Shown here one piece after another: positions 1-64,000 of a DNA stretch of 64,000 nucleotides. Source of the stretch: Cyanophora paradoxa CCMP329 (Eukaryota; Plantae; Glaucophyta). The position numbers were made by a program, and so were the translations under genes. Numbering within the stretch: the stretch's first letter is position 1; every line of letters begins with the position of its first letter. The stretch spans positions 1 to 64,000 of the forward strand of contig QPMI01000260.1 of NCBI GenBank assembly GCA_004431415.1. Reading direction: 5' to 3'. The notes beneath the pieces were generated by a model. That model worked only from the letters and a program-made list of their open reading frames with translations, had not been told where the DNA came from and made no database searches.

Positions 1-154
1 AACCCTAAACCCTAAACCCTAACCCTAACCCTAACCCTAACCCTAACCCTAACCCTAACCCTAACCCTAACCCTAACCCTAACCCTAACCCTAACCCTAA
101 CCCTAACCCTAACCCTAACCCTAACCCTAACCCTAACCCTAACCCTAACCCTAA
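1..154. repeat. Telomeric repeat array (CCCTAA)n, i.e. a TTAGGG-type chromosome end
   Basis: About 25 tandem CCCTAA units from base 1, with CCCTAAA variants at the extreme end. Degenerate units continue to about 313. Confidence 0.97.
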
Positions 155-252
155 GGGTTAGGGTTAGGTTAGGTTAGGGTTCGTCAAAACCGTACAGTTG
201 GCTTCGCCTTTCGTCAAAACCGTACAGTTTGCTTGGGACCTAACCCTAACCC
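155..252. repeat. Fold-back unit inside the telomere: telomere-like inverted repeats around a duplicated 20-bp core
   Basis: 155-169 GGGTTAGGGTTAGGT is the exact reverse complement of 238-252. TTCGTCAAAACCGTACAGTT occurs at 180 and 210. The core has a diverged inverted copy at 20411-20446. Confidence 0.8.
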
Positions 253-590
253 TTCTTCCTCACTGAGTCACCCCTAACCCTAAACCCACCCCTACCCTAA
301 CCCCTAAACTCTAATGTGCGTTGCATGTCCATTTAGGGGACTCTGCAGCGTTGCTATCCCTGTCACCTCAGTCCACAGACGTGTCTTTTGCTTCATCTCT
401 CTCTCTGGAGCGCTACTCCCCTTGCGGGCCTCAGGGGGCAACGGCCGGGCCGGCAACAGCGAGGGCGGCACCTTCCTATGCGTAGCCCAGACAGGCGTAG
501 TACACAGCTAGCTAGCTCTGTCTACGCTGAATGCACAAAGCAGCAGTGACATCCTTGCCTACATCACGTGTCTTTGTCAACGCAAATAAG

Positions 591-3500
591 TCATTGCATG
601 ACTTGTCCCCTGCTGCTTGAAGCTCTAGGGATTCCAGAAACGATGCCAGAAGTCGATTTTGGCTTGACAGTGCTGCTCCGTAGCATACTTGAGGATGCTG
701 GAAGGGAAGCAGACAGAGGCGCCCCAGCAGCTGCCATCAAGGCTGCAGGGATGGCCTGCTGCTGGCTGTCTTCTTGCAGCTTTGGATTCGTTTCCTGCAG
801 CCCGAAACTTCAGTTAGGAACGATGCAGAGAAAAACTCTCACAGCACATGTCAAGGAACGAACCAGAGAAATAGCTGATGCATTGCGGCGAGCGGGGCCA
901 AGCTCAACGCCACGGGCACGAGAGGCAAATGTCAGGCTGCATATACTCTCCGGGATGTTTGTGTGAACCGCACTGACTTGGACAAACATGAGCATTTTTG
1001 CTTCGCCACCTGCAGATGGCATCAACACAAAGAGCACAATGCCTATACCAGCCGGGGGAGAGTGGGAACCAAGGGAGTCTTGGAGCAGAAAGGTGAGCCG
1101 GGAGTTCCGGTATGGAATGTGCCCGTCCTTCTTTGCCAAGGCCGCAATCACATCACCAAGTGCTGACAAGGATCGATTGATGTGCTGGGCCTCCTGCAGG
1201 AATGTGGGGAGGTATTCGGGGGCTTCATGTAAATCAGCAAACCTTGAGGCGGTCGCCAACAGCTTCAGACTTATTCAGCCTCTCAGAGCCAGCAAGGTCC
1301 ACCAGGGAAAGCTTGGAGGTAGTCTGAACACCAGTCAGAGGATCCTTCCCACAAACGTGGACCTGCACGATGCTACACACGAATAAGAGATGCCCGCATG
1401 AAAAAGATCCACGAAAACACACCAGTGCGACCTGGACGAGCGATCGTTCATGGCAGTCGCAAATGTGGAGCGCCGGCGCTGGCCCTGGCGCATAAGTGCC
1501 TCAACGCTCTCTGCACATGCGACAGGAACCATGTGGAGCCCTTCAACATAGTTGCCAGAGGCTCCAGTGCGAATTTCAAGCCTGCGTTGCAAATAAGACA
1601 CGATTTCATTGTATGTGTGCACAGGCAATCACTTCTCATCTCGGTCAGTCAAGAGGTCATAAACCTGCTCGTTGTAGATCTCGAGCATGCCCATCTGAAT
1701 GCATACTTTAAGCAAACGCTAAGACAAGGGCACATGGCTCTCATACCTCAAAAGTGTACTCCTTGCCTTCTGCACTCCTCTCCTCAGCAATGTGGAACAA
1801 CTCATAGAGTGCCCGATAATTTACACCACGGTTCCCCATAGGCCCTTCCATTGTGTATGTTTTCCCACTTCCCGTTTGACCGTAGGCAAAGCTGCACAGA
1901 GCATGTCACACCAAGAAAGTCTCCCAAAACAAGACAGAACTCACATGCAAACGTTGTAGCCATCCATGACAGAGGTCATCAGTGGTTCTGCCTCCTCAAA
2001 CACTTCCTCTGGAGACGAACGATTTAATAGGCGAGGGAGAAACTTGTTTGTTTTAAGGTTGAGATCTTAATGGGTACCTTGGGAAATGCCCGGACGAAAC
2101 ACACGATCGAATTCAAACATGGATGTCCGCCCATTTCCAGGGTTGTGAATACACACCTGTGTCTCTCTTTTAAACTTCAATGGTGCAGAGAAGTATATTG
2201 TGTGAACCTCGTCTTCATCAGGGAACGTCACACAAGGAATGCCCTTGGTGGCTTCAAGACCAGTGGCTGGCCGAACTCGGCAGAAAACACGAATGTTTCC
2301 TGCCACAGAGTTAGGAACTTCTGCTACCCATTTCGGAAAGCAGAAAAAACAACACACCTCTCAACTCCTGCAGCTTGTTGTGTAACTTCTTCCGCTCAGT
2401 ACTCTCCTTCTTATACCGCTCATAGAATTCGACTCTGCAGCCTTCCTCAGGTCATGCCTCGCATCACTGAGGCATAGTTTGCACCTCTGCGACTTCTCTT
2501 GCTCGTACTGTGCCCGAAGAGAAATCACTTGCTTCTGTAGCTCTGAGATCCGGCTCCCTGACACATCAATTAGGATGCACTTCCATAATAAGGTAAACTG
2601 AGTGATGAACCTTCATCGGTGAGGGACCTGTTCACCACAGCGACAAATGGACTCAAAGCAGATTTCAGCCGTGTGCAAACCTGCTACTGTTCAGAAAAGA
2701 AGCCTGGAAATAATTTCATTCCTTACCTGCTCCGAGAAGAATGCTGGTGCTTGTGCTGCCTCCCTTCGGAGCTCCTCATGGCGCTCCCGCAGACGCTTTT
2801 TAGAGAAGGTCAGATCGGGTAAAGAGCATGGAGTGCAATGGAGATACCTGGCAAGCAAGCTGCACCCCAACCAATGCCGGTGTCAGTTCATTGGAGTGAG
2901 CCTCAGCAGTGACTGCTCGGTTCTCTGCTGCAGCTGCTCGAGCCTCTGCCCGGCGCCGCTCCTCAACAGCTGTTGCAAGACGCAATGCAAGATCCTGCCG
3001 CTCCTGAGCAATTGCTGCAGCCGATGCAAGTGCCTCCTGGTTGGCTGCCAATGCCTGTTTTGCACGTTCCACATCCAGTGTCGCATCCTCCCGGGCCCTC
3101 TCTGCCGTTGCGACCCTCGCCTCCAAAGAAACATGCTTGGCCCGCAGCTCATCACGCTCCTGTTCAGCCGCAGCCGCCCGGGCCTGGGCCCGATCAATTG
3201 CCATGCGCTGCTCCGTCAGCATGCACTCTGCATCCGCCGCCATCCGGCGAGCGCCATCGCGTTCCGATTCGGTTCGCGCGCGCTCTGCCTGAATCTCTAC
3301 TCGGAGAGCCGCCAGTGTTGCCTCGAGGGTCTCGCGAGCGGCTTCCACCGCCGCGAGCCTCTGCGTCTTCTCGGAGAGCTCTGCCAGCAGTGCCCTTGCC
3401 GTCTCCTCGGCGGTCTCTTTGTCCACCGAGGCCCGCTGGAGCTTGCCCTTGAGCGTCGCCGTTTCGGCCCGAAGCTCATCCGCAACTCGCACTGAGTCGC

Positions 3501-4496
3501 GCTCCAGCCGGGCGACCCTCTGGCGCTCCACAGCCAACGCCTGTCGGGCGATATCTGTTTCGGCCCGAGCAGTCGCCGCGGCAGTCTTCTCTGATGTGAG
3601 CTGCTCACGCGTCGGTCAGAGGGGCGAATCAGAAAAGCGGAGCGACGGACCTCAGAGCGCAGGGCCGAGACCACTGCCGAAGCCGCTTCTCGCTCGCGCT
3701 CAGCGCGATCGGCGCGGCTCCGCTCTACCGCTGCTACGCGAGCGAGGTCGGATACTTCGCCTCGCTCGACCTCTCGCTCTGCCTCAAAAGCTTCTCCGCG
3801 CGCACGTTCGCGCTGGAAGCGCTCCTCCAGAACAGCTGCGCGCTCCTCTGCCGCAGCGAGGGCCTCACGCGCGGAAGCCTCCGCCGCGTGGACCCGCTCC
3901 TCCGCGGCCAGCACCGCCGAACGACACCGGGCGCGAGCGCAGGCCTCCTGGCGGTGTCTCAACCGCTTGTAGAACGCCACTTGGCGCGTCGCGTGCTGTT
4001 TGCTGGCCGCTAGCTGGGTCTGGAGCTCCTGGTTCTGGCGGATTTCGTGCTCCATCTCCTGCTTGAGGCGCCGCGCCACTTGGTTCGACTTCTCCAGCGC
4101 ACCGCTGAGGTACACCACGTGCTCACAGACCTTCTCCGCAAGCTCCTTCGTGCTGCTCGACGAGAAGGCGTCCTGCAGGTTGAAGGTGGGGAGCTGCATG
4201 CCGTCATCCTGCGCGCCGTAGGGCGGCAGCGTTGGAAAAGCACTTGCGGAGCACGAGCTTAACTGTGCAGCTCGCCGGACCTGGAACGCCGCCCGGTTGT
4301 GGGCGCCCAGAACGGCGGTCTCTCTGGGGGGCGCGTCGGGGGATCGTACGCCCTTCTCCAAGTCCGAGATACGCCGGAGGCTCCTCGCTTGCCCGGCGCC
4401 CACTGCGCCGGGCGAGTTCTCCTTTCCCTCCTGCGGTTTATGGCTGTTATTCAAACTGCCGGTGCACAGAGGCGTAGCGACCACGCTGAAAGTCAT
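591..4496 (-). CDS. Kinesin-14 (C-terminal motor, KIFC/KCBP-like) with long N-terminal coiled coil, multi-exon
   Basis: Motifs GNIRVFCRVRP, FEFDRVF, FAYGQTGSGKTYTMEG, NDRSSRSH, LVDLAGSER, INRSLSALGDVI, HIPYRNSRLT and SLTFASRARGVELG. Predicted stop TGA at 593-591; start approximate. Confidence 0.92.
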
Positions 4497-4645
4497 CTGC
4501 ACGGCACGGCCGGCAATGCGGCGCGGCTATGGCAGGCGTCGCTGCGCGTGGGCGCACCATTCGGCTCACAACGGCTCCGTTTGTGAGCTGTACCCCAAGC
4601 AAAAAAAGCATAGAAGCTAGCTAGCGCTATAGCTATATAGCTATA

Positions 4646-4840
4646 GGCCGAAATTCGATCCAGCTGGTTCTAGTTTTTTAGCAATAGGACACGAAATTTG
4701 GGCTCGTGCCTAGGATTACAATTCACCGCTGGTGCTGTTTTCTCTTTCAGCTTCGTTTCAAATATACGTACTATTACGTAGGGTGTTTCTTCGTCGACTG
4801 TCTCATGATGAAATCTGCTAGTCATGATCAAAAAGCTAGC
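4646..4840 (+). repeat. 195-bp exact copy of 12416-12610 (H2A.X-GOGAT intergenic region)
   Basis: Base-by-base identity from GGCCGAAATTCGATCC to AAAAGCTAGC. Confidence 0.95.
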
Positions 4841-4852
4841 TCAAAGGGAGCA

Positions 4853-4938
4853 TAGAAGCCGGCGTAGTACCACGCCAGCATGCATCGCAAGAATGCCTCC
4901 TGTTGGCCGCGCGCCGCTTCCGCAGCTCCAAACACGTC
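4853..4938 (-). pseudogene. 86-bp copy of an SMN exon fragment (YG-box, MLAWYYAGF), inverted relative to the gene
   Basis: Reverse complement of 35796-35881 with 2 mismatches. Confidence 0.92.
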
Positions 4939-4944
4939 AGCTGC

Positions 4945-5154
4945 ACGGGCCTCTGCTTGACGTAACTTCTAGCATTTGGTCACATACTGAAATTGCAAGT
5001 CCGGGCTACAAGTGTGGGATGTACACTCAGTGACTGCGGCCGCCGCAGCCGCGGGCCCAGCCCACCAGCGAGTGTGGCCAGCCGGGCCCTGGGTGGCCCT
5101 CCAAGGAGAGTAAGGCCATGCAAAATTGGACTGGGAAAACAGAAAGGTATAGGT
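4945..5154 (-). repeat. 210-bp inverted copy of 33518-33727 (region downstream of SERF, including a dispersed repeat R1 copy)
   Basis: Reverse-complement identity along the full 210 bp. Confidence 0.93.
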
Positions 5155-5600
5155 AGAGCTACGATTACGACCCAGAACCCCGCAACCAGAATTACGATAG
5201 GCCTTGAATTACGACCCAGAATTACGATAGGCCTTGGCTAGAGCTACGTATATACGATTACGACCGATTGCGATTACGATCGGAATCAGGGTTGCGATTA
5301 CGATCGGAATCAGGGTTGCGATTACGATCGGAATCAGAGTTACTAAGTTACTAAGTTAACGTTAACGTTGCGATTACGACGTCCAACTTTCGTCCAACTT
5401 TCGTCCAACTTTCGTCCAATCCGCTACGGCACGGGCGTGGACGCGAAGCGCCTGCTCGGCTCGTAGCTAGGCTCGGCTCCCATCCCCTTTTTTCCATCAG
5501 GGCACCAGTCCCTGCGGGTTACGCTCTATCCCTAACAGCACGGGTACAGTTAAAGCGCTGTAGGTAGGAGGTCCGGCGCGCCCGTAGCGTAGAAAGAGCA
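5128..5600 (+). mobile_element. Non-autonomous internal-deletion derivative ('ghost') of the Fanzor2 element at 47766-49319
   Basis: 5128-5419 matches the reverse complement of 49003-49319, apart from an 8-bp insertion and fewer 11-mer repeats. 5419-5600 is identical to the reverse complement of 47766-47947 (last codons, stop and 134 nt downstream). Confidence 0.92.
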
Positions 5601-5620
5601 GCTTTTTGAGCTTTCAGAAT
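5467..5620 (+). ncRNA. Putative Fanzor omegaRNA scaffold (copy 2); predicted guide from the flank GCTTTTTGAGCTTTCAGAAT
   Basis: Lies directly 3' of the Fanzor stop-codon remnant. Identical to copy 1 up to the sharp end ...TAGAAAGAGCA. Stems include CAGGG/CCCTG, TACGCT/AGCGTA and ACGGG/CCCGT. Confidence 0.6.
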
Positions 5621-5769
5621 TGAGCAGCAGCTGCTCTCGAGGCGATGCCTTCCCTCCTCGAGATGTGCGTGTACGTGAATGAGTGGTGCGCTTGCGCCAT
5701 CTTGCTGGACGCGACGCACCCCCTGCGCGCTTCCGTGCCAGCCGCGCCAGCAAGTCTCGGTGATTCTTC

Positions 5770-6221
5770 GCAACCGCAAGCGCAAGCGGTGAGAAACCGC
5801 ATCCGCAAGTGTGCGCAACCGCAAGTGTGTGCGCAGCTCAGTGGCCGGCCGCGGGCGCGCTGGCGGCGCGCACGTGTACACGGCCCCGGCCGCGGCGCCG
5901 GCGCCCGCTGCGGCTGGGGCGCAGCTGCAACCGCAAGTGCGTGCAACCGCAAGTGTGTGCGCAGCTCAGCCGCCGGCTGCGGGCGCGAGGCTGGCGGCGC
6001 GCACATGTACACGGCCGCGTCGCCGGCGCCGGCTGCGGCTGCGGCACAGGCGCCAGCGCCCGGCGGCCGCTCCGCGCCCCGTAGCAGCTGGGCAGGGCGC
6101 CCAGCCGCAGCTAATTCACGTGAAATCGTTATCGTAATCGCAGGTGGTCACAGGCGCCAGCGCCGCTCCGCGCCCCGTAGCAGCTGGGCAGGGCGCCCCG
6201 CCGCAGCTAATTCACGTGAAA
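5770..6221. repeat. GC-rich degenerate tandem duplications (AACCGCAAG-rich units of about 125 bp; a block of about 75 bp ending GCTAATTCACGTGAAAT twice)
   Basis: Visible duplicated blocks, e.g. at about 5815/5945 and 6046/6149. Confidence 0.75.
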
Positions 6222-6969
6222 TGCAGCAGTAGCAGCAACATCAACAACAACAGCAACAACAACAAAAACAACAGCATCATCATCAGCAAAAGCAACAGCA
6301 GCAGCAGCAGCAGGAGCAGCAGCAGCAACAGCAGCAGCAGCAAATGCAGCAGATGCAGCAGCAAATTCAGCAGCAAATGCAGCAGGCTCAGCAACAGATG
6401 CATCAGCAAATGCAGCAGATGCAGCAGCAAATGCAGCAGATGCAGCAGCAAATGCAGCAGACGCAGCTGCAGACGCAGCAGCAGGTGGAGCAGGTGCAGC
6501 AGGTGCAGCAGGTGCAGTAGACACAATTTTTGATATCTCAGAATATGGCCATTTGATGGGAAACTTCAAAGGGGTGCTAATAAAATCCGACCGCCTGTAC
6601 AACCTGTCCTGTGTGAGTATTGTTCGTGTTTGCTATTCACACTGTAGCTGTCTTCGGCAAATGGTGGCACATACCAATTGCTACGTGTCTGTGCAGGGCA
6701 ATGGTGGCACGTTCCAGATGCTCCCAATTGGCAATTTGAACCTCGATCATCTTCCTGTCGACATCACGTCCCATGCCACCATTATCGCCCTCCCGCCTGC
6801 ACAGCTTCAAGAACTCGTCGATTTCTTCGGTCTTCGTCATGCTGGTGAGCAGCAACTGAATGAAGAGGAGAGCGCGCCGTATTTGCCAGCACATCGGCCT
6901 GCGGGTGTAATGCACTGCGGCAGTGTCTTTGCTCTTGGACTTCGGCTTCAATTGGCTTCGAACTTCTAG
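6221..6969 (+). pseudogene. Degenerate Gln/Met-rich coiled-coil ORF followed by a small domain (…LPPAQLQELVDFFGL…)
   Basis: A CAG/CAA/ATG tract reads QQQMQQMQQ on the + strand but has in-frame TAGs at about 6230 and 6518. The downstream ORF weakly resembles Mug135-like C-terminal domains. Confidence 0.3.
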
Positions 6970-7540
6970 ATCTTAGCCAGCCTTTTCTGTGTTCTATCCT
7001 CTTGAAAGGGTTCATGATGAACCTTCAAGGCCCATAAGGGGGGCCGCAGCTGAGATTGTGCTCCGAGCGCCACGTTGGATCATGTCGGTTGGATCCGGTG
7101 TTCAGGAGATTGATGGCACATTTAGCAGGAGGTTTCCATCAAGCTCGTTTATGGTTGGAGGTAGGCCAAAGTTGGACTTTAGATCCCGTTTTTTATTAAG
7201 ATTTGAGATAACGAAAGTTAGTGTTGCAATTTGTCACAGGTCCTCATGTCACAGGCCTAGGCTGACTCCATGTTGGGTTCCCAGAGCCTGTAGCTATATC
7301 ATAGTATATATATATATATAGGGGCTCCCACCACCTCACTGGCACCAGCGCTAGCCCAAGCTTTTTAGGCGGCCCTGGCCATGGCCCTGCCACCCCGCGC
7401 GCAGCCAAGACTGCTGCAGTGTATACATTAGCACCAGCGCTAGCCCAAGGCGACCCTGGCCATGCATATGGTCCTGCCACCGGTACCCCGCGCGCAGCCA
7501 AGACCGCTCGGCCGGCGGGCGCCCGGGCCGAGCGTGAGCT

Positions 7541-7686
7541 TGGTGGGCTAGCGCTGGGCCCGCGGCGCCGGCTACGGCGGCCGCAGTGTACATTCCCACA
7601 CTTGTAGCCCGGACCTGCGTCTTAAGTATGTGTCCAAATGCGTGTATACATTCCACGGTTTGAATTCGTGTACATGTCCAAATGCT
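7541..7686 (+). repeat. Dispersed repeat R1 (partial copy), preceded by a local duplication of about 90 bp at 7341-7505
   Basis: Contains GGTGGGCT…GGGCCCGCGG…GTACAT(T)CCCACACTTGTAGCCCGGAC…GTCCAAATGC, shared with the 9100, 20888, 33541 and 4971 copies. Confidence 0.85.
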
Positions 7687-7834
7687 ATGGGCGGCAATGC
7701 GATGAAAGCGGGGCAGACCCGGGCTGCCGCCACGCTCCCGCCCCCGCCCCCGCCCCCGCCCCCAGCACAATGTGAGAGCAATGCATGCAAACTACGTGTC
7801 CAATGCAAGCCGACGTGGAGGCGATCTAGCTCGA

Positions 7835-8503
7835 TCAGAACGTTGCTGCGTTTGCCTTGACCTGGTTTAGATGTTAGAACGCGGTAATTGCGAATCTGCG
7901 AGTGCGGCCTCGTTACCTCTTCGCAAGCAGCATCAAATTCCTCCTGGTACTCAGAAGCAAGCTTAGTGGGCAAGAATATGCAGCTTGTGGGCCGCTTTGT
8001 CCCGCCAGCGGTTCCGAGTTCCTCCCGCGAGGGGACGTATATATAAGGGATGTCGCTCTCCTCACACAAGATCGGAATGTGCGTGATGACATCGATTGGG
8101 CTGATATCACCAGCGATGATGCAGAGACTGCGATCGATCAATACGTTAGGTCAACGAACTGGGTTGCACTGCGTCCAGGCGCGCTCTCCCTGCGCACCCC
8201 TTCTCCTTTTTCCTGATCGCCTTGACGACCTCCTACGTGCGGCGATAGAGGTAAGCGGCAGGCCCGGGAGATCGAGAAATCCAGACAGACCTTCACGCCT
8301 CGACGCAGACCCTTGGACTTCGCTGCGCGCTTGCTGCGCGGATGTAAGCGCAACTACAGGCACTCATCCAAAACGAAGGCACGTGCGATGCGCCCCACGG
8401 ACCATAGCTTCAGCAGCCGCTTGGTTGTCTTCTTCCCGGCGAGCGGGTTCGCGATCACTGACACGGGGCGCGTCACGGTTTCTGTCTCTGCCTCTTCGGA
8501 CAT
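7835..8503 (-). CDS. NHP2: H/ACA snoRNP subunit NHP2 (L7Ae family)
   Basis: Motifs IANPLAGKKTTKRLLKL, RRGVKEVVK and LCIIAGDISPIDVITHIPILCEESDIPYIYVPSREELGTAGGTKRPTSC; several short introns. Confidence 0.93.
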
Positions 8504-9099
8504 CTTTGCGATATCTAGCTCACAGCGAGACGCTGGCTGCGCTTAGCTAGAGTTCGGGGCCAGTTACCGTCGTACGTATACCCCCCCGATGGACCGACCG
8601 TCACCGACGGTTCACCCGTTCACCCGCGTCGGGCCCGCGGCCGCGGCCGGTGGCCCAATATTAATGGCAATTGCAAGCTTAACTTAGTAGTAATTAAAGC
8701 CCCTCCACCGGCACATGACCCGTCAAATTGAAGCCCTCACACTCAGTGACTGATCTGATCATGATCATGACGTTAATTAAAGCCACATGCACCGGGCTGT
8801 CCTGCCAGGCTGTTCAGGCGCCACTGCCAGGCTGGCCACATTCTAGATCTTTTCGAAAGTGTGTGCCAGGCCGCGTATACTTATACTTAGAGGCTGAGTA
8901 CTAGCTAGCGCTAGCTATAGTATACGTATATACGTATGCGGCCGGCGCCGGCGCCTGTAGCTATAGCTATAGCTATAGCTATAGCTATATATATAGCTAT
9001 ATAGCTATATATAGGTCGGACGTCTCTGATTGCGCAGGGGAGGCGCATTGTGGCCACCCCCACCCCTGCGCATGCACCCTGCACTTGTGGGCATCGGGA

Positions 9100-9354
9100 G
9101 TCCAAATTTGCATGGCCTTACTCTCCTTGTCATTTGGCGATATTATTGCATGAATTGTTTTGAGACGACCTCCGGATCCGGGCCCCACTGCCAAGAGGCG
9201 CGGGGGAGGAGCATTACTCCCCTTAAGCTTAGGGGGTCACGCAGGGCCCCGCTGCCCAGCTTGCTGGTGGGCTGGGCCCGCGGCGACGGCGGCTGCAGTA
9301 CATCCCACACTTGTAGTACATCCGCAGTGCGTTTTTAATACGTGTCCAAATGCT
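9100..9354 (+). repeat. Dispersed repeat R1 (long copy)
   Basis: Closely similar to 20888-21100; its 5' and 3' parts are shared with 33541-33701. Confidence 0.88.
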
Positions 9355-9419
9355 TGGCGTTTTCAATGAAACACGAGGAAGACTAGGTGCACAGGACAGA
9401 TTGCCTTCCTCCAGCAGCA

Positions 9420-11065
9420 TCATGCAGTGCCAGATTTACCAGCCTCCTTCATTGCACTTTCCCGCAGGTACTGGAATGCCCCAACAAGGGCACCAAGCTG
9501 CAGGCGTTCTGAAGCACCAACAGCTAGATTTGCTCTGGCCACCATGCTCAGAATAAGAACGCAAGCAATTAGAAAAAAGATAGCTTACTCCACTGTTGCA
9601 AGCCTTGGAAGAAGGTCAATGATGTCCCCAGGAGGCAGCTGTGAAGACTTTTCAAAACAGATGTAAATCTGGACATGTGCTTTCCGAACCTGGAGCTTGT
9701 TTATGAGATCAAAGATGTCTCTAACGATGTCAGCAAGAGCTAAGCCCTTCAAAGACTTGAGCTCTTGAACGCCTGAGAGACCATCAGCTCAGCAAGTCTA
9801 GCTGTCAAATAGTACGGTGAGATGCATACCATCTTGCGCTTCCTGGAAGGGTGTGTTGAGAAGCAGGTACCCCATCGACTCGATATCCTGTCATCCAATC
9901 AGTCAGGTTTCCTCCCGCAGAAGTTCTTGGAACGGACGTGCTTGACTCACTTTTGGCAAAGGATTCCCTGTACAGAGATACACATTCTCGCTGTTGACTA
10001 TTCCACTCGCCATGTAGGTGCTCTGCATGCAGCCTTCGGCCTTCCAAGGCGGAACTTCACGGCCAAACGACTCAAGCACCTGCAAATTGTTGAGAATTCT
10101 TCGCATGTCTCCGCATCCCAGCTTGATGAGTGCCTCACGGCCATCTTCTGTGACCTCAATCCTGTCCACATCAATGTGTTTCATTAAAAAATCGCTTTCG
10201 TGCCGAGAGAGCATTCATGCGAACTTTTCCTGCTTGACGATGTGTTCCAGTCGAATTTGAATCTGCTCATCGCTGAGAGGCTGGAACCGAAACCTCATGC
10301 AACGTGATTGCAGTGCAGGAATGATCTTGTTGACGTAGTTGCATATTAAGCAGAAGCGGACATTCCGAGTGTACTTCTCGATAACTGCACGAACAAGGAT
10401 TGGCAATTTCCGCAAAGCTGGGCGCTTTTGAAGCCAGCACCTCTCCTTAGTGCCCCCTGAGCAACACCGGTCATGGCATCTGCCTCGTCCAGTACAATGA
10501 GCTTGAACCCAGAACTGCGTGCAGGATCTTTTGTGTGTCAAGAAATAAAAACAATTCTCAGATTGCCTGAAGATGTTGCGCGTGCTGGCAAAGCTCTTTA
10601 TCTGCTCCCGCACGACATCTATGCCACGGTCGTCCGAGGCATTCAGCTCCAGGATCATCGACTGGTAGCGAGGCCCTGAGATTCGATTAGCGCTGCATGA
10701 GTGAAGCGTAGCGCGGAAAAGGGCGCGCACCGTAGATCTGCCGGGCCATCGCAAGTATGGTTGAGGTCTTGCCAGTTCCCGGTGGCCCATAGAACAGCAG
10801 GTGCGGCAGCCGATTCTCCTTTATGAGCTTCTGAACTGCAACACTGATTTGTAAGCCACGACGTACGACAGACGAGTGCACGAGCGCGCTGCGCACGCGT
10901 AGAGATGATGTCCTGGTGCGAAATGAGATCCGAGAGCGCCGATGGCCTGTACTTCTCGACGAAAGGCAGGCTAGAAGCGCCGTCGACCGAGACGGGCTCC
11001 TCGTTCGACTTCGAGGGTCCCGCCGAGGGCTGCGCGTCGACCTCCATCGGCTGCGCGTCCTCCAT
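9420..11065 (-). CDS. RFC5: Replication factor C small subunit (RFC5 / yeast Rfc3 type)
   Basis: Motifs [64 protein letters not shown] and GDMRRILN. Confidence 0.92.
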
Positions 11066-11559
11066 GGCGTTGCGGCGGCGTTCGGCTGCAACAAACGATA
11101 ACGGTTCTTCGCGCGATCTGCTCGGCAGCGACGCAAGCGCACTCGGCTCGTCCGCTTCAATTCACCCGAGTCTCCCGCCTTTGGGGGGTAAGTGAATTCG
11201 GCAGATCTCGATCAAATTGCAATTGCAATCGAAATTGTGAATTGCGCGCGCAACCGTATACGTGCTGGCGTAATTTGATCTCGGGCGAAGTTAAAAATGT
11301 GCGGTTGTTGAAGCGGTGGCACCGCCGGGCCGCAGCGCGGCGCACGCGTACGCGTTTTCAGAAGTAAAAAACCACGAAAAAACGGCCACGAGACCCACCG
11401 TTTTGGTTTTTTTATTGGGGGAACGAGTTCCAAAAACGTACTTGTGACGCGGCCTGGCGTCACCACAAAATTCAAACGGTGGCGTCGCGTTTTTGAACTG
11501 CGAGCACACTCCAGACTTCGAGCCCAAAGCGCCGCACACCCAACATCGTAATAGCAGCA

Positions 11560-12234
11560 ATGGCGGACAAGGCGACCGAGAAGCCTAAGGCGGCGAAGGG
11601 TGGCCGTGGCAAGGAGAAGAAGGGCAAGGCGGTCAGCCGCTCTTCTAAGGCCGGCCTCCAGTTCCCCGGTGCGTGGGCATCCCCTCAAAGCAGCGTTTTT
11701 CGCCAACGCGCTGAGCCTTGGGTGCGCAGTTGGTCGCCTCGCGTCGCTCCTCAAGAAGGGCCGCTACGCGTCCCGTATCGGCGCCGGCGCGCCGGTGTAC
11801 CTTGCCGCCGTGCTCGAGTACATGTGCGCGGAGATCCTCGAGCTCGCCGGGAACGCTGGTGCGCCCCGCGCCCTGGTCGATCTAAGAGAGCACGAAGCCG
11901 CGCCTGATGCGACTGCTCAGCCCGCGACAACAAGAAGACGCGCATTATCCCCCGCCACATTCAGCTGGCCATCCGCAACGACGAGGAGCTCAATAAGCTT
12001 CTCTCGAACGTCACCATCGCCAGCGGTGGTGTTCTTCCGTGCGTACGGCAGACCCATCAATCCTGGCCACTCGCCCTAATTCTTGCACAGGAACATTCAC
12101 GCCGTCCTCCTCCCGAAGAAGACCGGCGAGGGCAAGGGCAAGAAGGGCGAGTCCGGCAGTACCTCCCAGGGTGTGTGTTTCCAGGAACTACAGTGATGCG
12201 CTGATCATTCTCTGACACGCTTACAGAGTTCTAA
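11560..12234 (+). CDS. H2AX: Histone H2A.X (4 introns, C-terminal SQEF)
   Basis: Motifs [11 protein letters not shown]|[29 protein letters not shown] and [17 protein letters not shown]. The last intron splits …TSQ E|F stop. Confidence 0.95.
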
Positions 12235-12270
12235 ATGTGCTCTCTGACTGCAGCCCCCTGCAGCCCCCAC

Positions 12271-12286
12271 GGCGCTTTTTAGCGCC
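12271..12286 (+). promoter_or_regulatory. Histone mRNA 3' stem-loop
   Basis: GGCGCT-TTTT-AGCGCC (6-bp stem, 4-nt U loop) 36 nt after the H2A stop; close to the GGYYCTTTTCAGRGCC consensus. Confidence 0.75.
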
Positions 12287-12980
12287 TCTTTGTCCTCCGA
12301 TTCCCGTTGATCGACCAATCTGCATCCTCGCCCTTGCTAGCATTGGTTTCGCAACGAGCAGATTTCATTCCATAGCAACACGCACACACTCTCGATTTTG
12401 AAGTTGCAGAGAATCGGCCGAAATTCGATCCAGCTGGTTCTAGTTTTTTAGCAATAGGACACGAAATTTGGGCTCGTGCCTAGGATTACAATTCACCGCT
12501 GGTGCTGTTTTCTCTTTCAGCTTCGTTTCAAATATACGTACTATTACGTAGGGTGTTTCTTCGTCGACTGTCTCATGATGAAATCTGCTAGTCATGATCA
12601 AAAAGCTAGCAGACGTCGTGTCTCGCCCGGGGATGGTTTGCGAATACATCTGGGAGAATTTGGTACTTTTTCGTCGGGCGCGCGGCGGCGCGGGGGCCCG
12701 GCGAAGCCTGGGCAACTAGCGAATTCGAACTTCGAAGCACGCGCACACAGCCGCGCCGCGAACATCGGAAGGTGTCAGACAGTCTCAGACTCTGTCAGTG
12801 AATGCGGATGAGGTCACATATGCGGCGATATGTCGCGCGGCCGCGGCGCAAGCCGCGCGCGAGCGCTAGCGTTATAGCGTGCGGAAATCAATTAAATCTG
12901 CCGGGGTACCCCACTTCCAGATTCCGGCTCATTATACGGGTCGGTGCGGGAAGCGGCGCGGCGCTACCCGCACGTTCGTG

Positions 12981-15900
12981 ATGGCTCGCCAAGAAACCGC
13001 TTTCTCGTTGCCCGTTCCGGCCGCGGCGGGGACGGAGGCGCCACTGATCGCGACTGTTGCCAGCCAGCCGATCGAGGCGGCGGCCGTAGCTCGACGCCGC
13101 CAGCCTCAGACTGGCTCGGCGCCTGCTCGCTCTCAGGCCGCTCAGCAGCCCCTCGGCGCCCGCGGTTCCAATATCTTCGCGTCGGTCGAACAGTCGTCGC
13201 GGGTTGGCGCGAAGTCGTTCTCGCTGCAGTCCCAGCGGTCAAACGTTCAGGACTATGTCGGTCTGGCCACCGGGAAGAAGCTGCGCCTCGGCAAGAAGAG
13301 CCGCGAGGCCACCGCGGCGCTTCGTCAGGCGCTGTCCAACGTCGGTGTCAGCGTTGCGGCTCTCTCTTCGCCGCAGTGGAACCGGCCTACTTTGGAGTCC
13401 ACTCTTGCGGAGCCAACGGCGGAGGTACGGCGCGCTGCCGGTTGATCCCGTTTCGTTGTGACTAAAGTGTGCGCACGCCAGAACAACATCGCCGATCCGA
13501 GCATTCCTTACATCGAGGAAGAACGTGATGCGTGCGGTGTGGGTTTCGTTGCGGAAACGCAGAACCCCGCGAGCCACCTCCTTATCAAGCGGACGCTGGA
13601 GGCGCTTACTTGCATGGAGCACCGCGGCGGGTGCAGCGCTGATCGTGACTCCGGAGATGGCGCTGGCGTCATGACAGCCATTCCTTGGGAGCTCTTCGAA
13701 GACTGGTTCAAGTCGCAGGGTGCGCAGCCCGCTTGATGCATCTTCTTAGGAGATAATGCCGCGGTCGGGCTTTGTGATGCGGCGTTCAGTGATCTTATGA
13801 TTTTTATCTTCGTTAACTCGCGCAGGCAAGCCCGCGCCGAGCTCGACGGACTCTGGTGTCGGGCAGATCTTCCTGCCTAAGGATCCCGAAGCCCAGAAGA
13901 TCTGCCGCGACATCGTCGAGAAGGTTGCTAAGGAGGAGGGCTTCACTGTTCTTGCGTGGCGCGATGTCCCCGTCGACGAGAGCGTCCTCGGCGTTCAGGC
14001 CAAGGAGAACGTGCCCAAGATGGAGCAGGTGTGCTGCCTCGTGTCCGAGCGGCGCGCTCGTTTACCAACGCGCTCTTCAGGTTTTCCTTTCGAAGAGTGT
14101 GAGCGGTCACGATGAGGACGAACTCGAGCGCCAGCTCTACCTGGTCCGCCGGCGCATCGAGAAGGCCGTGGACGCCACCCGCGCGGAGTGGGCCCTCGAG
14201 TTCTACCCAGTGTCGCTCTCGCACCGGTACGCGCGCTACCCATCTGCCGTTCCGTCAGGGGATATGCGTCGAGCCATGGGCCGCAGCACGATCGTCTACA
14301 AGGGCATGGTCCGGTCGGAGGTTCTCGGAAAGTTTTACAAGGATCTTACCAACGAGCTGTACAAGTCCAGCTGGGCGAGCTATCACCGCCGCTTTTCGAC
14401 AAACACCATGCCCAAGTGGCGCCTCGCTCAGCCCTTCCGTTTCCTTTGTGCGTCCGTCGTGATGTTACACACGCGGTCGCCTTCCTGATGTCCTCTAGGC
14501 CACAACGGTGAGATCAACACCCTCCAGGGTAACATGAACTGGCTGCATGGTCGCGAGCCCGCGATGAAGAGTGAGCTCTGGGGCGAGCGTGTCAAGGACC
14601 TCCTGCCGATTGGCCGCCAGGAGAATTCGGATTCCGGGAACATGGTGCGCTGTTTCTGTCTGCCGTCGCTACGGAAGTCCCCCCCCCCCCTTATAACCAC
14701 TCCAGGACAACGCCCTCGAGATGCTTGTTCGCTCTGGCCGCCCTGCTCCGGAGGCCTGCATGATGATGATCCCGGAGGCCTACCGCAACCACCCAGAGTT
14801 GTCCTCGAAGGCTCCCGAGGTGCAGACCCCACCCGTTTGTCCAAGCATACGTCGGAATGATCAATGACGCAGGTCATTGACTTCTTCGAGTACTACTCCG
14901 GGCTTCAGGAGGCCTGGGATGGCCCTGCGCTAGTTGTCTTCTCTGATGGCAAGACCATGGGGGCGACTCTCGACCGCAACGGGCTGCGCCCTGCTCGCTA
15001 TTGCAAGACCAAGGACGGTCTCGTCTTTGTTGGCTCGGAGGTCGGCGTCGTGTCCATTCCCCAGGGTTCGTCGTTCTTGTTTGTCATTGATAAAGCGGCT
15101 AATGTTCCTCCCTCTTTGACGTCTTGTCGCGCCACAGAGGATATCGTGTTCAAGGGACGCTTGGGCCCCGGGCAGATGCTTGCTGTCGACTTGGTCGAGC
15201 GCAAGGTCCTCGAGAACTTCGACATCAAGAAGCGCATCGCCGCGCAGCGCCCTTACGGCGAGTGGGTCAAGAACCACCGCGAGACTCTTTCGGCGCAGCA
15301 GTATCTTGCCGAGCCCGACTTCAGCGAGACGGAGATTCTGCGCTGGCAGACGTCGCTCGGTTACTCGGCCGAAGACGTCGAAATGGTGCTCGAGCACATG
15401 GCGATGGAGGGCCACGAGCCGACCTTCTGCATGGGCGACGACATTCCTCTCGCCGCCCTCTCAGAGAAGCAGCACGTCATCTACGACTACTTCAAGCAGC
15501 GCTTCGCGCAGGTCACCAACCCGGCCATCGACCCGCTGCGCGAGGGCCTCGTCATGTCCCTCTCTGTCGCCCTCGGCAACAAGGGCAACATTCTCGAGAC
15601 GGAGCCCATTGCCGCGGACCACCTGCTGCAGCTTGACTCGCCCTTCCTCAACGAGAACGAGCTCGCCGCCATCCAGAATCACCCCAAGTTCAAGGTCCGT
15701 AACCACATCTGCTTCCATTTTCTTCGGTGTCTTGGCGCCGACATTCAGTGCCGCAGGTCGGCACCTTCGAAACCCGCTTCGACATCAGCTCCGGCCCGGC
15801 CTCGCTCGAAGCAGCTATCAAGGATCTCACGAGCCGCGTGTGCGATTTCGTCAAGAATGGCGGTGAAATCATTGTCCTCAGCGACCGCCCCGCCAACGGC

Positions 15901-18900
15901 CAGCTCGAGGAGCTCAAGCCCATTATTCCCCCGATGATGGCCTGCGGCGCCGTGCACCACGCCCTCATCAAGGTGATTGCTTTGCCTAAGAGCCCCACTC
16001 TCTTGAAGCTGACGCTCAAGTCCGCAATCAGGCCGGTCTCCGTAACTTCGCATCCATTGTCCTTGAGACCGGGCAGTGCTGGTCGACTCATCACTTCGCA
16101 TGCCTTGTTGGCTATGGCGCGTCGGCCATCTGTCCCTACATGGCCCTGTCTTCCGTCCGCCAGTGGCGCGCCGACCCGAAGACCGAGACCCTCATGAAGC
16201 GTGGCAAGATCAAGGCTTGCACTGCTGAGGAGGCGCAGGCGAATTTCAAGCACGCCATCGAGGCGGGCCTCCTGAAGATCCTCTCCAAGATCGGCATCTC
16301 GCTGCTCTCGTCGTACCTCGGCGCTCAGATTTTCGAGTGCTTCGGCCTCGGCAAGGACGCCATTGACATGTGCTTCACGGGCACGTACTCCCGCATTGGT
16401 GGCCTCAGCCTCGAGGACACTGCCCGTGAGGTACGCACCTTTCGCCAACCGCCGGGATCTCTTGTAACCCTCTGGCCGCAGATTGTCGCTATTCACCAGC
16501 GCGCCTTCCCCTCGCTCACGTCCAGGAAGCTCGAGAACCTGGGCTTCATTCAGTATCGCCCGAACGGTAAGCAACACTTTGTGGTTCGACGTGCAGCTTC
16601 AATAATAGGAACTGCCGCGTAGCCGAGTACCACCACAACAACCCCGATGTGGCGAAGGCCATCCACAAGATGGTCCGCGACTTCAACCAGGACAACGTCC
16701 AGGCCTACCGGGATCTCGTCCGCTCGCGGTCTGGCCGCCTTTCCGTCCGTCCGCGCGCCGGGCGCTGACGTGACTGGGCAGCCCGACGACGACGCTGCGC
16801 GACCTGATGGACATCAAGTCGGACCGTCAGCCGATCCCCATCGATCAGGTCGAGCCTGCTTCTTCGATCATGCGGCGCTTCTGCACCGGCGGCATGTCCC
16901 TCGGTGCCTTGTCCCGTGAGTGCCACGAGGTGTGCCCCCCACCCCCAACATCCTCCTCCCATCCGCTGTTACTCGCATGTCCTTGAACGCGATTGTGCAG
17001 GTCATCGCGATCGGCATGAACCGCATCGGCGGCAAGTCGAACTCGGGTGAGGGCGGCGAGGATCCGGAGCGCTACAAGGTTCTTGACGATGTCGACGGCG
17101 AGGGCAACAGCAGCTCCGTCTCCTATCTCAAGGGACTGCAGAACGGCGATACGGCCAGCTCTGCGATCAAGCAGATCGCCTCGGGCCGCTTCGGCGTGAC
17201 CCCGGAGTACCTGATGTCGGCCAAGTACCTTGAAATCAAGATTGCGCAGGGTGCCAAGCCCGGCGAGGGCGGCCAGCTGCCCGGCAAGAAGATCTCGTCG
17301 TACATCGCCCAGCTCCGGCGCTCGAAGCCCGGCGTCACTCTCATCTCTCCGCCCCCGCACCACGACATCTACTCGATCGAGGACCTTGCACAGCTCATTT
17401 ATGATCTGCATCAGATCAACGAGGCCGCTAAGGTCTCGGTCAAGCTTGTCTCCGAGATCGGCATCGGCACCGTTGCTGCTGGTGTCGCGAAAGCCAACGC
17501 TGACGTCATCCAGGCGAGTGTCGTCGTCCGCCGACGCTTCCCCCCCCCCCCCCCCCCGCCCCCCCTTCCCCCCGCCTGTGATGACAGGCGCGCAGATCTC
17601 GGGCCATGACGGTGGCACTGGTGCCTCGCCAATTTCGTCAATCAAGCACGCCGGCGGCCCCTGGGAGATGGGTCTCTCGGAGGTGCAGCGCGTGCTGCTT
17701 GAGAACGGCCTTCGCGATCGCGTGGTGCTCCGTGTCGATGGCGGATTCAAGACCGGCAATGATGTCCTTGTCGGTGCCCTGATGGGCGGTGACGAGTACG
17801 GCTTCGGCTCGATCGCCATGATCGCCACAGGCTGCATCATGGCACGCGTCTGCCACACAAACAACTGCCCCGTCGGCGTTGCTTCCCAGCGCGAGGACCT
17901 CCGTCAGCGCTTCCCCGGCGTCCCCGGGGACATCGTGAACTTCTTCATGGTCCGCATATGTTTCTTCCAAATGCTGCTTATTTCCTGCCCAAGCGCCCGC
18001 CCAGGCCGTCGCGGAGGAGACTCGCGAGCTGCTTGCCTCGATGGGCTACCGCAGCCTCGACGAAGGTGTGCAAATTTTCGCCACCCCCTGTGCCGCACCT
18101 TGTCCGATGTGCATCTAACCCCGCTTGCAGTCATTGGGCGCGTGGATCTTCTCAAGCCGCGCGACGGGTTGCGTCTGGCCAAGACCGACAGCGTGTCGCT
18201 CGACTATCTGCTGTCGACCCCCGTGCCCGCCGACCGCTCCTGGGTCAAGCAGCCTGAGACGGCCCACTCAAATGGCCCGGTCCTTGACGACGAGATCCTC
18301 GCCGACCAGGAGATCAAGACAGCCATCGAGTCGCATGGCACCGTCAACAAGACCATCAAGGTGCCGCCTCCGACCAGCGGCGCCATCGCGTGGGCTGTAC
18401 CCCCTTGACATGCACCGTAGATTACCAACGTGGACCGCTCGGTTGGTGCACGCGTGTCGGGCCAGATCGCTGTTCGCTATGGCGACCGTGGCTTCAAGGG
18501 CAAGCTTAACCTCAACTTCGTCGGCGCGGCTGGCCAGTCCTTTGGTGCCTTCATCGTTGATGGCATGCGCATGCGCATCGAGGGCGAGTGCAACGATTAC
18601 GTTGGCAAGGGCATGAACGGTGGCGAGATCATCGTTGTCCCGCCTTCAGGCTCGTCCATCAGCCCCTCGGAGTCTGTCATTGTGGGCAACACCTGCCTGT
18701 ACGGCTCGACGGGTGGGCGCATGTTTGCCTACGGCCGCGCAGGAGAGCGTTTCGGAGTCCGCAACTCGCTCGGCACGGCCGTTGTGGAGGGCACTGGTGA
18801 CCACTGCTGCGAGTACATGACTGGCGGCACCATAGTTGTTCTCGGCCCCGTGGGCCGCAACGTTGGCGCTGGCATGACTGGTGGCCTCGCCTATTTCCTC

Positions 18901-19274
18901 GACGAGGATGGCTCTTTCCCTGAGAAGGCGAGTCTTGCCATGTCTGCTTTTCCTCGTCTTTCCTGAGTTTTTTTGTGCAGGTCAACACGGAGATTGTGCG
19001 CCTTCAGCGTGTGCAGACAGACGCTGGCAAGCAGGCCCTGAAGCAACTCATCACTGACCACGTCGCTGCAACTGGCTCCAAGAACGGGCAGCGCATTTTG
19101 GACAACTGGGAAACGATGCTCCCCAAGTTCTGGCAGGCTGTTCCGCCCTCGGAGGCCTACAACCCGCAGGTACTGCACCCATCATTTACCTGTTTCTTTC
19201 ATTGGCTGGTTTTCATTGACTTGCTCCTCTAGGTGTCCGAGGAGCAGCCCGCCAGCGAGGCTGTTGCTGCGTAA
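12981..19274 (+). CDS. gltB: Ferredoxin-dependent glutamate synthase, plastid-targeted, many short introns
   Basis: Motifs ERDACGVGF (N-terminal Cys), [73 protein letters not shown] and CHTNNCPVG. About 165 aa precede the Cys. Confidence 0.97.
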
Positions 19275-20887
19275 CGCTCTTCTTTTTTGCTCAATTGCGC
19301 CTGTTGGCACATGTTCGGTCACGAACATCTGTGCGGCACTGCCCGCACTTGTACCACCCATGGGGCCTGTGGCCTTGCAGCTTTCAACATAGGACAAGTT
19401 CAGCCGTGCGCGGCGTAGAGATAGGTTGTCGCATTTTGTTTCGAATATCAATCTTAATAATCACTCTAGCAACTTCTGTTCTATCGCCTGCATACTTCCA
19501 CACAAAGTTGATCGGACCCAGCTCAACGGCCTTCACTGGTTCGTGCAGCTGGTTATTAATATTGTGGTGCAGTTGCCGCCAGCCCAGTGCTAGCACCAAT
19601 CTAGCGCCCGGGGCAGAGGGCCCTGTGTACCTGTGTAGGGAGGAATGTGCCCCTCAGTCGACGCAGGCTACCACGGTGCAGGTGCTGGGACCCAGTGCGC
19701 ATGCCTGCACGCTTATATAATTATAATTAACGCATCATGGCATGCACATCCACATGTATGTACATGTGTTAACCGTTGAACGTTCCCGTGCACGTGGCCA
19801 TGGATGCGCACGGATCCCGGAGGCGCCGTGACGTGATATCGATGATGTGACTCAGTGACATCGAAGTCCAACCAGGGCCTTCCGGATCCGGATCCGGTCG
19901 ACCCGTACGCGTACGCATCCAGCCTCAAAGACGCGTGCACAGTCCAACCTTCGCCGAGTCGAATTCGAATTCTCGTTCAAACGTTGAACATCGTAATCGA
20001 AATTAAAGGTGTCTATAGCTAGATTTAAATTTAGATATTGATCTAACTAATTATATAAATTAGAGTAAGAGTCGGCCCAACCCTTGCGATCGATCATCGG
20101 ATATTGAGCTCGAATCAAGAAGTCCAGCCCTGGCCACGGCTGCGGTCTACTAATGATTGAATCCCGGCTCGTTCATCCCTGATCATGAAATCGAAGCCGT
20201 ATTCGAACATTAACCGGTGAATTAATGCATATGCGGCAGGTGAAAAAAACTGCGGCAGGTGCAGCAGACGTCGACACAACTTCGGAAAAATTTTAAAACC
20301 TCAGAGCTTACTAACTAGTAAGTTAGAGGAAGACTCTGCAGCTGCAGCTGAGAACTTCATGATCAGCTGCAGATCTAGAAGAGTATATATATGTATATAT
20401 ATAAGACACGCCCAAGCCAGCTGTACAGTTTTGACCAAAGGCGAAGAACCTAGCCTGAAGGCCCAACGCACAATTGACAGTGACCCAGCTAGACAAGGGT
20501 AGCTATATATAGTGACGGCGCGAATGCCTATACAGTTTACTTCCGGATCCAAAGTTCGGAAGCGATCGGCGAAATCCCAGTGCAGGCCGCCGCGGCCCGG
20601 GGTATTCCTGATCCCGTTTGAAGTGTGTAAGAGCTTAGGAGTTGGGAGAAATCGAAGCTTAAGCTAGATAGGATCCGGACGTCTTTGATTGCTTACGATT
20701 TGAGGTTGAACTCGGACGTCTGTGATCATCGGACGTCTTTGATCATCGAATTGCGCTTACGATTCAATGATTTGGGGTTGGACGACTTTTGATTGCGATT
20801 ACGATGAGGCCCGGGGTTGAACGCCGTGACGACGTTTGAGTGCGGTTAAGATTAGGCGTGCCAGTCCCTAAGGGGGGAAGATTCGTC

Positions 20888-21100
20888 GTTTGGCGATATT
20901 ATTGCATGAATTGTTTTGAGACGACCTCCGGGCCCCACTGCCACGAGGCGCGGGGGAGGAGCATTACTCCCCTCAAGCTTAGGGGGTCACGCAGCTCCGC
21001 TGCCCAGCTTGCTGGTGGGCTGGGCCTGCGGCTGCTGAGACCGCAGTGTACATCCCACACTTGAGCCCGGATTTGCATTTTTAGTACGTGTCCAAATGCT
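20888..21100 (+). repeat. Dispersed repeat R1, preceded by GGACGTC/TTACGAT short repeats (20670-20810)
   Basis: High similarity to 9133-9354. Confidence 0.88.
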
Positions 21101-21200
21101 CTGAAATCAAAGTTCAACCAAGTGACTGGTTATGAGTTGGCACGCTTGGCTGCTTCACGGTGGGACTCGCTTCGAATGAGCTGCGAAACATGCAGTGTGA

Positions 21201-24186
21201 TCAGGAACTGGAACTTTGAAAGCGAGTGATCATGAGGTTCCGTTTAAGAGGACGCACCCTCCCACAAGCGAACACGTCCACATCACATTCGCCATCCTCG
21301 TACACGCATTCAGGGCTGGCTTCCTCACCATCGCCAGCAAGAACCCGAACAAGGGGCAGTAACAATGGCCGAGAGACGATTGTCAAGGGAGTGCGAGACT
21401 CTCAACTTCTGGAACAGGACCACACGCGCCAGCAGCAAGGCAGCAGCGCAGGAGGATATGTTCGAACTGCTCATAGAAGTGACGAGCAGGAGGGTCCTCA
21501 GCAAAGCGTGCCCGTTTGTGTGTTACGAGATTAAAAGCAACAGCAGAGCAAGGCCGCTTCAGTGCTGACTTGAGAGCAACCAGAGATGCAGCGCTGGACG
21601 GTACTCGTGGCTGCCGACGAGGAATTGAGATGGTAATCCTTGGGACTGACTTGTGCTGAACAGAGCCCATTGTTTGCTCAGACTGGGAGTTCGTAGGTTT
21701 TGCCACAGCTGTAATATTTGCACCAGACCCTGCACTGTCTGACTGCTTGCGCGTTGGCTTAGAGATTGACAGCTGAATCAAATTCCGTGGAGCCTTCACA
21801 GGAGCAGGAAGTTCTTTGGCAGCGTTGGAGGTGAAGTTGCAGTCTTCGCTGTGTATTTCTGGAGCGGATGATGGCTGCTGACGACGAGAGGGATGCCCCT
21901 CCTTGTTAAGCACACTACCTTTACCTGTCGACACAACATTTTCTTCAGCTTTCGAGTGCGAATTATAAAACTTGAAACAAAAAAAAGCGTTTCTAAGTTA
22001 TAATTCTTGATTACGCATAGGTTCCCATAACCATCGAACCTGAGACATGTGGGAGCCGGCGCCCGGGAGGTGGATGTATATGGTGCTCAGGTTTGGCTCG
22101 ATCACAAGCCTTGGAAGCTTGATCACGAGCAGAAGAACAGCGGCTCGTTTCCGGGTTTTGCGGTTCTTGAGTGGGAACTGGCTGCAGCTGGGATGTAATT
22201 CCATGCTGCGGAATGTGCATCTGAACAGTGGGCTCTGCCTTGGCCACAACGAGAGGTGCATACTGCCGAACTGCAACTTCTGGAGCTGGCGGCACTTGCG
22301 TGCTTGCGTACTGGGTTACTGAAATTGGCTGGGAGTTTGTAGGTTTTGCCGAAGACGTCATAATTGCACCAAGCCCTGCAAAGAAATTAGCACACGATGG
22401 CTCTGCACGGCACGCAAGCGGACCTTTTTGAAGCAGAGATGCGGGGGCAAAATCGTCGGAGAGAAAACGCCGGGCAAAAGAGCCGTTCTCAGCGAGAGAG
22501 CTCGACACATCAAACGCTCTGCACAACCTCGACATCAGGAAATGAAAGTCAGAGGTTATCTGTGAAGGTGCACACGGCTGCCCCATGAGCTTGACATTCT
22601 GAATCTCTTCAACGAAATCTCGGATGATTCCGCTGCTCGCCGTGCGACTCCGAGAGAGAACCTCTTGCACACCTGTGATCTAAATGAGATTTCCGCACTT
22701 CTACAAAATAGCTTATCTTGGGTCCATACCATCAAAAGCCACCAGGCAGCACATCGGGTACCTGCCTCATCGACATGCGATCATGTTTAGAACCTCATTG
22801 AGAAGGCTCACAACACTGAGTGCACACGTCATCCTCGCGTTGCCTTGGAAGAAGCGGACAGATGCATATCCACGTAGGTCCCCAGGCAGCTCGAGGCCGT
22901 GCTGTCCTCGCAGTGTTCAATGTGGATCGAAAATCTCAAGGCGTGCAACTTGGCAAAACTGGGCACCACATCTCGCCAAAAGATTCGGAAATCTGTCTCT
23001 GTCTTAAGGAGCTCATGTGCACCCTGAGTTGCCGGCAGTGCCTTTCCTGCAATTTAGTGTAGAATGAGTCACGTGTCCAAGTTCCGGACACAGAATTCGA
23101 ATACACTCACCAACACCCACGACCACACCTCCACGAGCTCGCAACCCAGGCAAAACAAGGCATCGGAAGACATCCAACACATCGATGGCATCAGACTCTG
23201 CAGCAGATTGCAGAAAATTTTCAAAGTCGACAATCTGGCCATGGGACAATTAGAACCAAGAGAGGCAGGTCGACCATTGCTTCCTCAAAAGCACCTCCCC
23301 AGCCTCAAAAGGAGCACGGCCCCGAGGAAAATGCTTCCATATAGCGGGCAGCTGAGTAAATACGGATGAATTCTTAATCGGCAATAGAAATGGATTCATG
23401 TACCACTAACCTCAAAAGGTGCAAAGCGAAAAACACCACAGCGAGCTTCCGCGACGAGAGACATGTCAGAAAGCGAAAAAGCCTGTACCGGCAGCGTGAG
23501 CCATGTCCAAGACAATGATTGGAATCAAAAACGAGAACAGAAATGAACCGGTGAAAGAACTTGAAGGTGTGTCGGCTCGCTCCCAAACAGGTTGCCAGAT
23601 ACAAAATGACCCCCAACATACGACCATCCTTTCACGCCCGCTCGAATTGATTGAACGAGGGCCTGCTGACGATTACGCTGGACCGATAATCAATGAGTTG
23701 ATTTTCGAAGAACGTACATTGCACAGAATCCACGGTGGGACTGCTCCAGAGCAGACTTTCTCCGTCTGCACGTCACACACGTGCACGCCAGACATGCGGC
23801 ACAGCATCAGCAAAAATACGCAGACGCCAGATATAAACGTACCTTCAGCTTTAGATTCCGGGAAACACTGGAGAGAAGAGGTGCCAGCTTTCCTTTCTAT
23901 GCTGGATAGGTCATGACAGCGTAAAGAACCACAATTCGTACACAGGTGCGCGGACCTCGCACACAGCAATTACGGATTCGTCACACTCGCATGCAGCGAG
24001 AACTGCCCCCAGGTTGCGCAGCTGGTTTGCGATGCGAGGAGGTGGCACTGGGCGCGCATCTGGCGCCGCGGACTGCACGAAAACGCGGAAGGCCGCTAGT
24101 CGCTCCGGATGCGCGAGTGCCGGTAGCCGAACGTGTGCCTGGATGACGACAGGGAGGCCGAAGCTTTGTGGTCGGAGCGCCTCCAT
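21201..24186 (-). CDS. Hypothetical multi-exon protein with an internal AKPTNSQ repeat
   Basis: Chain of minus-strand ORFs separated by GT-AG gaps; duplicated segment at about 21686 and 22330. No family recognised; boundaries uncertain. Confidence 0.4.
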
Positions 24187-24423
24187 TCCGAGCTCCGCGC
24201 TTGCACCTAGCTAGGCCTCCGGCCGCGGCCGCACGCAAACGGGGCGCAAAATTCGAAGGTGTTCGAATTCGGCTGCCGGCCGCGCGGGCTGTAGCGCTGC
24301 CTGGCCGGGCAGCGCGAATTGTTGAAAGCTACGTATATACGTACGTAACGTATACGGATGTTCGAGAGGAGAAAATTGATTTCTATAGCTATATAGCTAG
24401 GCCTAGCTAGCTAGCGCTATAGG

Positions 24424-24590
24424 ATCGAAGTATATATATATACACGTATACGTACGAGAGGAGAAATTAAAATTGAGAAGAAAAGAGAAGCATGATCGAA
24501 TTGATCTATCGAAGTATATATATATATATATACACACGTACGAGAGGAGAAAATTGAGAAGAAAAGAGAAGCATGATCGAATTGATCTAT
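24424..24590. repeat. Tandem duplication of about 85 bp with TA microsatellite
   Basis: ATCGAAG(TA)n…GAGAAGAAAAGAGAAGCATGATCGAATTGATCTAT occurs twice. Confidence 0.85.
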
Positions 24591-26027
24591 AGCGAAGCCA
24601 CTGCGCGCGGTATATGCTTTATATACCGCACGCGAGCTCAAAGCTTGTATGAAGCTTGTACATAAGGAAGCTTGTATGATCATGAGCGCTCACGGTAGCT
24701 GGGGCCCGGGGAGCGAATTCGAATTAGTATCCGAACTCCCGCCGCGGCCGGCCAGGACTTCGTGATCCATGCTCCGCGGAATAAATCCGACGTGGCCCAT
24801 GCAGTCCGACTGAGTGGACTCAGCCGCGGCGGACTCAGTGACTTCCTCCACTTCCTTCTCTTCCCTTCCCTGTCCTCCACTCCGCTTGTCCAGTGCCTAG
24901 CCGCCCTGGGGCCTTGGCTCACTGAACTCGCAGCTGACGTCGCGTGTCTCGTCAATATGCATAGTTAAAAAGCACAGATAAGCCTAGCACTCACACGAAG
25001 GCAAAGAAAAATCTGCCTACTTGACGGCCTCGACGGCCGCAGGGGGCGTGGCACTCTCCTCGATGACAAATGAATCGATGATGACGAAGGACGAGAAAGG
25101 GTCGTCCACGGAATCCGCGTCGCCCATGGCGCCGAGGGACGACCCCGTCAGAGACATAGAAATGGCTGCTGCTGCCGCAACTGCAGCCGCACGCGAAGTG
25201 CGTTCTCGCTCTGCGGATGCAGAAGGGGCAGAAGACGCCCGCAGCGCCGTCGGAAGTGCAGCGCTAGACCCCGCTGCTCCTCCCGCAGATGAGGAAAGTG
25301 GATGAGCGCGGTTCGACGGTGTTGCCGCCGTGCTAGGCACGGCAGTCGATGGCCCTATTGTTGCACCTCGCTCCCGCTCACACCTCGCCCTATGAGGACC
25401 GAGGCCCTTTCTGCGACACGGTGAGAGTGCGGTCAGGCGCACGTGTAGGGCGAGTCCACTCACAGGTGTACGTCCTTGCCGCAGATCGGACATCGAGTGC
25501 GGCTCTCTCGGTCCCCCACAGGAGTCGATGCGGGCGTGGGCGACGACGCGCTCGCCGATCGATCGTCGGCCGGCGAGGCCGGCCCCCGCCGAGCGCTAGA
25601 CGAGGATCCGGCCCTGAGCGCGACGGATACATCTGCAGCATAAACGTGGGCTTTATGCGAGGGACGACCGAAGTGGCAAGGAGCACCAGGTTCCGGCGTC
25701 TCCCCGCCGTCCAGCCAGCGTGCTGCAGCGTAGCTGGCGAATTCATGGTAAGCAGCAAGCGCCTCGGAGCGCTTCATCCTCGCAACCGCGCCGGCCGATC
25801 ACAAAGAAGCTGACGAGGCTATGTAGTGGCTGCTCGAGCTCGCAGACCTCGTACACGACGAAAAGAAGAGCGGCCAGAGCACAAGCAATAGAAACTGCCA
25901 GGACTCGACGGCTGTTGCTTGTTAGCTTCAGCGGCTGGTGCGTCAACGGCACCGGCGGGGCGTGGTGCGACCGTGCCGCCGGTCCGTCACCGTCCGTGCA
26001 CGTGCGGGGTACACAGCAACTCGCGCC

Positions 26028-27903
26028 ATGCCCAGGTCCCTCGAGCTCGCGCTCGCGCTCGTACTGGGGGCTCTTGCCGCGCTAGCATGTGTCGCGAAGG
26101 TAGAAGGCACGCCTGCTGTTCCCGGCGCTGCGATTGGCGACGCGCTTCGAAAACACGGCCTGCAGCTCGGAGCAGACACGCAAGGGGTCGGCGAGCGGCA
26201 GCACCTCGAGCCTGCGGGGCTCGCGGCAGCGCCGACGGCCTCGGCCGACGACCTCGCGGCAAGCGCTGGGCCAGCGAGCACAGCGGGCGCCAGCAGGTGG
26301 ATGGCCAAGCTTCCGACTGCACGACGCCGAAGAGAAAAGGGCAGCGTAGAGCCGGGGAAGCCTCGGTCGGTCTTTTCCAAGCTGGAGTACGTGGGTTCGC
26401 CTGCGCTAAAGGCGAAAACCGACGTGGATCTCTCTGCGTACAACGCCTCCTTCCCCAAGCAGATGCCGGTGGGCAATGAATGTGAGGGCTGTTCTCTGAT
26501 CTGACGCCCTGCTTCGCGCTGCAGCCCCTTCGCGGACCTGGTCCGCTGGAAGAGCGCCCAGCGGACAGCACATGGTGGCCCTGGAGACCGCGCAGCGCTG
26601 GTGCTCGTGCCGATGAGTTCGCCTAGCCGCACGCTGAATGCGGGCGCACAGAGCGCGGGGTGTATATGACCCTGGCGACTCACAAGGTCCGTGGGCGCAG
26701 CGAGACGGGCAGTACTAGTGCCTTCGCGACCGAGCCTGCGTAGGAGTTTGTGGTCCCAGCACTGGTGCTCGCCTACTCGCTGCTGAGGACGAACACGTCG
26801 CACGTCCTGGTGTGCATGGTCACGGAGAAGATCACTGCCGAGGACCGGGCCCGCCTCGCCCGCGTTTATGACCGTATTGCCCTCGTCGGCCAGCTCCGGT
26901 AAGGGCGACCCCCCCCCCCTCCCCCCCCTCCCCCCCTCCCCTCCCCCCCCCCGCCCCCTCTTCCCCCCCCCCCCCCCCCCCCCCTCCCTGACTCTAAGAT
27001 CTACGCAGATACGATGGGAAACCAGACTTGCAGAGCGAATCTTGGGCAAAACTTTGCGCTTACCTCTTCGTAGAGTACCCCAAGGTAGCTGGGGCGGGGC
27101 CTGCACTGGCCCTGCAGCGCGAGGAGCCGGGCTCTGAGTGGCGGTGGTAGGTGTTGTTCCTGGACGCAGATATCGTCGTGACGAGCAACATTGACGAGCT
27201 TTTCGAGTGCACCCCCCCTTGTGCCGTGATCGACATGGGCGTGTGGCAAACCACGGTCCACGGCCCCTCGATCAACTCGGGTGTCTACCTTCTGAGGTGC
27301 GTGCGGCGCTATGGCCGGCTGCAGCGCGACGACGGGACGCAGGCCATCGCGGGTGACGTATGAGGAGCTGGCAGGACACGCGCCGGGCTGGCGGCACGAG
27401 CGGGACGAGATTACGGTTCTTCCATGGCGCGTGGAGGACAGGGCGCACTGGGGCCAGCCGGAGGCGGAGCTGGTGTACACGGGCCCTTACGATCAGGCGC
27501 TCGTGAACCGCGTGTACGAGCACGAGATCACTGTCCTCCCCTATTACTACAACTTCCTCACTTACATCGCCGCCCCCGAGCTTCAGGTCCGTCCCGCCCT
27601 GCCATGGTGCTGTCGTTCCTCATGATCTCGGCCCGCAGGTTAACCGCGACTGGCTCCTGGAGGAGCCAGAGCTCATAAAGGTGAAGCCGCAGCTGGGCTC
27701 ACGGAGTTGCGTCCCAGCATGACACCCTGCAGGTAGTGCACTTCGCGACGTACAAGCCGTGGGTGCAGCGGCCCAACGACGGCCTCCAAATCTGGTTCTC
27801 CTGGTGGTGCGGCTGCTCCCGTGCTTCCCCCCCGGATGATGCGCCTGTGCGGGGCAGTAACTACCGCAGGTGGGAGCTCTACCTTGAGATGCCCACTCTC
27901 TAG
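26028..27903 (+). CDS. Glycosyltransferase family 8 (glycogenin-like) with N-terminal signal peptide/anchor
   Basis: Motifs MPRSLELALALVLGALAALAC, ALVLAYSLLRTNT, FAKLYLF, VLFLDAD (DxD), INSGVYLL, DQALVN and HFATYKPW. Confidence 0.85.
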
Positions 27904-28104
27904 CGCTAGCCACCGGCCTGAGTGCCCAGCCACGAGCTCGAGTGCTGTAGTTTACATCAAAGTAACACGTTATATTAAACTGCAGAAAAAGAGGACAGAA
28001 AAGTGAAGGGCCGAAAAAAATCCAGGGTGTGAATGAAGGGCGAGGCGGGTGAGGATTGAAAGGGCGTTCGATGGGTCAAAAAAACCCTAAAAAATGAACG
28101 CGAT

Positions 28105-30502
28105 CTAACAAGGGGTAAGCTCCAGCGGATCAGCGGTTGGGAGCTCAAGCTCGAAAGGTAAACTGAACGAATATTGCCGCAGGGGCTCTACAGCCTGGAC
28201 GAGGCGGGCGAGGAGAGGGCCCCGGTCTATCAAGAAAGACCCCTGCTCGTACCATGCCTCGACAAGGGCGGGTGGGAGGCCCGCAAGGCCAGCAAGGTAG
28301 TCCGCGAGCGCCCGCTGCGCGTTCATGATGACTTGGGGCAAGGCGGGGGTGGGAAAGCTACGCGACGTGCGGGCACCTTGTTCAGGGCAACTCGAACCCA
28401 GCTCGCCAGCTTCGCGTCTTTGACCATCTGAAGGGAAGATGGGGAGTTAAAGGAGGCAGATGGGTACATGAGTGCTGCGGAGAAGCGCGCACGTACCACT
28501 GCTGCAGCATTGGGCCCCGCATCCGACAGCTCGGCCATCTGAGCGTTTGGCAGTTGCAGCGCTGGAGCAGCGGAAGCGCGATCCGGAACTGCGCACCAGA
28601 TCCACGACTGCCACACTATCGGCCATCCCAGCCCCGCCGGGTGCTGCCAGGTCGGTCAGCAAGGGATCCCTTCTTGTGAAGGCGGCCGCACAGCGTGAGG
28701 CATGCTCCAGGAAGTCCCAGGCATGTGCAACCGCGCCACGGGGTCCGGGCTGCCGCAGGCCGCGGTCGAGGCTGGCGGCTACCGCTTCAGAAAGGGCCGT
28801 GATCCACGGGTTCCGACTGTCACGTTCGACCTGCACTCTTATGGGCCCTGCAGGCTGAGAAAAGTTGGCGATGAGAAGACGGACCTCGTCGGACAGCGAA
28901 CGGCAGTGCTCGGCAAGGCCTGCACACCCATGTAAGCTGGACGGAACCTCTTTCTTGTTCTTCCTCGAGCCTTCACGCACGATCGACAGCAAATGATAAT
29001 GATCGCGCGAGGACCTCCTTGGCGGCGTCGCTGTGGGGGTCGCTGTACGCCGCTTCGCCGAATTCGAAAACGGCCGAGGCGCTCCGTCTTGCCGAGAGCG
29101 GGGGCGGCAGTGGCGACGGAGAGCTCGGCGACGCCGTCTCCGACTCGGGCGAGGCGGGCGTCAACGCTCGCGGGCTCGCGCCGGAGAGCCGGGGTACCGA
29201 AGCGGGCGATGCGCTCTCCTGCGCGAAAGGAACGCCGGTGCTTAGTGCCCAGGGGCCGCAGAAGTGCAAGAGGAAGTGTGCACGACGGAGGGCGCTTTGA
29301 GACTGCCGGCGGCGGGCGCGGCAGCCCGGTGGGAGTAGGGGGTGTCAGGAAGTGTGGGCGGCGAGCTGGAGGCGGATGTGATGCGCGCCGCGGCCGTCGC
29401 GGCAGGGCATGACCCGACAGAGGAGCGGGAAGAGGTGGAAGCCGCCGAGGGAGGGTAGCTCGCCCGCGCCGGCGCCGGCCGCCGCTGTGCGGCCGCGCCA
29501 CTGCCTGGTTGCGGTGCTCGGGACGAGACGCGACGGGGAGGGTCGGACGACGGCCCGTGACGCTGGGACACTGACGCTGGAAGGCGGGCACGGATATCGT
29601 CTAAGGCCTCGGCGAGGAGGCGCAGTGAGCTTTCGACGCCTGAACGGAAAACTGTGAGGCCGTCCATGGTCGCCTGCACCTCCTCGAGCCGCCGTGCCTG
29701 AGCCTCTCGCGCAGCCACGAGGCGCTCAACCTGCTGCACATTAGCAACTGCTCGGCGCGCCCCGCGCGGCGCGGCGCACCTCCGCCCGCAGCGCCTGCTC
29801 CGCCTCCCCCAGCCGGTCTATCAACGATGTCTCCATTCTCTGAGCACAGAGTCACCGGCCGGCGGCGGCGCCAGCGGGGGATCTGCGCACGCTTAACAAC
29901 TCCTCCATTGGCGGACGCCTCCCTTGAGCTTCCGCATGCCTGTCCGTTCCTTTTTCCTCCGAGAAGCGTCCGTCTGCCACCGATGGTGGCTCCTCCGGCA
30001 GCCGACCGTTCTCGCCTTCTGGAGCAGCCTCTACAGGGAGCCGTGCACGGGACGCCTGCTGGGGTGTGATGTTCGGGCGGGCGAGCAGGCTGAAGCGAGC
30101 GCACGGAGAGCCGCTGTTCCATATCGTCGAGCCTTTCCGAAACTGGAACGAAATTCAAAGACGAGACATGGATGGGGCCTGACTGGAAAATCAATACCGT
30201 CTTTGGTTACGTCAAGGTGCACTCTTGCACTTTCCACGAAGCTGCCCACTCTCCCGTCGAGCTCAGCGAGGCTGCGCAACGGCGGGCGTTGACAGGCGGC
30301 GATGGAAGATGCACGAGGCACGGACCGGTCATCGAGCCCAGCGTATTTTACTTCAAGATCTCCCGCGAGGCCCTTCGAGAACGCCATTGCGGAGCCAAAT
30401 GAGTGCGGGAAATCGAGGAGCGAAGGAGTGTGTTGGAAGAGGGAGGGGGGGGGAGGGGAAGGGGAGCGGGAGGAGGCAGCGAAGGGAGGGAGGAGGGGAG
30501 GT

Positions 30503-30533
<31 letters not shown>

Positions 30534-32786
30534 AGGGGACGGGGGAGGAGGGGCGGGGGGTGCAGCGAATGACAGACCAGCACAGCAGGCCGTTGATTCT
30601 TCTAGTCTTTCTTTCTTGGGTTCCCCTGTTCTAGTCTTTCTATCTTGGGTTCCCCAGTCTAGTCTTACCGCGATACGACCATCGATGTGCGCGAGCTGGC
30701 CCTCGAGCCCCACCACCCGCAGTTCGAGTTCTTCCAGCTCAAAAAGCTGCGCCCCCGGCTCAGCTGCCGCCGCGACCCCGAGCAAGCCTCCCGTACCTCG
30801 TCCTCAGAAGCGCAGGGGCGGAGGGGCGCCGGCGACGCCGACGAGGTTCGAGGTGTGCCTCCCCTGCAACGCTGTCGGCGTGGCCTCGTGGCGCGAAGCA
30901 GCCGGCGTACGAGGAAGACGGCCTTCGTCGACGACGCAGGCCGGAGCGGGCGTCGCGAGGCGTGCCGGAGGCCTCCCCATCGTCTTCCCGCCGCTGGCGC
31001 GAGAGGCGCTCCTGAGCAGCTTTGATCTGCAAAAGAGATTAGGGGTGCGGGGCGTGCGGGAGGGTGGCGGGCCTGGACGGCGGCGGCGCGCTCAGCGGAG
31101 GCGGCGGAGACTGCTAGGGCGGCCATCGCCTCGTCGACGGTGCGCAGGCGCTGAGCCAGCTCAGCGTGCGAGGTGCGCAGGGCGCCCACCGCCGAAGCTG
31201 TGCCGGCGGCCTGAGACTGCAACAGCGAGATTAACGCCTTCGAGTTGCAGAAGTCGGATTGTAGGGTCTGCAGGGACGAGATTGCGCCCCAACTGAGACG
31301 AAGACCGCCGAGCTCCTCCTGCCGCCCGCGTTCTCGTCAAAATACACGGAGCTGACGTGCGACGCGGCGAGCGCACCTCGAGTAGGCGCAAGCGGACTTC
31401 GAGACCCTCCAGCCGGCTCCCCGCTATCTCCACCGGCGGGCTCGGCCGCCGCGGAAGGCCCGATCCCGGTTGAGCGACCTGCTCCTCAGACGGGGAGCGG
31501 ACCGCTCGTGCACCGGCGCGCAGGGCGGCCGTCACATGCTCCACCCTGCTTGCGGATAAGCGTTTGGTTTGCATGGTTCGGTTTGCTTAAAGCGGTGCAG
31601 TTTGAGTACCTGGCCTCGACGACCGCTGCGGCTTTCTCCGCCCGCTCGCTCGCTTGCAGGCAAACCGCTTCTAGCACGTCGATCCGCGCCGCGGCCTCGG
31701 CGCGGGCGCGGGCCTCCGAGTCGGAGAGGCGGGCGACGGAGTCCGCGGCGCGAGCTGCGACCTCGCGGGCAGCCCGCGCCTCCTCTTCGACCTCCAGAAG
31801 CTCCACCTCCAAACGTCCGGCGCGCCGCGCCCCGTCCTGCACACTGGTCACCCTGGGAGAGCTGTCGTCACAAGGACGACGGGTCGGAACCTTGGCGGCG
31901 CAGTCCAGGCGGGAGACAAGGACATCGGTCTGCTGTTGCTGGCTTTCAAGCATCGCCACCCGCGGCTCCAGATCATCTTGAATCGCTGAAGAACAACGCG
32001 ACGAGTCCTCTGCCATCGCAGCACAGTGGTCCACGTCCTGCGGTAAGCTAAGACGCATACCGACGTGCGGTTGGCCCCCGCCGCGGACCCGCCGGAGTGC
32101 CGCAATCGCCCGCTCTCGTTCCCGCTCCCTCGCCTCTGCCTGTGCACGGTTATCCGCTAGTCCTCGTCCGATAGCTTGAAGTTCATCCTGATCGAGGGGC
32201 CGCATGTTGACAGCGGCGGGCGGCGGGTCATTGATTGCGTACCGCCAGGCCCCGCTCGAGTTGCCCTAACCGCTGCGTAAACTGGGAGCGGTCTGGTTCA
32301 TCGGATGCGTTCTTTGGCAAGGCCCGCGCTGCTGTGGTCTGCTCCTAGCTCAGATGCGGCGACGTACCAGCGCTTTCCAAGGCTTACCTCGAGCGCGGAG
32401 AGTGCATCCACCTTCGCTGAGAGCTCCTCAAATTTGCGCTGCTCCGGCGTCCGCTGAGCCTCGATTCGGCCAAGCGCTCCTTCAATTTCGGTCAAGCGCT
32501 CCTTCAGACGACGCGTAGCGCCCTCGTTCTGTTCTTGCCAATGCGCCAGCACCGACCGCTGCAGGTCGAATCCAAGCCTCTCAACGGCAGTGATGAGTTG
32601 GTCGCGCTCACGCTCCTGTTCGAGCAGACGCGCCTCCAGCTTCTGTTCCAGCTTCTGCAGAAGCCGTGCTTCCAGCTTCGATTCGATCGAAGCTTCCAGC
32701 TTGCAATCCAGCTTCGATTCGATCCGTGCATCACACTCGTTCTGGTCTCGCCAGTTGCTGTCGGCATCCGCGAGGTGCTCTACCAT
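28105..32786 (-). CDS. Large coiled-coil protein with C-terminal RUN domain (may be two genes)
   Basis: C-terminal segments LDRGL…AWDFL…ASWVRVALNK…LADYL…WYEQGSFL…LRQYSFSL fit RUN blocks. Upstream exons are heptad-rich. Confidence 0.6.
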
Positions 32787-33077
32787 GACAGCGCGCCCGA
32801 CGAGCTCGAGGCCAGGGTGCGACGTCAACGTCTTCCCGCGGTCTGCAGAGTTTATACCCCGGTCTCATTCCCCGGGCTACTTTGCAACAAACCGAAGCTT
32901 CTTCCAGGTCCGCCGCATGCGCACTCAGCACAAACCTGACCGTCGCCATCCTACTGAAAGTGAAATTGACCAACTATATCTTTCCGCAGCAGCTGCCAGC
33001 CTCGCTGTTCCGGCGCTACGTCCTTCCCGCCTGGACGTCTGCGAGCAGCTTAAAACCGACCGGATACTCTCAACAAC

Positions 33078-33467
33078 ATGACTCGTCAGTTGGCCAGCCG
33101 CTCGCCGCGCTGCCAGCGCGGAGCGTGTTCATGTGGTTGACACGCTCTTGCAGGCGGAAACCAACGCGACCGCGATCGGGAGCGCGCTGCGAATCGTGCA
33201 AAGGAGGGCCCTGCCAAGAAGAAGGACGGAGATCCTGCAAAGCGCCTGACCAAGTACGCTCAACTTCCTCTTGGAATGCTATTTCTAAGCACTGCATTGC
33301 GTCGCAGGGATGCGGACATTATGAAAGAGAAGCAGAGGCTGGCGGACGAAAAGAGGCAGCAAGATGAAGAAAAGCGCCTCAGGGAAGAAGCTGAAAAGAG
33401 AGCTCTTGTTCAAAAACAGAAGCTGGAGAAGACCGACAACGTATCTTCTGCCCCGAAGACCAACTAG
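33078..33467 (+). CDS. SERF: Small EDRK-rich factor (SERF/4F5)
   Basis: Spliced MTRGNQRDRDRERAANRAK…DADIMKEKQ; two short introns. Confidence 0.88.
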
Positions 33468-33540
33468 GTGAGAAGCATCGCCCAGCAACGCATCCAGTCC
33501 GTGTGCTAGTGGAACGCACCTATACCTTTCTGTTTTCCCA

Positions 33541-33701
33541 GTCCAATTTTGCATGGCCTTACTCTCCTTGGAGGGCCACCCAGGGCCCGGCTGGCCACAC
33601 TCGCTGGTGGGCTGGGCCCGCGGCTGCGGCGGCCGCAGTCACTGAGTGTACATCCCACACTTGTAGCCCGGACTTGCAATTTCAGTATGTGACCAAATGC
33701 T
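33541..33701 (+). repeat. Dispersed repeat R1 (short variant)
   Basis: GTCCAATTTTGCATGGCCTTACTCTCCTTG … GTACATCCCACACTTGTAGCCCGG … CCAAATGCT. Confidence 0.88.
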
Positions 33702-34229
33702 AGAAGTTACGTCAAGCAGAGGCCCGTTCGCCGTTCCAGGCCTGGCTGCAGCTGATCCCCCTGCCAGGCCCCTGCCGCATTGCCAAGCACCAGACCCCTG
33801 CCAGGCTGTGTGATAATGATGCCTGGCCGAGGCCTAGGGCGACCCGTGCACGCCGCCGGTGCCGGCAGCCTGTGTACATATGCATGCCGTCATGATCAGT
33901 AATTAATTATAAGTACTATGATAATCATTGAATTATAAGCGCTAGCGCTAGCCGCTGAGCTTCAATTGCCGCAGCGGATGCGCGCATGCGCATGTGCATG
34001 CGCATGCGCATGAAAGAAAGCTAGGCCCGGCTTCGATCGAGATCGATCGAATATATTCAAGCTTCAAATTTTTACTAGTTAACTTATATTAGGGTTGAAC
34101 TTCCGCAAAGTTGGAACTTTGAAAGGGGTATACGTGGTCCGACCCAAGTCAAGGTGGCCTGTTCCAGCAGCGCTCTCTGGGCCTCTAGCTATATTCGACT
34201 CGGCGATACAAAAAGAATTCAGTGGCGAT

Positions 34230-35981
34230 ATGGGTGCGCAGTTGTAGCTCCGTACGCGGCGCGTCACTAACCGGCAGCGCATCGGTAGCACACGAGAACG
34301 AGGACACGGAGGACCCGGAGGACCCGGACGAGAACGAGGACGTCGAAGATGAGGAGGCAGACGGCGCGGACGTGTGGGAGGAGGGTGCACCGCTCTGCAC
34401 AGCTCGTTGACGGTCGCTTTGTGCTTCCACCACGCGCAGAGATCTGGGAGGAGGCGCCCGATGTGGACGCTGCAGCAGGCGGTATCGTGTACTCGCAAGC
34501 GATCGATTTGACAGTGCGCCCCGCGGAGTTACCAGCCGGCACTGTCGCTCATTGCGCCAGCCAGGACGCGAACATGTGGGACGACAGCGCGCTCATCAAA
34601 GCGTTCGACGAGAGTGTCGCTAAGTATCAGGTGCCACGAAGCCAGGAACGGAGCAGTCCGGCTCAGCGCGTGCTGACCAAAGCCTCAGATTGCGCATAAG
34701 CTGAAGGGCGCCTCGGGTGTGAAGAATGTCAGGTGCAAGAGGAATCTGAGTTTTTAGTGCAATCTGGACGTTCTAAAACCGTTACAGGCCCGGGTCGAAC
34801 GCTGTCGTATCTGAGGTGCGATCTCGTCAGTAGCCATCATTCGAAGACAGAATGTGTCTGCAGGGACACAAGAAAACGAAGGAAAAGCGGGAGGGCGATG
34901 GGAAGGAGAAAACGAAAGGTCGGCCGTGTCTCAGTCGAGCGTGTTTACGTCTAAAACACCGGCAGAGAAGAAAAACCCGAAGGACAAAGAAGGCGGGAAG
35001 GACAAAGAAGCCCGCAAGAAGGAGAAAGAGGAAAGGCGCCGGGAGAAGGAATTGAAGAAACGAGAGAAGGAGGAGAAGAAGCTGAGGAAGAAAGCCTCGG
35101 AGGAAAGCGCCGCCGCACTACCTTCTGATGGAAGCAGCCCTTTCGGCACCGGCCCCGGGTATCCTTACGGCTGGCCTCCGTGCGCATCTTATCTGCGGGT
35201 CCTTCTTCTTTTAGATCATACTCGGCAGAGAGTGGGTGGCGTACTACTCGTCGTTCTACGGTGGTGAAGCGAGTTTCACTGGATGTCCTCAGACAGTATC
35301 GCCAGAGCCCGGCCTTGGCTCCGCACAGCAGGTGCATCCTTTCTGCTCCTCGCTTTTATCGCATTATCACTCGAGTGACGATGAGCAGGCGCACGCTGCC
35401 GCACGCCCCGCCACAGGGCGCGCGCGGAAGGTGCGCTCGACAGCTGGCGGGAATGAAGGCGCTTCAGGGGCAGTGCTCGACGACGGCAACTCTGGGGATG
35501 ACGGGCATGTTTTGTTCTATGAGGACGGCGTGCCCGTTGCTCCGGTCACCTCCTCCGCCTCTGCGGGACGGCCAGTTTCGCACCACATCCCGCGCAAGGT
35601 GTGTAGCTTCTTCCGTTCAGCTGTGGCGACGTCTGACCCGCTGCAGACGTACTCACCCCCCCCTACGTTGGGTTCCCCTCCGCCGCCAGTGCACCCTCGA
35701 CCGCGGTCAGCAGCTTCTTCTGCGCGACGGCCGCCCGCGGGGCCTGGTTCGTAATCGTCTCGATCCCTCTCTCGATCCACTGAGGCGCAGCTGCAGACGT
35801 GTTTGGAGCGGCGGAAGCGGCGCGCGGCCAACAGGAGGCATTCTCGCGATGCATGCTGGCGTGGTACTACGCCGGCTTCTACGCGGGGCAGTACCAGGTG
35901 CAGTGCGCAGTGTGCAGTATCTACACGGAGCCAGCTGAACCCTCGCAGGCGCAGTACCTGCAGCCCGCCCGTGAGCGCTAG
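34230..35981 (+). CDS. SMN: Survival motor neuron-like protein
   Basis: Gemin2-binding motif WDDSALIKAFDESVAKY and YG-box MLAWYYAGFYAGQYQ. Confidence 0.85.
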
Positions 35982-36119
35982 GCAGGACCTTTACAGCTGT
36001 CGAAATAATACTAAAATTCGTAAGGAACTGAGGGAAGGGGAGGGAGGGGGGAGAGGGGGGAAAGGGAGGGAGGGGGGGGGGAGAGAGAGAGGGGGGGGGT
36101 GTTGGGATTTCACGGATCA

Positions 36120-39100
36120 TCATCTGCTGAGCATCGGTCCCACGTTCTTCAGCTTCAACTTGACGCGCCCCGCGCTCCCGCTGGCGGACGTTGCAGCCGC
36201 TGGGGCACTCGCTAGTACCCCGAGGGAGGATGAGGAGGAGGAAGTGGGAAGGCCCTGCACGGGGCCGCCAGAGGGGGGCGAGATGGTAAGGACTTGAAAG
36301 CCCGCTCCACGCCCTGACATGGGGCCGGACGACTGCCTGCGGAGGGCTCGCCCGATGGCGAGCAGTGCGCATTGCGCGCGCACCCGAGTATGTGAGGGAA
36401 ATGGATGGAGGAGGGCGGGCCGGGAGGCCGCGGTGGGGCAGGCAGGCTCGCAGATACCCCCGAGTTTCGACGCCTGCCGCCAGTGAGAACGACGCAAACG
36501 GCGGCGTCGAAGGGGGCACACGGTCTCGAGGGGCTCACGCGCGATGCACGCCGCCGGTCCGGCGACCGTGCCCGCGGCTGCTCTGGGCGAACGGGCTGGC
36601 CCGGTGGAGAAGGGGCGGCGCTGGGGGTGGGTCGGGCGGAGGGGGTCGCGGAGGGCGGGGCGGGTGGCTGGGTGGGCGGCAGCGGGGCGAGGCCGTATGT
36701 GGCCTCGAATTCGCGCAAGAGCTCCTCGAGGCGCGGCGTCGGCGGCTCAATGAATTCGAGAAGAGCCCCGCAAAAGTGCCGCCCCACCTCCGCCAGGTGG
36801 TCCACGTTGAAGTGCATGCGCACACGCGGGCCCGCCCCCGCCCCGCCCGCCCCCGTCGCGGGCACCCGCACCGACGGCGCCGTCGACGGTCGCGCCCCAA
36901 CGTCCTGCAAGCCTTCAGGACGCGTAGCCGAAGGAGTAGCGGGGGCGCGGCGCGCACGCGGGCCGCTGCGTACGGAGGCCGGGGCGCGGGCTGGGGCGCC
37001 TCAAGGTCTGCCCCACAGAAGGATGCCTCCAGCGTGTAGCAGGGGCGGAGACCTGCGGTGCACGATCGGCGGGAGGAGGGAGGGGGGCCGCGCGGACGGA
37101 GGTTGCGGACCCAGCTCGCGCCAAAGGGCGACCCGGGCAGTGGACGCCTTCGACTTCTGCACGCGAAAGCAGCAGAGCTCGAGGCTGAAAAGGTGCGGGG
37201 CCCGGTCGCGCAGCATTCGGGGGAAGAGGCGCTGCGACAGCATCTCATGCCGCGCTTGCAGGGCTGTGAGGCACTCCGCGCTTTCCCCGTCCCCGTCGCC
37301 AGCGCCCTCCGACGGCCCCGTCCCGGGTGCGCCCGGCCCGCCTCCCTTGTCCGGCTTTCCCCCCCGGCCCGGCCTCCCGCGCTTTGCGCGGGCCTTGACA
37401 GAGCCGGCGACGGCGCCCTTGCCCTTGGCGCTCTTGCTCGAGGACTTCTCGGACGGAGCCGCCTTGGCCTGGGGGCCGTCCCCCGCAGGTCCCTCCTCGT
37501 CGCTCTCCCCCTCGCCCACTGCGCTCGCCGTCACGGAGCCTGAAAGCAGAGGACGAGGGGGAGGGGCGCGCCGCCGGTGGGGTCCTTGGACGCGAGGTTG
37601 CAGCAGCCATACATGAAGACGTTTTTGCGGCGCGAGTGCCCTGCGCCGCCCTCGCCCGCGCACAGGGCGACAGGAGGCGGGCCGGGGACCGTGGAAGTCG
37701 CAAAAGAAGAAGACGCCGCGGCCCGGTCTGCCGGGCCCGCGCTCCTCATGCAGGCGCCGGACGAGCTCCTTGCAGTGGAAGATCTGCGGCGCAGGTCAGC
37801 GGTGCGACACAGGGGGCCCCCGCGGGGCGGACCGTCGGCTCGCGGAGGGCGCTGGGCTTCGTCCACTGGCGGTTGAGGTCGACGCCCGTGAGACTCGTGC
37901 TGCGCGCCGTCAGGCCGGCGTGCGGCAAGCCGCGCGCGCCCTGCACCGGTAGTTGCCGGCGACGACGCCGTCGGGGTTGAGCATGGGCACCACCTGCGGG
38001 ACGGTGAGGCGCGAGCGGCAAGGCCATGCCTCTCATCCCCGCACCTTGAAGACCACCGTATCCCGCAGTCGCTGCGCCTCGGCGCTATTCCCTGTGAGGA
38101 AGTCCAGCACGCCTGCGGCGGGCTTCGGCCCCTGGCGCGCGAGGCGGCGCGTGCGGCGCAGCGGGGCGCGTGTGGCTCGCCCTTCATGATCCAGCTCGCG
38201 TTGCTCTCGCCGGGGTGCACCCGGGCTGTGAGCACGGCCACGCGGCGCTGCGCTACCGCCTCCGCGTCCCCGGGGCTCGTGATCGTAAGCAGGTCGCACG
38301 GCCTCCCCGCGTTCGTATAGCAGAGGACCTGACGCCGGAGGAAAGTCCGCACGCGGGGGTCCACCTGCGGCCGCGTCGTCCCAGGGGCGCGTACGCGAGG
38401 CGAGGCCGCGGGGCAGGGTCGGACTGTGATGGCGCCGAGGTGGCGCTGCAGGTCGGTGAAGGTGTACGGGTAGTGGTACGCGATGTAGTAGAGCGCGCCC
38501 TCCTCCGACGCACGATGGAACTGCGCTGGCCGTCGCGCCGCGGCGGGACGAAGTTAGGCGCAGCCGGCGGGCCTGCAGGGAGAAGGTGAGGGTGTAGTAA
38601 GGCATTGGCGCCGTCGAGGCCTTTGCTTTCGCAGCGCCTTTGCGCCCCGCAGCCCCGCCCACCACGTCCACCTGCGGCCCACTTGCACGACGCTCTCTCA
38701 AGGCCCGGCGCAGCGCGAACCTGTCGCGTGTGCTGGTTTGGGTAGTAGCAAATGCGAGTGCCGGCACGGACCCAGCCGACGCCGCGCGAGGCAGCATCAA
38801 GGGTCGAGTACATCAATGGCCTCATGCCGAAGTTGAACTGGCTGTTCGGCTGCCGGCGGTCTCACGGGCGTGGCGCGACGACGGTCTCGGGTACGCGGCG
38901 ACGCGGAACCTTTTCGAGGTTGATGATGTTGAACTTGTAGGCAGCCGGGGGGGGGAGGGCGCCCGCCACGACGGCGAAGTAGAACCACTGCGTGTGGCCC
39001 TTGGAGGCGACGTCCACCTCGAGGGTCAGGTCGTACTCCCTGTCCCCGACGCGCACCGCCGCCCGCAGGTTCCCGCTCTCGAAGCGCGACTCGAACTCTG

Positions 39101-42100
39101 CCGCCCCCTCGCGCCCCGCCCCCTGCCCGCGCTTCGCCCCTTGCGCACCGAGCTGCGGCGAGGTCCACTGGCGCCCGACGGAGGAGGCCACCCTCGGCGT
39201 CCCGCGGCCCGTCGAGCCGTTGGGCGCGCCAGGCGCTGGCGTGGCGCCAGCCGCGACAGCGCTGGGGGGCGGGCGCGCGAGATCTGGCGAGGTGCGCCCG
39301 GGAGCCGACACCTGCGGGACAGCGTGAGCAAGCAGCTCGAGGGGCCGGAGAGGTGGCGGGGCGGCGCCTGCGCGGGGGAACAGGCGGGGTGGCTGCGGAG
39401 CGCGTCGTAGACGAGGGCGTCGGGCGGCCCCGCGGCGGCCCAGCGCTCCACGTCGTGAATCATCATCTCGTGCACGAGGGGCCCCTCCACCGCCGTCCCC
39501 AGCGGCTCCTCGCCCAGCTGCCCCGCGTCGGCCCCGGCCCCGCCCGCGCTCCCGCTCCGCGCACCGCAGGGTGGTGCGAGAGCAGCAGGTCGGCGTGCAC
39601 GCCAAGGGGCGGCGCGCGCGTCTGCGGAGCGGCGGTCCCCGCGGCGGCCGCGGGAGGTAGCGCGGGGAAGGCGATGTCGGCACGGGCGGCGGCGGGGGCG
39701 TCGGGCGCGCTGTCGTCCGAGTCGCTGCCGCCGAGGGACTCGGCGCCCCACTGGGTCGGGCTCGCGGCCGGCCCCCGCTTACGCTCGCGCGCTGCCGCGA
39801 GGGCCGCCCCGCAGCCGTCGACGAGGCCGACGCCGGCCGCGGCGCCTGCGGCGAGGCCGCCCCCGAGGGCGACGGCAGAGGCGACACGGGTGCCGACGCA
39901 GCCGTCGGCATCGGCCGCGGCACGGGGCGCGGCGGCCGCCGAAAGCTGCCCGAGCTGCTCGGCTGCGAAGGAATAGAGAGGGGAGACTGGCCGCGCGAGG
40001 AGGGGCCTTCCTCCCCCCCGTCCTCCGCGCGGCTCGCCTCCTCCTCGTCCCCCTCGCCGGCCTCTCCCTCTGCAACCTCGACCTCCTCGGGCCCCTCCGT
40101 TGGCCCCTCCGCCTCTCCTCCAGCGTCGTCGGCACCCGGCGGCACAGGCGACGGCGTAAGCGCCGGCACGTGCTCGCTCGCTGCGCGAAATCCATCGCTC
40201 AGAGGGGCCGCGCGATGTGCCGGGACATCGGCTCGCACGTGTCGGGGAAGGAGCCGCCGCGCCGACCCCGGGCCCGCTCCAGTAGGCACGGCAGGCCGGA
40301 GAATCGCGGCAGAGCTCAGGGAACTCTGCGCCGCATCTGCCCGGGGTTCGGAGTGGGGCGCGGGCTGCAGCGAGAAGGGCGCACGAGGTGCATCGGCAAA
40401 GGGACCAGAGGCGCGCCGGCGGGTAGCAGCGCTCCAGCGCCGCCTGCCGCGCCGCCTCGCCCATCAGCGCCTCGCCATCGCCCTCCGCCTCCGCCGGCGC
40501 TGCGCGACGTCACTCGCGCGCCAGGGAGGCGCGCTCGGGCGGGCAGACGGTCGGCGGGGAGGCCGGCGGTGCGCTCGCGGAGGAAGTCTTGGAAGCAGTA
40601 GTACGAGCGGGCGTAGTTGGAGTTGAAGCTGAGGTCCCCGGGCTGCATCCCGCCCCCGTACATCGGGCCCGCCCCGGGCGCCGCCCCCGCTGCGCCCCGA
40701 CCGTCAGGCCAGCCAAGCTTAAAAGCAGGCTGCGCCGCTCACGCGGGGGAGGCGGGTAGGGGTTCTCCTGGCGGGGCCGGAGGACCCAGAGGAGGCGGAA
40801 AGCGGACTTGAGGATGTCGGGGTGGTTCTGCGGAGGGCTCGCGAGCGAGTGCAGCGGGGCGGGCGCGACTGGCGAGGAGGCACGCCTGGAAGTGGAGGAG
40901 CACGGCGGCGCGCACGGCCTCGAAGGCCCCCGCCTGACGCACCATCCCCGCGAACGAATCCCCTGCCAGGGCCACCCCCTGTCGCGCGCTCGGCCCTCCG
41001 GTCGCACGCCAGGGCGGGGTCGTGCCGGCACCTTGAGGGCGGCTATTGCGGAGCGGCAGATGTCGGAACGGGTGTTGTGCGCCTTGAGGATGTGGAGCAC
41101 GAGGCCCCAGCCTTCCTCCCTTACAAACGCCACCACGCTCGTCGCCGCTGCACGTCTGTGAGCACCGTGGCAACCCCGGCACGACAGAAGGAAAAAAAGA
41201 AAACGACGCGCACATGCTTCGACCAGCCGCGCCAGCGCGGCGAGCGCGGGGGCCAGAAGCAGCAGCTTCGTTGAATGGGCGTATATGGCAGCAAGGAGCG
41301 CGCTGACCGTCCCTTCCTTGGACGCAACGGAGACGTTTCCGTCTGCAGGCGGCGTCAGCGACACGCCGCCGCCGGGCGGGCGGGAACGCGCCATTGCGGA
41401 GAAGGACGCAGAGGAGATCGGCCGCGGCAGAGGCGAGATCGACATCGTAGACGTATGCTTTCAGCGCAGAGATCACAACACTGAGCACACCCTCGAGGCG
41501 CGCCGTAACCGCCAGGGCACGATCTGAGCCCCGCGTCAAGTGCGCAGCCGTCGCCGCGCTGCTGTTGCCCACCGGCCCGCGAGAGGACGAGCACAGCGTT
41601 GAAAGACACCGCCAGCAGGTGCGGCTGGGTTTGGTTCACGTTGATGACACTGTAGAGGCTCTTGACGGCCCCCTCCTTTAAAACTTGCGTAGCTGCGGTG
41701 TCTTCGGCGGGGCGCGACGAGAGACGAGAACAGCACTGCAATGCACCGTGGCTTTTCGCGAGGTTCAGGAGCGTTGTGATTGCCCAGGACATGAGCTCGA
41801 CGTCCGCAGCCGCATGCAACGACATCGCTGCCAGGAGCGTGCCTACTACGCCTTCGCGTATCTGCGAGGTAAAGCCCTCAGCCTGTGCTCGCAAGGCGCC
41901 AGCGCGGCGCTCTGACCATGGGTCCGCGGTTCTCCTCTGTGCAGCCGCGCCGAACGAGCCGGTCAGCGCCACGTAAACACTACTCGGAGCGCAGGCTGGT
42001 GCGTGAGTTGCCGAGAACGCACCGTCCTGGCTCAGTTGGGCGAGGCTGCGGAAGGCCTGGCGAAGAGACTCCAAATCGTCCGCCGACCCGGCGCCCCGCC

Positions 42101-42211
42101 CCGCCAGGCTGTTGAACGCGCGTTAGCTTGTTAGCTAATGTTGAACGCGCTCGTTAGCTAGCTAGCACCGATAACAGCGGTGCCTGCTCACCTCGCCACC
42201 TCAAGCTCCAT
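36120..42211 (-). CDS. Cytosolic carboxypeptidase (M14D, CCP1/Nna1-like tubulin deglutamylase) with N-terminal ARM-like repeats
   Basis: Motifs [60 protein letters not shown]…NVFMYGC and YTLEASFCG. Ends approximate. Confidence 0.88.
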
Positions 42212-42401
42212 AGCTGGGGCCTGCACGCTACCGCATGCAACGCGCGTGTAGAAGGCCTCGCTACCTCGGGGGCTCCATCACCGATTCACGTACCCCTTGC
42301 AAAAACAAAAAGAAAGTCTCGCCTCGCCGCCCCGCTACAGATCATAAGCCTCGCTCAACCGCCAGCCGGTGAAGGACCAGCACAGGTCGCAGCCGACCGC
42401 C

Positions 42402-42915
42402 ATGCTCCTCGAGCCAGACTCCTTCCTGAACGAGCTTACAAAGCTATTCACAAAGTGCAAGACAGTTGGGAGCGTGTACATTACAGTAAAGCGATGTGCG
42501 TCTCGCGCGCCGCGCCTGGCACCGCGACGGTGGGCAAGGTCTCACGACGAAGCCGCAGTCACCGGCCCGCCGAGCGGTCGCAAGGATAAGCAAGACAAGA
42601 AAGGCGCGGTTGCGGGCGAGGAAAAGTGCTTGCTGCGGGCAACCGATGGCAAGCGCATTAAGCTCTCCACCGTGGTGCGCTCGATCGCAAGTGCCGCGAT
42701 GTGTGAATCCCCCGCGCGACCGCATTGTGGACCAGGTGCCCCGCGCGTGAGCTGACGCTGGATTCGCACAGATCGCGCACAAGGACCACGTGCGCTTCCA
42801 GATGGCATTCGCTACGATCCTCAAGGTTCAAATGGACGCGCTGAAGAAGAAGGAGAAGAATGTCAAGAAGGCACCGGCGCCCGTAAAGAAGAAGGCTGCG
42901 GAGCCCTCCGCTTAG
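42402..42915 (+). CDS. SRP14: Signal recognition particle 14 kDa protein
   Basis: Motifs MLLEPDSFLNELTKLF…GSVYITVKR, CLLRATDGK…KLSTV and MDALKKKEK. Confidence 0.93.
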
Positions 42916-43186
42916 CTATTCTGCCCCCCTGCCTTCACTGACCCGCTTGACTGCCCCTAGGCCTGCATTTTGACGAAACACGCGCTGTCAGCTAGCTGTT
43001 TGACTGACAGTGTTCACGGAAGACATCGGGGTAGTACTGCTCATGCCATGACTCGATGATGATGCCCCCGCGGCCGCGCGCGCAATCCGCAATCTAAAAT
43101 TTTGCCGCAATCTTCAGTAAGCTTGAAATTTTGCCGCAATCTATAGCTATTTTGTCGAGGCACGCGAGGACAACTAGCTAGCTATT

Positions 43187-45094
43187 TCAACTGGATACAG
43201 CACCCTTCTTCCGGGCAGCACTTTCCGCGTGACTTTTCTTGGCCTTCTCGAGGAGCGGCAACAGCTGTTTTTTCTCTGCCAAGATTTTGAGAAACTCGCA
43301 CACGAACCTGGCGCGCGGAGGAGAGCAAAATTCAGAGAGCGACGTGGTGCGGTGGGCGCGGGCACGTCCGCACGGGATGTAGTTGTGGCGGCGGCGCATG
43401 TTCTCTATCTGCAGGGCGGTGAGCGAGGGGGCGCAGAAAAGCACAGGCTGGGACCGCGCCTTCCAGGCCTTGTACTTCTCGTCCTCGGCCTGGACGGTGG
43501 CGAGCAGCTGCCCCGCCCGGTCCTCCAGCTGCAGCATCTGCGACTGCACCTGCGCTCCGCTCGCGCTCTCTCGCCGCCGGCGTCCGGGGCGGGCCGCGCA
43601 CCTCGTCGCCCCCGATGCGCTCGATCTCAGTAACCTGCGCGTGCACCTCCCCGCTGGTGTCCGGCCCGCCCTCCGGCTCTGAGTCCCCCGCTGATGAGAT
43701 GGTGCGAGACGGCGGGAAAGCGAACGGGACGCGCCGACGCAGGCGGCGGGATCGACCGGGAGGCCAAGGGCCATGAGGCGGCGGGCGGCAGCGGCGCGAA
43801 GGGTGAGGACGCGCTTGAGCTCCTGCTGGGCGGCGTCCTTGCGGTTCCTTGTACGGGGGGTCATCCTTGCTACGAGCTACTGCATCAGGGGCGTGGCAGA
43901 CCTCACGAGGGCTAGTAGATTGAAGCGGATTTCGCTCGACGCGTATCTGCCCCGCGTCATGCCACGCTCCGCCCTATTGCGGCGCCCCGCGCACCGTTCG
44001 ATGCGGGCCTGAATCACCGGCGCCACCTTTTGCAGCCAGTCGTCCTTCGTGCAGGGGCCGAGATCGATTGGGCCAGGCTTCAGCCCATCGAGCTCGTACA
44101 GAACCCCGTTCACGGGCACGTAGCTGGCGCGAGTTCGGGAGCTGCCCCGTGGGGCGAGGCGCGAGGTCGCACCTAATGAAGTGGTACACGTCGTCATCCT
44201 TCGTCGCTTTCTTGTCCTCCTCGATGACGAACGGCTCAGGGCTGCCAGCGCATGAGAGGTCCCTCGCGGACGCGCAGCGAGCTGAACGCAGTACCGAGCG
44301 AAGCTATTGTGAACAGTGCGAATCGTCTCGCTGTTGCTAATAGCCAGGCCCTTCATCTGTGGCAGCGATGCTCAGCTGCGATCCCCGAAGGGCGGGCGGC
44401 TTGGTCCCTCGGGCTTGCCTCGGGGTCGAACTCTTTGGTGAAGTTTCTGAACTCGTTAAGCTCACTCCCTAGCTCGATTTCTTGGCAGTTCATCACGATA
44501 GACAAAAGGGCTTGCGTCGCGCAGGCGTTGTTGATGATCTGCGCTTCCGTCACTTAAGGCCTACCCGAGCCCAACGAGTCCCCTGGACCTGGTTAGCGAA
44601 AAACAAGCCCTCGCGCGGCTCCTTCACGACTGGTCTGTCGTCCTTCTCGTGCCGCCACTGCGCGGCATCTGAGGAAACTGCCGGCACACGGAAGGCGGCG
44701 AATGGCTCGGACCTTGAACAGAAAGCAGAGCCTGCGCGCAGAGGAGCATGAGCAGCCAACGTCAGCTACAGCTCGCGCCGCGCAGAAAGCGCGAGCAAGC
44801 TCCGCTCACCCGAACACCGGCCTGCGGGGTCGATTCATCAGCAAGCGGCACGTACGCGGCTCGGGCGGTTCGCACTGGAGCTCGCGCATCATGTCCGCGT
44901 CCAGGCTGTAGATTTCCTCCATCTGCACGCCACGAACGCCGATTCGCGCCAGTAGCTCCGTGAAGACACCGGGGTCGGACTCGATGGTGCACCTGGCGCG
45001 ATGGCTCGCTAAACGACGCCCAGCGGCGTTCACGCGCGTCTATAAGAGGGGCGCTTGCGATTGCCGTATTGCACCAGTTCATGGAATTCGCCAT
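43187..45094 (-). CDS. UCHL5: Ubiquitin C-terminal hydrolase UCH37/UCHL5
   Basis: Motifs [51 protein letters not shown] and [11 protein letters not shown]. Confidence 0.94.
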
Positions 45095-45202
45095 CCTCTC
45101 GCTCTCTTCGCTCTTTTGTAACGTCTGACTCGCCGTCGACAGATCGACTCGTTTGTTCGACTCGACGTCGGACTCGACGACTCGTCGGACTCGACGACTC
45201 GT

Positions 45203-45844
45203 TAGGGATGTGCCTTGGTACCCCTCCGGTCCTTGGCAAGGTGACCTTGACCGCCCTCTGTCCTTGGCAAGGTTCCCTTAAGGTCCTGCCATACAAACTT
45301 TCCGCCATACAAATCGTGTTATGAAATCAAAATCTACTTGACCTAAGCTGCAAAACTGCATCTTACACAGCTCGTTTTTTTTACCGGTCGACCCAACACG
45401 GTCAAAAATCGGTTAAGGCGAAATCGCTCCTCGGGTATTTGGAATTCCCCGGCTTTAGCTAGTGCAATCTACCCGCTAGCTTGACGGCTACAAGCTGCTG
45501 CGAGGAGACTAGCCGTTCTGCGGCGGGTGAAAAGTTATCGCGATCGCCGGCTACCCTTGCCCATACAACGGGCATGTCGAGTCGATTAGGAAAAAAAACG
45601 AGCTGTGTTACACTCGAGCTAAGCAAGTCGGTAACGTCGATTTGTTCAAATAGAGCTGTTTTCCACCAATCCGGTCATAGTTGCACCCGCACGGGTACGC
45701 GGTGTAGGGGGTCTCCCATACAAAAGTTTTGTATGGCCGGACCTTGCCCTTGCCTTGAGCCACCTTGTTGCCTTGGCAAGGTAACCTTAAACGCCCGAAA
45801 ACGCACCTTAAACGCAAGGTGGTTCCTTGCAAGGGACATCCCTA
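45203..45844. mobile_element. Non-autonomous hAT-type MITE (642 bp)
   Basis: TIRs TAGGGATGTGCCTTG / TAGGGATGTCCCTTG (14/15 match). Perfect 8-bp TSD CGACTCGT at 45195-45202 and 45845-45852. Subterminal CCTTG/CAAGG and CCATACAAA repeats. Confidence 0.92.
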
Positions 45845-45879
45845 CGACTCGTCCACGCGGGGGTAGAGGAGTTTCGATA

Positions 45880-47598
45880 ATGGAAGCGCTGGGCGCTGAG
45901 TACGCAGCGCCGTCTCCGGAACCGCCGAGCGCATCTGCACAGGCCGCACAGCAGTTTTCCATCCCGATCAAGAGGATCAATGCGAAGACGGACCTCGCGC
46001 GCTGGCAGCGCTCCAAAGCGTACCGCTATTTCATTGAATTCGTGCTCGGCTGCAATGAGAGCGTGAAGCGCAAGTTCGTCTCCGACCCGTGCCACATCTC
46101 GCCGGTCCTCGCCCTCGCCGCGCGTGGAAGCAGCGCTGAGCTCGTAGGCAGGTCGTTCAGAGCATTCTCGATACGCTCGGCGCGCTCGACGCCTGGATTG
46201 ACGAGACGCCGCCGGAGACAAACCCGCAGCGGTACGGCAACAAGGCGTTCCGTGTCTGGCTCAAGCGTGTCGTCGAGGTGCGCTCTGTCTGTCGTTTTCG
46301 CAGCACCTGCATGACCGGCGCTCTTCGCAGAACATGGTTCAGCACATGCAGTCCATCCTGCCCGAGTCGTTGCGTGGGGCTGCCGCGGAGCTCGCGCCGT
46401 ACTGGGCGGACTCGTTCGGCAACATGGTGCGCATCGACTACGGGACTGGCCACGAGGCGGCGTTCGTCGCGTGGATGGCCTGCCTGCACCGCCTGGGCGC
46501 ACTCAAAGATGAGGACCGCCAGGCCGCTGTCCTGCGCGTCTTCGCGCGGTGCGGCGCCCCGCACGCGCCGGCGCGGCGCGCGGTTGAGGGGCATGCAGGT
46601 ACCTACGCTTGATGCGGCGGCTGCAGACGACGTACTGGCTGGAGCCGGCGGGCTCGCACGGCGTCTGGGGACTGGACGACTACCACTTCCTCCCCTTCCT
46701 GTGGGGCGCGGCGCAGATGGTGGACCACGCGCGGCTGAAGCCGAGCGCGGTGACGCGGGCGGAGGCGGTGGAGGCGATGGCTGGGGAGTGTCTTTACTTC
46801 GAGGGCGTCGCCTTCATCCGCCGCGTCAAGCGGGGCCACTTCGGCGAGCACTCGCCCATCCTCCACGACATCTCCGCCGTGCCCCTCTGGTCCAAGGCCC
46901 GCCCCGCCGCCCCCTTCCCCCTCCCCGCCCGACGCCCCGCAGGTCAACACGGGCCTCATCAAGATGTACCACGTGGAGGTGCCCGGGCCGGCGGCCGCGG
47001 CGCCTTGGTCTGACGCGGGCGACAGGTGCTCGGCAAGTTCCCCGTCATCCAGCACTTCCTCTTCGGGTCGCTGCTGCCCTTCGAGGAGGACCCTGCTTCC
47101 CAGGAGCACGCGCACGCCGGGGCGCACGCGCACCATCCCCCGCACGCCTTCCACGTCCACGCCCCGCACGCCCACCCGCTTCCCCGCACCCACGACCCCC
47201 ACCCCTCTTCCTCCGCGCCCCGCGCTCACACCCCGGCCAACCCTGCATCTTCCCCCGCCGCCTCACATTCCGGCTGCCCCGCCGCCTGCCCGGCGGAACC
47301 CCCCGCTCCAGAGCGCGCACTCGTTCCGCCGCACGCCGCCCCTGCGCATGCACCCTCGCCAGCCCACTCCTCCACCCCGTCCGATCCTCCTGGCCCTGCC
47401 CCTTCGAGCGTGCCGCCATCCTCCTCGGCCTCCGGAGAGCCGCCTAGAGCTGCGGGTCTCCCTCTCGCCCCCAGCCTGCTCTCATCCACCCCATCACACC
47501 CCCACTCGGGCGCTCCGCTGCTCGCCCCGGCTTCTGATGAAACTCCCAGCACAGCCCCTTTCCCAGCCGCGGCGGCCGCCTGCAGCTCGAGTAGTTGA
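45880..47598 (+). CDS. PTPA: PP2A activator (PTPA/RRD)
   Basis: Motifs QRYGNKAFR, SFGNMVRIDYGTGHEAAF, YWLEPAGSHGVWGLDDYHFLPFLWG and EVLGKFPVIQHFLFGSLL. Confidence 0.95.
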
Positions 47599-47745
47599 TC
47601 TCCCTCGATCGCGAGCGCCACCTTGACGTTGTTTACTTCGAAAATTCGGATCCTGATCGCGAGTGCCCCAGCGCCGCCTCAGGCCTCCTGACGCGATGCG
47701 GCGCCACCCTTCGAATTCGAGAGCGGGGGGGGGCCCGGGGGATCT

Positions 47746-47899
47746 GTATGGTTAGGATATCATCATGCTCTTTCTACGCTACGGGCGCGCCGGACCTCCT
47801 ACCTACAGCGCTTTAACTGTACCCGTGCTGTTAGGGATAGAGCGTAACCCGCAGGGACTGGTGCCCTGATGGAAAAAAGGGGATGGGAGCCGAGCCTAG
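47746..47899 (-). ncRNA. Putative Fanzor omegaRNA scaffold (copy 1); predicted guide from the flank TGATGATATCCTAACCATAC
   Basis: 134 nt between the Fanzor stop and the conserved element end at 47766; identical in the second copy. Confidence 0.62.
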
Positions 47900-49319
47900 C
47901 TACGAGCCGAGCAGGCGCTTCGCGTCCACGCCCGTGCCGTAGCGGATGAAGATGCCCCTGCGAGAGGCCCCCTCGCTTTGAGGGCGGGGGCTAGGAGGCG
48001 AGCTCTGGTCAAGTGGCTAGGCCGTGTCGGGACTAGGCGGGGGGAGCAGCGATTGTGTATAGGCGTGCATAGACACAACACGCACCGCGCGGCGCCGCCG
48101 TCGCGGTCCGCCCGGAAGCCGCACCCGGGGCGGCACTCGAAGACCCTCTTCGAGCCGAGCCCGTAGTTGATCTTGCCGCACACCCCGCACGTCTTCGAGG
48201 TCCAGGCCTCGCAGACGAGCTGGAGCGTGCACGGCGGGTCCTCGTCCTTGGGGTGCCGCCGGACGGCGTGCTGCAGGAGCTGGCGGAACCTGCGCAAAAT
48301 AAGCATCAAGACCGCGTGGCAGAGGGAGTCGAAACGCAAGACCAGCGTACTCGTAGTGGCGGCAGTCGAGAGCCTGACGCGCCACCCACGGGAGCATCGC
48401 CCGCCCCTTGCGGGCGACCTGCAGGGGAAAGTGAGCGGAATTCCCGGGGCGGGCGCGCCGACAGAGCTCGCCGACCATCTGGCTGGTGCGGAACTCCGGC
48501 GCGATGACCATCCGAGCGTGCCCCGCGAGAAAACTACGTCGCGCGCCGTGCGTGGTTACGAAGAGTACATGATTCAGTGATCGGGGACGCGCACCGAACC
48601 CAGCGCCGAATGACCTCCGTCGCCTGGTTGCGCATGCGCGCGTAGCGCCGACGCCCCAGCGCCCGGAGGTGCCGGCGCGTGCCGTGGCGCGCTGCGCAAA
48701 GGGCTCAGCCGCCAAGGGCGCCAAAAAGACCGAAGGGCGTGGGCGCACGGTAGGTCCGCTCTGGCTTGCCGTAGCAGAGGCTGGGGCAGGGGCAGGCGGG
48801 CCGCGGCTCGGCGCGCAAGCCTCTTCTGAAGGTCGGGGGGGCCGACGGCGGCGGCTGCTCGGCGGCGTGCAGGCCCCTCTCACCAGGCGCCAGATTCTTC
48901 GCCTGTAGCTCCAGCTTCTTCGCCCAGTAGGCCGCCTCCCGCCTCGCCCGATCGGCATCGTGCTGCCGCATGCGTTCCTCCCTGCGCTCCTTCGCCGCCT
49001 CGTTGGACGAAAGTTGGACGAAAGTTGGACGAAAGTTGGACGAAAGTTGGACGAAAGTTGGACGAAAGTTGGACGTCGTAATCGCAACGTTAACGTTAAC
49101 TTAGTAACTTAGTAACTCTGATTCCGATCGTAATCGCAACCCTGATTCCGATCGTAATCGCAACCCTGATTCCGATCGTAATCGCAATCGGTCGTAATCG
49201 TAGCTCTAGCCAAGGCCTATCGTAATTCTGGGTCGTAATTCAAGGCCTATCGTAATTCTGGTTGCGGGGTTCTGGGTCGTAATCGTAGCTCTACCTATAC
49301 CTTTCTGTTTTCCCAGTCC
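47766..49319 (-). mobile_element. Fanzor2-carrying element (no transposase visible)
   Basis: Ends defined by the second copy at 5128-5600. The upstream part consists of ATTACGAT-type repeats and seven GTTGGACG(AAA) 11-mers. Confidence 0.82.
47900..48971 (-). CDS. Fanzor2 / IS607-TnpB-like nuclease, C-terminal half only (235 aa spliced, 5 introns)
   Basis: Introns at 48748-48692, 48594-48534, 48475-48419, 48350-48290 and 48085-47958 are all GT-AG and keep the frame. They give …RMRNQATEVIRRWVRFLAGHARMVIAPEFRTSQMV…HYEFRQLLQH…VCEAWTSKTCGVCG…LGSKRVFECRPGCGFRADRDGGAARGIF. No RuvC-I (DPG) segment is seen. Confidence 0.88.
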
Positions 49320-50099
49320 GCACGCGGGGGTCCGCCGATCATGGCATGATCATTCCTTCCGGGTCACCCGGGTAGCATTCCTTTCCGAAGTTCCCTCATA
49401 TGCATGAGCCTCGAGCTCGGAGTCATGATCCGATGATCATGATCAGTCACTGATCCGATGATCACGAGTGGCCCATGGCCAGTGGATCCGGATCCGATGA
49501 TCTAGATCTCGGAGGCTCATGGCGGGCTCGCCGACTCGGCGAGTCGGGCCCCCGGGCCCTCGGGGAATTCGAACGCCGCTGTGATCGATTATCCGTTCAA
49601 CGGTTGAACTCCGGAACTTAGTAGTGGTACTACGGTAATTCAAATTAAAACGATTAACTAAGTGACGCCCGGCCGCCGGGCCGCGGCCGCCGGGCCGCGC
49701 GCGGGGCGTAGATTCAATGATTTCCGAAGTTCAACTTGACCATGCTGGTCCATGCACACCGTGGCACTGTACGTGACTCTGTGACAATGCTTCAAGGCTT
49801 TTATGATCCGAGGCCCTGGGCTACTAGGCCCGAGGCTAATTATAAGTTCCCGGCCCGGCCCGGCGGGTCGAGGCCCGGGGAGCGTATCCCCCCCCCCCCC
49901 CCCCCCCCCTCCCCCCGCATCCGATGATCGCGTATCCGACGGTCTCGTCAAAATGCCATCATGGCATGATCCGATCATGCCATGATGATGCAAATTTTTA
50001 TTCGAGGCCTTCGAGGCTTCTGTATGTACACGCGGCGCGCCATCGTTCAAGCAGGCCCAGGTCACTGAGAGTTAAAAGCGGGAAGCTCGACGCGTACGG

Positions 50100-53000
50100 A
50101 CGCTCAGGATGCGGGCGCGGCATAGAAGCGCTGGACCGCGAAGGCCGGGGGCGGGCGGGGCCGGCGGGGAGCCCCGGCGGGGCAGGGAGCCGCGCAGCTG
50201 CGAGGGAGGCGGCGAGGGGTGGCTGGGGGGGCGGGGCGGCGGCGGCGAGGGGCCGGAGGGCCGGCTCGGTTTCGGCCCTTTTGAGACGTCAGTAAGTATT
50301 AAACGAAATCACGTTAGCGCTGAAAACAAACTGAAGATGAAGGCAGTGGAAGGGGTACGAACCAGGCGCGGAGGGCGTCGGAGGCGTGGCGGGTTGCGGT
50401 GCGGGCGTGGAGCAGGAGGGTCTCCCGTAGCTCGGCCCCCGTCTCGCGCTGCAGGCGGGCCACCTCCTCCCCCAGCGCCCCCTCGAACGCGTCCAGCGCC
50501 CGCGTCGCCTCCACCCACGCCTGGCCCCGCGTCACTCCCGCCCCGCCCGACTCGCACGCCGCTCCGCGCCTGCCACGCACCGCGCCTTCCTTGCAGAGGT
50601 CCAGCTCCACGGTCCGCGCCCGGCGCGCCGCGCGCTCCTGCAGCTGCGGGGCGGGTGGGGGCGGCGGCGGGGCGGGGCAGGGACGGCGGTGCGGACGGAG
50701 GCCTCGGAGGCCTGCGGGGCGGGTGAGGGGGGCGGCGAAGCGAGGCGGGCGCGGCGGGGCGGACGAAGGCGTCGGCGAGGAGGTCCGTCACCGCGTACTG
50801 GCCCGTCGACGAAATCTGGCCGAGCGAAGACGGCCGGCTCAGCCTCCGCGCGGCCGGCGGCGGAGCGGCGGGCGCACCCTCGTGAGCCGATACCGGTCGA
50901 GGTCGACGCGGGCGGCCGCCCTGTTCGCCGCCAGGCGCAGCGCCTCGTGCTCTTCCTGCGCGTGCTGCCGGCCCCCGCGCGTCGGCCTGCACCGGCGTGC
51001 GAGCGCAGCGCAGCGCCGCGGCGGGCACCAGCGCGCTGCGACCCAGGAGGGCGTAGTCGTAGAACTGCGCCTTAGCTCCGTCTCCACCGCCGCCGCCTGC
51101 AGACCGGTCGCGGCGGCAAGCTGCGAGCGGGTCCGGCGCCGGCGGGGCGCACGAGGGCGGCGTCGAGCTGCCCGCAGCGCCGGTAGGCCGACGCGAGGAC
51201 GGCGAGGCCGCGCGCCGTCGCAGCGGCCGGCGTAAAGGCGGCCTCGGGGGCCGAGGGCCAGGCCTCAAGGGCGGCGGCGACCTCCTCTTCGGCGGCCGCC
51301 ACGGCGACCCGCGCCTGCGCCAGCGTCCGCAGCGCCCCGAGCGCCTGCGTTGCCTCAGCCGCCCCGCCCCCGGGCGCCACCGGGCGGGCGGGGCGGACGG
51401 TGAGGGAGGCAGACTCGAGGCCCCGCACGTAGTCCAACGCCGGTGTCGTCGGGCCAGCCGCACCGAACCCCCGGCCCCGCCCCCGCGCCTGGCTCTGGTC
51501 CGGGTTGTTCACCACCCTGCCCAGCGCGGGCCACATTGTAAGGGGGCGGGCGCGCGGCTCTCAGACGAAAGTCCCTCACCGATCGATCTTGGCGGCGAGG
51601 GAGGAGCGCGGCTTGACGCTCTGGGGAGGGAGGGGGATGGAGGGCTCGGGCGCGCTGCAGGAGGCCCTCCAGGCGGGGAGGCGCACGGTGTCCATGTGCT
51701 GCTGGGTGAGGAACGCGTGCAGCTCCCGCGTGTACCGCAGCCGCGGGTGCGACGCCACCCGCAGCAGGAACCTGGCCCCCGCCCGCCCCGCCCCGTCAGC
51801 GAGGGGCGGACGCCCTGGGGCCCGCGCCCGAGCCCAGCCGGCGTGCCGCTCGAGGAGGAATCGTTCCTGTGAGAGCCTGTCAAAGCTCTCCGGGGCTGGC
51901 AGGTTCCAAGAGACATCAGGGGTTGAGCACCTCTTCAGCAACCATCCCGCCGCTCCGACCCCAAGCTGCGCCGCGTGATCATGAGTTCGAGCCAAACTAC
52001 TTGCAAAAGGTTTCATGCACCCGAACGCAGCGAGTTGTCGGGGAAAGGGATTAGGATGAACGGATACGTCGCCCTATCCGGAGCGGGAGGGGAAAAGGTC
52101 AATGTCGGCGGCTCTGGGGCCTCTGGCAGGCGAAGGCCGGCAGCCGTTCACCGCAGCTGGTCGTTGAGCACGGCGAACTCCTGCCTCGAGGTGTCAGGGA
52201 GCACGCAAACCTACATGCGCATGCACGACGCTGCAGCAATTCCGGGCGGCCCGGATGGCACCTGGAAGCTCCTCCGAACGGAGAACGTCGCGGCCGAGGC
52301 CGAACCGCCGTACGGGGAGAAAAGATAGGGAGGCGGGCCTTGCTGCACGACAAAGGCAGGCAGATTTGTCTGCGCATGCTGTCACGCAAGCCGCGCTGTT
52401 GCGTGCATATCCCCACTCGGATGCACCAAGCACTGCACTTCGAAGATCGAAGCGGCTTTGCGGCCAGTGCCGATCGAAAGGGGCCCGACCACCCGCAGCT
52501 GTACCGGCGGTCAGACTCTGAGAGCTTCGAAGGCGGACCGGGGGCATTAACCTCCAGCCGGTATGGCTGCTCCCGCTCCTGCGCGTGGTCTGATATCGAT
52601 GGCGAACCGTGGCCTCGTGGCGGGATCTCGATAGCGCACGAAAACATTGGGGGCCACCGGAGCGAGCTGCATCTGCACTTGGTCTCGCATTGAGCCCAGC
52701 CCGGACACCACAAACGATTGCGATGGCGCCGGGAAGCTGCCGGCGGGCATTTCGGAGCGGACGAAAGCGCCCGCGGGCGTTTGATACGTGCTTGGGGGGC
52801 TTTCGACAAAGTACGCCGGTGCTCTTTGCGGAGTTGCCCACCTTTGCGCTGACTCCGACTCTGTTCGAAATGCCAAATGAATCAGGGGCCAGGTGGATCA
52901 GCTTGGGTGCCGGGCGGACCAAATACGGGGGCCGGGCGTAGAGCTTCGGCGGTGCGTTCGCGCTCGAACGATGCGCTGCGCACGTTTTGCTCCGCTTCTG

Positions 53001-53413
53001 CGCGAGCCTGGCCCTTGGCCTCGGCTTCAAGCGAAAGCGAGTCCGGCTCGGCGATCTCCTCAATCCGCGGCGCGGCGCGAGCGCGCGAAGCGTTATCGGC
53101 CGCCTGCGCATCTACGGCGCCGGCCTGCGCATCCATGGCGCCGGCCTGCGCGCCGGCAAAACAGTCGAGTTTGTTGATCGTTGGACGGAAACAGGCAAAC
53201 AGGCAAAATTGCAGACAACGCAAAGGCACACTCGCGAACCTGCTTGAACTGCTTGCGGTCGCGCGCATGCTGCGGCGGGGTTCTGCGCGGGCCGTCGATG
53301 CGCCCGCGGGCCGAGTCGCGCTCTCGCGCCTGCCAGAGCGCCGCAAGACTTGCAAAATCGCTCGAGCCCTCGCGCGGCTCGCTGGGCGTGATCTCGATGC
53401 CGTCTTTCTCCAT
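50100..53413 (-). CDS. PX-domain sorting nexin (probable PX-BAR), multi-exon
   Basis: EFAVLNDQLR, PPAP and FLLRVASHPRLRYTRELHAFL (PX signature), followed by helical exons. Both ends approximate. Confidence 0.6.
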
Positions 53414-53489
53414 TAGACGTGGTTGGACGTCGACGGTTGAGAGATGATGCGTCGCTCTGTACCCCCCAGTGCCACAGTGACACAGAATA

Positions 53490-54376
53490 ATGGAGACCTC
53501 GAGCTCCTTCGTCGCAGCCGGAGGGGTCGCGTTCGGCGCGGCGCGTCTTTCCCGCGCTGTCCCAGCCGCGGGCCGCACTATCGCGAACCGCATCGTCTCA
53601 GGCGCGCGGACCGTCTCAGCGCCGGCGGCCGTGAAAAGCGCGGCTCTCTCGCAACCTCTGCGCGGCTCGTTCTTCGGAGGAGTTGAGCCGGCGCGCCGGT
53701 GGCTCGTTCCTAAACCGACCGCCGCCTCTTCCAGGTGCTGGTTCTCTTCCCCACGTGCCGCCGCGACCAGTGACCCCCTTGCAGGCGCTTCTTCATCGTT
53801 TCTCAAGCGCCTGCTGGCGCTTCGACTGCTCCCTCGCCAACCGGTGCGCTTGCACGTGCTCCTTGTGTGCTCTCCCTTCTTTTTAAGAATCTGACGGCCA
53901 TTTCAGATGCACCGGCAATCGGCACGCGGAAGCACGGCTTCAAGCTTGAGCGTGCGGAGTATATCAAGGAGCTCGACACGCAAGCGCTCGTGTGGGTTCA
54001 TGAGAAGACCGGCGCGGAACTCCTCAGGTCCGCCCCCTACCTCTGCCCAGCGGTCCGCGGCTCACGCGGGCGGGCAGCCTGATCAACAACGACGAGAACA
54101 AGGTCCCGCGTGTGCTTTGATTTCACGTTACAAGTCTAACTTCGATTCCATGTTAATCAAGGTCTTCGGCGCCGTCTTCCGAACTCCCCCCAAGGACAGC
54201 ACTGGCGTGCCCCACATCCTCGAGCACAGCGTTCTCTGCGGGTCAAGGAAGTACCCCACGAAGGTGAATATTATAAGCCCGTAAACGCTCAGGCATCGGA
54301 CTCAACGATCTGTGTGCAGGAGCCGTTCGTCGAGCTTCTCAAGGGCTCCCTCCAGGTGCCTGAGCTTTCCCGCCGG

Positions 54377-54412
<36 letters not shown>

Positions 54413-57400
54413 ACACACACACCACCACCACCACCACCACCCACCACCCCAACCCCCACCCTTTCCTTCTCGTCGACATGATCATACTCGTCCCTCGCTA
54501 ACTCTCCCTGACCCTGGGGCAGACATTCCTCAACGCCTTCACTTTTCCAGACAAAACATGCTACCCCGTCGCTTCATGCAACACGCAGGTGCGGTGGGCT
54601 GTATTCGGTTGGGGGGATTCATACGACTAGGGGAATTTATCCGGGCGTGTGACAACTCGTGTGCTAATGCACTTCGGCAGGACTTCCGCAACTTGGTGCG
54701 TCACGGCGTGTTCACTGTCGCCCTCCGCCTGTTAGAGCCTTATCCGCCCCCCGCAAGGTCGACGTCTACCTCGATGCGGTCTTCTTCCCCAACTGCGTGA
54801 AGGACCCCCTCGTGCTCAAACAGGAGGGTGCGCGCGCCGGTCGGCCCCGCGGGGCGCGCGCCGAGGCGGCTGCAGGGTGGCACTTGGAGGCGGAGTCTGA
54901 GGAGGCGCCGCTGACCTACAAGGGGGTCGTCTTCAACGAGATGAAGGGCGTCTACTCCAGCCCGGACTCGGTCCTCTCCTCCGAGTCCATGGTCCGCCCC
55001 GCCTCGCCCCGCCCCCCGCCGCCCCTCTCAGCCGGCCCCGCAGCGCCGCCTCTTCCCCGACACCACGTACGGTCCGCGGCCGACGCACCCATAGCCGCCG
55101 CCTCGCCTCCGGTTCCGCCGCCGACCGGACGTACAGGGGTCGAGTCTGGCGGCGACCCGCGCTCGACGTCGGCGTCCAACATCTGCGACCTGTGCGCCGG
55201 GGCGGGGCGGGGCGGGGCGGGGCGGGGCGGGGCGGGGTGGGGCGGGGGGCGGGGAGGGGGCTGACGGGGCGCAGGACCTTCGAGCAGTTCAAGGCGTTCC
55301 ACGAGGAGTTCTACCACCCCTCAAACGCTCGGTGACCTCCACCGCCCACTTCTTTTACCGCCCCTGACATCCCGCGGTTTCTTCCACACAGCCTCTTCTT
55401 CTATGGCGACTTCGACGCCGACGAGCGGCTTACGATTCTGGACGAGTACCTGTCTCAGTTCGAGCGGATCGCGCCGAGCAGCGAGATCGGCCTGCAGGCC
55501 AAGTGGTCGGCCCCGCGCCGCGTCGAGGAACTCTACGACGCCGGCGACAACGCCGCCGCCGCCAAGGCCTTCGTGACGATGTGCGGCCCGCGCCCCGCGC
55601 CCCCGCGCCCCGCGCCGAGGCGGCCACAGGCAGTGGCTGCTCCCCGAGGTGACCGACTTCAAGCTCGGCCTCGCGCTCGAGGTGCGGCGGGGCGCCCCGG
55701 GGCGGGGGCGCGGCGATGCGACGGGCGGGGGCAGATCCTCGCCGACGTGCTCCTGGGCACGCCGGCCTCGCCGCTGCGCAAGGCCCTCATCGACTCGGGC
55801 CTCGGCGAGGACGTCACCAGCGTGCGGGCCCCCCCTCTCTTCTCTTCCTCTCCCCCGGGGGGCCCTCCGCGACGCGGACCGGGGCGCAGGGCGGGCTGGA
55901 GAGCGAGCTGCGGCAGATGTACTTCTCCACAGGCCTCAAGGGCGTCAAGCCCGAGGACATCCCAGTGCGGCCGCCCGCCCCCACACCCCCGCCCCGTGCG
56001 AGGCGCCGCGCAGCGCGTGGAGGAGCTCATCCTGGAGACGCTCAAGTCGCTCGCGGCGCGCGGGCTGGACCCCGCCGACGTGCAGGCCTCGCTGAACACC
56101 ACCGAGTTCCAGCTGCGGGAGAACAACACGGGCTCCTTCCCCCGCGGCCTCTCGCTGCTGCTGCGCTCCCTCTCCACGTGGCTCTACGGCGGCGACTGCC
56201 TCGCGCCTCTGAAGTACGAGGAGCCTCTCGCGTGGCTGAAGGAGCGGATTGCCGGGGGGCGCTTCTTCGAGGGCCTCATCGAGGAGCACCTGCTCAAGAA
56301 CCCGCACCGCCTCGCCTTCGTCCTCAAGCCCGACTCCACCATCGGCGCCAAGGAGGAGGCCCGCCCGCCCCGCCCCGGCCCCGGCCCTGCGCCCCGCCCC
56401 CGCGACGCCCACACGCAGGAGGCCGAGCGGCGGCGCCTCGAGAAGGCGAAGGAGGCGCTCGGGGCGGAGGGCATGCGGCGGACCGTCCAGGAGACCGAGG
56501 AGCTGCGCAAGAAGCAGGACACGCCCGACACAGAGGAGGCGCTAGCAAGTTCGTGCTCGTTGCATTCATTTAGCCTCAAGGCCCAGCGAATATCCCCCGC
56601 CTCGCCAACATCTATGCCCACGCAGGCATACCTATGCTGGGGCTGAAGGATTTGGATCCGAAGGTGCCCCGCCGCGCATCTTGCAGCCAGGGCCGGCGCC
56701 GAGGGGGACGCAGATCAAGAGCATCCCGACGCGGAAGCTGACGAGCTCCGGGGTGACCGTGCTGCAGGTGGGTGGAGGGTGAGGGGGCTCGGGTGGGGCG
56801 GGGCGTGAGGGGGCCTCCTGGCGGGGCGCAGCACGACCTCTTCACGAACGACATTCTGTACCTGGTACGTACGCGGGTCGGACCTACTGCCGAGCTCGCA
56901 TACCCCCCCCCCCGGTAATACTAACTCTAGAGCTCCAGGCCCTTGCAGTAATCCAGAAATTTAGAGTCCAACGGACACCGCCATGCCCCGTGCAGTAATC
57001 CAGTAATCTAGAGTACTCAGTATAGTGTGCTCCGGGGGCCGGTATACGTAAATCCCGCGCCCGTGCAGTACTCCAGTAATCTAGACCGTCGGACCGCCAT
57101 GCCCCGTGCAGTAATCCAGTACTCAGTATAGTATGCTCTGCCCCCCGTGCCGCGCCCATGCAGTAATCCAGAAATCTAGAGTCTGACGGTCACCGCCAGG
57201 ACCTCGCCCTCGACATCTCCCGCGTCCCGGCAAGTATTTTAATCACCTCAGCTATTTGCTGCTATCATGCAATGTTTGCTCAGAAAAAAAAGACATCGTG
57301 CTTACTTTTTTACTTTTTTTATAGGCAGCCGACCTCCCCCTCCTCAATGTCTTCTCCCGCGCCCTCCTCCAGGCCCGCCCGCCCCGCCCGCCCCGTCGCG

Positions 57401-59204
57401 CTCCAGGCGCGAGCCCCCCGCAGATGGGCACCTCAAAGGAGAACTTCGTGCAGCTGAGCCAGCGCATCGGGCAGCGCACCGGCGGGAGTGCGCCGCCGCC
57501 GGCCTCGCCCCGCCGGCCCCGGCCCTGACGCCGCTGCAGTCAAGACGTCGACGTTCACGTCGGCGGGGAGCATGGGGGGCCCCCCGCAGACGTGGCTGAT
57601 GGTGCGCGGCAAGGCGATGCGGAGCGAGGCCGGCGAGCTGCTCGACGTGCTGCGCGAGGTCATCCCTTCGATCGCTCTGTGAACCGACCGGGCCCTCTTG
57701 AGCGGTCGGGGCCGGATGCAGGTCCTCACGGATCTCCGGCTGGACGACCCCGCGCGCTTCAAGCAGATCCTCCTCGAGCAGAAGGCGCCCCGCCCTTGAT
57801 TCGCCCCTTGACCTTGCCCCCTGAATATTCAAGCGCAGGCCGCCCTCGAAGCGCGCCTGGTACCCGCTGGCCACACGCTGGCCGGGCAGCGACTTGCGGC
57901 CTGCTTCAGCGCGGCGGATTGGGCGGCGGAGCAGCTCGGCGGCATCTCGCAGCTGGCCTTCCTGCGGTGGGCGGCCCGCCGGCGGGCGGGGCGCGGGGGG
58001 CGACGGTGCCGGCAGGGCCCTCTCGGAGAAGGTGGATCGAGAGTGGGGCGACGTGCTGGCGGCCCTCAAGCGGGTGCAGGCGGCCCTCGTGGACCGCTCC
58101 TCCATGATTGGTGCGGGGCGCCCCGGGGGGCTCCGACCGGGCCGGCCCGGCGCGGCGCGGCCCGACACGGCCCGCAGCGAATGTAACCCTCGACGACGCC
58201 GGCTTCGCCCAGTTCGCCCCCCAGGTCCCCAGCCCCCTCCTTCCTCCCCCCGCCCCCCCGTGACCCTCGCCCAGCTCGACGCGATGCTGGCGTCGCTGCC
58301 GGAGGGGGCGCCGCGCGGGGCCGTGTGGACGCCGAGCCTGCTGGCGGGCGGCGAGGGCTTCTGCATCCCCGCCCAGGTCGGCTACGTCGGCAAGAGCGCC
58401 AACCTCTACGACCTCGGCTACCAGCTCGACGGCAGCGCCCTCGCCATCTCCAACTTCTTGTCCTCTGGCTACCTCTGGCTCGCTCCCCGCCCTGCGCCCC
58501 CTCGCCGCCCCTGACGGCGCGCAGGAACGAGGTGCGAGTGCAGGGCGGCGCCTACGGCGGCTTCTGCCGCTTCGACCCGCGCTCCGGCGTCTTCACCTTC
58601 CGTGCGCGGGGCGCGGGGCGCGTGTGCGGCGCTGGGCGCAGTCGAGGCGGGCGCAGTGAGCTACCGGGACCCGAACCTGCTGCGGACGCTGGGGGCGTAC
58701 GACGGGGCGGCGGAGCACCTGCGGACGGTGGATCTCTCGGAGCAGGCCCTCACGCAGGCCGTCCTCGGCACCTTCGGCGACCTCGACGCCTACCAGCTCC
58801 CCGACGCCAAGGGCATGTGCGCCCCCAGGGAGCCCGCCAGCCTAGCCGCCCGCCCCCCGCGCGCGCGGCCCCGTCTCGTACACGCGCGTCCTGACTCACC
58901 TACGCGTCGCCGCGAGCACATCAGGACGGCATTCGTTCGCCACGTGGTCGGAGACACGGACGAGTACCGGCAGCGCATCCGCGACCAGGTCCGCGGGGCC
59001 TCCGCCAAGCAGTTCCGCGAGTTCGGGGACGTCATGGCGGAAGTGGCGAAGCAGGGCAAGGTCCGCCAGCCCCCGCCGCGGCCCCGCCGGCCGGCGGCCG
59101 GCCAACCGCGGGGCGCGTAGGTCGTCGTCATCGGGAACAAGGACTCCATCGAGAAGGCGAACACCGAGAAGGGAGCTCCCTTCCTCAAGCCCATCCAGCT
59201 CTAG
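53490..59204 (+). CDS. PREP: Presequence protease (M16C, PreP) with organellar transit peptide
   Basis: Motifs [81 protein letters not shown] and SYRDPNL. N-terminus [12 protein letters not shown]. Confidence 0.95.
56865..57199. repeat. Expanded PreP intron with five degenerate TGCAGTA(A/C)TCCAG-led repeats
   Basis: 335-nt intron, against about 50 nt typical. Motif at about 56944, 56991, 57064, 57107 and 57159. Confidence 0.75.
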
Positions 59205-59862
59205 ACCTCTTTGCCGCGCGCAGTGCTTCTCTCTTGTATGTTGTACAATTCGACGAGTTCTGAGAGATATCGATCTAGAAGTTCGGCCATGTACACGTGC
59301 AACGTTAACCGTACGCGTACGCGCAGCGCGCGCACTGCAGCTGCGGCACGCGCCGGCTGAGCGCCTCGTACGCGCGTACGAGGCTGCGGGAACCATTATT
59401 AAGTGAACTGATACTAGTGCACATTGATAACACTGGCATGCTAGCCGCGGACAACGCAGGCTAGAAGCGGCGGTGCTAACTACGGGGGCGAGAAGCCGCG
59501 GACGACGCAGGCAGGGCCCTCTGAAGGGGGGCGCGCAACTTCCCCCTGGGGGTTCCTACAAACTACGATGGGGACGAGGGGGGGCCTGCCGCGGCGGGGC
59601 CCGCAGGTCTAGGCGAAGACGGAGGTAGCTAGGCCGAGGGAGGAAGCACCAAGAACGGACTCCGGTGCCGGGGCACCGGCCGCCGCCGGGGCATGCGCAG
59701 CTGCAGCCGGCGCCGGAGAGGGGAGCGGCCCGAGCGGGGCGAGCCGCACGGGCTTCATCCTCCGCCCCGCGTCCACGCCGGAGAAGAAGCGCAGGGCGAT
59801 GTTCTTGCGGAAAGAAGCATATTAGAGGGGCCGCCGGGCCAAGTATCGTGGGAATCGCTATC

Positions 59863-60075
59863 AGCTATGATTACGATCGTAACTACGGCCCAGAATTACG
59901 ATCGGACTCTAGGGGCCAAGTACCGCGGGGCCAGGTGAGCTATGATTACGATCGTAACTACGGCCCAGAATTACGATCGGACTCTAGGGGCCAAGTACCG
60001 CGGGGCCAGGTGAGCTATGATTACGATCGTAACTACGGCCCAGAATTACGATCGGACTCTAGGGGCCAGTACCGC
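59863..60075. repeat. 75-bp tandem repeat, about 2.9 copies
   Basis: AGCTATGATTACGATCGTAACTACGGCCCAGAATTACGATCGGACTCTAGGGGCC… starts at 59863, 59938 and 60013. Confidence 0.93.
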
Positions 60076-60317
60076 AGCGCGCGGAGGTCGTTGACCTTGT
60101 AATTGAACCAATTGTCGATCTATAGCTAGTGTCTCAGCGCGGCGCCTCTCGACATCGCGTCACGGACGCGCGCCTGCCGCTTGCCGCAGTGCGCTTCTCA
60201 TCTACGCTCGCCCGGACCTTGGCTCGAGCACATTCTCCTACATTCTTTGCGAACACCAAGGAGCGCACAGTGGTCGCCTGGAGCTCGGCTCGTGCACGTT
60301 GCATCCGCGGCCACACA

Positions 60318-60430
60318 ATGCTCCGTCAGCTCTACGAGTCCTCGTTACGCAAACTCTACGCCTGGATCCTCTCGTTGTTCTTCAAGACGGAGCTCGAGAA
60401 AATGCTGGGAAAACGACATTGACACAGTGC
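60318..60430 (+). pseudogene. ARL8: 5' fragment of an ARL8-like small GTPase with an internal deletion
   Basis: …YAWILSLFFKTELE is followed out of frame by NAGKTTL. The intervening LxLxGL segment is missing and no downstream exons are seen. Confidence 0.7.
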
Positions 60431-61274
60431 GCACGTTTGGCGAGCTGTGGCGAATTTAATTTTTCCGGGAAGGTCGTGCCACTTCGTCTGGAAGATGTGC
60501 GTGAAGACACAAGCTTTGTATTTTTCATGGCGAACAAAAGCACAGATGAGAGCTGGGGATGAGCGTGAATTCAGGTAAATTAACTATAAACCTCGAGGGG
60601 CGGGGAGAGGGGCGGGGGAGAGGAGGGGCGTACTAGTGCGCCCCAGCCGGTGCCGCTTCGTTGACGATCTAGACAGTTGTACCCCCCTCAACCCACCAGT
60701 CTGGCACCAGACTGGCACCAGTCTGGCACCAGACCGGCAGAATCCGGCACCAGTCACGCCCACGCGCCACGAGCTTTCTAGATCTCCATGTGCACATTGA
60801 TAACACTGGCATGCTAGCCGCGGACAACGCAGGCTAGAAGCGGCGGTGCTAACTACGGGGGCGAGAAGCCGCGGACGACGCAGGCAGGGCCCTCTGAAGG
60901 GGGGCGCGCAACTTCCCCCTGGGGGTTCCTACAAACTACGATGGGGACGAGGGGGGGGGGCCTGCCGCGGCGGGGCCCGCAGGTCTAGGCGAAGACGGAG
61001 GAGCTAGGCCGGGCTCGAGGGAGGAAGCACCAAGAGCGTCGCATAGCGCGGAGCGCGTCAGCAGTTGCATACAGGCTGCAGACAGAACGCCTACAGCTAG
61101 AACGCCGTGGCAGTCGATGCAGCTCCCAGCTGCCTTCATAGGCGTTTCTGCAGGCCCCAACTTTCTTCGCGGCGCGCTCCCCGCGTGCGCATGCTGATTT
61201 CGTGCGCAGGAACGCAAGATCACCAACTAGAGCAGAAGACAAGACAAGACTAGTGCAAGCTCCCCAGCCGAGCA

Positions 61275-62565
61275 TGCCCTGCACCTGTCCCCGGAGGATG
61301 TGCGGTCGCGCCGACAGCTGCTTACGTGCATCGCCTCTGCCACAATCGCCCTTGCAGTCGGCAGCTGCCAGACAGGTCGTCCGCCCTCACAGGGCGTCGA
61401 CGCGGCGAAGCTCCTGCCGCGCACCTGGATTACGCATTGAGGTCGAGTAGACCAGCGCGCTGAGTCGCGAAGATCCTCTGCGCGCGCTGGAGTCGGCTGG
61501 AGTCTACCTCACCCCAATCCTCTTCACATCCTCTGCGAGAGCTACACGCTTCCAGGTGAATGATTTCGCTGTGCCTCTCACCCTCGCTCACCAGAGTTCC
61601 CTGCAGAAGTTCCGCTCCGCCATGCGCTCGGCAATCGAGGATCCCCTGTTCCTCGACTTTCTCAGTGCGTGCCCCGTCGCCTTTGCAGCACCATGCCTGG
61701 CCAGCCCGAACGCCGGCGCAGGCTACGTTCAGTACAAGGTGATCGCGGGGCTCGTGAAGGGGCGCGCGGCGCGCCTCGCCTTCTTGAACGCTGCGGCGAG
61801 ATCCTTCTCGAGAAGCTGCTTCCCCCCGGCTCCCTCCCCGGCGTCCCCGGTCCGTCCTCCCCGGCCCCTGCAGCGGACGCGGCCCTTCTAGATCTCCAGG
61901 ACTCTGAGCGCTCTGCGGCAGATGAGGTGCGTGCGGGCGTGGACGGCATCGTCGACCGCTTCTCGCGAGCGAACTTCATGCGCAGCTGCACTGTGCGCTC
62001 ACCCCGCGCCCGGCGTCTCGCCGGCGGGGCGCTCAAGGCTCGCAGCACAGGTGCGGTGGGGTGCGGAGGGCGAGCTCCCGGACCTGGTGCTCGCGCTGGA
62101 GGAGCCGGCGACGCTCTCGGCAGCGAGCGGGCTCGCCGCGAGCGACGGATGGCCCTTCCACACCTTCCTCGACGCCACCGTCGCCGCCTGCCTGAAGCGC
62201 ATGGGCTTCCAGGTCTGCTCCGCCCGACCCCCGCGCCCCGACCTCGCCCGACGTGGCGCCGGTGCGCTTTTGCTTTCACCATTTTTAGTAGTAATTGTAA
62301 TTTCATAACCACAAGGTGTTTTGCGAGGCGCACGACCTGCCCACAGCCTCTGCCATTCTCAACTTCTCCATCGAGCCCCGGCCCCCAGCCCCCGCGCTCC
62401 GGTAGCGCCCCTCATCGCACCCCGGCGCCCGGACACCAGCCACAGCACCCGCTCGCACCCCGCCTCATCGCCCCAGCTTCGCCCCTTACGCTCAGCCCCC
62501 CACCCTTCACCCCCCTACCTCGTACCCTCGGCAAGCCGGCAGAGGTGTCGGTCTTTGGTTTGTAG
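61275..62565 (+). CDS. Hypothetical multi-exon protein
   Basis: Coding-like exons (QKFRSAMRSAIEDPLFLDFL, WPFHTFLDATVAACLKRMGFQ) with GT-AG gaps; unrecognised. Confidence 0.3.
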
Positions 62566-62602
62566 CATACGTTAGTAATCGGCGGTGCGGGGTGGGCGGG
62601 GG

Positions 62603-63925
62603 CTACGCGGCCTTCTTGGGGGGCCGCCCGCGGGGCCGCGGGGCGGCGGGGGTGGGGGCCTGGGCGACGATGCCCTCCTGGTAGCGGATGCAGGCGTACC
62701 AGCTGGAGCCGCCCAGGCAGGTCACGATGCCGACCGCGTTCAGCGGGGAGATGGGGTTCTGGAAGATGGCGGCGCCGAGGGCGGTTTGGATCATGCCCTT
62801 GGCGGTGCCGGCGATGGTGTGCGTAAGGGGGCTGGTGTGCTTGATCTGGAGGAAGGTGGCGATGTTGATGAGGTAGCCGACGAGGGCGGCGCCCGTCATG
62901 TACTGCCAGAAGGTCCGGTCGTACAGGAAGCCGCTCTCCCGCAACACGGTGAAGTCTCCCATGAAGTACGTGATCGGGCCCAGCAGCACCACCGCGATCG
63001 CCGTGTTATAGATCTGCAGCAGGCAGTCGTCGTTCTCCAGCGCCCGCATCGTCCGCTTCACCCCGTGCCCGTACAGCGCCAGCAACACGCTCGATAACAG
63101 GCCCCAGAACACGCCCAGCCACGAGAAGCGCAGCTCGCCCAGCGAGGCGATGAGGTAGCCCGCGACGACGACGGTGCAGGCCGCCACCACCCGCCGCGAC
63201 GGGTACTTGCTTTCCAGCAGGCGCAGCAGCACAATCTGGAACACGATGTTCAGGTTCCGCACGACCTGCTCTCGCGCGTCAGCACCGTGGTGCCCCGTCC
63301 ACGCCAATGTGAGCGGCACCTGGTAGAAGGAGACCTCCACATACATGAGGCAGAGGTTGTTGGCGGTGAGCATCGCCACGTACAGCATGCCGAGCGGCAG
63401 GCAGGTCTTCACGCGGTCCCAGCGGAGCTCCAGGGGCCGCCCGTACACGCCCGTCGTGCCCAGCACGGCGATGGCTATGAAAGCAACCACAAGCTGGTAC
63501 CAGGTGATGAGCAGCGGGCGCTCAAAGCGGATGTTCTCTAGGACCATGATGAACCTGAAAGCGGGGGGAAGGGGCCGGCTCGCTCAGCTAGGCAACCTGG
63601 GTGGCGGGGCGAGCGCGGCGGACTTATTCAAAAAGACGAGCGAGAGGGAGATGAGCATGTAGAAGACGACGATCGTTGCGATCTTTGCAACCTTCTGCCG
63701 CTTAGCTTCCGCCGCCGTAGCTTCAGCTTGCAGTTGGACCTTCGCTCGGGCTGGGGAAGCAGCGGACTTTGGGGGCCTGCCGCGCTTCGCCGGGCTAGGG
63801 CTCGCCCGACTCGGCGAGACCGACGGTTCGGCTTCGCGTGCGGGCGATGCTGCGGATTTGCGCGGCCTGCCCCGGCCGCGCCTGGCTGGGCTCGCGCTGT
63901 CTTCACGCGTACGCGCTGATTTCAT
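62603..63925 (-). CDS. GDP-fucose transporter (SLC35C1/GFT-like); may extend beyond the window
   Basis: Motifs ISLSLVFLNK, PLLITWYQ, NNLCLMYVEVSFYQVVR and QIKHTSPLTHTIAGTAK. Confidence 0.88.
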
Positions 63926-64000
63926 TCCCGAGCTGCTTGCAGCACTTGCGTCGAGTCCGACGGAGGCAGCTCACAGTTTTTCTTTGCAGAGACTTTGCAG

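Follow-up and report, generated by a model that had tools for sequence, protein, structure and literature searches.

The window analysed here, a stretch of 64,000 nucleotides from Cyanophora paradoxa CCMP329 (contig QPMI01000260.1, positions 1 to 64,000), raises the question of how a Fanzor-type gene fragment with an open reading frame, five introns and tandem arrays at its 5' side came to lie at 47766-49319 among ordinary host genes, and whether it still has a role there. Fanzors, which are RNA-guided DNA-cutting enzymes, are known across eukaryotes, algae included. The locus is situated in intergenic space downstream of the PTPA gene, its neighbours being SRP14, UCH-L, PTPA and peptidase M16. 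Very probably it represents an internally deleted and non-autonomous member of a C. paradoxa family of Fanzor (eukaryotic TnpB) transposons. The 3' 1.1 kb of the gene has been kept together with five introns, and the WED and REC parts and the RuvC-I aspartate have been replaced by an 11-mer array and satellites. The retained protein comprises a low-complexity stretch followed by the second half of the RuvC domain, i.e., the long helix, the relocated glutamate, the zinc ribbon and the RuvC-III aspartate, and any activity would be supplied in trans by full-length members of the family.

Structure and transcription of the truncated gene

The gene lies on the minus strand and consists of six exons (48971-47900) separated by five GT-AG introns, as deduced by reading the three minus frames together with public contigs over 47000-50200. 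The contigs came from X1, X4 and X5, which are RNA-like public runs, one from each of three studies, and from X15, a DNA-like run. X1, X4 and X5 were taken as RNA because of their GT-AG joints, a PTPA transcript end at ca. 47656 and uncovered intergenic DNA. The parts of the gene are as follows.

48971-48749, minus strand: exon 1, starting at the annotated ATG; contigs unbroken across 48749-49002
48748-48692, minus strand: intron 1, 57 nt, GTGCGC..GCGCAG; joint 48691>48749 in X1, X4 and X5
48691-48595, minus strand: exon 2, start of the long RuvC helix RHGTRRHLRALGRRRYARMRNQATEVIRRWV and of the homology to other TnpB/Fanzor proteins
48594-48534, minus strand: intron 2, 61 nt, GTGCGC..ACGTAG; joint 48533>48595 in X1, X4 and X5
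48533-48476, minus strand: exon 3, reading FLAGHARMVIAPEFRTSQM; Pro120 occupies the canonical RuvC-II Glu position
48475-48419, minus strand: intron 3, 57 nt, GTCGGC..CTGCAG; joint 48414>48472 (cut +4) in X1, X4 and X5
48418-48351, minus strand: exon 4, reading VARKGRAMLPWVARQALDCRHY, then a split Glu codon; aligns with the conserved WSHYRFRQ block of relatives
48350-48290, minus strand: intron 4, 61 nt, GTACGC..GCGCAG; joint 48287>48349 (cut +2) in X1, X4 and X5, absent from X15
48289-48086, minus strand: exon 5, with the predicted alternative RuvC-II Glu E176, the zinc ribbon C183/C186/C201/C205 and the RuvC-III DRD (D212)
48085-47958, minus strand: intron 5, 128 nt, GTGCGT..TCGCAG, directly after the RuvC-III DRD motif
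47957-47900, minus strand: exon 6, an Arg codon split by the intron (CG|G), then GIFIRYGTGVDAKRLLGS and the stop codon TAG at 47902-47900

The spliced coding sequence is 708 nt long and codes for 235 amino acids without an internal stop, and its translation is identical to the public C. paradoxa protein P0154 (tig00001085_g6958.t1, 235 aa). All five junctions are present as CT..AC joints in the X1, X4 and X5 contigs, and none in X15, whose contigs cover the introns. The joint of intron 5 (47956>48085) was found in X4, with near-identical joints of paralogs in X1, X4 and X5. An additional intron predicted at 48884 was rejected, as contigs read straight across it. The five introns and the single open frame of the original prediction, made from the sequence alone, are thus borne out both by the exact match to P0154 and by the junctions in three RNA-like runs. 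The same prediction held that the gene is hidden by its introns, which is incorrect, since the public annotation already contains the exact model. The Fanzor tail at 48971-47900 is confirmed to be real, transcribed and correctly spliced. Expression of the exact window copy is weakly shown, because the commonest exon-5 transcripts represent a paralog: the abundant ones bear its variant (48276 G>T, L154M).

Exon 1 is a low-complexity, lineage-specific insert displaying no homology outside Cyanophora; it accounts for residues 1-75 of the 235. Its frame remains open upstream to 49100, across and past the 11-mer array, the first stop codon being located at 49103-49101.

The retained part of the nuclease and the full-length paralog

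The spliced model was searched exon by exon, while the whole-protein searches used the public P0154. The search with exon 5 led to a 90% cluster with members from the EukProt C. paradoxa proteome, including P0154 and a long paralog, P0157. The Cas12f1-like TNB / OrfB zinc-ribbon family PF07282 matched P0154 above threshold (42.6 bits vs the cut-off of 26.3) and exon 5 alone with 37.3 bits (E=3e-9); in NCBIfam, TnpB hits were found below threshold only, and the short exons searched singly against PDB gave no match. The predicted motifs occur where they had been placed: PEFRTSQMV at residue 119 (spanning intron 3), HYEFRQLL at 147 (spanning intron 4), EAWTSKTC at 176, the zinc pairs CGVC at 183 and CRPGC at 201, and DRD at 210. 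Pro120 sits where an ordinary TnpB has glutamate, and six residues separate E176 from CGVC. Such a rearrangement of the RuvC-II glutamate is the defining site of Fanzors and pro-Fanzors (PMC10711439). The strict published Fanzor regular expression fails on spacing only, because the second zinc pair has the form CxxxC.

In a phmmer search against PDB the mimivirus protein L79 (Fanzor2, ApmFz2, 9b0l) ranked first, with E176 aligned to E467 and D212 to D501. The catalytic triad of ApmFz2 is D324, E467 and D501 (PMC11832414), and E176 and D212 of P0154 are, as judged from this alignment, the predicted second and third catalytic residues, the first being absent. An alignment of 30 sequences (A1), comprising P0154 and its 29 closest full-length relatives, shows that P0154 retains all the invariant columns (F, E, TS, both Cys pairs and RD) and most of the nearly invariant ones, including Pro and Phe of the LLPxFxTS block. 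The PxF + ExxTSK pattern is almost invariant among the 30. P0154 deviates at three nearly invariant columns: His33 in the helix block, Lys112, and Asn149 in the ARNIL block. The departure at Asn149 is a family trait, since the full-length paralog also lacks this residue (it has Ser there, and the window copy Gly).

The profile built from A1 matched PDB entry 9b0l with E=4e-33, well ahead of Cas12m, Cas12f and TnpB, the next match having 3.7e-19; none of the Fanzor1 structures was matched at E<0.01. The AF2 model of P0154 residues 70-235 (166 residues) reached a pLDDT of 87, with a helix at residues 8-43, and the half-RuvC and zinc-finger fold is predicted to be present in it. Foldseek likewise placed 9b0l at the top, the other top hits being Cas12f, Cas12m and TnpB. 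Domain, profile and fold matches thus agree with the originally claimed relationship of the spliced protein to TnpB and its Zn-ribbon.

The window copy lacks the RuvC-I Asp/DPG and the WED and REC lobes, and is homologous to other TnpB/Fanzor proteins only from residue 76 of the 235 onward; in the paralog, too, BLASTP homology to 30 or more relatives begins at exon 2. Without WED, REC and the RuvC-I aspartate the 235-aa product would be unable to cut DNA on its own. The paralog P0157 (tig00000342_g24202.t1) shows what has been lost. It is 1087 aa long, and its last 235 residues are in 231/235 positions identical to P0154, so that the window retains 22% of the full-length protein (the last 235 of ca. 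1087 residues). P0157 carries the RuvC-I motif VVIDPGV (DPG, D613) and a WED-like region aligning with other Fanzor-like proteins, and its RuvC-I Asp is separated from the Glu by 414 residues. Its residues 1-930 matched neither Resolvase nor any other domain, and a homolog search with its C-terminal half gave one weak match, being swamped by low-complexity words. A second Cyanophora lineage, P0067, is 48% identical, has DPG and a TnpB-like Asp-Glu spacing of ca. 148, and its gene model is fused to UCH, zf-CW and HRDC domains.

The intact frame with its own ATG, the splicing of all five introns and the confident folding predicted for the C-terminal 166 residues (pLDDT 87) could speak for a functional, exapted mini-protein, acting either as a nuclease-dead regulator that binds the omegaRNA or as a dominant-negative inhibitor of the full-length Fanzor. 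We regard this as very improbable. At 98% identity to the full-length paralog the intactness of the frame needs no selection, truncations at many other points occur among the paralogous gene models, and the first 75 residues are a low-complexity insert. The original prediction had offered a nuclease-dead RNA-binding remnant as one of two options, and this finds no support, since the RNA-binding WED and REC parts have been lost. The frame is probably intact because the copy is young, as indicated by its identity to the paralog in 231 of 235 residues, rather than owing to selection.

Truncation junction, candidate right end and amplification of the family

The limits of the repeat unit follow from its homology to a second copy in the window, and the unit is composed as follows.

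47766-49319, minus strand: whole repeat unit, comprising the satellite-rich left part, the truncated Fanzor gene and the 3' tail
49076-49319, no strand assigned: satellite-rich left part with 6-mer, 8-mer, 24-mer x3.1 (49114-49187), 17-mer x3 (49211-49258) and a 27-nt end (49293-49319)
49002-49075, no strand assigned: 11-mer array GTTGGACGAAA, 6.7 copies, 100% match (TRF), at the truncation break-point
47766-47899, minus strand: 3' tail, 134 nt past the stop codon to a sharp family 3' boundary
5128-5600, plus strand: second, shorter copy, with the left satellite part followed immediately by the final 182 nt of the tail

Homology to the full-length paralog stops at 49002 (residue 843 of P0157), exactly where the 11-mer array starts, so the predicted replacement of the N-terminal part, including the RuvC-I Asp, by this array is upheld. 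By self-BLAST, 47766-47947 is 100% identical to 5600-5419, and 49036-49319 is 97% identical to 5419-5128; the left satellite part (49076-49319) is also present in the short copy, at 5128-5419. The array and the satellites are found again on the left of other truncated copies. Both outer junctions of the insertion are crossed by X15 DNA contigs (47000-47794 and 49290-49875), and 47766 is taken as the true family boundary because contigs that differ in their flanks uniformly end within 47765-47768.

The inner junction, at 49002, is thinly confirmed outside the assembly. Contigs of X1, X4 and X15 passing through exon 1 leave the window exactly there and continue for 1.3-2 kb, from which it follows that there is a longer version, which other isolates may carry at the same locus. 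It is conceivable, then, that the truncation is not fixed. The locus would in that case bear a Fanzor gene of greater or full length, and the junction with the array at 49002 would be a strain-specific deletion or an assembly collapse. The one X15 contig covering 48605-48925, at single-copy depth, exits at 49002 and runs for 2 kb, in a run that shares both outer junctions with the window, and the RNA-like contigs of X1 and X4 do likewise, with zero differences over 351 nt; they match the window exactly across 48595-49002 and then carry ca. 1.3 kb of non-window sequence. Against this stand an X5 contig spliced at intron 1, the sole one joining the gene to the array, which enters the 11-mer array by 22 nt, the presence of the same array at the break-point of the short copy at 5419, and the public gene model, which has the truncated form. 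Moreover, De Bruijn contigs can lose the branch leading into a very high-copy array. An unfixed truncation is hence considered improbable, and the copy is treated below as truncated at 49002.

The last exon with the following 134 nt, ending sharply at 47766, probably forms the cis-acting right end of the element. The tail is retained in every truncated copy, including the short one at 5419-5600, the two window copies of it being identical to each other, and its position fits the TnpB/Fanzor rule. It may accordingly be regarded as a candidate omegaRNA scaffold, with a guide that would be read from the flank. Position and conservation are all that speaks for the candidate omegaRNA of the original prediction: folding of the tail RNA shows no excess stability over shuffled sequences (z=+0.5), and an Rfam search of the tail at E<=1 gave no match. 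At the DNA level, visual inspection of the two window copies revealed neither terminal inverted repeats nor target-site duplications, and the folds of the end DNA showed no terminal hairpin above shuffled controls. The inverted-repeat search returned one imperfect 16-nt pair around the tail (47769-47784 / 47937-47952, 81%), which is within chance at this G+C content.

The summed contig depth in X15 is ca. 1x at 48605-48925 and rises stepwise toward the 3' end. At the tail (47749-47962) it is ca. 400-600x that of the neighbouring single-copy gene, a value to be read as an indication of copy number and not as a count, and it is equally high over the arrays. These values suggest that the tail is present in hundreds of copies and that the 5' truncation is graded. 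In other Cyanophora gene models the truncation falls at different points, and in one of them, P0002, the translated 24-mer satellite is fused in frame to a differently truncated Fanzor. The view of an intron-bearing, recently amplified family, of which the window copy is a 5'-truncated, non-autonomous derivative, stands.

There is a bolder interpretation of the same abundance, according to which the unit of satellite arrays and the ca. 190-nt tail would act as an omegaRNA-end module able to spread by itself, which would have reached hundreds of sites by one-ended copying and would be transcribed across its boundary. We give this little credence. Were it true, the tails would constitute a dispersed guide repertoire for a few full-length Fanzor nucleases, the window copy would be an intermediate in the series, and the break-point arrays would belong to the machinery of copying rather than being passive satellite. 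On the preferred reading, that of an internally deleted copy, the window copy is ordinary debris of a high-copy mobile family, and neither a working nor a new kind of enzyme.

Affiliation of the family and comparison with known systems

The family appears Fanzor2-like, being nearest to Fanzor2 by sequence, profile and predicted fold. Outside Cyanophora, the nearest relatives are encoded by genes that stand alone and bear HTH_OrfB_IS605, OrfB_IS605 and TNB domains. The contigs on which they lie are long, free of introns and rich in ORFans, carry Ank/F-box, BTB, RING and RNR genes, and look like giant viruses. The family may have descended from giant-virus-type Fanzor2/TnpB genes and could have been 'eukaryotised' by acquiring introns and large insertions. 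Membership in Fanzor2 is, however, not proven, because of the 1087-aa size of P0157 and its Asp-Glu spacing of 414, and because no IS607 serine recombinase was found. Of the 113 open frames of at least 110 aa that overlap 38000-59500, 20 were screened (within ca. 10 kb), and they yielded host genes only (SRP14, UCH-L, PTPA and peptidase M16) and, as had been predicted from the window, no recombinase; nor was one found in the N-terminus of P0157 or beside four virus-like relatives. The originally proposed IS607-TnpB/Fanzor2 clade is favoured by sequence, profile, fold and the giant-virus-like relatives, and disfavoured by the protein size and the spacing. Of the elements to be sought elsewhere in the genome, a full-length member exists in P0157, and no partner transposase was found.

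These departures leave room for another carrier. The family might not be of the Fanzor2/IS607 type at all, but a Fanzor riding on a rolling-circle (Helitron2-like) or other eukaryotic transposon with one-ended transposition, like CRe-1 to CRe-3 of Chlamydomonas reinhardtii. Its 3' overabundance, graded 5' truncation and internal deletions resemble those described in PMC3627910; to these may be added the giant protein with a large insert between RuvC-I and RuvC-II, the failure to find a serine recombinase nearby or in the paralog N-terminus, and the fusion of the P0067 gene model to UCH, zf-CW and HRDC. Such a carriage is nevertheless unlikely, although less so than the alternatives discussed above: neither end has a terminal hairpin above shuffled controls, ApmFz2 and TnpB are indicated by sequence, profile and fold alike, none of the hits being a Fanzor1 structure, and the genes of the closest relatives stand alone on giant-virus-like contigs and have the HTH_OrfB_IS605 and OrfB_IS605 domains. 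The Fanzor2-like affiliation is retained in what follows.

No literature was found linking Fanzor or TnpB with Cyanophora or glaucophyte genomes, and the Fanzor survey supplements examined have no such entry. The analysis documents in a glaucophyte a Fanzor family which is large, intron-rich, of very high copy number and nearest to giant-virus Fanzor2, and which should be useful for tracing the entry and adaptation of these nucleases in eukaryotes. The full-length 1087-aa gene might be of interest as a candidate editor. Little is gained from the window copy, which is a dead-end derivative, and the truncated tails are the expected debris.

Among the known systems, CRe-1, CRe-2 and CRe-3 of C. 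reinhardtii (Bao and Jurka 2013, PMC3627910) display 5' truncation, internal deletion and 3' overabundance. They resemble the Cyanophora family in being algal, intron-containing Fanzor families with frequently 5'-truncated copies and intact, over-abundant 3' ends. They differ in carrying Fanzor1 on a Helitron2 backbone, in having hairpins at their termini and in producing variable target-site duplications (PMC3627910), while the Cyanophora protein is nearest to Fanzor2 and neither a hairpin nor a duplication was found at the window copies.

The IS607-family TnpB, or 'pro-Fanzor' (Yoon et al. 2023, PMC10711439), shares with the Cyanophora family the DPG motif (present in the paralog), the Glu located six residues before the zinc finger, and the order of the C-terminal motifs. 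It is a prokaryotic, intron-less gene with 120-160 residues between Asp and Glu and a serine recombinase partner, TnpA (PMC10711439). The Cyanophora family differs in its eukaryotic host, its introns and the spacing of 414 residues in P0157, and no TnpA partner was found for it.

The closest likeness is to ApmFz2 (L79; PDB 9B0L), the best match by sequence, profile and fold. In both, the RuvC-II Glu has been relocated to a position six residues ahead of the first CxxC, and a zinc ribbon and a RuvC-III motif of the form DRD are present; the closest metagenomic relatives of the Cyanophora family are also giant-virus-like. The window copy covers only the part matching ApmFz2 residues ca. 370-509. 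ApmFz2 is compact, intron-less and 520 aa long, with GKL at the canonical Glu position, whereas the Cyanophora family has PxF at that position, at least five introns and CxxxC as its second zinc pair, and reaches 1087 aa at full length.

The mosaic around the short Fanzor copy

The short Fanzor copy (5128-5600, forward strand) belongs to a 1-kb mosaic, 4643-5600, made up of five pieces, each copied from another place in the same window, with the last two constituting the short copy itself.

Sources of the mosaic pieces
12413-12610, 99.5% identity
35884-35790, 94.7% identity
33727-33518, 100% identity
49319-49036, in the Fanzor element, 97% identity
47947-47766, in the Fanzor element, 100% identity

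The mosaic could have originated by serial 5' transduction through one-ended copying or by template switching in repair, or could be an assembly chimera. The outermost 27 nt of the left end of the element also stand alone, at 33518-33544, and the 183 nt after them match those bordering the short copy (5127-4945); these 27 nt are the only sequence common to this locus, the short copy and the 47766-49319 element.

The insertion locus

The element lies beside three host genes within 42348-47600, and the end of the PTPA transcript falls about 110 nt short of its right end.

Host genes beside the insertion
42.3-42.8 kb, forward strand, SRP14
43.2-44.4 kb, reverse strand, UCH-L type deubiquitinase
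45.5-47.6 kb, forward strand, PTPA

Contigs from two public RNA-like runs (X1 and X4) and a DNA run (X15) are identical to the window across exons 1-2 of the Fanzor gene, diverge at 49002, precisely where the 11-mer array begins, and run on for 1.3-2 kb beyond that point. The diverging X15 contig has single-copy depth, yet both outer insertion junctions are also present in that run; the divergence may reflect a strain or assembly difference at the locus.

Other repeats in the window

Dense overlapping CATGATC and GATCATG palindromes (49330-49520 and 49925-49990), with a DNA depth of about five times single copy, lie on either side of a 29-nt poly-C run (49888-49916); comparable poly-C/poly-G runs occur near 17545, 26962, 30533, and 54382. 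Copies of a short dispersed repeat, some 130 nt long and 74-81% identical, occur at 4971-5105, 7553-7641, 9228-9354, 20978-21100, and 33567-33701; this repeat has no relation to the Fanzor element. A 250-nt direct duplication is found at 59417-59657 and 60790-61038 (95.6% identity).

A second Fanzor lineage

A second, diverged Cyanophora Fanzor lineage is represented outside the window by protein P0067 (tig00021617_g22932.t1), whose gene model, 1839 aa long, combines a compact Fanzor module with three further domains: UCH (deubiquitinase), zf-CW, and HRDC. This composite may be a mis-joined model or the cargo of a giant element.
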